A stretch of DNA of 64,000 nt from the NCBI RefSeq assembly GCF_964213995.1, contig NC_135805.1, forward strand, positions 45,198,001-45,262,000, given 5' to 3'. The stretch is from Mustelus asterias. Its lineage: Eukaryota. Shown here piece after piece: positions 1 to 64,000 of this stretch (within the stretch, counting starts at the first letter, position 1; each line of letters opens with the position of its first letter). The notes under the pieces were generated by a model. It had not been told where the DNA came from, did no database searches, and worked only from the letters and a program-made list of their open reading frames with translations. A program made the position numbers and the translations under genes.

Positions 1-446
1 GGGGGTGCTGATCGGGGGGGGGGGCAGATGGATCTCTGGTGGGGGGGGGAGAGGGGACAGGGGGGTCCGCTGCCACTCTACGGGCAATCAGTTGGGGGGG
101 GAAGGGGGCAGGGGGGTTACGGTAGCGGGGCGGTGGATAAGGGGGACAGTGATGTCTGTGGGGCCATCGCTATCGCTTTTTGCTCCCGAGCCACTTTCTC
201 CGCTTTCTGTGGCCCAGGAGCGATCTGACATGGGCGCACTTTTTCAAATTTATTTCTAACTGCGCATGCGCAGTTCAGAGCACCGATTGTTTTGGGTGCT
301 CTAAGCCCCGCCCACAGCGTGATTTGGACTCGCAATTTTTTTTCAGGCTGAGTGTGTATGGGGGCGCCTGAAAGCAGATTTCTAAGTCGGATCTGAATTA
401 CGCCCAGATTCAGCACTTAGGGCTTGATTTTACCATTTTCATTCTA
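1..446. mobile_element. Right part of a GC-rich non-autonomous DNA element (Harbinger-type MITE), cut by the window edge
   Basis: The G-run-rich interior resembles the MITE at 12913-13894. A GGGCTTGATTTTACC terminal-type motif lies at 420-434. The family call is inference. Confidence 0.45.
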
Positions 447-448
447 AG

Positions 449-2285
449 TTTTCACAGATATGTGAAGAGAAGGAGGTTGGTGGAAACAAATGTAGGTCCC
501 CTTCAGACAGAAACAGGGAAATGTATAATAGGGGACAAAGAAATGGCCGAGCAACTGAATACATACTTTGGTTCTGTCTTCACAGAAGAGGACACAAATC
601 AGATGCCAGAAACGTTGGAGAATGCAAGACTTAGTGAGAGGGAAGAACTGAGAGAGATCATTATTAGTTGAGAAATGATGCTGGGAAAATTGATGGGATT
701 GAAGGCGGATAAATCCCCAGGGCCTGATAATCTACATCCCAGAGTACTTAAGGAAGTGGCTCTAGTGGATGCATTGGTGGTCATCTTCCAGGATTCTATA
801 GACTCTGGACCAGTCCCTGCAGATTGGAGGGTAGCGAATGTCACTCCAATATTCAAAAAGGGAGGTAGAGAGAAAACAGGGAATTATAGACCAGTAAGCT
901 TAACATCAGCAATGGGGAAAATTCTCTAATCCATTATGAAGGACTTTATAGCAGAGCATTTAAAAAGCAGTGGCAGGATCAGATGGAGTCAACATGGATT
1001 TATGAAGGGGAAATCATGCTTGACAAATCTGTTGGAATTCTTTGAAGATGTAACTAGTAGAGTTGACACGGGGGAACCAGTGGATGTGGCACATTTGGAC
1101 TTTCAGAAAGCGTTTGACAAAATCCTGCATAAGAGATTATCGTGCAAGATTAAAGCGCATGGGATTGGGGGAAGCGTATTGAGATGGATAGAAAACTGGT
1201 TGGCAGAGAGGAAACAAAGAGTAGGAATTAATGGGTGCTTTTCAAATTGGCAGGCAGTAACTAGTGGGGTGCCACCGGTATCGGTGCTGGGACCCCAGCT
1301 ATTCACAATATATATTAATGATTTGGATGAGGGAACAGATTGTAACATCTCAAAGTTTGCAGATGATACTAACTTGGGTGGGAGGGTGAACTGTGAGGAG
1401 GATGCAGAGATCCTTCAGAATGATTTGGACAGGTTGGGTGGGTGGGCTAATCAATGGCAGATGCAGTATAATTTGGATAAGTGTGAGGTTATTCACTTTG
1501 GAAGCAAAAACAAGAAGGCAGATTACTACCTGAATGGCTGTAAATTGGGAGAGAGAAGTGTGCAGCGGGACCTGGGTGCCCTTGTGCACCAGTCACTGAA
1601 GGTAAGCATGCAGGTACAGCAGGCGGTAAAGAAGGCAAATGGCATGTTGGCCTTCATTGCAAGAGATTTCGAGTACAGGAGCAGGGATATGTTGTTGCAA
1701 TTATACAGGGCCTTGGGTGAAGCTATACCTAGAGTATTGTGTGCAGTTTTGGTCTTCTTTTCTGAGGAAGGATGTTCTTGCCCTCGAGGGAGTGCAGCGA
1801 AGGTTTACCAGGCTGATTCTGGGGATGGGGGACTGATGTATGAAGAGAGATTGACTAAGTGAGGATTGTTTTCGCTGGAGTTCAGATGAATGAGGGGGGA
1901 TCTCATAGAGACTTATAAAATTCCAACAGGACTAGACAGGGTAGTTGCAGTGAGGATGTCCCCGATGGTGGGGGAGTCCAGAACCAGGGATCACAGTCTG
2001 AGGATTCAGGGTAGACCATTTAGGACGGAGGTGAGGAGACATTTCTTCACCCAAAGAGTGGTGAGCCTGTGGAATTCATTACTACAGGAAGAGTTGATGC
2101 CAAAACATTGAATGTATTCAAGAGACGGCTGGATATAGCACTTGGGGTGAATGGGATCAAAGATTATGGGGAAAAAGTAGGATTAGGCTGTTGAGTTGGA
2201 TGATCAGCCATGATCGTAATGAATAGCGGAGCAGGCTTGAAGGGCCAAATGGCCTCCTCCTGCTCCTATCTTCTATGTTTCTATG
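449..2285 (+). mobile_element. CR1-clade LINE (HER1-like), 5'-truncated, ORF2 RT region with stops and frameshifts
   Basis: ORF pieces 462-671, 675-929, 936-1862 and 1890-2111 carry KSPGPD, NYRPVSLTS, QHGF, DFQKAFD, SVLGP, FADD and WNSL. The 3' end is TTCTATGTTTCTATG at 2271-2285. Confidence 0.95.
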
Positions 2286-2516
2286 AAGAGGATATAAAAA
2301 TTCTACAGACCGTTATCGGTAGGCTCGGAGAATGGGGCAAAATTTGACAGATGGAGTTTAATGTGGATAAGTGTGAGGTTATCCATTTTGGCAGAAAAAA
2401 AATAGAAAGGCTAATTATTACCTAAATGGAAAGCAGGTTCAAAATGCATCTGTGCAGAATTGCAGAAAGTCGATATGCAGATGCATAAAAAAGGCAAATG
2501 GGATGTTTGTGTTTGT

Positions 2517-2834
2517 TAGAATCGTAGAATAGAATCCTTGCAGAGTGCATAAGAAGGCCATTTGGCTCATCGAGTTTGCACCGACAACAGTCTCACCCAG
2601 GCCCTATCCCCGTAACCTTACCTTGCTAGTCTCCCTACACTAAGGAACAATTTATTCTGGCCAATCAACCTAACCCGCACATCTTTGGACTGTGGTAGGA
2701 AACTGGAGCACCTGGAGGAAACCCACGCAGACACGGGGAGAACATGCAAACTCCACACAGACAATGACCCGAGGCCGGAATTGAACCCGGGTCCCCAGTG
2801 CTGTGAGGCAGCAGTTCTAACCACTGTGCCACCC
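2517..2834 (-). mobile_element. HE1-like V-SINE with CR1-type tail (tail A)
   Basis: On the minus strand: tRNA-like head (GGTGGCACAGTGG, GGTTCAATTCC), V-domain core (GTTCTCCCCGTGTCTGCGTGGGTTTCCTCC) and a GATTCTA-type tail. Confidence 0.9.
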
Positions 2835-2835
2835 A

Positions 2836-3130
2836 TTATTTGTTCGTGTCATAAGTAGGCTTACATTAACACTGCAATGAAGTTACTGTGAAAATCCCCT
2901 TGTCGCCACATTCTGGCACCTGTTCGGGTACACTGAGGGAGAATTTTAGCATGGCCAATGTACCTACCCGGAACGTCTTTTTGGATGGTGGGAGGAAACT
3001 GGAGCATCAGGAGGAAACCCACACAGACACGGGAGAACGCACAGACTCCGCACAGACAGTGACCCAAGCTGGGGATCAAACCTGGGTTCCTGGCGTTCTG
3101 AGGCAGCAGTGCTAACCACTGTGCCACCCC
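2836..3130 (-). mobile_element. V-SINE with alternative tail (tail B)
   Basis: Same head and core as the HE1-like SINE, but the 3' end reads TTTTCACAGTAACTTCATTGCAGTGTTAATGTAAGCCTACTT. Confidence 0.9.
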
Positions 3131-4086
3131 AAAGGGATTTGGAAAGGGATTGGAGTTTAAGAGTAGAGAAGTGTTGTTGCAATTGTATAGGGTATTGATG
3201 AGGCCACATCTGGAGTGTCCAGTTTTGATCTCCTTATTTGAGGAAGAATATGATGGCATTGGAGGCAGTTCAGAGGAAGTTCACCAGATTGATTCTGGGA
3301 ATCAAAGGGTTGATCTATGAGGAGAGATTAAATAGTTTGGGCTTGTACTCACTGGAGTTTAGAGAGATAAGAGGGCATCTGATTGAGGTATATAAAATTT
3401 TAAAAGGGATTGATAAAGTAGACCAAATGTTTCCTCCTATAGGGCAATCTAGAACAAGAGAACACAGTTTTGGTTGTGAGGCGGTAGATTTAACACTGAG
3501 ATGAGGAAGAACTACTTCTCGCAGAGGGTGGTGAATTTGTGGAACTCGTTATCCCATAGCACGGTGGAGTCTGAATCATTAAATGGTTTCAAGAGGAGGT
3601 AGATATATTTCTAATAAAAACAAACAGGTTAAGGGGATATGGGGAACAGGTGGGGAGATGGATTTGAGACCAGGGAGAGATCAGCCATGATCTGATTGAA
3701 TGGCACAGCAGGCTTGAAGGGATGAATTTGCCTACTACTGTTCCTAATTCCTGTGTTCCTATGCATTGATTTCCCAGGAGATAGCTAGGACAGCTCCCTG
3801 TGCCATGATATGCATGAAGTTCTTCAATGATGATCATTGGCAAAATATCCAGGGGTGATAATTAAGAGAGTTTATTTCATGCATAAGGTTGTGATGATAG
3901 GGAACGTATCGCCTGAAAGAGTGGGAGAAGTAGATTCAACTGTAACTTTCAGATTTTAACAAATACCACCCCCACACATAATGGATAAAGTGGTGGCAGA
4001 TATCTTCAACCCTCGAGAGACACTGTTCTATGGATATTACAGACTCTTGTGCCAAATAAAGTGTAGAAATTATGGGGATCACAAAC

Positions 4087-4432
4087 TTGTGGTATTGTTC
4101 CTGGATTAGTAATTCAGAGACCAAGGGTGATGCTCTGGGGATCCAGGTTCAAATCCCACAATGGCAAATGGTCAAATGTGAATTCAATTTTTTAAAAGGC
4201 TAGAATTAAAAGTCTAACGGCAACCATGAAACCATTGACAATGGTCGTAAAATCCCATTTGATTCACTAGTGTTTTGTAGTGAAGGAAATTTGCCATCCT
4301 TTCCTGGTCTGGCCTACAGCAAGGTGGTTGACTCTTAAATGCCCCAGCAAGCTACTCAGTTCAAGGGCAATTGGGGGTGGACAATAAATGCTGAGCCAGC
4401 CTGCAACACCCACATCCCATGAACAAATTTAG
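4087..4432 (+). mobile_element. tRNA-derived SINE type C (tail shared with an L2-like LINE)
   Basis: B-box GGTTCAAATCC. The body matches 11299-11643, 50273-50617 and 57783-58143. The tail is GGGCAATT...AATAAATGCTG...CCCACATCCCATGAA. Confidence 0.8.
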
Positions 4433-5961
4433 AAAACATTTTTAATTTTTTTTTTGCAGAGCATTGAAGCAAATAAGTAAATCTTTGATTATTTTCATAT
4501 CAAGTAGTAAGTGTGGCAAGGATCATTCACCACAATCTTCATGAAAAAGCACTAGAAAAACAAATAGTATTTTATACTACAGAAATACACTACATATAAT
4601 CTTTGTCGTATACCTGCCATCTGTAAGCAAGTCTTTAAATATTATTAGTTTCACTGGGAGGATTAGAAAGTTCCCAATTGAATGCTTCTGAGATCTGATT
4701 TACAGCCTAGTACTTAGTGCATCTCACAGAGCTCTTGGTGGAGAAAGTGTCTCTTGAAAACAAGTGTCTCTTCTAAACATGAAGATATATGTTAAATGTT
4801 GAATAGTGGATGCCAGGCTTGCTTTCAACCCATCAAGCTGCTTCATCTTCATTAAAAATTCTTACATTTCAAACTGCTTAATTGAACTTAATGAGGAAAT
4901 AAGTGTAATTTTATAATGAGAAATATCATAGCCCAGAAGTTACCGTTGGGCACATTATTGTATCAAGCTTGCATAATGGCTTCCATCAAATTACTCTCGC
5001 CACTATTTTAACAAGGGTTTTATCCCATTTAAAATAAAATCAATGAGTTAGATGTCTCCGTTAAAGAGGTGCGGAGAAACTTGTTACGAGCATGTTAACC
5101 GTTTCCACAATACCATGGCTGACAGTAGTTCCTGGCCAACTATGGTTTATTAATGCCTGAATCATCAGAGGAGGGAAAATTAGGGGTGGGAAGGAAAAGA
5201 TTCCTGATCTGACAATGCAGTGGATGTCACGAACAAGTGGCAGCAAGCCACAAATTCCCAAAGACAATGGATCTTTAAAGAACAATCCAATTAATTTGCC
5301 ATTGCACATACCAGAGCCAAGAGTTCCTCACTATTCAGCTAAAAATATCAAAGTACTATGCTTATAATAGAATCCTAAAACAGCACAGAAATCAAATTTT
5401 TCAGAACAGAACAGTAGCTAATATATTCATAGCTAATTATTTCAACATCTCATACCATACAATGTTAATGGGAAATATCAAATGTTGGGTGAAATGACTT
5501 TTTTGTCTCCTCTCACATTTACCACTTCTGATAGTTCTTTATATAGAGCATTATTAATGTTCTGCTATAATGTGCCATATGTGCAGGAGAATGTATACTG
5601 GAGTATACTGGAGTTCACTGGGAATGAAGAATTCCACTGGTCATCTGCTTTCACTTCATCAGAAGGAAAAATGATCTAAATTCCATTTACATAGTTTTAC
5701 CAGTGTTTCCAAGGTTCCAAATAGACGGTGACTGGACATGAGAAGTTCCACAGAAACTGAACCCACTGAGAAGGTCTATTCCGGATGCTAAGGTGTAATT
5801 AAGAGTTAAAAGTGTGGGGCTGATAACATGGTCTCTGCCTAGTTCTATTGCAATCACTGAACCCCACAGTGTGCTAGTGGTGCTATAAAAACAGACAATT
5901 CCTCAGTCCAGATCATTTATCTATTTACACAATGCTCCCAGTGAGGTTACAAGGTGAGTAA

Positions 5962-7473
5962 TCAAAGAACAAAGAAAATTACAGAACAGGAACAGGCCCT
6001 TCAGCCCTCCAAGCCCGCACCGACCATGCTGCCCGACTTAACTAAAACCCCCTATCCTTCCGGGGACCATATTCCTCTATTCCCTCTATTCCCATCCTAT
6101 TCATGTATTTGTCAAGACGCCCCTTAAAAGTCACTACCTCCCCCGGCAACGAGTTCCAGGCACCCACTACTCTCTGTGTAAAAAATCTGCCTCGTACATC
6201 TCCTTTAAACCTTGCCCCTTGCACCTTAAACCCGTGCCCCCTAGTAATTGACTCTTCCACCCTGGGAAAAAGCTTCTGACTATCCACTCTGTCCATGCTT
6301 CTCATAATCTTGTAGACTTCTATCAGGTCGCCCCTCAACCTCCGTCGTTCCAGTGAGAACAAACCAAGTTTCTCCAACCTCTCCTCATAGCTAATGCCCT
6401 CCATACCAGGCAACATCCTGGTAAATCTTTTCTGTACCCTCTCCAAAGCCTCCACATCCTTTTGGTAGTGTGGCGACCAGAATTGAACACTATATTCTAA
6501 GTGCGGCCTAACTAAGTGATGCGCGATTAATTCACTCGGGAGGCTGGATCGTACCCGGGAAATAAAGGCTTTTATTAGCAACAAGAATAGAGCATACTGT
6601 TTAACAATACAATCCCAGACTAAAGGGTCACAAGGAAGTGCAGTGACCTTTATACTCCTATAGGAAGGCGGAGCCAACCGGAATCTACCACAGAACAATA
6701 CCAACAGGTGGAACACCCCAATCCTAATCCCAACAGTAACAAGAGTAACATATGTACAAGTACCCATAGTGATCACCATCTATGGTTCAGTACCCATAGT
6801 GGTAACCATCTATGGTTCACCACACTAAGGTTCTATAAAGCTGCAACATGACTTGCCAATTTTTAAACTTAATCCCCGGCCGATGAAGGCAAGCATGCCG
6901 TATGCCTTCTTGACTACCTTCTCCACCTGCATTGCCACTTTCAGTGACCTGTGTCACTCAGATCCCTTTGCCTATCAATACTCTGAAGGGTTCTGCCATT
7001 TACTGTATATTTCCTATCTGTATTAGACCATCCAAAATGCATTACCTCACATTTGTCCAGATTAAGTTCCATCTGCCATCTCTCCGCCCAAGTTTCCAAC
7101 TGATCTATATCCTACTGTATCCTCTGATGGTCCTCATCGCTATCTGCAAATCCACCAACCTTTGTGTCGTCCGCAAACTTACTAATCAAACCAGTTACAT
7201 TTCCCTCCAAATCATTTATATATATTACAAACAGCAAAGGTCCCAGCACTGATCCCTAAGGAATGCCACTTGTCACAGCCCTCCATTCAGAAACGCATCC
7301 TTCCACTGCTACCCTCTGTCTTCCTTGACCGAGCCAGTTTTGTATCCACCATGCCAGCTCACCTCTGTTCCCATGCGACTTCACCTTCTGCACCAGTCTG
7401 CCATGAGCGACCTTGTCAAAGGCCTTACTGAAGTCCATGTAGACAACATCCACTGCCCTACCCTCATCAATCA
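5962..7473 (-). mobile_element. CR1 LINE, 5'-truncated, interrupted by a solo LTR
   Basis: Minus-strand frames read DVVYMDFSKAFDKV and LVRPHLEYSVQFWSP...WNSLP. A TTCTTTG tail lies at about 5962-5975. Confidence 0.93.
6517..6824 (-). mobile_element. Solo LTR (308 bp) with 5-bp TSD CTAAG
   Basis: TG...CA ends. CTAAG lies at 6512-6516 and 6825-6829. TATAAA and AATAAA are on the minus strand. A homologous copy lies at 43259-43565. Confidence 0.9.
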
Positions 7474-7584
7474 GCTGTGAAAGAGCTGCAACTTCACCAG
7501 ATATGGTGCACAAATTCTCTAAAGGTGTTTCCACCACTCTTTGTGAAGGTATAGAGGTCGAAAGGGGGTGCAACACCAGCATTT

Positions 7585-7750
7585 TTTAAAAATTCATTGA
7601 TGGAACATGGGCGTCACTGGCTGGCCTGCATTTATTGCCCATCTCTAGTTGCACTTGGTGGGCAGTTGTGAGTCAACCACATTGCTGTGCTCCGGAGTCA
7701 CATGTAGGCCAGTCCAGGTAAGGACGACAGATTTCCTTCCCTAAAGGACA
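7585..7750 (-). mobile_element. SINE type C, 3' half
   Basis: Reverse complement matches the 3' half of 11299-11643. Confidence 0.75.
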
Positions 7751-8243
7751 AGCTCCGCCTTGGAGAGTTGCTTGAACTTGAAACTAAGTGCAGGGAGCTG
7801 CTGTGAAGGTCAGTGCCAGGGGTCCTGAGGAGGGGAAGGTCAGGGATGCCTGGAGGAATCGTCATGGAGGAGTTTGGGGTGGTGCTGGATGGGCGAGGGG
7901 AGGGAGGTTTGGACGTCTCTAGACTTGAGAGGAGGGAGCTCGCAGTCAGAAGAGTTTCTGGTGGATGTGCCCCCCTCTGCCCCTTCCCACCTGTCATGTA
8001 GGTTTAGTCATTTTTCTGTTTCACCCCCTGGTCTGTCATTTGGCCACCAGAATAAAAATTGAGTCTGGACAGGAAAAGGCCCTTAAGTGGTAACTTAAGG
8101 CCCTTAATTGGGATAAGGGCAGGTTCCAAACCCCCTCCCCCCCACGCCCCAACTTCAGGGAATCCAGTACATGCAGTTTCATGCTTCCCCCACCTCAAAA
8201 CCCACTGGCGATTGTGGAGAGGGGAGCATAACATTCAGGCTAA

Positions 8244-9812
8244 GAATCATAGAAAATTAACAGCACAGACAGATGCCACTTGGCCCACTGTCTCTCTGCT
8301 AGCTGAAAAATGAGCCACCCAACCTAGTCCTTCTTTCCTGCATTGGCTCCATTGGTCTGCAGGTTGCAGCATTTGAGGTGCATATCCAGATATCTTTTCA
8401 ATGAGTTGAGGGTTTCTGCCTCTACTACTTTTTCAGGCAGTGAGTTCCAGATCTCCACAAACCTCTGGGTGAAAACATTCTGCTAATCTCCTCTCCAATC
8501 CTTCTGTCAAACACTTTAAATCTATCTCCTCTCTGCTAAGGAAAATAAACCCTTCTTATCCACTCTATCCAGGTCCCTCACAATTTTGTACATCTCAATG
8601 AAATCTCTCCTCAGTCTCCTCTGTTCTAGGAGAACAACCCCAGCCAATCTATTCCCTCCTCATTGCTACAACTTTCCAGTCCTGGCAACATTCTCTTAAA
8701 TCTCCCCTGCACCTTTTCTAGTACAATTATAATCCTTTCTGTAATGAGGTGAGCAGAACTGCACACAGTACTCATGTTGTAGCCTAACTAATGTTCCACA
8801 TAGTTCCAGCATAACCTCCCTGCTCTTATATTCTATACCTCGGATAATAAAGTAAAGGACCCCATAAGTCCCTTAACCACCTTGTCAACCTGTCCTGCTA
8901 CTTCAGGGATCTGTTGACATCTCACTTCCTCTGCACCTCTCAGTATCCTCCCATTCATTGTGTATTCCCTTGCCTTGTTTGACCTCCCAAAATACATCAC
9001 CTCACACTTCTTTGGGTTGAATTCCATTTGCAACTTTTCTGCCATACCATTGATATCTTCTTGCAGGTTACAGCTATCCTCATTGCCATCAACCACCTGG
9101 CCAAGTTATGTGTCATCTGCAAATTTCTTGATCATTTCATCTCCATTTATGTGCAAATCATGAACATATACCACAAACAGCAGGAGACCCAATACTGAGC
9201 CCTGCGGAACCTCACTGGAAACAGCCTTCCAGTCGTAAAAACACCCGTCAACAAGGATCTTTAGTTTCCTATCACTGAGACAATTTTGTATCTAGTCGCC
9301 ACATTCCCCTAAATCTCATTGGCTTTTATTTTTTAACCAGTCTGCCATGTGGGACATTGTCACAAGCCTTGCTAAAATCAATGTAGACCACATCAACTAC
9401 ACTACCTTTATTAATCCTCTTTGTTACTTCCTCAAAAAATTAAATCAAATTAGTCAGACATGACCTTCCCTTAACAAATCCATGCTGACTTTCCTTGATT
9501 AATCCATGTCTTTCCAAGTGACAATTTATCCTGTCCCTCAGAATTCATTCCAATAACGTTCCCACTGCCAAGATCAAACTGGCTGGTCAGTACTTAAACG
9601 GTCTACCTCTTGCTCCCTTTTTAAACAAAGGCACAATGTTAGCAGTCCTGCAATCCTCTGGCACCCCACTCACCTGACAAAGGAGCAGCGCTCCGAAAGC
9701 TAGTGGCTTTTGCTACCAAATAAACCTGTTGGACTTTAACCTGGTGTTGTGAGACTTCTTACTGTGTTTACCCCACCTGTATCCAGCGAGGGTTCGAAAA
9801 TGATGGTCAGGG
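8244..9812 (-). mobile_element. Older CR1 LINE, RT region to 3' end
   Basis: Minus-strand remnants include QHGFVKGRSCLTNL and FNPKKCEVMYFG (ORF 8833-9096). A TTCTATGATTC tail lies near 8244. Confidence 0.85.
9670..9769 (+). mobile_element. Penelope-like element terminal fragment with hammerhead-like core
   Basis: CTGACAA-A-GGAGC-AGC-GCTCC-GAAA, then AATAAA. It is flanked by duplicated ACCCCAC (9663-9669 and 9770-9776) inside the CR1. Confidence 0.7.
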
Positions 9813-10047
9813 GAGGAGGAAAATCAAACTGAAAATATACAACAGGTACACCAGAAATGTGGTAATGATCTGGAATACTCCACCAGAAAGTGTGGTGGTG
9901 GAAGCAGATTCAATAGTAATTTGCAAAAGGATATTGGATATATACTTTTTTAAAAAAGGAAACATTGTCAAGAGGATGGAGAGCAGAGAACTGGGATTAA
10001 TTGGATAACTCTCAGCATGGGCTGCACGACTCTATGATTCTTTGACA

Positions 10048-10362
10048 CGGGCAGCACATTAGTTAGCATTGCTGCCTCACAGTACCAGGGACCTGGATTC
10101 GACTCCCAGCTTGGGTCACTGTCTGTGCGGAGTTTACACGTTCTCCCCGTGTCTGCATGGGTTTCCTCCGGGTGCTCCAGTTTCCTCCCACAGTCCAAAG
10201 GTGTGCACATGTGGATTGGCCATGCTAAATTATCCCTTAGTGTCAGGGGATTAGCGGGATAAATACATGGGTTATGGGGATAGGGCCTGTGTGGGATTGT
10301 TGTCGGTGCAGACTCAATGGGCTGAATGGCCTCCTTCTGCACTGTAGGGATTCTATGATTTT
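10048..10362 (+). mobile_element. HE1-like V-SINE, tail A
   Basis: Head, V core and the tail GGCCTCCTTCTGCACTGTAGGGATTCTATG are all present. Confidence 0.9.
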
Positions 10363-11298
10363 ATGACAGCGACAACTTGTGTGAAGATGCAGCAAAACTG
10401 CTTTCAACCTATTTTTACACACTTTTTTTGAGTATAACAAAGTGCAAGATTGGTCCCATGATATTTCAACTGGTAGGTACTAACATAATTACTTTAAATC
10501 CCAAACATGTTATCAGAAGCAAATCACAGACTAAGCGATTTGAAAAGAAAAGCTGCTTTTGGGGATGTTTTTCCAACTGGCTGATGAACACTTGAGTAAA
10601 ATGGCAAAATACTGGTGTGCCTTATCACTGCAAACAAACAGGGCTCCCTACAAAGGAAATCTCTTTCAAACAGTCAGCTTTCCACTTGTGTACAACTAAA
10701 TTGAACATCAGATAAGACAGGTCTCAGACCAGATACAACACTTACTGTGTGCCGTATCAAAGCACTCATGCAATGCGCTATTTACAATGAGGTGACACTT
10801 CAGTGACGGTTGTGGTATTTGCAAAGAGAATCAGTTGCTCTTTGAATCTTTAGTATCCGCAGAGACTCTGTATTCCTTCCTCACAGTTTAATGCTTAAAG
10901 ATCAAATGCTGGGTTAGGGCATTGAGGTTTGTTGCAAATAGATTACTGATCATATAAATATTCAGTTCAACACCTGACAATACTTTTTGAATAGTCATTG
11001 CAATGAAGAAACAGCTGTTTGCCCTCAAATTGAACAAGCTAATGTATCAGTTCTTAAATTGCTGCCCTTCCCCATTAAAGGGGGACGGCGCAGTGGTTAG
11101 CACTGCTGCTTCACAGCGCCTGGGACCCGGGTTCAATTCTGGCCTTGGTGACAGTCTGTGTGGAGTTTGCACATTCTTCCACTGTCAAGGACAGAGGCCA
11201 CACCATTGTCAACAGCTTCACCAGGAGCAGGAGCAACACCAGCAGCAGCAGGAGGGATATGTAGCTGATGGCGAGTGGAGTGCCTTCCAAGAAGGCAG

Positions 11299-11643
11299 GG
11301 GAGGCGATGGTCTAGTGGTATTATTGCCAGACTATTAATCCAGAAGCTCAGATAATGCTCTGGGGACCTGGGTTCGAATCCTGTCATGGCAGGCGGTGGA
11401 ATTTGAATTCAATAAAACATATCTGGAATTAAGAATCTACTGATGACCATGAAACCATTGTTGATCGTCAGAAAAACCCATCTGGTTCATTAATGTCCTT
11501 TGGGGAAGGAAATCTGCCAGCTTTGCCTGGTCTGGCCTACATGTGACTCCAGATCCACAGCAATGTGATTGACTCTCAACTGCCCTCGGGCAATTAGGGA
11601 TAGGCAATAAATGCTGACTGTGTCCCACGAATGAATAAAAAAA
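11299..11643 (+). mobile_element. SINE type C, full length
   Basis: A-box TGGTCTAGTGG and B-box GGTTCGAATCC. It ends in GAATGAATAAAAAAAA. Confidence 0.88.
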
Positions 11644-12167
11644 AGAAGATGGCAATCACCTATCAATCAGTGAAAGCATCCTCTGAGAGAAGACATGCTT
11701 TGAACAGCAGTTTCTCAATGGCCATGGCTGGAGCTCTTCAATGTAACTGATCAGATACTTCCCAGTTTGTCAGTTTCACTTCCTGCTGTGCACTTGCTTC
11801 AATGACCCTGATGGGTGGTAGCTGACAGGGAACAATGTCCCTGGCTATGAAATCTGGGATTCATGGATTAAGCAGCTCATAATTGACTTCATAACAACCT
11901 CAGCAATTTCCAATTACTTACAAACAGATCCGAAGGCTTTTCACACTTTCCTTCAATCCAAACCTGAGGAAAGCAGGCAGAGGATGGGATCACATCGATT
12001 TCTAGTTCCTTTCCACTTGTTCATTCCCGCCCCCCGAACCTGCCTTCAATGTGTTGGGAAAGCTCTGTCCTACTGATTTCAACAATTGGATAGTGTAACC
12101 AAGCAGATGATGTGAAAATTGCTTTGCCAGCCTGCACAGACAGACTAAGAGTTCAGCCCAGTGATCA

Positions 12168-12493
12168 GAATCATAAGATCCTACAGTGTAGAAGAAGGCC
12201 ATTCGTCCCAAAGAGTCTGCACAAACTACAACCCCACCTAGGCCCTATTCCCGTAACCGCTCACATTTACCCTGCTAATCCCCCTGACACTAGGGTTAAT
12301 TTAGCATGGTCAATCAACCTAACCCACACATCTTCACATGTTTGGACTGTGGGAGGAAACCGGAGCACCCGGAGGAAACCCATGCAGACACAGGGAGAAC
12401 GTGCGAACTGCACACAGTCACCCGAGGCTGATATTGAACCTTGGTCCCTGGTGCTGTGAGGCAGCGGTGCTAACCACTGTGCCACCGTGCCGC
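12168..12493 (-). mobile_element. HE1-like V-SINE, tail A
   Basis: Full head, core and tail on the minus strand. Confidence 0.88.
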
Positions 12494-12912
12494 CCCTTAT
12501 ATACCACCGACTGCAATGGCCTCCTCTGTTTCCTGTTGGTGGCTCTTTTGCTTGTGGTCTGTAATATGTAGAGTTGCAGATCACCATTTATGTTCATTAT
12601 CAACGTTGTATTCCCACACTGGGGAATCAGACTTCATTTTGATTGTCTTTAATCATATTCTTAATGTTCTAAACAGAGAGGTGTCTCTGATGGAAACTGA
12701 GGAAAAGCCCAATATTAAGTAGCGACAGCACATTTTGTTTGGTAGATTTGGTACCTCAACAACAAGTTTAATTAGAATTGTCGTGCATTTCTGTTTATGC
12801 AAGTACATAAGTAATAGAGACAGCTGGTCCCTTTACAGTTTGCACATAATAGCCTTCTAATTCTCTCGGGGTTAGAACAGGATTGTTAATATGCAAACAT
12901 GAACAATTACTA

Positions 12913-13894
12913 TGGATGCGATTCTCCCATTAGTGCAGTGAGCCAGGAGATTCTGGCATTGGCCAATTCGCAGGGTTCGAGCGCACGTTCATATCCCACA
13001 AGTGTCTCCCAGCGGCGGATTTCCGGTGGCGTCAGATCTGTACCGGAAATCGGCGGGGAGGCACAAAGACCATTTAAATGGTCATTTGCATACAATTTAA
13101 ATGTGATTAGTGGGCTCAGGACTGAAGTGTCCGGGCTCGCTAGCATCTCCCCCCCTAGAGTACCTCCTCACTAACGGGCAATTAGCGGCCCAGCCCCACT
13201 GGAGTGAAGGGGTCCTTTGGAGCTCCCCAGAAGGTCAGGCAGCAGGGGGGTTGCCCCATGGGTATTGACAACCTGGCTGTGCCAGCCTGTTTCCGGCACT
13301 GCCCAAGAGACAAAGTGCCAATGCCAAGAGTGCACCTTGGCACTGCCCTTCAGGCATGGGGCAGTGCCAAGGGGTGGGCCCTGCAGCAGGGCCTAGGGGG
13401 CGATCGGTGGGGGATCCCATTGCCACTCTGCATGGGGATCGGTAGGGAAGGAGGGGGGTAGTTAGTCTGTTGGGGCATCAGCACTGCGCGGGCGTGGGGG
13501 CAGGGAGGGGTTGGGAGATCGGGGTGGGCCGGGTTCGGAGCTGGCCCGTGATCGGGCTGTGGGGCGCGGAGAGCCAGTGTTGCGGGGTCGTGGGGCTGGC
13601 AGTGATTGAGCTGGCCAGAAAATCGGGAGGACATCAGTTTGGGGCCACAGTGCATTGGCTAATCTCGGCACTGACAAATCGGCATGTCCGCAGTAGTCCA
13701 CTCAGTGCGCTGATTTCAGCCTCTCCAGTGGGGATAGGCCCCGCCCCTTAGTATTTAATGATATTCGCACTGATGGCCTCCGTAGTGCAGAGTGTGGGAG
13801 ATTCTGCTCTGAATTCCCACTGAAAAAAACAGCGTGAATTACTCAATTTTCAAGCAAATTCGACACTTACAGTTTTTTTGGGAGAATTCCACCC
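12913..13894. mobile_element. Non-autonomous PIF/Harbinger-type element (MITE, about 1 kb)
   Basis: Imperfect terminal inverted repeats GGATGCGATTCTCCCA / TGGGAGAATTCCACCC around a GC-rich non-coding interior. Confidence 0.65.
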
Positions 13895-14275
13895 TATGTT
13901 TTTTTCAATAACCCTGTTCACTGGAGTTGTGCTAGTGAGATCAAGAATTTGACATCATCAATTAAATTATTTTCAACATCGGATTCCAACTGCCATTAAA
14001 TGGGTTAGAAATTGTCTTTGTGGCTTTTTGGGCACGGGCAGGTCATAGATTGCATGCCTGCGGAAATAGGTAGCAAGCAAAATTGGTGCTGCATCCTCAT
14101 TTACCTGATAGATATGTTGGTCTGAGTTGGGCCTGAGTTGCTGATTGCCTGAATGCTCAACAGAGGACAGAGCAACACGTTCAGATAGCATATAGTGCAG
14201 CCAGCCTGCTCCTCTTAGAGGCAGTCTGTCCCCCTTGAAGGGAAGTTGCACTCAGTAGAAGAAAAACAGAACACC

Positions 14276-14530
14276 ATGGCAGAGAGAGGGTTCTGAGGTT
14301 CATTGATGTGGCACTGGGAGCCCCTCACTCATAGAGGTGGGCAGGAGGAGAGAGGTCATGATTCTGCAGGAGCTGGTGGGCACGGGTGCGCAAAGCAGGT
14401 CACAAGGACCACCTTCAGATGGGATTGTGAACACGTGACCAGGGAGATTAATTCCCAAGTCCTAGCCCTGAGGGGCTGGCAACAGGATCACAAGATGTCC
14501 AATGACCTCACCTGGGTAGTCAAGGTTAAT
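14276..14530 (+). pseudogene. Degenerate Harbinger Myb/SANT-like DNA-binding protein fragment
   Basis: Broken translation RERVLRFIDVAL...WDCEHVTREINSQVLALRGWQQDHKMSNDLTWVVKV resembles the Harbinger second-ORF pattern RF...W..VA..VN.....R.W.QC.K..NDL. Confidence 0.6.
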
Positions 14531-14856
14531 GAATGCACCTTCGGATAACAACTCTTATCCATCGCCCCACCAACCTGCCACACTACTTTCCCAAAATGTT
14601 CTGTTTGACTTTAGCCATGTTAGATCCAGATTCTGAGGATTCATTTGTTTTCCTTGAACTCAAAATGTGTCTTCGTTTGAGATGACATTGAAAACAATGG
14701 GAAACAAAAGTAAATCGGGTGTTGTGTAAATCAGATCTCAACTCAATACTACTGTTTGAACTGGCTCCCGAGACCAATTTCACTCCCATCATACTAATTC
14801 CGCTGCTTTTGTTAACATCTGAAATTATGGGAACTCTTCATGTTGTCTTCCCAGTG

Positions 14857-15170
14857 ATAAGTTCATAAGGTATAGGCGCAGAATTAGGCCATTCGGCCCA
14901 TAGAGTCTGCTCCGCCATTCGATCATGGCTGATCTGCTCCTCATCCCCATTTTCCTGCCTTCTCCCCATAACCCTTCAACCCATTACCAATTAAAAATCT
15001 GTTTAACTCCTCCTTAAATTTACTCACTGTCCCGGCATCCACCGCACTTTGGGGTAGTGAATTCCACAGATTCACAACCCTTTGGGAGAAGTAGTTTCTC
15101 CTCAACTCTGTTTTAAATTTGCTACCTCTTATCCTAAGACTATGACTTCTCCTCCTAGAATGCCCGACCA
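14857..15170 (-). mobile_element. CR1 LINE 3' end
   Basis: ORF 14941-15192 reads HSLRIRGSKFKTELRRNYFSQRVVNLWNSLP and is followed by the 3' UTR. Confidence 0.88.
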
Positions 15171-15328
15171 ATGGAAGTATGATGAAAGGCATTTCCTTTC
15201 CGGAACTGAGTTCTTCTCATAAGCCTATCAATAAATTTACATTTAATTGACACTGGACTCCAACTCAACCAACAGTAGTTACACTTGACAAACTGTAATT
15301 TTCTAAAATGGTGAATATAATAAGAACA

Positions 15329-15530
15329 AAGATGTGAAGATCAAGTGGATTGGCCATGGTAGATTGCCCCTCAGTGCCCCAAGATGTGTAGGTTAGATGG
15401 GTTTGCCATGGTAAATGTATAGGGTTACAGGGATAGGTTGGGAGAGAGGGCCTGGGTAAGATATTCTGTCAGAGAGTCGGCGCAGACTCGATGGGCCGAA
15501 TGGCCTCTTCTGCACTGTAGGGATTCTATG
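15329..15530 (+). mobile_element. V-SINE 3' half, tail A
   Basis: Ends GATGGGCCGAATGGCCTCTTCTGCACTGTAGGGATTCTATG. Confidence 0.8.
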
Positions 15531-16499
15531 GTAATACAATTTTCCTAGTTGAAATGATTTGATTAAATTTGGCATGTTTTTATTTTCTTTCTTCCCCATA
15601 GTTAAGTATAATGGATTGGATTTTCAAACAAGAGGCCGGTAGATAAAGTCCAGAAACTTCCAGGCTCAGTGCACCCACCTCAGGAAAAAGCCTCACCACA
15701 AATGGCCAATTTCCATTCTAGGTTGGAGTGGGGCTGTTCACTGTTGGGTCGAGGCAGTCCCGCTGCCCCCAGATGCAGATCAGAGGTGACCCTAGGGGCT
15801 GCTGAGTGCTGGGCCAAACTGGATACCCCAGTTTCTTTGTTAAATATTACATCATATGGTTCCTGACCCCTCACACCCATTCCCTATTACCACAAGACAT
15901 GCCAACCTATGCCCCTCTACCAACTCCCATGGTCCTTTATAGATTCTATGCCAACTTAGTACTAAATCATGCCAACCCATACTCCCTCACCGACCAATCT
16001 TTGTCCATATTTACTTTCCACCATGGGCAGACCTCAGGGAACATGCTCAGATGAAATAAAATAAAATTCTAAATATCTATTACAGACTTAACTATGTAAA
16101 AAACTTACATTCATGCAAGTTTTAAAATAAATAATTAAATACATAATTAGACAATTAAAAATAAGCTGTCTCCAATTTATGATGAAAATGAGGAATTTAC
16201 TTTTCCCTCTGGGGATCGTTAGTCTGTGGAATTCTCTTCATATAGATTATTGAAGGCAGAGGCATTGAATATGCTTCAGGCTGTGTTTTATAGATTCTTA
16301 TCTGACAAGGCAGTCAAATGGTATAGGAGGGTGGATAGGAAAGTTGAGGCAACAATCAGATCAGATATAGTCGAGCCAAATGGTGGAACAAGTCCAAGGG
16401 GTTAAATGACCTCTTCATACTCCAAATGTGTATGCTTGAAAGCACATTCAATACATTTAAATCCACCCAAGTACTTAATCCCCTTATAAAAACAAACAT

Positions 16500-17790
16500 C
16501 CACCTTTATCCACAACACATGTGATTCCTTCAAAGAACTACAAGAAATTGGTTAAATATGATTTCCCTTTCACAAAACTATGTTGACTCTGCCAGATTGC
16601 CTTGAACTTTTCCAAGTGCCCTGATATAACATCTTTAGTAATGGATTCTAACATTTTCCCTTTGACAGATATTAAGCTAACTGGCCTATAGTTTCCTGCT
16701 TTCCATCTCCCTCCCTTTTTGAATAAAGGAGTTACATTTGCATCTTCCAATCTGATGGAACCTTTCCAGAATCTCAGAAATTTTTGGAAAATCAAAGCCA
16801 GCACATCAACTATCTCATTAGCCACTTCTTTCCGGACCAGGGGATTTTTCAGCCTGCAGAACCAACAATTTTCTCAATTCCACTTCTCTGGTGATTGTAA
16901 CTTTCCTGTGTTCCTCCATCCCTTCCATTTCCTGATTCACAGCTATTTCTGGGATGTTACTTGTGTCCTCTATAGTGAGGACAGATGCAAAATAGCTGTT
17001 TAATTTATCCGCCGTAGCCCTATTTTCCATTATCAATTCCCCAGATGCATTTTCAATTGGACCAATGCCCATTTTGTTAATTACTTTCTTATTTAAATAT
17101 TTATAGAAACTCTTACTATCCAACTTTATATTACTAGCTAGCTCTCTTTCGTACCCTAGTTTTTCCCTCCTTCTCAATCTTTTTGTCATTTTTTGCTGTT
17201 CATTATATACTTTCCAATCTTTTAACCTGCCATTTATCTTTGAATGGATAGACGTTTTTTCTTTAAATTTAATCTTCAGGAAATCTACGAAAATCTATAG
17301 AATTTTGGAAGACGATCACCAATGCATCTACTATCTCTACAGCAACCCCTTTCAACACTCTGAGATGCATAATATCAGGCCCCAGGGACTTATCAATTTT
17401 CAGTCCCATTAATTTCTCCAATACAACCTTCATAATTATGTTAATTTCTTTCAACTCTGCATTCTCCCTATTCCCTTGGATCTCTACATCTGGGAGATTT
17501 TCTGTATCTTCCTTAGTGAAATCAGAAAATACTGGAAAATATCAGCAGTTCTGACAGTATCTGTGGAGATTGAACAGAGCCAACATTTCGAGTCTGGATG
17601 ACTCTTCGTCAGAGCAGCTGTTTTTGTTTCAGATTGCAGCATCCGCAGTAATTTGCTTTCATCTTCCTGAGTGAAAACAGACATCAAAGTAATCATTTAG
17701 TTTCTCTGCCATTGCTCTATTCCCCCTTATGAATTCTCCTTACTCTGCTTGTAACAGACCCACATTTGTCGCAGCCAAAAGCTTCCTCTC
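16500..17790 (-). mobile_element. Fragmented CR1 ORF2 pieces, probably two overlapping copies
   Basis: ORFs 16538-16825 (NYRPVSL), 16818-17189 and 17269-17454. The KSPGP region occurs twice. Confidence 0.85.
17527..17660. mobile_element. Deletion derivative of a palindromic Penelope-type element with hammerhead-like core
   Basis: The minus strand reads CTGACGA-A-GAGTC-ATCCA-GACTC-GAAA. A duplicated 21-mer flanks it (17506-17526 and 17661-17681, 19/21 identical). It is homologous to 58856-59331 and 61898-62117. Confidence 0.75.
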
Positions 17791-18127
17791 ACAAAGGAAG
17801 GGAGAAACTTCCCCACTTATTGAAGGAACAAGAAGGTAAGGCTGCAGAGTTTAAGTAATTGATAAAAGAAGCAAAGGTGATACAGGAAGAAACTGTTCTA
17901 TGCACTATTATATGTTCAGTTTGCAATGTAGAGCCTGAGAATGTGGTGGAGGCAGGATCAGTTAAAGCATCGAAAGGGAATTAGAGTATTATTTGAAAAG
18001 GAAGAATTTCCAGGGTTACAGGTAAATGGAACTAGATGATTTGCTCAATTGGAAAAATATGATGGGCCAAAGGCCTCCTTCTGCACGTTAACAATTCTGT
18101 GATTATGTGATTGTAATAAGTGCAATT

Positions 18128-18365
18128 GTTTGATTTGATTTATTATTGTCACATGTATTAGTATATGGTGAAAAGTATTGTTTCTTGTGTGCTGTGCAGA
18201 CAAAGCATATCGTTCATAGAGAGGGAAAGAAGAGGGTGCAGAATATAGTGCTACAGCCATAGCTAGGATGTTGAGAAAGTTTTAGAAGCATACAATGAGA
18301 GTAAAAGAATTAGAGGCTATGTTGGGCATAGCTCATATGAAGTCGCCTCGCTCTGGTGCCGTGCT
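18128..18365 (-). mobile_element. Short non-LTR retroelement remnant with a Rex1/Babar-like 3' end
   Basis: The minus strand ends TTTTCACC...TACATGTGACAATAATAAATCAAATCAAA. The clade call comes from recalled 3' motifs. Confidence 0.45.
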
Positions 18366-18620
18366 TTAAGAAGCTGATAGTCTGAACTAGGTCTCACTGT
18401 ACACATTTCACAGTAACTTCATTGCAGTGTTAATGTAAGCCTTGTGACTAATAAATAAAAAACAGTATCCTCATCGCCTTTGTTTGTTAACTTAATCCAG
18501 AGTGTTCTTCTTTTCTTGAGATATAATATTGAAGGGTACAAATCATTCAGGAAAACATAAGAACTGCAGCGTTTTATATATTCAGGATCATTTGGAAAAT
18601 AATGAAGCTCAAGGATAAAG

Positions 18621-18895
18621 TTAAAGTTTATTTATTAATCACAAGTAGGCTTACATTCACACTCTAATAAAGATACTGTGAAAATCCCCTAGTCGCCACA
18701 TTCCGGCACCTGTTCGGTACCCTAACCCTCACCCTCATCTGTCCAAAGACGTGCAGGTTAGGTACATTGGCCATGTTAAATTCTCCCTCAGCGTGCCCAA
18801 ACAGGCGCCGGATTGTGGTGACTAGGAAATTTTCACAGTAACTTCATTGCAGTGCTAATGTAAGCCTACTTGTGACACTAATAAATGAACTTTAA
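18621..18895. mobile_element. Two tail-B SINE 3' ends in inverted, tails-out orientation
   Basis: 18621-18718 is the approximate reverse complement of about 18795-18895. Confidence 0.8.
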
Positions 18896-18959
18896 AAAGT
18901 ATCCACAATCCTACCTGCTGTGTGCAGCTCGAATTTAAATGTAGCTTAAAAAAATACTA

Positions 18960-19117
18960 GGGTGGGATTCTCCAACCACGCTCTCCCCAAAAGCAGAGAA
19001 TCCCACCTGAGGTCAATGGACCTTTGCGTGGTTCCCCCCCCCCCCCCCCCCCCCCCCCCCCGCCCCCCTGCCCACTACGATTCCCATGGCAGGCGAAACG
19101 GGAGAATTCACCCACCC
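18960..19117. mobile_element. Small Harbinger-type MITE with a poly-C run
   Basis: Ends GGGTGGGATTCTCC and GGAGAATTCACCC. Related short elements lie near 21890, 22595-22715 and 31421. Confidence 0.55.
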
Positions 19118-19629
19118 CCCCAGCTCTTTAAAAATCCCACACCGCTTTATCAATCCAATAAACCAGCATTGTTTACACCTATAATTTTACATATGGATAT
19201 TTTATAGTCCTTACTTTTCAAAGTCAAGGCAACATACCATAATTTACATGAACGTGCTCCTGCCACCTTGCCCTCTGACATTAATTATCGCAAGCAGGAG
19301 GATTTGTTGAATCAGATCAATGTGACACAACAAACATTCTCCTTAAACAGACAGCTTCTTAATCGGCTTCTAAGCATTGGTTTAATGAATGGGTGGTCCC
19401 AGTGGGGAGCCTCAGCTGACTGGAATGGATATCAGATAATTATCTGCACACTACGCACAATTTTGCATTTACTAATTCCAATAAAGATTAATCGTGTGAA
19501 GCTGACTCTGAGGGGTGGGCTTCCTGTCTGGATACATTCATAAACTGACCCTCTCCCGTACTTTCATTTTAGATTCCAGACTGTCCTCTTGACCGCAATA
19601 CAAAGTATCAGAACTTTTGAAAATCACCA

Positions 19630-22470
19630 AAATAGCAGCACGAGTGGTCCATTCGGCTCTTTGAGCCTGCTCTGCCCGCCATTCATTATGATCATAGCTG
19701 ATCATCAAACTGAGTAATCTGTTCTCTCTTCCTCCACCAGCACCACCACCACCACCCCCCCCCTCCCCCCCGCCTCACCCCACACACACACAGCATATCC
19801 TTCATTGTCACAAGAGCTATGTCTAACTCCTTCTTGAACACAAATAATGCTTTGGGCTCAACTGTTTTCTGTGATAGCGAATTCCACCACAGGCTTACCA
19901 CTCTCTGAGTGAAGAAATATCTCCTCATCTCAGTCCTAAATGGTCTACTTCATATCCTCGGACTGTGACCCCTATTTCTGGACTCCCCCGCCACGGGGAA
20001 CATAACTCCTGCTTGTACCCTGTCTATTCCTGTTAGAATTTTATAGGTTTCTATGAGATCTCCTTTCATTCTTCTAATCGCCAGCGAATATAATCCCAAC
20101 TGACTCAATCTCTCCTCATACATCAGTCTCGCCATCCCAGGAATCAGTCTGGTAAACCTTCGCTGCACTCCCTCCATAGCAAGAACATCCTTCCACAGAT
20201 AAGGAGACCAAAACTGCACACAGCCTCCCAGGCATGGCCTCACCAAAGTCTTGTACAATTGCAGCAAGACATCTCTGCTCCTGTACTTCAATCCTCCTGC
20301 TATAAAAGGCCAACATAACATTTGCCTTTTTCACCACCTGCATGCTTACTTTCAGTGATTGGTTTACAAGGACACCTAGGTCTCATTGCACATTTCCCTC
20401 TCTTAATTTATAACCATTCAGATAAAATCTGCCTTCCTGTTTTTGCTACCAAAATGGATCACCTCGCGTTTAAGACCATAAGACATAGGAGCAGAATTAG
20501 GCCACTCAGCCCATTGAGCCTGCTCCACCTTTCAATCATGTCTGATATTCTCAACCTCATTCTCCTGCCTTCTCCCCCGTAACGTTTTACCCCCTTACCA
20601 ATTACGCATCTATCAACCTCTGTCTTAAGTACACTCAATGACTTGGCCTCCACAGCCTTCTGTGGCAATGAATTCCACAGATTCACCATCCTCTGGCTGA
20701 AGAAATTCCTCCTCATCTCAGTTCTAAAAGGTCATCCCTTTACACTGAGGCTGTGCTCTCGGATCCTAGTCTCTCTTACTAATGGAAACATCTTCCCCAT
20801 GTCCACTCTATCCAGGCCTTTCAGTATTCTGTAAGTTTCAATGAGATCCCTCTCATCCTTCTAAACTCCATCGTGTACAGACCCAGGGTCCTCAAATGGT
20901 CCTCATACGCCAAGCCTTTAATTCCCGAGATTATTCTCATGAACCTCCTCCGGATCCTCTCCAAAGTCAGTACATCCTTCCTTAGATATAGGACCCAAAA
21001 TGTGGTCTACCCAGAGTCTTATAAAACCTCAGCAGTACATCCCTGTTTTTGTACTCTACATTATATCCACATTGTACTGCATTTGCCCTGCATCTGCCCA
21101 CTCACTCAGTTCGTCACATCACAGTATATCCTCCTCATAGCCCACCCTTCCACCCAGTTTTGTGTCACCTGCAAATTTGGAGATATTACATTTATTTCCC
21201 TCCGCTAAATCATTAATACATATTGTGAATAGCTGGGGTCCTAGCACTAATCTCTGCGGTACCACTAGTCACTGCCTGCCATTTGAAAAGAGACCCGTTC
21301 ATTCCTACCCTTTGTTTCCTGTCTTATTTTCCTGTCTTATCCATCTCAATACATTATCCCAATCCCATACACTTTAATTTTACACATAAATCTCTTATGT
21401 GGGACCTTGTTGAAAACCTTCTTAAATTCCAAATAAATCACATCCACTGGCTTCCCCTCATCAACTCTACTCATTACATTCTTGAAGAATTCCACTAGAT
21501 TTGTCAAGCATGATTTCCCTTTCATAAATCCATGCTGATTCTGTTCAATTCTTCCCCTGCTTTCCAAGGGCTCTGCTACAAAATCCTTGATAATGGACTC
21601 TTGGAATTTTCCCCACTACCAACATCAGGCTGACTGGTCTATAATGTCCTGTTTTATCTCCCTACTTCAATAGTGGGGTTACATTAGTTACCCTCCAATC
21701 TGTTCCAATGTTTATAGAACCTTGGAAGATGACCACTAATGCATCCACTATTTCTAGGACCACTTCTTTATGCAGTCTAGGATGTAGTTTATCAGGCCCC
21801 AAGGAATTATTGGCCTTCAATCCCATTAATTTTCCCGACACCATTTCCCTACTCCCTGATCTCTTTCAGTTCCTCCCTCTCACAAAACCCTGGCCAGAAT
21901 TTTCTGACCTTGCCCGTAATTGGGATTTTCCAGTCCTGTTAGAGATAGGCGCCAAATTTTCTGTTCTCACTGGTAATGGGTTCAGATTGTATGATATCAG
22001 GAAGTGGCTGTTTTCCCCAACATTCCCCCAATGTTTTCCCCAACATTTCTGGCATGTTATTTGTGAAGACAGAACCAAAATATGTATTTAGTTGGTTAGC
22101 CATTTCTTTGTTCCCCATTGTAAATTATCCTGTTTCTGGTTGTAAGGGACCTACATTTGTCTTCATCAGTCCTTTTCTCTTCACATGCCTATAGAAGTTT
22201 TTACAGACAGTTATGTTTCTCGCAAGCTTATCCATACTTTTATTTTCCCCTTCTTATGCTATTCATTTGTCTTCCTTTGCTGAATTCTAAACAGCTCCCA
22301 GTCTTCAGATCCTCTGATTTTTTTCTGGCCAATTTGTATGTCTCTTCCTTGGATCTAATACTATTTCTAAGCCATGGTTTGGCCACATTTCCCATTTTAT
22401 TTTTGTGCCAGACAGGAATGAACAATTGTTGCAGTACATCCATGCACTCTGAATGTTTTTTTATCGCCAT
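19630..22470 (-). mobile_element. CR1 LINE with a second CR1 3' end nested at about 20470-21060 and a MITE-like piece at about 21890-21990
   Basis: ORFs 19950-20321, 20459-20716, 21346-21567, 21662-21844 and 22240-22494 are CR1 ORF2 pieces. A second tail (TAAGACCATAAGAC) lies at 20471. Confidence 0.88.
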
Positions 22471-23717
22471 CTGTCCAGATAGAGTCAAATTCAAACTCTA
22501 AATCACACCATTAGTTTCGAATGCGTTGACTTCCTTACTGTGAAAACTTTCCTGCAAATTTCCAGAATGTACAGAAACAAAGGGATACATGTTACAGTCC
22601 TGCCCGCCGCGGGAATCGCTGTGAACGGGAAGGAAAATTTGACAGAACATTGAAAGGTCCATTGACCTCAGTTGGGATTTTCAGTCTCAGGGTGGGCGGG
22701 ACCCGAAAATATTGCCTAAATATTCAAATTTGATTGCATTTCCTTTTAGAATCTTTATGCCGCACGTATTACCTCCCCAAAAAGGCTGTGCACTTCTGAA
22801 ACTGGCATCTGGTGGACCTGTCTGGAGAATCCCTCAAGCCTGCTCCATCATTCAACTGATTGCGGCAGTAACTCTACTTTGTTGCCTGAAGATTCTTCTC
22901 ACCATCATTGGACTTGGAATCACAAATGGATTGTGTTCCCATTGCTATCTGCTGACTTCCCTGTGCTCAGGTGACCTTGCGATTATGATTTGCCCCCTCC
23001 TCTTGCCCCTGCAGTGCCAATCGAGTGATAACCCACTATACTGCCCAAATGCTTAGTGAGCATTCTCCCATATAAATGAATCTTACTCGGATGCGATACC
23101 AGAGCTTAAACGACATCTATGGAAACACATACCAGAGTGAATTAACACCAAGAGGAAAGGATGAGAAAAAAAACTGGAAAAGAAAATGTCAGAGTTTTAT
23201 CAAATGGGGCTACAAAAGAGAGCTTCTAATGAAAAATTCAATTTTATAAGAGCAATAGTCAGTCATATTTTATAAACCAGTATTTATTCTAGTAGAATTG
23301 CAATTACCTTCATGGCAATCCCAATCAATCACTTCTTATTTTGTTAAGAACAAACTTACATGGTCAAGCAGTGTAATTTCCAAAGACATTAAGTAACTGG
23401 CCAGAATAATACCATTATTTCTATAATATTGTTCTTCCTCACTGAAATTTAATCAGGATTTTCTTCCACATGGTTCTTTTAAATGCTAACTTAAATAATT
23501 GGAAGGAATGATAAATATAAAATCAATGTACCATTTTTGTGTTGTGACCAATATTGCTGTAACACAATTTGTCACTTGACTGAAAATCTGCCTCCCGATT
23601 AATTAGCAATTCCAGCCATGGTGAATGCTATTAATTTAATAACATTCACCATTGAGTGTTCTGCTGGCTAAACACATTGACCTAAAAATGCACAGCTCCA
23701 TAAAACAATGACACAGA

Positions 23718-24417
23718 AGGAGGAATTCTCCCATGCTCCTGCTAGTGGGTTCAATGACGGGTGACGGGGAATTTGGTGGCAGGCCCAGAAACTGATTTTA
23801 CACTGGCACGAATTTCCTGCGGGATCTTCCGTTGGTGCCCGCCATGGCATACCGGGAGATTGACTGAAGGCTGGTGTGAACCTCATTTGCATCCCACTAA
23901 TGGGATGCAGATGAAGGCCTGACCGTTCACACCCAATTCTCCACGGCTTCAGCATGAAAACTCACTGGTGCGAAACACATCTCGAACAACAGGATGTGCA
24001 GGTGTCAGGACTCACCTGAGCAATGCCTGGGACAGCCGCTGGAGCTCAGGATGGATGCCACCGCTAACCCTGGACCGCCACAGCAGTGAGTGGGAGAGTT
24101 TTGGCGGATGGACCTTCCAGGTCAGGCGTCCTGGAGGGGAGGGGTCCATCTTCCAGCCTCAGAATAGTTCATCTTCATTTTCGGGAGGTTCACTTTTCCT
24201 GAACAGTGGGTCAGTGATGTCGGGAGCCTTTTCAATATGGTGCCTGCACAGCTCAGTGAACTACGCACCGTCAGCCTACCCCGCCATGGAATATGTATAA
24301 TTAATGAGGTTAGCGCCAGAGGATTTGGTGAGTTCTTCCCCCAGCCTTCGCAGTGGGAAACACACCATGTTCCCACCTCACAGCTGGATTAAGTCCCAGG
24401 ATGGGAGAATTCCACTC
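23718..24417. mobile_element. Harbinger-type MITE
   Basis: Inverted ends GGAATTCTCCCAT (about 23721) and ATGGGAGAATTCC (about 24401). Confidence 0.65.
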
Positions 24418-24576
24418 ATAGTTTGGTGTCCTGTGAGGTGAACTTCTGATAAAACTCTGGACTGCCTGGGTCAATGACTAACACAGAGCAAGATGGCTTT
24501 TCACAGAGAGAAATAAATCAAGAAGAAAAATTACTTAATCGATGTTGGTTGAGTGCTCAGTGCTGTATTCAGATTG

Positions 24577-24883
24577 AATCATAGAATCCCTACAGTGCAG
24601 AAGGAGGCCATTTGGCCCATCGAGTCTGCACCGACCTCAATCCCACCCAATTCCCCTTACTCCACGTATTTACCCTGCAAATCCCCCTGACACAAGGGTC
24701 AAGTTAGCATGGTCAATTTACCGAACCCGCACATCTTTGGAGTGTGGGAGGAAACCGGAGTGGACCCACACAGACACGGGGAGAATGTGCAAACTCTACA
24801 CAGACAGTAACCCAAGCCGGGAATCGAACCTGGGACCCTGGCGCTGTGAGGCAGCAGTGCTCACCACTATGCCACCATGCCGC
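24577..24883 (-). mobile_element. HE1-like V-SINE, tail A
   Basis: Full element; the plus strand begins AATCATAGAATCCCTACAGTGCAGAAGGAGGCC. Confidence 0.9.
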
Positions 24884-24889
24884 CAGGAT

Positions 24890-25085
24890 TCTCACCACTG
24901 AGTCAGAAAGTTGTGAATTCAAGCCCGGTTGAAGGACTTCATAGTGAAATTGGGCCTGACACTTTGGTGCAGCATTGTGGAAGTGTGGGTTTCAGATGAG
25001 TCATTAAATCAAGGCCTTTAAGGTGGATATAAAGATTGCGCAACAGTATTAGAAGAAGAGCAGGGAGTTCCTTGAATTTAATATG
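24890..25085 (+). mobile_element. Old Deu-domain SINE fragment (SacSINE1-like)
   Basis: TTTCAGATGAGTCATTAAATCAAGGCC...GAAGAAGAGCAGGGAGTT resembles the Deu domain and is homologous to 40560-40832. Confidence 0.55.
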
Positions 25086-25133
25086 TTGAGGCTTGCACCC
25101 TCATGACCTCACATTTCTTATCTCTGTAAACCC

Positions 25134-25430
25134 TGGTGGCACAGTGGTTAGCCACTGCTGCCTCACAATGCCAGGGAACCGGGTTCGATTCCCGGCTTGG
25201 GGCGCTGTCTGTGTGGAAACTGCACGTTCTCCCCGTGTCTGCGTGGGTTTCCTCTGGGTGCTCTGGTTTTCTCCCGCAGTCCGAAAGACGTGCTGGTTAG
25301 GTGCATTAGCCATGCTAAAATTCTCCTTCAGTGTACCCAAGCAGGCGCTGGAGTGTGGCGACTAGGGGATTTTCACAGTAACTTCATTACAGTATTCATG
25401 TAAGCCTACTTGTGACAATAGTAAATAAAC
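25134..25430 (+). mobile_element. V-SINE, tail B
   Basis: Head and core followed by GGCGACTAGGGGATTTTCACAGTAACTTC...GTGACAATAGTAAATAAA. Confidence 0.88.
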
Positions 25431-25434
25431 CCCT

Positions 25435-25745
25435 GACAACTCTCCATTTCGTCAACTGGCCATCCTCTGCATTCCTCACTCCCTTTGTTCTGCAACTGAG
25501 GCCATGGTTTCAACCCCCCAGACCCCATGTGCCGGAAGTCTCGTCCTAAATCCATTCACCTACACACTTCATCTCCTTCTTTCAGACCCTCCTTAGAAGC
25601 CAACTTTTTGAACCAGCTTACGTTCACCCATCCGAACATCAGCTTTAACTTGGGATCCGTTTTTGTCCTATTATAGCTCAGTGAAGCGCCAAGTGCTGAT
25701 TTTCTACATTAAAATACACTTTATAAATTGGAAGTTTTGCTCTTG
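25435..25745 (+). mobile_element. Old L2 LINE 3' end
   Basis: Ends GTGAAGCGCC...TTTCTACATTAAAATACACTTTATAAAT, resembling fish L2 3' tails. Confidence 0.5.
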
Positions 25746-26147
25746 TAATTAAAGTGACTTCAGTCTGCATAACAATTGAGTGCCTCCTTTCATCTCAGTG
25801 TTACCACAGAGAAACACCATAGCTCCCATTCTTTTGGATTGGTTTGTTAAATGGGTGTCAATCATTGTACAGATTATTTAATACACTCGTGTAAACTTGG
25901 ACATAATAATTCTTACAAAATATAAGATTCCTTCAACTATGCAATGAGAAGCCTTTAAGTAGCCAATGAAAGCAAATAAAGTGATCAAAACGCCTCAGCA
26001 ATAATGTTTCCAGGTCCATGAATAGTATGTACCATGCCTTTGATGAAATCTCATTATCGTGCACAATGGATTAGAGATGAGAATAAAGAACAGAGAAATT
26101 CAGTGATGATGCCCTCTGAGTTCTTGTAGAGGCAAAGGTTTAATGTT

Positions 26148-26412
26148 TAAAGTCTATTTATTAGTGTCACAAGTAGGCTTACATTAACACTGCAATGAAG
26201 TTACTGTGAAAAGCTCCTAGTCGCCACACCCTGGCGCCTGTTCGGGTACACTGAGGGAGAATTTGGCATGGCCAATGCACCTAACCAGCACATCTTTCGG
26301 ACTGTGAGAGGAAACCAGAACACCCGGAGGAAACCCACGCAGACACGGGGAGAACGTGCAGACTCCGCACAGACAGTCACCAAAGCCGGGAATCAAACCC
26401 GGGTCCCTGGCA
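26148..26412 (-). mobile_element. V-SINE, tail B
   Basis: Tail B plus V core; the head is truncated. Confidence 0.88.
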
Positions 26413-27026
26413 AGTTAGTGTCCACAGGGTAAAGGATAGATGAGTAGCAAACTGAAATGGGAGAAGATTACAGAGAGGGTCAACACAGTGTTATAAGCTT
26501 GTTGCTTTAGTACTGACTGTGTCTGAACTTGGGAGAAATGCAGAGGTAAGCAAAGAAGTATTTTCATTATGCTGTGCATTGATAGGATTAGATGTAGCAC
26601 CTGGCCCTGATCTCTTCCTCAGTTCTGCCGTTTCAACAATATTTCACATTAAATTAGTGGCTGAACTATTCCATGCCTTACCTTGAAAGGAAACAATGAA
26701 GATTAATGAAAAATTTAAATGGAGTCTCCATAGGGATAGGCTTCAAATCCTCATGTGCTACAGAAATATATTTAAAGAGCTATGTACTGTGACAGTAATT
26801 AACATGTCTTAATGTCTACATGCTACCATGGGGACAAAAGCAATAAAGACAAATGTGAATGTGTTAGATTGGGCAGAGACTCTTGCATATTCCTATCGTG
26901 GATTCCAAGCATTTGTGCCTCATCCCATTTTCTATCAAAATCAGAAAAAATGCCCTAATTTGGAAGCATTAGAAAAATACACTTAACATTTAAAAGAAAA
27001 TATACATTGAAGAAGGATATGATTGA

Positions 27027-27682
27027 CATAGGAACATAAGAACTAGGAGCAGGAGTATACAATTCAGCCCCTCGAGCCTGCTCCATTCAATGGCTGATCT
27101 CATCTCAACCTCATGTCCACCTCTTTGCTCACTCCCCATAACCCTTCATCCCGCTACTAATTAGAAAAAATTCCTCCTCAAATTTGTTTCGTGTTCCAGC
27201 GTCCACTGTATTCTGGGGTAGAGAATTCCGTAGATTCACCATCCTTTGAGTGAAGTGATTCCTCCTCATTTCTGTTTTGAATCTACCACCTCTTAGCTTA
27301 AAACTATGGCCTCTCATTCTGGAATGCCCAACAAGGGAAAGACCTGCTCCACGTCTACCCTGCCAAACCTGTTTAACATCTGATGTACCTCAATTAGATC
27401 TCTGCTCATTCTTCTAAACTCGAGCGAGCGTAGGCCTAAGGTGTCCAAAATTCCCAAGTCGCCATCCTCCGGCACCTGTTCACATACACTGAAGGAGAGT
27501 TTAGCATGACCAATGCAACTAACCAGCATGTTTCAGACTGTGGGAGGAAACCAGAGCACCCGGAGGAAACCCACACAGAAACAGGGAGAACTTGCAGACT
27601 CTGCACAGTGACCCAAGCCGGGAATTGGACCCAGGCCCCTATCACTAAGGCAGCAGTGCTAACCACTGTGTCACCATGCTGC
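27027..27682 (-). mobile_element. CR1 3' end (27027-27445) abutting a V-SINE (27450-27682)
   Basis: ORF 27129-27317 reads MRGHSFKLRGGRFKTEMRR. The SINE core and head follow. Confidence 0.85.
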
Positions 27683-27825
27683 CCATGCCACCCAAACAGC
27701 CTGGTAACAAAATGCTATTTTACCTCTTATGTAAAGATGAGAACCCAAGGAATGGTAAACTAGTCAATCACACAGGGAAACAGGGCCACTGCGCTAAGAA
27801 CCTTCTCCCTTATATTAGCATTTAA

Positions 27826-28100
27826 AACTTAAAAGTTTATTTATTAGTGTCACAAGTAGGCTTACATTAACACTGCAATGAAGTTACTGTGAAAATCCCC
27901 TAGTCGCCGCACTCCAGCGCCTGTTCGGGTACACTGAAGGAGAATTTAGCATGACTAATGCACCTAATGCACGTCTTTCAGACTGTGGGAGGAAACCAGA
28001 GCACCCGGAGGAAACACGGGGAGAATGTGCAGATTCCGCACAGACAGGACCCAAGCCGGCAATCAAACCTGGGACCTGAGAGCTGTGAGGCAGCAGTGCT
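27826..28100 (-). mobile_element. V-SINE, tail B
   Basis: Tail B plus a partly deleted core. Confidence 0.85.
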
Positions 28101-28377
28101 ATTCAGACACAGATGAATAACACAGCTCCATAAAATAACAACTACGGCAAATAAAAATTTACAGCTGCACACCCTTTAGAAGTCAGCATTGAGTTTGAGG
28201 AGGGTTTGCAAGATAAAGCATGAAACATGGACGAGCAAAGGACTTAACTGGTGTTTAAAGAAGGTTATGCTGATAGCAGTCAGATATCCTACATATCGCT
28301 GATGAATTGTCCCAGGATTAAATCATCATGAGGGTAGTTTTCAAACAAAGGTTTTTACCTAGGCATGGAACTGTTTT

Positions 28378-28650
28378 GTTTGTTTATTAGTGTCACAAGT
28401 AGGTTTACATTAGCACTGCAATGAGGTCACTGTCAAAATCCCCCAGTTGCCACACTCCGGCGCCTGTTCGGGTACATTGAGGGAGAATTTAACATGGCCA
28501 ATGCACCTAACCAGCACTTCTTTCGAACTGTGGGAGGAAACCTGAGCACCCAGAGGAAACCCACACAGACACAGGGAGAATATGCAAACTCCCGGGAATT
28601 AAACCCGGGTCCCTGGCGCTGTGAGGCAGCAGTGCTAACCACTGTGCCAC
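28378..28650 (-). mobile_element. V-SINE, tail B
   Basis: Tail B, core and head are present. Confidence 0.85.
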
Positions 28651-28799
28651 TGGTGTGCCTGTTACTGAAATCTTTACATCAAATTGGACAGTTATGGCTA
28701 GTTTGAGGCTATTAACCATTTAGATAGATGTAATCATCACAGAATTGGTTAATGGCTTATACTGTAGCGCTGACCTCAGTGATGCAGAAGGAAGACATG

Positions 28800-29670
28800 G
28801 GCTGAATTCTACCCTTCCCCAGGGGCAAATTGGCTGGTTGGCGGGGTTTTTAAAAATAAATTTATAGGATGCGGGTGTCGCTGACTAGGCCAGCATTTAT
28901 TGTCTATCCCTAACTGCCCTCCATTATGGGGCATTTGAGAGTGATCCACATTGGATGAACCAGATGGGTTTTTACGACAATCGACAATGGTTTCATGGTC
29001 ATCATTAGAATTCTAGTTCCAGATTTTTTATTATATTCAAATTTCACCATCAACTATGATGGGATTTAAACCCAGAGCCCCAGATCTTGCCCTGGGCCTC
29101 TAGACCACTGACAATATCATTACACCTACTCGCCTGAGCTGCTGAAATTTTGCTTGTGGAATGGGAATATTCCACTGCAGAGTTTTGCTGAAAATTGTCC
29201 CCATGGTGGGCAGAGGCTGGCACCAATTGTGAATCCAGGCGGCTCTCACTACTCAGGCTGGTGGCAGGCAAGGTTACCTCCATTACAGGCTCAGGCTCCC
29301 TGGTCCCATCAGAGGCCTTCCAACCCCTGTCCACCCCAATGCAAAATATCCCCACAGTTCCCATTATCTGCCCCCTCCCCCAGGCCTCCTGGCCTCTCCA
29401 TCCCCTGAGTCTAATCCTAACGATAATCTCCTCACTCCCCAATTTACCTCCGGCTTCAGTGACAATTGCTGCAGGGAACTGAACGAAGCTCCCGATGGCA
29501 CAAGTGGGACCAGCCTCTGATATCCAGGTAGCTCCCAGACGTAGGAATTCTTCTCCAGATGGGGGCCTGAAGTCTCGCCTCCAACCACTTAATGGCACAG
29601 CATAGGCAGACTCACCCCCAAACATCTACACCGGGGGAGTGGGCATCCTGGCTGAGCATAAGATTCCACC
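28800..29670. mobile_element. Harbinger-type MITE interrupted by a type C SINE (about 28866-29130, minus)
   Basis: Starts GGGCTGAATTCTAC and ends ATAAGATTCCACC. The SINE C body is recognisable inside. Confidence 0.5.
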
Positions 29671-30069
29671 AATACTTGGCACCAACTCCAGTTTGGTGTA
29701 TCCCAGGAAATTTATTTGACATGATATATATACGGTGCAGGAGATATAATACAGGTTAACCTTGTCTTCTTACAAGGACTTGAACTCAATTTAAATACAG
29801 TAATTGCATCTTCTTTCATTAGAGCCAATGCCCAGTTTTCTGTGAATTGCAGAAAACATATCACATAAATTGCATACTAAATTGTGCAAGTATCAACTTG
29901 AAAACAGTGAGGAATTTTTACTCCTTGGTCATTGCCTAGTGAGCACTGCTGAGCATATATGTGTGTTGATGTTGGGTAAATGGAGGATCAGGCTAACCTG
30001 TGAATACCTTACTGATCAATTACAATGCTGGCACTACAACACAGAATAGCCACTTGTATAAGTGTGTAG

Positions 30070-30408
30070 TTTAAAGTTTATTTATTAGTGTCATAAGTAT
30101 ATTAACACTGCAATGAAGTCACTGTGAAAATCCCCTGAAAGTCAACAAACTCCGGTGCCTGTTCATGTACACTGACGGAGAATTTAGTTTGGCTAATGCA
30201 CCTAACCAACACGTTTTTAGGACTGTGGGAGGAAACTGGAGCACCTGGAGGGAACCCACACCAGCGTGTCTTTCAGAGTGTGGGAGGAAACCCACGCAGA
30301 CATGGGGAGAATGTGCAGACTCCACACAGACAATGACCCACACCGGGAATCGAACCTGGGTCCCTGGTGCTGTGAGGCAGCAGTGCTAACCACTGTGCCA
30401 CTGTGCCG
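30070..30408 (-). mobile_element. V-SINE, tail B, with an internal duplication of part of the core
   Basis: TGTGGGAGGAAAC occurs twice (about 30224 and 30279). Confidence 0.85.
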
Positions 30409-32575
30409 CCTTCACCACATGGACTGCAGCGGTTCACAAAAGTGGTGGTCAGGGCAAACAGAAATGGACAATAAATGCTGGCTTCACCAGTGATACCAAG
30501 AATGAATAAAAGAGTCAACAACTTCAGGATTGGAGAAAAGAAAATGAAATGCCAAGTATTTCTATTCCAAAAAATAATAATAACACCCAAGTATAAGTGT
30601 CTTGTCGGAGCAAACTGATTGTGTTTATGAGAACTTTATTAGCAAATGTTTATGCTAAATGCTGTGATCAAAAACAGCCAGATGGTAAAAGTCTGTTAAT
30701 ACAAACCTTTTGAATGAGTGAGACATCCAAATCACTTCCACAGCAGGGGTAAGATGTGGAACAATTACAGGCAGTCTCCCCATGATTAATTCTCATTTGC
30801 CAGACAAGAAAATGTATGTTTCAGCTGAATTTGATTTTAAAATTATTCCATACATAAATCCCTGTTTACCCGTTTGAAGTATTGCCCTGAAAATCAAAGA
30901 GGACAGCAGATGAATCAAGCAAGTTATGTTTTTTTTATAAATTCTATATGGATATAAATTTAGATATCTCAAAAAGAACAGTGTCCTAATTAAAACAAGC
31001 TCCCCTGACTCCTCAATGGGGAACAGGACAGTTTGGTGTTAGGGTCTATTGGCTTCGATTCTTGGTCTATCTCAACATAGCCACTTTTTTTGGCATGTGG
31101 CCTTAGTGTCACTGCGTTAGAGAGGCTTAAAATTAGCCAGAGTTCCCATTCCATCAACCCTAATGGAATATGCTAGTTAAACAAATTATGGGTTGTAATA
31201 TCCTGACTAAATAAATCTCTGTTGCTGTATAATGTTATCAATCCTTTATTTAATATGACTAATTCCCTGATCAGTGCAGAAACAACCAATACTCCTGGAG
31301 GTGCCTCATCTTATTGATTTAACTAGAATAAATTCCCTGCGACATTTTTAAATGTGCACACAGAGCACTTTAACCTCTGGGGATGGGAAAACTGAGCTTA
31401 TCAGCTGCACTTAAAGACTCTGGGCGGGATTTTCCGGTCCTACCTGCCAGCAAGATCTTCCAGTCCTGCCGAAGGCGACCCCCAGTGGAGAGATCCCTGG
31501 ATGCCAGACAAGTGAGCCACACAAAATGCCGCAGACATCGGCATGGATGGGATATCCCGCAAGCCGTCTCTGCACTGGAAAACACACTGTGACAGAGACT
31601 TGATGGTGTTCAGTGTGATTTATACACCTCACAGAGTAGCCACGTGTTGTTCAATGGATCAAATGAACCTTATGTACAAAAGCACAGCCTCAGGTCTAAG
31701 AAACTCTCCCTTTCCCACAAAGGTGTTGAATGTTAAACATACCCCAGTTAACCAAAACCATCTCATCAGTCTTATGCTGTCAGGGGGAAGAGTTATCCCG
31801 TGCACAATATTAAGAAACTAGCCCTTATATATGGTACTGCCAATACTTGGTAATTCTGACTTTCAGTAAATAAAGCGTTGTTGTTTTGTCATTGTTACTT
31901 AGACACGTCTCAAGTGGGTATTTGGAACTTGTACCTTTGAACACAGTGGGATGCACGGTTCTGGTTAAAAAGGTTTGTGTTGACGTTTGAAAAGGTCAGC
32001 AATGTCACTGGACGCGGCAGCCTTTAGAGAAGGTTGAATGACAGGAAATAAGATCGCAAATCAGACTTTTCACTCAATGGCACATCTGCAAAGTAGGATG
32101 GCCTGAACTCCAATGGAATCACCCATTGCCCAAACAATATAACTGGGTCTGGATCCCACATCACCTGGGACTCGGTATTACAGAACACCCCAGTGGAAAT
32201 CTGAATCTTAAGTGGTATCAGGATTTTTGCTGCGACTAACCTACAGGTTCATTCATTTCTCCCAGGGTTGGGTGGATCTTTGTCACCTGTCTAAAGCAAG
32301 TGAAAAGTGAACGAAGCTGCTGCATCATTGGTCGGAAGCCAGCATTTAAATACTACTGGGGAGCTCCTTGCCACAGCTCACCTGTTATTGGAGCTGCAGT
32401 GCATCAGTCACTGAGTTGGATGCAGTGTGCCAGGCGTGGTCCGACCAGAAAACAATTCACATTGACCATATTTACCTCTAGTTTATATTCTATTCATTAG
32501 ACTAGGGTTTAACATTCAATTACAAGACCCAGGTGAGATTTTTAAAAAGTACAAGAGGTCCAGCATAAACATATT

Positions 32576-34717
32576 TTGCCATTGCCATGGGATAGGGCCG
32601 AACGGCAGGGCAAGGTTTACAATTGGGGGAGGGGTAATTATGATGCGATTAGGCAAGATTTAGGGGGCATAAGTTGGGAACAGAAACTGTCAGAGAAAGG
32701 AACTAATGAAAAGTGGAACTTTTTCAAGGAACAAATACTGGATGTCCTTGATAGGTATGTTCCTGTCAGGCAGGGAGGAAATGGCCGAGTGAGGGAACCA
32801 TGGTTCACAAAAGAGGTGGAATGTCTTGTGAAAAGGAAGAGGGAAGCTTATGTAGGGATGAGGAAACAAGGTTCAGATGGCTCGATTGAGCGTTACAAGT
32901 TAGCAAGGAATGAGCTGAAAAAGGGGCTTAGGAGAGCTAGGAGGGGACATGAGAAGTCCTTGGCGGGTCGGATCAAGGAAAACCCCAAGGCTTTTTACTC
33001 TTATGTGAGGAATAAAAGAATGACCAGGGTGAGGTTAGGGCCGGTCAAGGACAGTAGTGGGAACTTGTGTATGGAGTCAGTAGAGATAGGCGAGGTGATG
33101 AATGAATACTTTTCTTCAGTGTTCACCAAGGAGAGGGGCCATGTTTTTGAGGAAGAGAAGGTGTTACAGGCTAATAGGCTGGAGGAAATAGATGTTCGGA
33201 GGGAGGATGTCTTGGCAGTTTTGAATAAACTGAAGGTCGATAAGTCCCCTGGGCCTGATGAAATGTATCCTAGGATTCTGTGGGAGGCAAGGGATGAGAT
33301 TGCAGAGCCTTTGGCGTTGATCTTTGGGTCCTCACTGTCCACGGGGATGGTGCCAGAGGACTGGAGAATGGCGAATGTTGTTCCTCTGTTTAAGAAAGGG
33401 AATAGAAATGACCCTGGTAATTATAGACCGGTTAGTCTTACTTCGGTGGTTGGTAAATTGATGGAAAGGGTCCTTAGGGATGGGATTTATGACCATTTAG
33501 AAAGATGCGGATTAATCCGAGATAGTCAGCACGGATTCGTGAAGGGCAAGTCGTGCCTCACAAATTTGATAGAATTTTTTGAGGAGGTAACTAAGTGTGT
33601 TGATGAAGGTAGGGCAGTTGATGTCATATACATGGATTTTAGTAAGGCGTTTGATAAGGTCCCCCATGGTCGGCTTATGATGAAAGTGAGGAGGTGTGGG
33701 ATAGAGGGAAAGTTGGCCGATTGGATAGCTAACTGGCTGTCTGACCGAAGACAGAGGGTGGTGGTCGATGGAAAATTTTCGGATTGGAGGCAGGTTGCTA
33801 GCGGTGTGCCGCAGGGATCAGTGCTTGGTCCTCTGCTCTTTGTGATTTTTATTAATGACTTAGAGGAGGGGGCTGAAGGGTGGATCAGTAAATTTGCTGA
33901 TGACACCAAGATTGGTGGAGTAGTGGATGAGGTGGAGGGCTGTTGTAGGCTGCAAAGAGACATAGATAGGATGCAAAGCTGGGCTGAAAAATGGCAAATG
34001 GTGTTTAACCCTGATAAATGTGAGGTGATTCATTTTGGTAGGACAAATTTAAATGTGGATTACAGGGTCAAAGGTAGGGTTCTGAAGACTGTGGAGGAAC
34101 AGAGAGATCTTGGGGTCCATATCCACAGATCTCTAAAGGTTGCCAGTCAAGTGGGTAGAGCTGTGAAGAAGGCCTATAGTGTGTTAGCTTTTATTAACAG
34201 GGGGTTGGAGTTTAAGAGCCGTGGGGTTATGCTGCAACTGTACAGGACCTTGGTGAGACCACATTTGGAATATTGTGTGCAGTTCTGGTCACCTCACTAT
34301 AAGAAGGATGTGGAAGCGCTGGAAAGAGTGCAGAGGAGATTTACCAGGATGCTGCCTGGTTTGGAGGGTAGGTCATATGAGGAAAGGTTGAGGCAGCTAG
34401 GGCTGTTCTCTCTGGAGCGGAGGAGGCTGAGGGGAGACTTAATAGAGGTGTATAAAATGATGAAGGGGATAGATAGAGTGAACGTTCAAAGACTATTTCC
34501 TCGGGTGGATGGAGCTATTACAAGGGGGCATAACTACAGGGTTCGTGGTGGGAGATACAGGACGGATATCAGAGGTAGGTTCTTTACGCAGAGAGTGGTT
34601 GGGGTGTGGAATGGACTGCCTGCAGTGATAGTGGAGTCAGACACTTTAGAAACATTTAAGCGGTTATTGGATAGGCACATGGAGCACACCAGGATGATAG
34701 GGAGTGGGATAGCTTGA
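32576..34717 (+). CDS. CR1 LINE ORF2 fragment: linker, complete RT and C-terminus; endonuclease domain absent (5' truncation)
   Basis: 713 codons without a stop, with [39 protein letters not shown] and WNGLP. The listed start is a flanking TTG, not a true initiator, so it is probably not expressed. Confidence 0.9.
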   Translation: MPLPWDRAERQGKVYNWGRGNYDAIRQDLGGISWEQKLSEKGTNEKWNFFKEQILDVLDRYVPVRQGGNGRVREPWFTKEVECLVKRKREAYVGMRKQGSDGSIERYKLARNELKKGLRRARRGHEKSLAGRIKENPKAFYSYVRNKRMTRVRLGPVKDSSGNLCMESVEIGEVMNEYFSSVFTKERGHVFEEEKVLQANRLEEIDVRREDVLAVLNKLKVDKSPGPDEMYPRILWEARDEIAEPLALIFGSSLSTGMVPEDWRMANVVPLFKKGNRNDPGNYRPVSLTSVVGKLMERVLRDGIYDHLERCGLIRDSQHGFVKGKSCLTNLIEFFEEVTKCVDEGRAVDVIYMDFSKAFDKVPHGRLMMKVRRCGIEGKLADWIANWLSDRRQRVVVDGKFSDWRQVASGVPQGSVLGPLLFVIFINDLEEGAEGWISKFADDTKIGGVVDEVEGCCRLQRDIDRMQSWAEKWQMVFNPDKCEVIHFGRTNLNVDYRVKGRVLKTVEEQRDLGVHIHRSLKVASQVGRAVKKAYSVLAFINRGLEFKSRGVMLQLYRTLVRPHLEYCVQFWSPHYKKDVEALERVQRRFTRMLPGLEGRSYEERLRQLGLFSLERRRLRGDLIEVYKMMKGIDRVNVQRLFPRVDGAITRGHNYRVRGGRYRTDIRGRFFTQRVVGVWNGLPAVIVESDTLETFKRLLDRHMEHTRMIGSGIA

Positions 34718-34800
34718 TCTTGGTTTCAGATAAAGCTCGGCACAACATCGTGGGCCGAAGGGCCTGTTCTGTGCTGTACTGTTCTATGTTCTATGTTCTA
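32586..34800 (+). mobile_element. Young 5'-truncated CR1/HER1-type LINE
   Basis: Open ORF2, short 3' UTR (GGGCCGAAGGGCCTG) and the tail TGTTCTATGTTCTATGTTCTA. Confidence 0.96.
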
Positions 34801-35002
34801 TTGCATTATATGGTGAAAACTAGTTCCTCACTATGAATATAAGATCAAATAAAATAGGAGCAGTAATAGGCCATGTGGCCACTCGGGACTGTCTGACCAT
34901 TTAGTCAGGTCATTGCTGACCCTCTACTTGAGCTCCACTTTCCCCATCAGTCCCCATATTGCTTGATTTCATTACTGTTCAAAAATCTGTCAATCTCTGC
35001 TT

Positions 35003-36020
35003 TAAAAGTAAAAGTTTATTTATTAGTCACAAGTAGGCTTACATTCACACTGTGATGAAGTTACTGTGAAAATCCCCTAGTCGCCACACTCTGGCACCTG
35101 TTCGGGTACACTGAGGGTGAATTTAGTATGGCCAATCCACCTAACCAGCACATCTTTGGACTGTTATAGAACAGAGAACATAGAACATTACAGCGCAGTA
35201 CAGGCCCTTTGGTCCTCGATGTTGCGCCGACCAGTGGAACCAATCGAAAGCCCCTCTAATCTACACTATTCCAATATCATCCATATGTTTATCAAATAAC
35301 CATTTGAATGCTCTTAATGTTGACGAGTCCACTACTGCTGCAGGCAGGGTATTCCACGCCCTTACTACTCTCTGAGTAAAGAACCTACCTCTAACATCTG
35401 TCCTATATCTCTCACCCCTCAATTTAAAGCTATGTCCCTTCGTGCTAGCCTACACCATCCGAGGAAAAAGGCTCGCACTATCCACCCTATCTAATCCTCT
35501 GATCATCTTGTACGCCTCTATTAAGTCACCTCTTAACCTTCTTCTCTCTAACGAAAACAACCTCAAGCCCCTCAGCCTTTCCTCATACGATTTTCCCACC
35601 ATACCAGGCAACATCCTGGTAAATCTCCTCTGCACTCTTTCCAACACTTCCACATCTTTCCTATAATACGGCGACCAGAACTGTACGCAATACTCCAAAT
35701 GCGGCCGCACCAGAGTTTTGTATAGTTGCAGCATGACCTCCTGGCTCCGAAACTCAATCCCTCTACCAATAAAAGCTAACACACCGTACGCCTTCTTAAC
35801 AACCCTATCAACCTGGGTGCCAACTTTCAGGAATCTATGCACATGGACACCCAGATCCCTCTGTTCATCCAGGTTGGAGGAAACCAGAGCACCCGGAGGA
35901 AACCCACGCAGACATGGGGAGAACATGCAAACTCCACACACACAGTGGTCCAAGCCGGGAATCAAACCCGGGTCCCTGGTGCTGTGAGGCAGCAGTGCTA
36001 ACCACTGTGCCACCATGCCA
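35003..36020 (-). mobile_element. Tail-B V-SINE split by a CR1 3' fragment (35165-35872, minus)
   Basis: The SINE breaks at CATCTTTGGACTGT and resumes GGAGGAAACC at about 35876. The CR1 frame RDLGVHVH...LVRPHLEYC lies between. Confidence 0.9.
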
Positions 36021-36341
36021 CCCCCATGCGCCCCTGACTGAATACACACAGTTTGACTCAGCATTCACAACTCATTGAGGTGGAGAATTCCAAAGATTCA
36101 CAACCCTCTAAGTGAAGACATTTCTCCTCTTCACAGTTCAAAATGGCTGACCCCATGTCTTGAACGATACACATTGTTACAATGACCCTGGGTCTAATTT
36201 TCATTTGAGTGCTTAAACTCATATCATAATTGATGATTTTACATGTAGAGATAAACAAAGGAATCGGGAACTTTCTTCAGATTGTTCATTGTAAACAGAG
36301 ATAACTGATCCCACATGTCAAGAACATTTTCACTGAAGCTA

Positions 36342-37142
36342 TAGCCTGAATTTTTCAGGTGGTGGGGTTTTGTTTCCCACCATGTGAAGAGTCAGCGGGT
36401 AAGACATCCCTTGCCGCTTCCGACCATCCCGCAGCCAATCTACACTCCGATGAGCACTGATTGGCTGCCGACAGGACTTCCGCCTCTCACTCAGGAGGAA
36501 GTCACACCTTAAAGAACTGTTGACCAATCTGATTGGCCAGCAGCTCTGCAGCCACAGCACTGCAGTGGACAGAAGAGGAAGTTCAAGAAGGTGGTGGAAG
36601 CCCAGGAACCGGAAGCCTTGACAAGTCCTGGAGGTCCCAGGGTGAGGAGGGTAGGGAAGGTCTAGGCAGGCAGGACAAGTGCAATCAGAATCTTGGGGGA
36701 GAGGCCAGCAAGGAAGGTGATCTGAAGGCAACCGGACCTTATTGGGACACAGTATTACAGGACACACCAGTGGAATTTTGAATCGTAAGTGATCCTCACT
36801 TGAGATGTAACTTGACTGGATTTCAAGCTTGTCCCACAAGGTTCAATCTTCCCACCAGCATAACAATTGTGGGAAACAGCCCTTACGTGGCCATTAATTG
36901 GCTAGTTAAGGCCTTCAATTGGGGCAATGGTGGGCTTCCCATCCGAGGCCTTTTCTGCCCAGCATAAAATGACTGTGTGCTCGGGGCAAACGGGAATCTG
37001 GAGGGAATCTCATCCCTTTAATTTCACACCCCTCCCCACTTAAAAACCCGCTGGCATGCGAGCATAACATTCTGACCGATGAGATCAATCGTGAGAACAA
37101 CAGGATTTAAGAGGCCGGGCTTCAGAGGGTAAAATCCAGTGC
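36342..37142. mobile_element. Harbinger-type MITE
   Basis: Degenerate ends GCCTGAATTTTTC and GTAAAATCCAG. The 3' part resembles the fragment at 8020-8240. Confidence 0.5.
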
Positions 37143-37289
37143 CGGAAGGGAGAAGCTGAACAAGAGTAACTGAACTCGATGATAAAGCACTTGCAGTGAA
37201 ATTACTCGTGCAAAGAGAAGATTAAATTGAGTTACTCATCACTGAGATACAGAAGTTTCATAGAGAACAACAGCACCAGCTGGAAGTAT

Positions 37290-37392
37290 TTAAAATATAA
37301 ACTGTAAATGATGGATAGACATAGCAAGTCAGCATCTGCAATAGCAGAAAACAATTTATGATGTTTTGGCTTTGTACCTTCATCAGACCTGC
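37290..37392 (-). mobile_element. Old Penelope-type terminal fragment with a decayed hammerhead-like core
   Basis: The minus strand reads CTGATGA-A-GGT-ACAAA-GCC-AAAACATC, then CAGATGCTG. GAAA and CGTC appear CpG-mutated. Confidence 0.5.
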
Positions 37393-37671
37393 TGGCGTCA
37401 AGATAAACTTGCATTTTAATAAAGTTGGAAAAATAAGGGGAGGGAGCCAACAGATACACCAATCACAGGGAGTGAATTAATGAGTTCAATGAATTGCACA
37501 CTGCTCAATTGAAAAGACCAACATGAAAGAATGTTGGTATAATCTAACCCTCATAAATACAACTTTGCTTTAAAAAAAATGCTTCTAATTCCTCTGTCTT
37601 CTATGCGAGTAGGTGTTTCAGCTTTTTCCACGTGGAAAGGTAGCATTCTAGGAATAGCCATGCCAGATTTT

Positions 37672-39345
37672 CTTTTTAATGGGATATGGGCATCACCGGC
37701 TAGGTCAGCATTTATTGCCTAATTTATCCCTAATTACCCTTGAGAAACTGCCGGTAAGCTGTCTTCTTCAACCACTGCAGTCCATGTGGTGTCAGGACAC
37801 CCACAGTGCTTTTAGGGAGTGAGTTCCAGGATTTTACCCCAATACCAGTGAAGGAATATTTCCAAGTCAGGTTGGGGAGTCACTTGGAGGGGAACTTGTA
37901 GTTGATGGTATTTCCATGAGTCTGCAGCCCTGGTCCTTCTAGGTGGTAGAGGTTACATAGAAACGAGAAGCAGGAGCAGGTCATTCAGCCCTTCGAGCCT
38001 GCTCCGCAATTCATTTTGATCATGGCTGATCATCAAATTCCATATCCTGATCCTCCCTTCCCCCCATATCCCTTTCATCTCTTTAGCCCCAAGAGCTATA
38101 TCTAATTTCTTCTTGAAATCATACAACGTTTTGGCCTCAACTACATTCTGTGGTAGTGAATTCCACACATTCACCATCCTCTGGGTGAAGACATTTCTCC
38201 TCACCTCAGTTCTAAAAGGTTTACCCCTTATCCTCAAACTATGACCCTTAGCTCTGGACTCCCCACCATTGGGAACATTCTTTCTGAATCTACCCTGTCT
38301 AACTCTGTTAGAATTTTATAAGTTTCTGTGAGATCCCCTCTCACTCTTCTAAACTCCAGTGAATATAATCCTAACCGACTTAGCCTCTCCTCATATGACA
38401 GACCTGCCATCCCAGGAATCAGCCTGGTAAACCTTCGCTGTGCTCCCTCTATAGCAAGGACATCCTTCCTCAGATAAGGACACCAAAACTGCACTCAATA
38501 CTCTAGGTGTGGCCTCACCAATGCCCTATACAATTGCAGCAAAACATTTATATCCCTATACCCAAATCCTCTCGCTATGAAGGCCAACATACCATTTGCC
38601 TTCTTTACTGCCTGCATTACCTGCACGCTTACTTTCAGTGAATAATGCACGAGGACTCCAAGGTCTCGTTGAGTATCCACCTCTCTCAATTTACACCCAT
38701 TCATATAATAATCTGTCTTCCTATTATTGTTACCAAAGTGGGTAACCTCACATTTACCCACATTATACTGCATCTGCCATGCATATGCCCACACACTCAG
38801 CCTGTCCAAATCACGCTGAAGCATCTCTGCATCTCTGCAGATTGTGGGTTTGGAAGATGCTGTTGAAGGAGCCTTGGTGGTTTGCTGCAGTACATCTTGT
38901 AGGTGATACACACCGCTGCCATTGTGCATCAGTTGTGGATGGGCTGGACGTTTAAAGTGGTGGATGGGGTGCCAATCAAGTGACTGCTTTGCCCTGGATG
39001 GTGTTGAGTTTCTTGTTGTTGGAGGTGCACTCATCCAGGCAAGTGAAAAGCATTCTGTCACACTCTTGACTTGTGCCTTGTGTATGACATACAGGGTTTG
39101 AGTTACTCTGCAGAATTTCCAGCCTCTTATCTGCACCTGTAGCCACAGTATGGCTAGTCCAGATCAGTTTCTGATCAATGTTAAGCCCCAGGATGTTGTG
39201 ATTCAAAAATGGTAATGCCACTGAACGCCAAGTGGAGATGGTAGGATTCTTTCTTATTGGCACTTTTGTGGTGTGAATGTTACCACTTATCAGGCGAACC
39301 GTGAATGTTGTCCAAGTCTTGCTGCATAAGGACACAGTCTGTCTG
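37672..39345 (-). mobile_element. L2/Crack-like LINE 3' region split by a CR1 (37953-38840, minus)
   Basis: Remnants read ILGLNIDQKLIWTSH and HKAQVKSVTECFSLAWMSA, with the same tail as 40360-40432. The CR1 ORFs are 37953-38237, 38234-38494 and 38495-38840. Confidence 0.85.
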
Positions 39346-40029
39346 AATCTTCTATGCAGGAATGACATGCTCAGATGACTCATGAGATTGGGTCCATTTC
39401 TGGTCAGCTCTTTGTGCTGAATGAGTATTTACAGTATCTTTCCCTGTCTTGGATGCTGATTCGATGCAAGTTGTATCCTGCATTTATCAGAATCGTTCCA
39501 GTTGAAGGTGACCCAGTTTCCAAAGTGATCTCTTTTCTAGCACAGGGTAGGTTCAGCAATATTAGCGTAATTGGTCTCTCGCACAAGACACTGTGCATAA
39601 GCAGTTGTTCAAAAGAAGCAAATGTGACTTCAAAGGAACAGCATGACTATAGTCTTGTACATGTACAGTTGCTACTGAGTTACACTGGCAAATTCTATAG
39701 GAAAAAATGTTAAATGTTCAATGCTGCTACAGGAAAATACTTCAGTTTAAACATTGCTGGTCTGTAGAGACGGATTGAGAGTTGGCCAGAACAAAATGGT
39801 GGACCAACAGCCTGCAATCTTAGTGCCTGTCATTTTCCTTTGCTTCTGGAGAATCCAAATGAAACCCCATCTGGAAGTGGTTTGGTCTGTTTGTCTCTTT
39901 AACTATATCACAGTGTTGCCGCCTTGTCAGTACTTTATATAAAAACAAGATGTAAAGCACTGCAACCTTACCAGTATTAACTGGGAACAACATCTAGGGA
40001 AGAACCACTTATATGTATCACATCTACAA

Positions 40030-40432
40030 ACATTCAATCCCTCCACCACCGACGCTCAGTATAGCAGTGTGCACTATCTGCAAGATGCACTGCAGCAATT
40101 CACCAAAGATCCTTAGACAGCACCTTCCAAACCCACGACCACTTCCATCTAGAAGGACAAGGGCAGCAGATACATGGGAACACCATCATCTGCAAGTTCC
40201 CCTCCAAGCCACTCACTGCCCTGACTTGGAAATATATCGCCGTTCCTTCATAGTCACTGGGTCAAAATCCTGGAATTCCCTCCCTGACGGCATTGTGGGT
40301 CAACCCACAACACGTGGTCTGCAGCAATTCAAGAAGGCAGCTCACCACCACCTTCTCAAGGGCAACTAGGGATGGGTAATAAATGCTGGCCAGTCAGCGA
40401 TGCCTATGTCCCACGAATGAATAAAGAAAAAA
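40030..40432 (+). mobile_element. L2/Crack-like LINE 3' end
   Basis: ORF reads AVCTICKMHCSNSPKILRQHLP...RRSFIVTGSKSWNSLP...FKKAAHHHLLKGN*. The tail ends GAATGAATAAAGAAAAAA. Confidence 0.85.
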
Positions 40433-40468
40433 CCTGTGCAGTCTCTGAAAAGAGAAACAGCCAAATGT

Positions 40469-40519
40469 TACAGGTAGCAAGTTCCCTGTAACTGTACAGG
40501 TAGCAAGTTCCCTTAACTG
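40469..40519. repeat. Tandem duplication of about 26 bp
   Basis: TACAGGTAGCAAGTTCCCTGTAACTG followed by TACAGGTAGCAAGTTCCCTTAACTG. Confidence 0.9.
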
Positions 40520-40559
40520 TAAGCAGCAGTGAGATAAGTGACTACAGTGCCTGTTTTCT

Positions 40560-40832
40560 AGTGAGGTTGCTTAAGAGAAAAATGTTGGTGAGCAAACCAG
40601 GAGAACTCTCCTGTCCTTCACCGAATAAGGCCGTAGGACTTTTTACACGCACCCGACCAAGTAAACAAAATTTCTCATCCAAAAGAGAACTCACGCGACA
40701 CTGTAGCATTCCCTGGATACTGCACTGAAAGATCATCCAGGTCACAGGCTCAAGTACATTTCTGGAGTTGGGTTTGAACCCATCAGCTTCTGACTCAGAG
40801 CTGATCGGGTTTACACTGGTCCAGGGCTGACA
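40560..40832 (-). mobile_element. Old Deu-domain SINE (SacSINE1-like)
   Basis: The minus strand has a tRNA-like head (CTGAGTCAGAAG...GGGTTCAAACCC), then TTTTGGATGAGA...GAAGGACAGGAGAGTTCTCCTGG. Confidence 0.6.
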
Positions 40833-42119
40833 TCTAATGAACAGTGAAGTGAAACTCCTGCAATGGAATATCTATCCCAGCAGTGCAGCTGGAACAAGAA
40901 TGAGAATGTGTTCACTAACCAAATAGTTTGGCAGTGAAAAGATTGCAGGCAAAGTCACAAAGATAAATCACACAGTCTGTAATAAACACAAGTTATTAAC
41001 AGGCAGATAACACCATCTGTGTTTCCATGTTTATTTTATAGTTTTACATTTTAAATTTTCATTTAAGAGATTGGTGACTTATCTATTCTCGGGAACTAGA
41101 GAGCATCAAGAACTCTCACATCTGTTGTGGCATAGGCTGCATTCCATTAATGTTGAATAATTGCTTTCAATCAAAGACGGATACTGCATTCAAAAGCAGG
41201 AGGGTCCCAGTGTGCAGAGGGTTACACCATAATATTACAGGACATACACAATGAACCAGCTGCTTTGTTCCTGCTGTCCTTTGTTGTTATATATTCACAG
41301 GGTAAACTTTACAACTCAGCTCCCCAGTATAAAGCTTGGAGGTAGCAGGAATGCACATTGCAATAAAAGCTGTTGTCCGCAATGACTGTGCTTTCAAAGC
41401 TTGTGTTTCATATTTGAGACAGACTCTAACTGGGATGGAAATGAAAACTTCAGCTAACTGAAAGGGAAACTGCATCTTCAGGTTCCTTAGAGGACTGAGG
41501 AACTGAAATAGAAACAAAAACGGAAACGGAAACTTGATGTTGCTGGGGAAACTGAGCTAGTGGAAACCAGATAAAAAGCCATTTGGGCTGAGAGAGCCCA
41601 GTGGCACAGGTTGAAGAAGCCTGAAGCTGGACCCAGGAGCTGGCTGTAGGCAAATACATAACTGCTGCTGCTTCTTGAAGACCATGTTGGTGCATCCACA
41701 CCATCAAGGCCGTCATGAGTAGAGTTGAGGAGGTTTTGCGGACATGCACCATTTTGGCAAAGACTGTACCCATGGCACCTAGGCTAATTGGGTGGTGCTG
41801 TCAGCTGGGGATCAAACTAAACCCTCAAAGAAAAGGCAGCTGAAATTCTACTTGAGGAGGTTCATTGCTTTGCAGAACTTTGTGGCTAAAATTAGTGCCA
41901 TATCTGCTGAGCGCACTGCCGAGTTAATCTGTGAGAACTATCTTTGCTGCATCTTCTGTTTAATGTATAAATTATAGTTCATATGAGCATAATTTGCCTG
42001 TTAATTCATGTTGAATCTATGTTGCTTTTGATTTCATTGTTACAATTAAAGCTTTAAGACGTGAAATCTTACCCATCGGATTTTCAGTTGAAGGTCATTT
42101 GGGAAGTTTGGTTCTTTCG

Positions 42120-43245
42120 GAGTGGTACAGTGACACAACAGTTAGCACTGCTGCCTCACAGCACCAAGGCCTTCCGGTATTCTGGTCGCCATGCTATCAA
42201 TGATGCATTGGAAAGGGTGCAGATGAAATTTACCAAGATGTTGCCTGATTTGGAGGATATGGACTATGTAGAAAGGTTGAATAAACTTGGATTGTTTTCA
42301 TTGGAGTGTCAGAGGATGAGGGGGGACCTGACAGAGTTTTACAAGATTATGACAAGCTTGCATAGAGTGGAGAGTCAGAGTCTTTTTCCCAGGGTCAAAG
42401 GGTCAATTACTCGGGGCATAGGTTGAAAATGAGAAGGAGAAAGTTTAAAAGAGATGCAAGGGACAAGTTTTCCACACAGGGGGTTGTGAATGCCTGAAAC
42501 ACACTGCTGGAGGAGGTGGTGGAAGCAGATTCTATAACAACATTCAAGGGGTATCTGGATAGATACATGAATAGGCAGGGAATAGAGGGATATGGACCAC
42601 GTAGAGGCAAGAAAATATTAGATAAAAGAGGCCCTGTTCCTGTGCCGTACTGTCCTTTATTCTTTGAGACCCGGGTTCGATTCCAGCCTTGGGTCGTTGT
42701 CTGTATGGAGTTTGCACATTCTCCCCGTATCTGCGTGTCCAGTTTCCTCCCACAGTTCAAAGATGTAGGGTTAGGTTAATTGGCCATGCTATATTGCCTC
42801 TTAGTGTTAGGGGGACTATCAGGGGCAAATACGTGGGGTTAGGGGGATAGGGCCTGTGTGGGATTGTGGTCGGTGCAGGTTTGCTGGGCCAAATGGCCTC
42901 CTTTGGTGGCATGGTAGTTAGCACTGCTGCCTCACAATGCCAGGGACCCAGGTTCAATTCCAGCCTTGGATGACTGACTGTCTGTGTGGAGTTTGCACAT
43001 TCTCCCCATGTCTGCGTGGGTTTCCTCCTGGTGCTCCAGTTTCCTCCCACGGTCCAAAGATGTGCAGGTTAGGTAGATTGGCCATGCTAAATTACCCCTT
43101 AATGCCCCAGGATGTGTAGGTTAGGGAGATTAGCAGGGTAAATACGTGGGTTATGGGGATAGGGTCTGAATGCTCTGTTGGAGAGTCGGTGCAGATTCGA
43201 TTGGCCAAATGGCCTCCTTCTTCACTGTAGGGATTCTATGATTCA
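42120..43245 (+). mobile_element. Nest: V-SINE head, CR1 3' fragment (about 42200-42665), rest of the SINE, then a second V-SINE (42905-43245)
   Basis: The SINE head at 42120-42170 resumes GACCCGGGTTCGATTCC at about 42668. The CR1 frame ALERVQMKFTKML lies between. Confidence 0.85.
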
Positions 43246-43258
43246 TATTATTGGGCTC

Positions 43259-43565
43259 TGTGGTGAACCATAGATGGTTACCACTATGAGTACTGAACCA
43301 TAGATGGTCAGCACTATGGGTATTTGAAGATATGTTACTGTTGTCACTGTTGGGGTTAGGTTTGGGCTGTTCTACCTGTTGATATTGTTCTGTGGTACAC
43401 TCCAGTTGGCTCCGCCTACCTGGAGGAGTATAAAGGTCACTGCACTGCCTGGTGACCCTTTAGTCTGGTATTGTATTGTATATAGTGTGCTCCATTCTTG
43501 TTAGTAATAAAAGCCTTTATTTCCCGGGTACGATCTAGCCTCCCGAGTGATTTAATCGCGCATCA
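43259..43565 (+). mobile_element. Solo LTR (307 bp) with 5-bp TSD GGCTC
   Basis: TGTGGT...GCATCA ends. GGCTC lies at 43254-43258 and 43566-43570. TATAAA is near 43428 and AATAAA near 43506. Confidence 0.92.
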
Positions 43566-44648
43566 GGCTCCACAAGGATCATGACAAAAATCAATGCTGG
43601 CAAATAGAACCAGTCTGTTTTTGAGAGTGTCCACTCTTTGTCAGCCTTTTGGCCCTCTTCACGATAGCTTTGCTACAGTGGAGATCAGATATGCAAATTC
43701 CCCAAACACAATGCCATCACAATCTGCACTCGGATAAGTCATGTTGTGAAGTCAGCCACAGGAGGGAGTCGGATCACCGATCTAACTCTTCAATTATACT
43801 TCCATTGAGATTTAAAATAATTATATTTTTTAAACACCTTTGGATACGAGATGGATGGCTGTTTCTTTGAAGCTTAAGCAATTTGTCTGAATCGTGATAG
43901 AAATGTTGCTTTAAAAGTGCTGAGATACTGCTGGGGTTTGATTAATTAACGTCACATTATAAGATGGGGGATCTCAAGGGGATACACTTGGCTGAATTTC
44001 CACCTGCGTTTTTCACACACTATTCGATTCTTTCTTGGCAATGTCGCAGGGCAAATGATAAAACGTATTAATACTGTTTCAAAGTGGCTAACTTAGCAGA
44101 GAAATCTCACAAATAAATGGCTTCTCTACCGGGCCATGATTATCAACAGCCCTCACAATTAAAGCTAACTGCATAAGTCCTAAAAATTGCTGTTTTGGCC
44201 AGTCTAGGAAAGCTGAGGAAGCCCACGCAGACACGGGGAGAACGTGCAAACTCCACACAGACAGTCACCCATAGGCAGAGGTGAAAGAGCAGGGTGAATA
44301 CTTGGTCCAGAGGCTTTTCTTTGGCAGTGTGGGGTTTTCTTCTGGTAGATAGAAAGAAAACCCTTCTGTTGTGCTCCAGGACATGCAGGATGCTAAGGAA
44401 TAGAGAACTGCAATTAGTGTCTGTTGTGACGTTAGATGATTCACTTCCATTGATACGGCCCATATTTCTGCCAGCGCCGTACACTTGCAGAGTCAGTTTG
44501 CTGCTGAGACACTGCAAATGAAGCCCGAGAGTAGACAGATTGGAACTCAGAGTGAAACGGTTACCGGGCAAACTTTTCCCGATTTCCACCATCCTTTGAA
44601 AAGACTTATGAAACAAAAGACTTTGATTGGAGTCTTGATCATTTATGG

Positions 44649-45672
44649 GCGGCACGGTGGCACAGTGCTTAGCTCTGCTGCCTCACAGCGCCAAGGACCC
44701 AGGTTCGATTCCCAGCTTGGGTCACTGTCTGTGTGAAGTTTGCACATTCGCCCCGTGTCTGCATGGATTTCCTCCGGGTGCTCGGGTTTCCTCCCACAGT
44801 CCAAAGATGTGCAGGTTAGGTTGATTGGCCATGCTAAATTGGTATCAGGAGGATTAGCTAGGGTAAATGCATGGGGTTATGGAGACAGGGCCTGGGTGGG
44901 ATTGTGATCGGTGCAGACTTGATGGGCCAAAGGGACTTGGGAGTCATTGTTCAAGATTCTTTTAAGGTTAATGTGCAGGTTCAGTCGGCAGGTAGAAAGG
45001 CAAATGCAATGTTAGCATTCATGTCAAGAGGGCTAGATTACAAGAGCAGGGATGTACTTCTGAAGCTGTATAAGGCTCTGTTCAGACCCCATTTGGAGTA
45101 TTGTGAGCAGTTTTGGGCCCCATATCTAAGGAAGGATGTGCTGGCCTTGGAAAGGGTCCAGAGGAGGTTCACAAGAATGATCCCTGGAATGAAGAGTTTG
45201 TCGTATGAGAAATGCTGAGGACTCTGGGTCTGTACTCGTTGGAGTTTAGAAGGATGAGGGAGGATCTTATTGAAACTTACAGGATACTGCGATGCCTGGG
45301 TAGAGTGGATGTGGAGAGGATGTTTCCACTAGTAGGAAAACTAAAACCAGAGGGCACAACCTCAGGCTAAAGGGATGATCCTTTAAAACAGAGATGAGGA
45401 GGAATTTCTTCAGCCAGAGAGTTGTGAACCTGTGGAAATCTTTGCCGCAGAAGCCAGGTCATTGAGTGTCTTTAAGACAGAGACAGATAGGTTCTTGATT
45501 AATAAGGGGGTCAGGGGTTATGGGACAAAGGCAAGAAAATGGGGATGAGAACAATATCAGCCATGATTGAATGACGGAGTAGAGTCGATGGGCTGAGTGG
45601 CCTAATTCTGCTCCAATGTCTTATGGTCTTATAAATGGCCTCCTTCTGCACTGTAGGATTCTATGATTCTAT
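44649..45672 (+). mobile_element. Tail-A V-SINE with a CR1 3' fragment (44930-45632) inserted in its tail
   Basis: The tail breaks after GATGGGCCAA and resumes AATGGCCTCCTTCTGCACTG at about 45634. Confidence 0.9.
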
Positions 45673-45736
45673 AATTTACCTGGCTATTCTTCTAAACTTG
45701 CAAAACTAAAAATAGCCAAACTTTAGAATGCCAGGG

Positions 45737-46060
45737 ATGGCACGGTGGCACAGTGGTTAGCATTGTTGCCTCACAGTGCGAGGGACCCGGGTTCAATTCT
45801 GGCCTCGGGTCACTGTGTGGAGTTTGCACATTCTCCCCGTGTCTGCGTGGGTTTCCTCTGGATGTTCCGGTTTCCTCCCACAGTCCAAAGATGTGCAGGT
45901 TAGGTTGATTGGCCATGATAAATTGCCTCTTACTGTCAGGGGAATTAGCAGGGTAAATACGTGGGGTCACAGGGATAGGGCCTGGGTGGGATTGTGGTCG
46001 GTGCAGGTTCGATGGGCCGAATGGCCTCCTTCTGTGCTGTAGGATTCTATGATTCTATGA
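45737..46060 (+). mobile_element. HE1-like V-SINE, full length, tail A
   Basis: Complete head, core and GATTCTATGATTCTATGA tail. Confidence 0.92.
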
Positions 46061-46794
46061 TAAATGTGAACACCAGGTTTTGCATTTTAGAAAGGTTCTA
46101 ACTTCCATAAATGGATTCTAAACGAAATGCCAACTCTGATGACATTCTTGACTTGCTGACATGGTAATACAGTCACTCATGCTTTGACAAGATCTTTTAC
46201 TAAATAAGATATTTTCTTGTAATCTCCACTACCTGCCACCTGGTTCAAATGACAGCCAGTTTACTGCTGACTATTTGGTAGTGTCATTACTGCCAATTAT
46301 AGTTATGTCATTGTGCTAGCATTCGAGATGGGTTAAAGTCCCATCACAGCAATTTGCATTCATTTTAAAGAAGAAAGCTCAACACAAGTGCTGCAAAACC
46401 TGGATTCAGAGCGCCTCCCCCCCCAATCTTTGGCGTTCCAATTACTGTTTTGATCCCACACTTCGGCTATCTTGACTAGGGTGTTGGCATGTGTGGAGGA
46501 CGTGTGCGCTAGGAGTATACAGAGTAGGCAGACTGTGTTATGCAGACTGTGAAGTCAATCAGCCACACTGACATTTTAGAGCTCAAATTTCCTCCTAACA
46601 ACCTCTGCCTATGCACAGCATAGCTAGCAACAGGCCACAAGCATTATTTCAGTGTTATTAGGCTAGTTGCCACTGGCTGTTGCTGAATTTAAAGAAGTGT
46701 TTGGTGCTTTAAGTTGCTGAAGTTTACAGCCACTGGTTTGACAAATGCTGATCGCGATTTCAAGGATTCCACAAATGCCACCTGTTCCCAAACA

Positions 46795-48070
46795 GGCGTG
46801 CAGTAATTTGCATCCTGATTGGCCGACCGACAGGGAAAATGAGCAGAGGGCAGCTCAGAGCAGGAGACGCCGCTGGAAGAGGGAGGGCTGGAGGGCAGGG
46901 AGGAGGGAGGAGGTAGAAAGAGCTCTCTGCAGGATGGCATAACTACTCAGGGTGTCCAGGGACCAATTCTTCTCAGTGAACCTCAGCGAGAAGCAGAGTG
47001 TTTCTGCTTCACCAAGGAGGTTCTCACTGAAATCTGCCATCAACTGTACCTGAGAGCAAGACAGGGATGGCATTGCCAGTGGCTATGGAGTGACTGTGGC
47101 CATGGACTTGGATGTGTCTGGTTCCTTCCACGTGGAGCAGTTGATATTTGCAACATCTCCTTGTTCACCATCCACTGATGTATAAGGGGGGTCGCCGGGG
47201 ATCTGGAAAAGAAGAGAGGTGAATACATTACATTCTCTCTTGCCAGAGGGGAACAGCTGGAGTGAACACATGGCTCCAGACATCCCCATGGCGGAGGATG
47301 CCATTGACTGCAAGTACATCAATTTGAGGATGCCACAGGTGATGCACCATCAATCGAGCAAAGACTAGTTTGTATGCAAGAACAAATAGGCTTTTATTAG
47401 CAAAAGACTTGGAGCACACCCATGCCGATGAACTGGTCCAGACTGAGGCAGGGGGGTGGGGAGCAGTCGCCTTTATACCTGGACTGGGGAGGGGGAGGAG
47501 TCTCGGGTAGGGCGGGCAGGATGTGTCCAGGCATGTCACATATACAGGTAATAAGCTAACAGTGGTTTACCACAACAAGCCAACTCAAAGATGTATCGCC
47601 ACCAGTAGGGAGTTCACTTGGTCAATGTCCGGTGTGACCATGCTCAACACATCACACAGATTAATGCTCGGTATCCTGGCATCTGTCTTGGTGCTTTCTT
47701 CCATGGCAATCTAACTTGCCATCTGCATTTGATCCACCACAACAAAGGGTGGCTGCGGGGGTGACAAGGGCTCTTCACTTACCACCTGGTGCTAGCCCAC
47801 ACACACGTGAGCAGAGGGCACATAACAAATGCCAGGCTGTCACATAAAATGTGATTAAGCAGAGCACTGGGGTCTGCTTAAACAACGCTGGCACTACCTG
47901 GACTGCTCTGGAGGAGCCCTGCAGTACTCAGCAGAAGACATATCCTGATTCATCTTGGTCTGCTGCATGCTACACATCCTCACCATCATGAGTGCACAGT
48001 TTTGCCAAAAGGTACACAACAAACAGCAAAGGAGGAGGAGAAGAAAGGTGAGGTGGAAGAGGAGGAGGAA
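46795..48070 (+). pseudogene. Degenerate PIF/Harbinger (HARBI1-like) DDE transposase
   Basis: Ordered broken motifs: FTKEVLTEICHQL, AIDCKYINLRMP, CDH..INARYPG, GWL.GDKG, LLKQRWHYLDCSGGALQYSAE...ILVCCMLH, then an acidic tail. Confidence 0.85.
47340..47574 (-). mobile_element. Solo LTR (235 bp) inside the Harbinger transposase
   Basis: Same termini as 6517-6824 (TGATGC...ACCACA on plus). Flanks ACAGG and ACAAG match 4/5. TATAAAGG and AATAAAAGCC are on the minus strand. Confidence 0.8.
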
Positions 48071-48245
48071 TGGTGGAGGGGAGATGGAGGAGGGTTGGAA
48101 AAGGAGGAAGAGTGGATGAGGGGAGATGGAAAAGGGGGAGGAGTGGACGAGGGTTGGAAAAGGAGGAGGAGTGGTGGAGGAGAGATGGAGGAGGGTTGGA
48201 ATAGGAGGAGTGGTAGAGGAGAGATGGAGGAGGGTTGGAAAAGGA
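48030..48245. repeat. Purine-rich minisatellite, unit about 40 bp
   Basis: Repeated GAGATGGAGGAGGGTTGGAAAAGGAGGAG. Confidence 0.85.
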
Positions 48246-49749
48246 CACCACCAATGGACACCTTCACGTGTGGCATTCAGGGCAGACTTTGTCTTTCCTG
48301 AATTGACTTGTTCAGCCATCAAAAGAAATGAGCAGATGATCTCATCTGACGTCACCAAAGTTCTGATGGTCCATTCCCACCATCTCTCACAGATGGAAAG
48401 ATACCAATCAACCAATTGGTATCCAACCTTCCTGATTGTCGGATTGATTGAGGGTTAAATATTGGCCAGGACACTGTTAACCAAATGTGAGACAGTTAAT
48501 AACTTGCTTTATTTATTAGGCTCTTTTGGGGCAGTTTCTAACCTGACTACCAAAGGTTAGATTTGAACCACCAAATGAGACTAAGGTTTGCCAGGGGTTA
48601 AGGTAGTTATACCATATCCATGTTGTGCCACTTGCCATTTTAACTTGTGTGTTTCAGGCAACAAGACAGGCAGGTGAGGACCTAACTGAAATGTAGCAGT
48701 CAGAGCATGGTGATCACATTCAAACCTCCAATGCCACTTTAACAAGATCTCAGGGAGATTGACATCTGGTGTCAGCCTCACCTACAACTAGCAGGTCTGA
48801 GAAGACCTCCTGGAGGCTAGGGGATGAACACTTGTGGCTGTCTGCCACTTCAATCAAGAATGGAGGTACAATTTTTAAAGGAACCCTTGAACTATTTCAT
48901 GATTCTGTTCCTATTCGGGCAATCGATCCCGAACATCATGTTGGCAAGATCAGAGTAACCCCAGCCCCGCCCCCACACCGTAAGTTAATGTCAGGGCTTG
49001 AGTGTTAATTTAAAGAGTCCAACTTTCACCTTAAATAAGACAATGTCCAACAATCTTAACAATGAATTCTAAGTCACAAATGCCATGCACAGTTTTAACT
49101 CTTTTACTTCAAATGGGGCTTGATGAACGGGGTGTACCTTGCCTAGCTGCTGAAGTCTATTTGTGAATTAATATCATGGGGACTTTAACGTTATAACTCT
49201 CTCCTTTTGTCCAGGAGATGAAAGGACAATGAATTACTCCAAACTTCTTCAGACCTATTTTTGGCACTCTACCATACAGGTATACACGGCTTGAAATGCT
49301 ATTGGAGACTTCAATCATTACCTTTATCTTTAGTTCTTCAAAACTTCACATCTTGCCAGCTTTTTGCAAACGACTACTGCTTTTCTAAGACACAGTCTTC
49401 ACTATGATAAGCTCCCATCCAATTATATTTCACTTCCCAGATATGTAAACCTATCTATATCCACTTTTGCTTAATTGGAGTCCTATTGAGCCTGTACACT
49501 CATAACGTAATGTTCAATCTACAACTTAATCACTAGAAACCATTGCAGCCATAACCGTGTCGAGCCTGACAAGCCAAATATATCTCTTTGATGTTGTAGG
49601 GTGCAAATTCCAGCAAGGACAGGGCATCCCTTGCAAAATTACTGGCCTATGTGGCTTTGGACTACATCCAGTGCAAGATTAAGAGTCATGCCTTCCGAAC
49701 AATTTGCAAAATTGGCCGCAATATCCAGTTTCTAGGGAGGGTGAGGGAA

Positions 49750-49961
49750 TATTAGGAATGGGTTAACTGCAACCTTCCACTTTAGACCTAATTTGTATGT
49801 TAATTGTTTAATAGTACTCACCAGGATATATAAAGGGGTTACAAGTGGCACTGGATGTTGGGTGTATGTATATAGAGTTGTAAAAGAGAATAAAGTGAGT
49901 TTATGAAGAAGCTGGACTTGCATCATCTTTTGTTACTGGACTGCAACTAAGAGGCTTAACA
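49750..49961 (+). mobile_element. Solo LTR (212 bp) with 5-bp TSD GGGAA
   Basis: Ends TATTAGG...CTTAACA (5' TG decayed to TA). GGGAA lies at 49745-49749 and 49962-49966. TATATAAA and AATAAA are inside. Confidence 0.72.
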
Positions 49962-50272
49962 GGGAATGCCAACTTTTTAGATCACAGACATTGTTTATGG
50001 TGACAGACATGCCAAACTTTGCTGAAAATGTCCTGCTTTCACCAATGTTGGACAATCTTCGCTACTTGTTTGCTGTGTTCCAGATCAAATTTTATGGCCA
50101 AGCAGTGGAAAGAGATAGTGGTCTTGGATTCTAGGCAGCGATCCAATCTTAAGTGTTCAATCAATAAATAATTTGCTGGAACTTGTTTCCCAGAATCTAT
50201 GGGAGCATCTACACTTATATATTGAATTACAATCCTACCTTGAATTTTGCTGGTATCCTCAATTTTAAAAAA

Positions 50273-50617
50273 AATTCACTTGTGGGACATGGGCGTCGCT
50301 GGCTGGCCAGAATTTATTACCCAGTTCTAATTGCAGTTGAGAGTCAACCGCATTGCCATGGCTCTGAAGCCACATGTGGGCCAGACCAGGTAAGGACAAC
50401 AGATTTCCTTCCCTAAAGGACATTCGTGAACCAGATGGGTTTTTCCAACAATTAACAATGGTTTCATGGTCATCAGTAGATTTTTAATTCCAGATATTTT
50501 TTATTGAATTCAATTTCCATCATCTGCCGTGGCGGGATTCAAACCTGGGTCCCCAGAACATTTGCTGAGTTTCTGGATTAACAATCTAGTGATAATACCA
50601 CTAGGCCATCGCCTTCC
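50273..50617 (-). mobile_element. SINE type C, full length
   Basis: Reverse complement matches 11299-11643. Confidence 0.88.
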
Positions 50618-51506
50618 CTATCTCTTTACCTTACCTGGAGTGAACTCTTTCTGTCATATTCTTACATTTCACTCTTCATTATATTGTCATCAATAGTCTC
50701 TCTCTCTCTCTTTCCCTCACTCTCTCAGCAGTTCAACAGTATGTCCAAAAATAATATTTCCACTGACAAGTCAATTACCCAAGATATCAATTATTCCTGC
50801 ATTCCTGTCAAAATATTTCTTTTTAATGTAGTAGAATAGCAATAAATACCAGCACACTCTTGGATCTTGAACAAGAAATCTGTGACCTTGATACTTAATC
50901 AGTATGCTGCAGGCTTCCAATACTTACTGTTTATATAAGCAACCCTCACATCAACAGGGTTATCTGACCCACAGGCCTGACCTCGGCTTTAAAATCATTC
51001 AATTTTTGCTTTCTCAAGGTGCCCCACAGCTCAATTTTCCTGGACTTGCTGCCTGAAAGCAGTCAGCATCGTGGAGGAAAGTCCAGACCGAGGGGGGCCT
51101 GCACAGTTGGAATGATTCTTCAAAATGGCGGGTGGAATCCAATATCAAGATTCCCACCCTCCCATTCCAATGGACCCAATTTCCACTGGCACAGGATCAT
51201 GGTGCAGGTAGCGAGCCTGGACCCTGCACTCCCAACCTGATTAGCTCCATTGGGTGGGTGAAATCCTTTACTCAACCCACAATTCTTGTGGGGCAGGCCA
51301 GCTTCTCCAAGACACACAGTTCGTGGATCTCAGCAGAATCGTTCAGGAACCATTGTCCAGATTTGGAAATCTTTAGAAAGTTCTAAAGATCTTACCCATG
51401 CACCATCCGATGTGACCCATGCCCCCTCCATACCTACTGATGCCCCCTATCTATCTCAATGGCCCCTTATAACCTCCATGCTGACTCAGGTCCCAACTAC
51501 CAACAG

Positions 51507-52135
51507 TGTGATGATACTGTGTCTTTAAGAAATATATTTTTACTGTGTTTTTTTATGAGTGGCATGTTTAAAATTTAGCTTTGTTTTACACTGTGCTGAT
51601 TTGTCTGTACAACAGGCAGCTCTCATGCTGAGAATGTAGGCTCATAATTGATTTTAGTTAGGGATATGTTTGTTTTAATCTGAGTTAATGCATTTTTGTT
51701 TATTTGGTTTTTCCCCTGGGTTTCAGAGTAAGCTTTTGATTAGGTTGATTGACAGAGACAGACATATGTTAATGGGCAGAGCTAAGCTTGTAGAAGAGAC
51801 AGTGGGGCGGGTGGGGGGCGTTGACCTGGGTTCAGGATTTTCCAGCTTTGGGGCAAGCTCGACCACACTATGTGTTCTTAAAATCAGTTACTGCTGGGTT
51901 CTGAAAGAAGCAATAGGTCTCTCTCTTTCTCCCTCTCTCTCTCGCTCTCTGGAGGCTGCTGTTCAGGACCTGCTCGGAGAAATAGGTCTCTCTCTCTCTC
52001 TGTCTCTCTCCAGAGGTTTTCTGGAGGCTCTAGGACTGGCAACCCCAGTCTAAGCACGTAAGTCTGTGTGGTGCTAACTGCTTTTGAAGAGGAGTTTAAG
52101 TCTAACAGAGAAATATTGCTTGAATTGGAACTAAT
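51507..52135 (+). mobile_element. Probable long-LTR fragment (Gypsy-like) with CT microsatellites
   Basis: Starts abruptly at TGTGA, is T-rich and has a duplicated AATAGGTCTCTCTCT...CTGGAGGCT block. I found no CA end or TSD. Confidence 0.4.
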
Positions 52136-52349
52136 AAGTTAACTGGACAATGGTGACCGCCCAGGATGTTGATCAATTGCTGTTGCTGCATTCCAAGGGC
52201 TGTTTTTGGAGGCAGTTCCCATGTGGTCTAATGTCCACCCTGTCAGCAGGATACCATTCCTTCAGATCCACTAGTATTTGTTAATCTATTGTTTTGTGTT
52301 TCACCAGTACTCGCTCCTGTATCTAACTAATTGACCCCAATGAGTAGAT

Positions 52350-53030
52350 CTAAATGGTGAGAGATTGCAAAGCTCTGAGGCGCAGAGGGATCTGGGTGTC
52401 CGAGTGCATGAATTGCAAAAGGTTAATATGCAAAAAGCAAGTAATTAGGAAAGCAAATAGAATATTATTATTTATCATGAGGGGAATTGAATACAAAAGT
52501 GGGGAGGTTATGCTTCAGTTGTACAGGGCACTGTTGAGACCACATCTGGAGTGTTGTGTGCAGTATCTGTTTCTTATTTAAGGAAAGAAGCAGTTATGGA
52601 CCAAGTGTTGGAAAATGGAATGGGCAACATGGTGGCACAGTGGTTAGTACTGCTGCTTCACAGCGCCAGGGACCTGGATTCAATTCCAGCCTTGGGTGAC
52701 TGTTGTATGGAGCTTGAATGTTCTCCCAGTGTCTGTGTGGGTTTCCTCCCACAGCCCAAAGATGTGCAGGTTAGGTGGATTGGTCATGTTATTTCATCCT
52801 TAGTGTCCTAAGATGAGTAGGATTAGCCATGGTAAATATGTGGGGTTCTGGCTGGGGCTCTAGAACAAGGGGGTCACAGTCTCAGACATGGGATAGGCCA
52901 TGTAGGACTAGGATGAGGAGAAATGTCTTCACTCAGAGGATGGTGAACCTATGGAATTCTTTATCATAGAATGCTGTGGAGGCCAAGTCAGCAAATATAT
53001 TTAAGAAAGAAATAGATTTCTAATGTCTGA
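52350..53030 (+). mobile_element. CR1 3' fragments around a V-SINE (about 52622-52850)
   Basis: ORF 52354-52581 reads VMLQLYRALLRPHLEC. SINE head and core follow, then the CR1 end resumes at about 52855. Confidence 0.8.
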
Positions 53031-54034
53031 GCCCTCACAACTATCTATAGGTCACTTGTCTCTATACTGCCCAGCACTCATACAGATATGAACACCGAAA
53101 CATAGAAAATAGGAGCACAATCGGCCATTCGATGCAACGAGCAATGTGATCATGGCTGATCCTCTCTCTGAACACGTGAAATTAGAGATCCCTAACATAT
53201 AGCCTTTACGGAGCTTGGAGATGTGGCTCCAAAACAATCTATGTTCGCCTCTCACATACAGCCTTACTCCACGGCACTTTTATAACTTGTAACAATAACT
53301 TATGGAAACAAAAGTAGAATATTTGCTGAAAAAGTCACATTAAAAAGGTCAGTCCAAAACTTTCAACTGTATTTATCATGGTGAAGTTGCCCTCTCTTTG
53401 ATGTATTAATGTCATCCTTTTAATCATGCATAAACAGACTTGTCGATTTAGCTGAAGCACTCAAACAATGATTTCTGTTAACACAATCTGTCAATGTACA
53501 ATCACATTCACTTGTTTATAGTAAGAGGGCCATTTTGTTAAGAATGATCTGACACCTTGGTGTTAACGTGTTATAGAACTTGATGAGTTTGAGGATTAAC
53601 TTCAGATCCATATGAGATCCAGTTGTTTGATTTTCTCTTTTGTGTGGGTAATAATTGAGAGACCGACCTGTCTACTTTAATACTTTTGTGATGTTGCAAA
53701 GCCACGACAGGTGAAGGATTTGGGCCCAGCATGTCAAGCTGCAGATGGACTGAGCATTTTATAACATTGCGAAACTTTAGTTAAAGTATGCATTATAACG
53801 ACCGTATAAGAATATCGTTTGATTTTCATTTGAAGGAATGCTATTTTCCATACAGCATTGCATTCTAAAACCTACTTTGCTAGGCTTTATCTTGACTCCG
53901 AGCTGTCTGGTCTGGCATTGAATATTGGAGGTCCAGTCATGGGAAATGGCCTGTTCCGCCCCAATTGCTTCTGCTTTTCTGCTCATCTCTTTTTCCGATA
54001 TAACTTCTACTAGCCATGGAAAGTAAATGTATGT

Positions 54035-54385
54035 AGAATCATAGAATCTCTACAGTGCAGAAGCAGGCAATTCAGCCCATCAAAGTGCACCGACGCTCCG
54101 ACAGAGCATCCCACCCTGAGCCGATCCCCATAACCCCAAGTATTTACCCTGCTAATCCTTCTAACCTACACATCTTGGGACACTAAAGGGCAATCTAGCA
54201 CGACCGATCCACCTAACCTGCACATCTTTAGATGTGGGACAAAACACCAGAGTACCCAGAGGAAACCCACGCAGACACAGGGAGAATGTGCAAGCTCCAC
54301 ACCCAAGGCCAGAATTGAACCCGGGTCCCTGGTGCTGTGAGGCAGCAGTGCCACCGACATGGGTTGCTAAACCACTGTGCCACTG
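54035..54385 (-). mobile_element. HE1-like V-SINE, tail A
   Basis: Tail at 54035, with core and head present. Confidence 0.85.
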
Positions 54386-54979
54386 ATATGGGCTGCTAAA
54401 TTCAAATAAGGCACCAACGACATGACGATTCCATCATTTTCACCTCAGCAAAATAGACGTATCAGGTTAATAGGCGACAGATAAATAAATAAATATGACT
54501 TTAAAGAGTCTAACAGCTGGATTGGAAGAATTTTCAACAAATAGCTGGGGTAATTTTCTGAGCAAATTCTCCTGGTGGGGAACCTCTCCTGTTGTCATGC
54601 TATCCGATAATCATTGCACATGCTAGGTTTGACCAACAATTTAAATGATACTAGGAGCACAAGGCTGGAAAGAAATGCTTTAATTTTTGACTCACTTTTC
54701 TGAGCTTTTTTGCTTTCTTTTTAACCATTCTCAACTAGTCACCCAATTGTCGTTGTATCATATTTTTGTACTCCTAACTCCCTTCTTCCCTTGTCACATT
54801 GAGCTTACCATTGACAATTTCAATGTACAATGGCTGTTGTGAAAAAGGTACAGGAATTCAGGATGCCAGGCTGGTGAGGTAGTGCCCACCCACCAATAAC
54901 CCATCGGGCTGCAGGAAACCCAGCAGCCAACGAGAGGAGGGGAACCACCAATCAGTAAGTGATTTTCAGAGCACTGCTT

Positions 54980-55385
54980 GTGGACTTGTTTCCACTGGAG
55001 TTTGAGAAGAGTAAGAGGCGACTTGATTGAAACCTTTGAGATGCTGACGGATCCTAACAAGGTGGATGTGGAAAGGATGTTTCCTCCTGCGGTGGATCTA
55101 GAACTATTAACTTTAAAAATAAGGGGTCACTCATTTAAGACAGAGTTGAGGAGAATTCTTTTCTCTCAGAGGGTCATTGGACTTTGGAACTCTCTTCCTC
55201 AAATGGCAGGGGAAGCAAAGTCTTTGAATATATTTAAAGCAGAGCTGGATAGATTCTCGAATAACAAGAGGGAGAATAGTTGGCAGGGACAGAAATGTAA
55301 GGCTAAGGTTATAATCAGATCAGATATGATGGCGGAACGGGCTCCAAGAGTTGAGTGACCTACTCCTGCTCCCAATTTATAGGTG
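54980..55385 (+). mobile_element. CR1 3' end
   Basis: ORF 54978-55358 reads RGDLIETF...FSQRVIGLWNSLP. Confidence 0.85.
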
Positions 55386-57782
55386 CGCCTGTATGTTTAT
55401 ATGTAGACCAGGGAAGCGCAGGGATGTTTCCCCCCACCCCAATGCCCCCCACCCAGGTTGCTGCCATGCTACCATCTGCTGCCCCCCCATACTTACAATC
55501 CTGAGCTTGTCCATTTCCCTCCTGACTGCCTGCCAGTCCCACACCCACCGCCTTCTCCCCAATGACCTCTCATGGCCAACCGATGGTCAGTGGACATCCC
55601 ATTGTGGCCTTCCACTGCTGGCTTTCCTAATCGACAGCCAGCAGCCTATCAATCTGGCCAGCTGTCAGTCGGGAAACAAAGTGAGTATCGTGACACAATG
55701 TGCTGAGGCAAGAAACCATTTGGAAATTATAGTTAGAAACTGATGATGCTATTACTGTTCTGAGATTCTGTAAAAGTTTTAATATGATATAGAAAAGACC
55801 AGAATAATAGAAATGCACTGATATCCTGGTTCCGTCACTCTAAGGGACTGCAAGTCAGTGATATAACTCCGACATTGTCACGACAATTGTCTGACCCCTT
55901 CAACTTCTCCTCTCAACTGGGAGTACAGGGTGAACAAATTCAACCTCAGAAAATATGAAACAATAAAGTCCATTTGGGTCAACAACTCACTCATTTCCAC
56001 AGGTTACATCCAATCAACTCCAATACTTTGTATCAGCAATTAGAACACAAGATTTCTCTGACCTATACTTCACGTAACTATTCCTGATCCCCAAAGGCAG
56101 CAAACAAAACCATCACAATTTTTAATCAAAACTTCCACTATTCAAACCTGACCACTGGGTTTGCCTTGATGACATTTCAAGGAACATTGATAAAAAAATA
56201 TTTTTTGGAATTGAAACACCACGCAGAACTGTCAAGAAACAGAGGCGGATTTTCAGATCGTGCCGAATCAATTGATGATGGCGATTACTACAAACACAAA
56301 TACTTATAAAGGTACAGTACATTTCAACTATTAGCACCAGTACTTTTTGTTCCTCCAACAAGTAACTGAAGATACAAAGTGTGGACAATGAAGGTAAATG
56401 ACTAAAACCTACGTTTCCTGCAATCTGCTGTAACTCAAACTTTCCAAACCTGCAAAAAGGAACAAAATGAAAAAGCTGGAAACAAACCAGTCTTTTCTCT
56501 TTTCATCTGCTGACCGGTATGCTGGACAGTTTCTGTTTTTTGTTTTGACATACCAGTCGTCATCATGATCAGCCATGATGGCGGAGCAGGCTTGAAGGGC
56601 CGAATGGCCTACTCCTGCTTCTATTTTCTATATTTCTATCACCAGACATCCCACCTGTCGAGTATGATGCTTCCTCGCAGATAGGAACATAAGAACAGGA
56701 GTAGGCCATTCAGCCCATCAAGCCTTCTCTATTGTTGATCAGAAATCTGTCAATCTCCACCTTAAACATACTCAATGACTGAACTTCTACAGCCCTCTGG
56801 GGTAGCCTGCTTGTGACACGATTAAATAAACTTAAACTTAACTTACAACGTTGCCGCTAGGTTCATAGGTCACGAAAACCAATGAGAAGGTGGAGTGCGT
56901 GCAAACAATTTTATGCTATTTGTTTCTTCATAGCAAGTGATAGGCATGGTGGTTATCTCCTCTTTGCAACCTCTCTGAATAAACAAAGCAGAAGCCAGAA
57001 TCGAGCAAACACTTCTTCACGTCCTACTCAGCTTTCGATATAAAGCACTTCACTCATTACAAACCGTTTTATTTCAGTTCCCACTTCCTTTGATTAAATA
57101 TTTACATCCACTATGCAAGGCTGACAGCTATTCTTTTATTTTCCCCCAGCATAAAACATGGCCTGTAAATCACCTTCACTGCTGCTTTCTTTTAAGATCC
57201 CTCACAAAAGCCCTTGCTTGCTCTGCTCCTATCATTTAGACCCTGTCCTATGCAAATCAGAGCAGAGTAAAGAGCAGCGCTGCTAATCGTATGGAGCAGC
57301 TTTCACTAGGCTCACAATAAAAGAATGGTTTCACGTTTTATTACTTGCATTGCTACGTGATAAACAATGATAAACTGCGGCTTGTCACCACCTCCGGTGC
57401 TGTCTGAACAATCGACAGAGCTGATGTGAAACCTTTCTAATTCTGTAAGTTAAGGGGCTCTTGTCCATTACGCATTTATTTTTCCTGTGATGGAGGAAAG
57501 TTGAATATTCTTGCGCTGTCTGTACTATTTAACTCATGTGGTGCACTTTTACAAATTTTCAGAATAAATCACATTTTTTGGGAGGGAGAAAAATCTTTGT
57601 ATGCAATTTCTGCCCAAATGAATGTCTAAGCAGGAACTCCCTCTGCCTGGAGATAAATCAACATTGGCAGTCCCTCTTCACTGTGCAATGTGAAAAAATA
57701 CATTCAATGCACACAGAAGTCTAAAATAATTAAAAACTAAGCTTTTGAGGCTTATGGGCACCTTGCATCACCAGGAATTCAG

Positions 57783-58143
57783 TTTTTTTCATTCATTCGT
57801 GGGACATGGGCATTGCTGGCTGACCAGCATTTATTGCCCATCCCAAGTTGCCTGAGGGCGGTTGAGAGTGAACCACATTGCTGTGGCTCTGGAGTCACAT
57901 GTAGACCAGACCAGGTAAGGACGGCAGATTTCCTTCCCTAAAGAATATTAGTGAACCAGATGGGCTTTTCCAACAATCGACACGTTTTCACAGTCATCAG
58001 TAGATTCTTAATTCCAGATATTTTTTAATTGGATTCAGATTCCACCATCTGCAGTGGCAGGATTCGAACCCAGGTCCCCAGAATATTAGCTGAGTTTCTG
58101 GATTAGTAGTCGAGCAATAATACCACTAGGCCATCATCTCCCA
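57783..58143 (-). mobile_element. SINE type C, full length
   Basis: A- and B-boxes and the L2-like tail are on the minus strand. Confidence 0.88.
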
Positions 58144-58855
58144 CTGTATCATGGTTTTGAAGAGGAACTTGAGAACTTAATCTTTTTCATTTGAACTAAA
58201 AAGATTACGATGTTCACCTGTTAGAGGTCATGAAGATTATGAGGGATTAAATCTCTCAAGTCTCTTGGTAGACGCCTCGTTTTTGAGTATGTCCAAGCTG
58301 TAAATGAGTTCATCGCCTTATGTAGGTCCTGTCATGACTGAGGAGTTTGTTGCAGGATCAACATGGATATCCACAGCTCCGACAGTTCATTTTGTCATTG
58401 TTGGTGCTTGGGGGAACATCTGCAGCTGCACCACCTCTGGTTTTCCTCTGGGCACATCTGCTATTGAGAAATTAGTGTAGATAGTCCTCAAAACATGCTC
58501 ACCCAAATTTCAGCACTTGCCACCATGTGGGCCGGTCAACTGCAGTATTTTCCCAAGAAAGGTGGTCTGCAATGCAGAACTTTGTAAAGCTCCTTATTTA
58601 GGGTGTTCCTTCTCTCCATAGAAGATCTGCCTGGGGATTCTGTAGTTCTATGAGGGAGACATGGCCTACTCATCTAAGTTGAATTTTCTGAAGTGTGGTC
58701 TCCGTGCTATTGAGCCCAGCACAATGAAAGGCCTCAGTGTTTTTAATTCTGTCCTGCCATCTAATTCTCACAATGGACCTTAGATATCTTTGGTAGAAAT
58801 GTTCCAAAGCTTTGGTGTGATGCCTATAGCAAACCCAGGATTCTTTTCCACACAT

Positions 58856-59331
58856 AAAGGCAAAATACTACGGCTGTTGGAATCTGAGACAAAGACAGAA
58901 AATGCTGGAAAATCTCAGCAGGTCTGATAACATCTGTGGAGAGAGAATAGGGTCAACATTTTGAGTCTATACCTGTATCGAGTCTGAGCAGCACGGTGGC
59001 ACAGTGGTTAGCACTGCTGCCTCACAGCACCAGGGACCTGAGTTCGATTCCTGGCTTGGAATGTGTGGAGGTTACACATTCTTCTCGTGCCTGACTGGGT
59101 TTCCTCCGGGTGCTCTGGTTTCCTCCCACAGTCCAAAGATGTGCAGGTTAGGATGATTGGCCATGCTAAATTACCACTTAGTGTCAGGGGTCTAGCAGGG
59201 TAAATACATGGGGTAACGGGGATAGAGGCTGGGTGGCATTGTGGTTGCTGCAGACTTGATGGGCCAAATGGCCTCCTTCTGCACTGTAGGGATTCTATGC
59301 TGAGATTTTCCAGCATTTTCCGTTTTTGTTT
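58856..59331. mobile_element. Palindromic Penelope-type element whose centre is occupied by a V-SINE (58988-59298, plus)
   Basis: The left arm GAAAATGCTGGAAAATCTCAGCA and the right arm TGCTGAGATTTTCCAGCATTTTC are reverse complements. Confidence 0.75.
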
Positions 59332-60032
59332 CTGCTCCATACAGCTGGCTTGGAAAGACAATGACCTGGTAGAGTTTGGTTTTAGCCTTCTGCTTAACAC
59401 CATGTGGCTTCCAGACATGATCATAGAGTTAGCGGTAGGCAGAATCTGCTTCCTGGATGTGTGCACTGATACCTTAATCAAGAGAAAGCACATTACTAAG
59501 GTATAAGGACTTTTCTACAGCCTTGAGACAGTTGCTATCAACTGTTATGTCTGGTACTTCATAGTGCGTGCCTGGCGCTGGCAGTAACATTGCTCTTGGA
59601 GACACTAATTTGGAGACCAAAGGTTTTTTACAGCACTCAGTGACTTGTTTCCCATAGTCTCAATGTTCTCCTTATTATGGACAGAGTGATCTGCACACAG
59701 AAACTTTCTGATTACTGCCTCTGTGGCTTTGGTGGAGAAATGCAAGGAGTTTCTTTCTGCAAACACCATATCGGCTCTCCCATGATTAGCCCAAAAACCT
59801 TGCTATGATTCTGGGAGGACTTCAACTGTGGGGCCGTGTAGTAGATGGCTTAATAGGACTCTTAGGTTGATCTTTTCTGTGATTGAGAGGAGACTTATTC
59901 CTTGATCATTGCTGGACACATTTTTGGGTGCTTTCCAGGAGCCATCTCTGTAGTTATCCTTGTGGCTCTGTCAAAACTTTCCTGATCCTTGATCTTCTCG
60001 AAGATGGCTGTAAGTTTGTTAACAATCTTTAT

Positions 60033-61400
60033 AAGACCATAACCATAAGAGTTAGGAGCAGAATTAGGCCATTCGGCCCATCCAGCCTAATCTGCCATTC
60101 ATTCATGGCTGGTAAGTTTCTCAACCCCATTTTCCTGCCTTATTCCCCACAACCTTTGATCCCTTTACCAATCAAGAACCTACCTATCTGCTAAATACAC
60201 TTTGTAACCTGGCATCCACAAGCTTCTGTGGCAATGAATCCCACAGATTCACCACCCTCTGGCTGAAGAAATTCCTCCTCATCTCAGTTCTAAAGGGTCG
60301 CCCCTTTTACTTTGAGGCTGTGCCATTGGATCCTAGTCTCTCCAACTAATGGAAACATCTTCCACACGTCCACTCTATCCAGGCCTTTCAGTATTCTGTA
60401 AGTTTCAATGAGATCGCCCCTCATCCTTCCAAACTCCATTGAGTACAGACCCGGAGTCCTCAAATGCTCTTCATACGTCAAGCTTTTCATCCCTGGGATC
60501 ATTCTCGTGAACCTCCTCCGCACTCTCTCCAAGGCCAGCGCATCCTTCCTTAGATACGGGGTCCAAAAGTGCTCATGATATTCCAAATGTGGTCTCACCA
60601 GAGCCGTATAAAGCCTCAGCAATAGATCCCTGCTTTTGTATTCTAGTCCTCTCAAAATGAATGCTAACATTGCATTTACCTTCCTAACTACCAACTCAAC
60701 CTGCAATTTAACCTTAAGAGAATCGTGAACTCTGACTCCCACGTCCCTTTGCGTTTCCGATTTCTGAATTCTCTCCCCATTTAGAAAATAGTCTATGCCT
60801 CTATTCTTCCTACTAAAGTGCATAACCTCACACTTTCCCATATTGTATTCCATCTGTCACTTCTTTGCCCACTGTCCTAACCTGTCCAAGTCCTTCTGCA
60901 GCCTCCCCCACACCCCGCTCAATACTACCTATCCCTCAATACTACCTATTCCTATTTGGGTCATAGGTTCAAGGTGAAGGGGGGGAGGTTTAACACAGAT
61001 ATCAGAAGGACATATTTTACACAGAGGGTGGTGGGGGCCTGGAATGCGCTGCCAGGCAAGGTGGTGGAGGTGGACACACTGGGAACGTTTAAGACTTATC
61101 TAGATAGCCATATGAACGGAGTGGGAATGGAGGGATACAAAAGAATGGTCTAGTTTGGACCAGGGAGCGGCACGGGCTTGGAGGGCCAAAGGGCCTGTTC
61201 CTGTGCTGTATTGTTCTTTGTTCTTTGTAAACCTATCTTTGTATCATCTGCAAACTTAGCCACAATGCCCTCAGTTCCTTCAACTAGATCATTGATGTAT
61301 AAAGTGAAGAGTTGTGGTCCCAACACTGACCCCTGCGGAAATCCACTAATCACCGGCTGCCATCCTGAAAAGGAATCCCTTTATCCCCACTCTCTGCCAG
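60033..61400 (-). mobile_element. CR1 LINE with an opposite-strand CR1 3' end nested at 60955-61228
   Basis: ORFs 60290-60853 and 61150-61353 ([12 protein letters not shown]) are on minus. ORF 60956-61153 is on plus with a TTGTTCT tail. Confidence 0.9.
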
Positions 61401-61897
61401 TTTGTACTATGCACTTGCAAATCTCTGCTAGAATGCCATCCAGGCTGGAGGTTCAACATTGTTTGGTTGATTTGATTACCGTTTTCACCTCTTCAGTGGA
61501 AGGAGAAAGAGACAGGCTCTGTTTCTCAGGCAACTGATACAGAGTCTCCGTTGAGATGAGGAACCTCTGCCGGAGACCTCGGCAAAATGGCTCACACCTA
61601 CTTTCCGTTGCATGCTTTTTCGGGGATTAATCCATTTCCATTAGCTGTTAGGATAGGAACAAAGATTGTAGTGGCTGGACCTGATACAGGTACATTGTGA
61701 AACCATGGATCATTGCTCTCAGCTAGATTTTGTGGTTCCTCAGCTTTTAAGTTCCATCAGTGATTCCGCATTTCCCTTAAAGTACTCTGGGGTTTGTATT
61801 TAGCATTTTTAAAAACTTAACACTGGCTTGCTGACTCTGCGGCTGCTAGAAGACTTGCACGTGTGATCTGCTTGTTTGAGAAAATAGGAGATACTTT

Positions 61898-62117
61898 ATA
61901 AAAGTAAATTACTGCGGATGCTGGAATCTGAAACCAAAAGAGAAAATGCTGGAAAATCTCAGCATTTGTCAAATGCTGAGATTTTCCAGCATTTCGAGTC
62001 CAGATAACCCTTTGTCAAAGCTTCGACAAAGGGTCATCTGAACTCGAAACGCCAGCTCTTTTCTCTCCTTACAGATGCTGCCAGACCTGCTGGTCCTTTT
62101 CCAGCATTTTCTCTTTT
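61898..62117. mobile_element. Palindromic Penelope-type element with head-to-head hammerhead-like units
   Basis: Outer 23-bp inverted repeat at 61934-61956 / 62097-62119. Central 25-bp arms at 61992-62016 / 62025-62049. Flanks GGAGATACTTT / GGAGATATTTT. Confidence 0.8.
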
Positions 62118-62169
62118 GGAGATATTTTCATCATTCACAAACCACCTTGACAGTTGCGCTTGGTGTATT

Positions 62170-62682
62170 CCAGGACCATCAAGATCCTGGGGGTTAGCAT
62201 GGACCAGAAATTGAACTGGATCAGCCTTATAATGACCTTTGGTACAACAGCAAGCAGATCAGTGAGAATTCTGAGCTGAGTAACTCACGTCCTGAGTCCT
62301 CAAAACCTGCCCATTATCTACAAGGTACAAGTCAGGAGTATGATAAGATACTCTCCACCTGCCTGGATGAATGCAGCTCCAACAACACTCAAGAAGCTTG
62401 ACACCATCTGGAACAAAGCAGCCTGCTTGATTCGCACCCCATCTACCACCTTTTCTCCACTATCAAATCGCAGTGGCGGCAGTATGAACTATAAACAAGA
62501 CACACCAAAACCGTGACCATCATTAGTGAGAAAGACAAGGCGGCCAAAGCATTGGAACACCACCACCAACAAATTCCCCATCAAGCCATACGCCATCTTG
62601 ACTTTGAACTATACCACCGTCCCTTGATTGTCACTGGGTAAAAATCCTGCAACTCCCTTCTTAAACAGCACTGTGGATGTTG
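62170..62682 (+). mobile_element. L2/Crack-like LINE fragment
   Basis: Reads ILGVSMDQKLNW and IYKVQVRSMIRYSPPAWMNAAPTTLKKLDTI; homologous to 38840-39345. Confidence 0.8.
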
Positions 62683-62684
62683 TT

Positions 62685-62980
62685 ATAGAATCATAGAATC
62701 CTACAGTGCAGAAGGAGGCCATTCGGCCCATCGAGTCTGCACTGAACACAATCGCACCCAGGCCCTATCCCCATAACCCCATGCATTTACCCTAACTAGT
62801 CCTCCTAACACTAAAGGGCAATTTAGACTGTGTGAGGAAACTGGAGCACCCGGAGGAAACCCACGCAGACACCGGGAGAATGTGCAAACTCCACACAGAC
62901 AGTGACCCAAGCTGGGAATCGAATGTGGATCCCTGGCGCTGTGAGGCAGCAGTGCTAACCACTGTGCCACCGTGCCACCC
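62685..62980 (-). mobile_element. HE1-like V-SINE, tail A
   Basis: Tail ATAGAATCATAGAATCC, with core and head present. Confidence 0.9.
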
Positions 62981-63352
62981 TGTTACAAGCAGTCCCTGGG
63001 TGAGATCCCTAATTTGTTAACTCGACGAATAGGACCCCAATTTTGTTATGCCCACTTACAAATAGGAATTAATTGGTTCCTTTCTATATTCAGCAGCCCT
63101 CAAAAGTTGGTCGCAACAAGTTGAAAGTAAAAGGAATCCCCCACCGCCCCATGAACACCTTTTCCCAATCCAAAAATATATTTACATTTCAGGAGTCAAC
63201 TGAACCAGGATTTCTTGAGTCAAAGAAAGAGTAAGTTTATTTGTTTTTTAAAAAACCCTGAGAATAATAACAAAGAACACAATACATACATTCACACACT
63301 GATCAGTTTAAAGTCCTGATACAAGTTAAAATAAGAATAAGCAAATCAGTCC
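62981..63352. mobile_element. Possible LTR fragment
   Basis: Begins TGTTACA right after the SINE and has AATAAA on the minus strand near 63236. The other end is not seen. Confidence 0.3.
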
Positions 63353-63353
63353 T

Positions 63354-63835
63354 TAGGTTCACAAGAATGATCGCCGGAATGAAGGGTTTGTCATGTGAGG
63401 AATGTTTGAGGAGTCTGGGTCTATACTCGATGGAGTTTAGAAGGATGAGGGGGGATCTAATTGAAATTTACAGAATACTGCGAGACCTAGATAGAGTGGA
63501 CATGGAGAGGATGTTCGCACTAGTGGGAGAGATTAGAACTCGAGGGCACAACCTCAGAGTGAAGGGACGATCCTTTAAAATAGAGATAAGGAGAAATTTC
63601 TTCACCCAGAGGGTGGTGAATCTGTGGAACTCTTTGCCTCAGAGGGCTGTGGAGGCCAGGTCATTGAGTGCCTTTAAGACAGAGATAGCTAGGTTATTAA
63701 TCAATAAGGGGATCAGGAGTTATGGGGAGAAGGCAGAAGGATGGGGATGAGAATCATATCAGCCATGATTGAATGGTGGAGCAGACTCGATGGGCCTAAT
63801 GGCCTAATTCTGCTCCTATATCTTATGGTCTTATG
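63354..63835 (+). mobile_element. CR1 3' end
   Basis: ORF 63367-63750 and the tail TCTTATGGTCTTATGG. Confidence 0.92.
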
Positions 63836-64000
63836 GTGTCCGTGAATGTAAGTGGTGGTACATTGTGGCTGTGAAGTTGGGAGATTCTAATGGAGCTGAC
63901 TTTGGCAGGTGAGCAGTTAGTTTGGAGACAGTAGACTCTGCAGGGTGGCTGAAAAACTGTCCAATTTCCTTTAGCTTGTGGCTTTTGCTGAGTTTTCTTC

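Follow-up and report, generated by a model that had tools for sequence, protein, structure and literature searches.

EN+ Penelope-like elements (PLEs) leave insertions that have been described as containing an inverted 5'-truncated copy, a 30-40-bp tail at one end, target-site duplications (TSDs) of variable length and partial tandems, and a putative TATA box has been placed in the pLTR of the rotifer element Pen2a (PMC8557442; PMC3846280). Metazoan PLEs also carry minimal type I hammerheads, which are characterized by an extra base between positions 9 and 10.1, a G10.1-C11.1 pair, a palindromic 15.2-16.2 and a short stem I, and for the PLEs of Schistosoma, including S. mansoni, a U3-A8 variant of the core and pairs of hammerheads on opposite strands, 100-700 bp apart, were reported (PMC4209133). 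The protein of an Anolis carolinensis PLE, Poseidon_Ac, nicks and extends both target strands in vitro, starts synthesis at two internal positions between which the tail lies, and takes uncleaved RNA as its dominant template (PMC11167929). Non-LTR retrozymes, which occur in Chondrichthyes, are non-coding, PLE-derived and equipped with a type I hammerhead as well, and form head-to-tail tandem arrays (bioRxiv 10.64898/2026.07.22.740005). The PLE insertion architecture, the minimal hammerhead and the U3-A8 variant are already in print; our literature search, with repeat databases and supplements outside its scope, returned no description of the shark family presented here, of a vertebrate PLE with a U3-A8 core, or of stubs that stop at a TATA-defined start, and the supplement alignments of PMC4209133 could list shark motifs.

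The window, a 64,000-nucleotide stretch of the genome of the shark Mustelus asterias, contains a palindrome spanning 61898-62119 (the window copy), which an initial annotation, made from the letters alone, had delimited at 61898-62117 and described as two head-to-head hammerhead-like units. The 25-bp central inverted repeat with two mismatches that it had noticed is present at 61992-62016 and 62025-62049 around the center AAAGCTTC (62017-62024), and the predicted fold of the region reaches -101 kcal/mol (z = -12), with 0/200 shuffles being equally stable. The palindrome is flanked by an 11-bp duplication with one mismatch (61887-61897 and 62118-62128), and the first two bases of the right copy (62118-62119) are also the element end. 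To describe the two halves, we number the arm from the A of the AGCT that precedes the hammerhead core (+1). The inverted arm, on the minus strand, covers 61898-62022 and runs from +1 (62022) to +136 (61898), as delimited by blastn against the natural copies L141 and L097 and by an alignment of 30 loci; it ends in a ~36-bp tail (61898-61933) that the same alignment and the arm-end maps of sampled loci place on this arm only. The direct arm, on the plus strand, covers 62019-62119 (+1 to +100), lacks the tail and is 90-92% identical to L141 and L097. The two arms are fused through a self-complementary AGCT (62019-62022) that constitutes the opening four bases of both, in agreement with the counts of four-base overlap junctions given below. 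We conclude that the window copy consists of two head-to-head pLTRs that were likely made in one insertion, and that the central AGCT, which the annotation had assigned to either unit as its stem I, is probably what the joining left behind, not a ribozyme part shared by the two units.

The plus half reads as the annotation had parsed it, and, from the sequence and the per-position frequencies of the family, a minimal hammerhead unit can be delimited at 62019-62057 (plus strand): stem I (62019-62022/62054-62057), a core with a U4C change (62023-62029), stem II with one mismatch (62031-62035/62041-62045) and the GAAA (62046-62049) followed by U16.1C, with the cut expected after 62053 from the motif parse. 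On the minus strand, comparison with the family alignment leaves a remnant (61992-62022) whose UUGACAA core, stem II and GAAA are intact and whose 3' part is gone. At 61965-61991, 27 bp of inverted element sequence stand in place of ~41 bp of the left arm, and this swap took out the cut site of the minus unit and the 3' strand of its stem I. The swap lies within a second, 51-bp hairpin (61944-61994) that the annotation had overlooked; this rearrangement is private to the window copy and missing in the other 29 loci of the 30-locus alignment.

Two further insertions had been grouped with the window copy, and blastn supports the relationship of all three (70-92%). The diagnostic bases downstream of the core place the other two in a sister subfamily with a C3-G8 core, and, among the three named copies, two hammerhead-like units occur only in the window copy. 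The insertion at 17506-17681, TSDs included, has a minus arm (17615-17525, +2 to +92) with a single hammerhead of CUGACGA core (17612-17606) and a short plus arm with the tail (17621-17663). The insertion at 58854-59332 has no complete hammerhead: its minus arm, with the tail, begins at +23 and extends to +136 (58967-58854), its plus arm covers +70 to +104 (59298-59332), and a SINE occupies the middle (58985-59299). The differing flanking duplications claimed for the three loci hold for the window copy and for the clear 21-bp duplication at 17506/17661, whose final ~8 bp match the element end as well, whereas the duplication at 58.8 kb is weak (14 bp, three mismatches). The SINE is tRNA-headed and joined to the right arm via a short overlap, many further copies of it lie within the window, and we take it to be of the shark HE1/V-SINE type. 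An inverted repeat elsewhere in the window (34092-35871), with 592-bp halves that are 75% complementary and lie 596 bp apart, probably represents two LINE fragments.

The Penelope-like origin that the annotation had proposed is borne out: the arm is the ~136-bp pLTR of a high-copy PLE. Across the 3.68 Gb searched, two arm motifs gave 7,293 and 13,589 (21-mer) exact matches, while their reversed controls gave none (0); from these counts and the ~5% divergence of the arms from their majority sequence (74 arms), we infer that the genome contains tens of thousands of arms. Walking upstream from the longer arms led into a common 3' UTR and then into coding sequence. In L097, a 518-aa open frame with matches to RVT_1 (E 1.7e-4) and GIY-YIG (E 1.4e-3), each below the Pfam gathering cut-off, is followed by the 3' UTR and by the same arm with its tail, into which the element runs on, and an inverted tail-less arm sits at the 5' truncation point; the annotation had suggested looking for RT plus GIY-YIG on an element sharing the arm. 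In the partial tandem L141, the ORF end, 3' UTR, pLTR and tail continue into the next ORF. The parent ORF has 302 homologs at E<=1e-20, which bear PF00078/PF01541, and shark and ray proteins of 54-64% identity are among those with names. Two ray proteins carry the names of host genes (one has a divergent kinase domain, the other a chitinase domain); they match the element ORF at 58-62% identity and are probably gene models that have absorbed the element.

To place the parent among PLEs, we compared its protein with the criteria of PMC8557442, in which CCHH cysteines and a DKG motif are listed and a CX2-5CxxC linker is given for Neptune/Nematis and as missing in Penelope/Poseidon. Two cysteines lie between the GIY and the YIG of the parent protein (CCHH; L097 and L092), a DKG motif was seen in L092, and a CX4CxxC linker between RT and EN occupies residues 385-393 in the L097 frame. 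Judged by these protein motifs alone, the parent is likely a C-terminal EN+ PLE of the Neptune/Nematis rather than the Poseidon type; we rejected the Penelope/Poseidon clade since the linker that this clade lacks is present. The linker also separates the shark element from Poseidon_Ac, as does its ORF, whose start in L141 seems to lie beyond the tail and not within the hammerhead, as in the Anolis element (PMC11167929). Downstream of the L141 tail (L141:2197-2240), a pyrimidine tract and CAG directly precede an ATG that possibly starts the ORF; as with D. virilis Penelope, they may represent the acceptor of an intron in the 5' UTR. Altogether we found a single ORF with RT and C-terminal GIY-YIG (in L097, outside the window copy), partial tandems of the pLTR, an inverted 5'-truncated copy, a one-sided tail, variable TSDs and, like Pen2a, a putative TATA box in the pLTR, and by all features tested the window copy is an ordinary EN+ PLE insertion. 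The shark family differs from the described EN+ PLE insertions in that its shortest form, two pLTR arms without ORF (referred to as stubs, together with the solo arms), is very common.

At the family level, the annotated minimal type I hammerhead is supported: per-position frequencies in 74 arms show a paired 3:8 core, the GAAA, a UH cut site, stems I and II and palindromic 15-16, and the family parses with all four of the extra features given in the available text of PMC4209133. In the subfamily of the window copy, U3 occurs in 69/74 and A8 in 67/74 arms. The degeneracy that the annotation had seen in the core of the window copy is therefore in part the family state, a compensated U3-A8 pair, and in part private decay, namely U4C, U16.1C and the stem II mismatch of the plus unit, next to the lost cut site of the minus unit. 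The first 100 of 10,428 pattern matches comprise 61 U3-A8, 23 C3-G8, 11 C3-A8, 2 U3-G8 and 3 other cores, with positions 3 and 8 covarying between the subfamilies. The C3-A8 cores would mostly reflect CpG decay, and we regard U3-A8 as one compensatory change passed down to many copies, not as many events. This U3-A8 pair is shared with Schistosoma and, in contrast to it, resides in a vertebrate (cartilaginous-fish) family, where it is commoner than the C3-G8 sister (61 against 23 in this tally); also, the hammerheads on opposite strands abut each other in the shark copies rather than lying 100 bp or more apart. A U3-A8 pair keeps part of the hammerhead activity. The accessible portion of PMC7151607 contained nothing on the activity of this pair. 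At least three further PLE hammerhead subfamilies, with C3-G8 cores, a GUU cut triplet or other stem II and spacer types, were seen in L200-L229 and the pattern listing, and the pattern of the further subfamilies gave 5,988 matches vs 146 in the reversed control, with other stem II types among the first 100 matches listed.

An Rfam scan, as the annotation had proposed, returned no hammerhead match for the window copy (E<=10) or for seven better copies (E<=1), only hairpin (miRNA-type) matches under the gathering scores, and so the ribozyme call is based on the motif parse against the published minimal features. In the predicted fold of a solo RNA from +1 to +140, stem II forms with a probability of 0.93 and stem I with 0.65, but in the palindromic copies, the window copy included, both stems have a predicted probability of ~0 on either strand. 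These predictions suggest that the hammerhead would be folded shut in the palindromic copies, including this one; together with the mutations in both of its units, this argues against the annotated ribozyme on each strand.

For the architecture of such copies, we examined the first 100 matches, in chromosome order, of a motif outside the ribozyme, which lie in the first 10 Mb of one contig and yielded 99 arms; all counts use this motif-based sample because the 30 best matches to the window copy are biased to the shape of the query. The sample gives 84 insertion rows, in which L191 was entered twice and L049 and L139, having a common flank, are not independent. L049 and L139 are pairs ~13 kb apart in opposite orientation, with a common junction and one common flank and a different other flank, likely due to local duplication or conversion. 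The rows divide into 38 inverted pairs and 46 solos. The 3' ends of the sampled arms are bimodal, at about +99-105 and +135-142, resembling the two 3' end sites that bound the tail of Poseidon_Ac, and the ~36-bp tail is present on exactly one arm in 36/38 pairs: 30 pairs are short plus tail, six tail plus shorter, two short plus short and none tail plus tail (binomial p 5e-9). At the 5' side, 52/99 arms, or 64/122 with the partner arms, start at +1 to +4, with the +1/+2/+3 assignment ambiguous by symmetry at fused junctions. Only 3/122 arms have their 5' end at the ribozyme cut site (+36), and AGCT microhomology could produce these too. The texts of PMC8557442 and PMC3846280, as far as they were available, held no such counts for the one-tail rule or the +1 stop. 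TSDs of 9-19 bp were found in 35/84 rows (27/38 pairs and 8/46 solos, counted from the sample rows) vs 0/252 swapped-flank controls, and 18/99 arms reach past -50 as a truncation ladder up to the ORF. Among the 46 rows bearing upstream sequence, 35 contain TATAAA (counted by hand), at -30 in 31/33 U-type and at -30/-31 in 4/4 C-type context matches, and this spacing is constant although the spacer sequences differ between the sister subfamilies. By eye, an extra cap-derived G before +1 was sought in the sampled arms, where clean junctions were too few, and no clear pattern of microhomology separated tail from short ends in the 84 rows. The 24 sequencing runs considered, 18 of them presumed to be RNA, all consist of contigs; in the four examined, loose ends near +1 and +136 came from other organisms, and such contigs show no start, cut or level.

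The junctions between the arms are mostly unique, with 24 types among the 28 scored pairs outside the top hits. The four-base overlap (AGCT) is found in 20/28 top-hit pairs and in 4/28 of the others, and one recurrent junction, compatible with a five-base microhomology, is represented by 20 copies spread over 13 contigs, and either of their arms may bear the tail. In six copies that bear an ORF (L062, L067, L090, L095, L097, L101), the junction with an inverted pLTR lies deep in the element, again with the tail on either arm. Three copies (L230:1500, L231 and L232, at 7.68, 7.84 and 10.99 Mb of one contig, thus within 3.3 Mb) share a private junction spacer of 18 bp that matches nowhere else in the genome, and each has a separate TSD and the tail on different arms.

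We think it probable that the stubs are two pLTR copies of a high-copy, likely Neptune-type PLE, likely produced within a single insertion by a pair of short RT runs over the 5' end of uncleaved RNA. The element RNA would start at +1, 30 bp below TATAAA; the element endonuclease would nick the two target strands at a distance of 9-19 bp, with priming at +136 from one nick and at +100 from the other; both cDNAs would run off the 5' end of the uncleaved RNA, and the two ends would anneal via the self-complementary AGCT or other microhomology. Lacking the -30 TATA box, the resulting stubs would be dead on arrival, and the hammerhead, a feature of the parent RNA, would stay silent in them. Stubs are likely run-off copies of uncleaved RNA, because 64/122 arms stop at +1 to +4 and 3/122 at the cut site. 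Double priming is transferred here by analogy from the Anolis element, itself of the Poseidon clade (PMC11167929); combined with microhomology, it may account for the one-tail rule, the fused center, the junction on 13 contigs and the inverted pLTRs deep in the ORF. Against independent joining speak the three copies that share a private spacer yet differ in TSD and tail side, for which we prefer local gene conversion at palindrome centers over local re-mobilization.

If self-priming or fold-back took place on the first cDNA or an antisense template, the same parent could also generate the inverted arm in that way, with the endonuclease trimming one end to leave the one-sided tail. Self-priming has been proposed for palindromic PLE junctions (PMC3846280) and EN-mediated resolution for PLE palindromes (PMC8557442), and the scheme accounts for the perfect palindromic centers and the one-tail rule; still, the pLTRs joined deep in the ORF of six copies, with the tail on either arm, rule out a simple fold-back at the truncation point and require a second priming or a template jump, and two internal RT start sites were shown in vitro (PMC11167929), so we consider this route unlikely. 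We rate as lower still the chance that the palindromic unit is copied whole in trans as a non-autonomous element, which was the reading of the initial annotation. Mobilization of PLEs in trans was reported for rotifers (PMC3846280), and both the recurrent fused junction and the shared spacer with different TSDs would fit; however, the arm is the pLTR and occurs as solos in 46/84 rows, in pairs with many, mostly unique junctions and at the ends of ORF copies, the tail changes arm among copies with the same junction, stubs are without the -30 TATA box, and the private spacer occurs three times genome-wide, always locally, as expected of ectopic gene conversion.

It is very improbable that a splice acceptor or a site nicked by the endonuclease, instead of a transcription start, lies behind the pile-up at +1 to +4, a case in which the remaining model would be unchanged. 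The bases before +3 do resemble an acceptor (pyrimidine tract plus AG), one C-type spacer contains a branch-like CTGAT, and in D. virilis Penelope, whose promoter is TATA-less (PMC2377424), an intron ends at helix I (PMC4209133); but no common exon-1 sequence lies upstream of the arms, the AG is kept at many non-palindromic junctions, and the TATAAA spacing is fixed across diverged spacers. That the copies are short, non-coding, palindromic and numerous would suit a DNA-transposon MITE with terminal inverted repeats, an identity with next to no probability given the asymmetric ends, the solos, the 5'-truncation ladder up to the ORF and the linkage to RT/GIY-YIG: neither a fixed TSD nor symmetric terminal inverted repeats appeared in the 84 rows, and the variable TSDs bear out the annotation, which had argued from them for retrotransposition. 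We also rejected a non-LTR retrozyme: no head-to-tail tandem hammerhead units were encountered in the sampled loci, which are solos and inverted pairs with individual TSDs.

Returning to two short RT runs over uncleaved RNA as the preferred origin of the stubs, an extended version of it appears to us evenly balanced between true and false, in which TATA-started RNA begins at stem I, a dimeric RNP primes both strands (+100/+136) on uncleaved RNA, the ribozyme is still under selection, and the stubs are a genome-wide footprint of insertion. Selection on the ribozyme is suggested because a lineage in which U3-A8 took the place of C3-G8 retained the pairing and reached tens of thousands of arms. 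The value of the stubs lies in the dataset, which serves the questions of how PLEs insert and what their hammerhead does: from short copies bounded by TSDs, in their tens of thousands, come a sharp one-tail rule, a candidate for the start site and a low rate of copies ending at the cut site, and all three (the rule, the start site and the rate of cut-site ends) would be testable with an in vitro system like that of the Anolis element.
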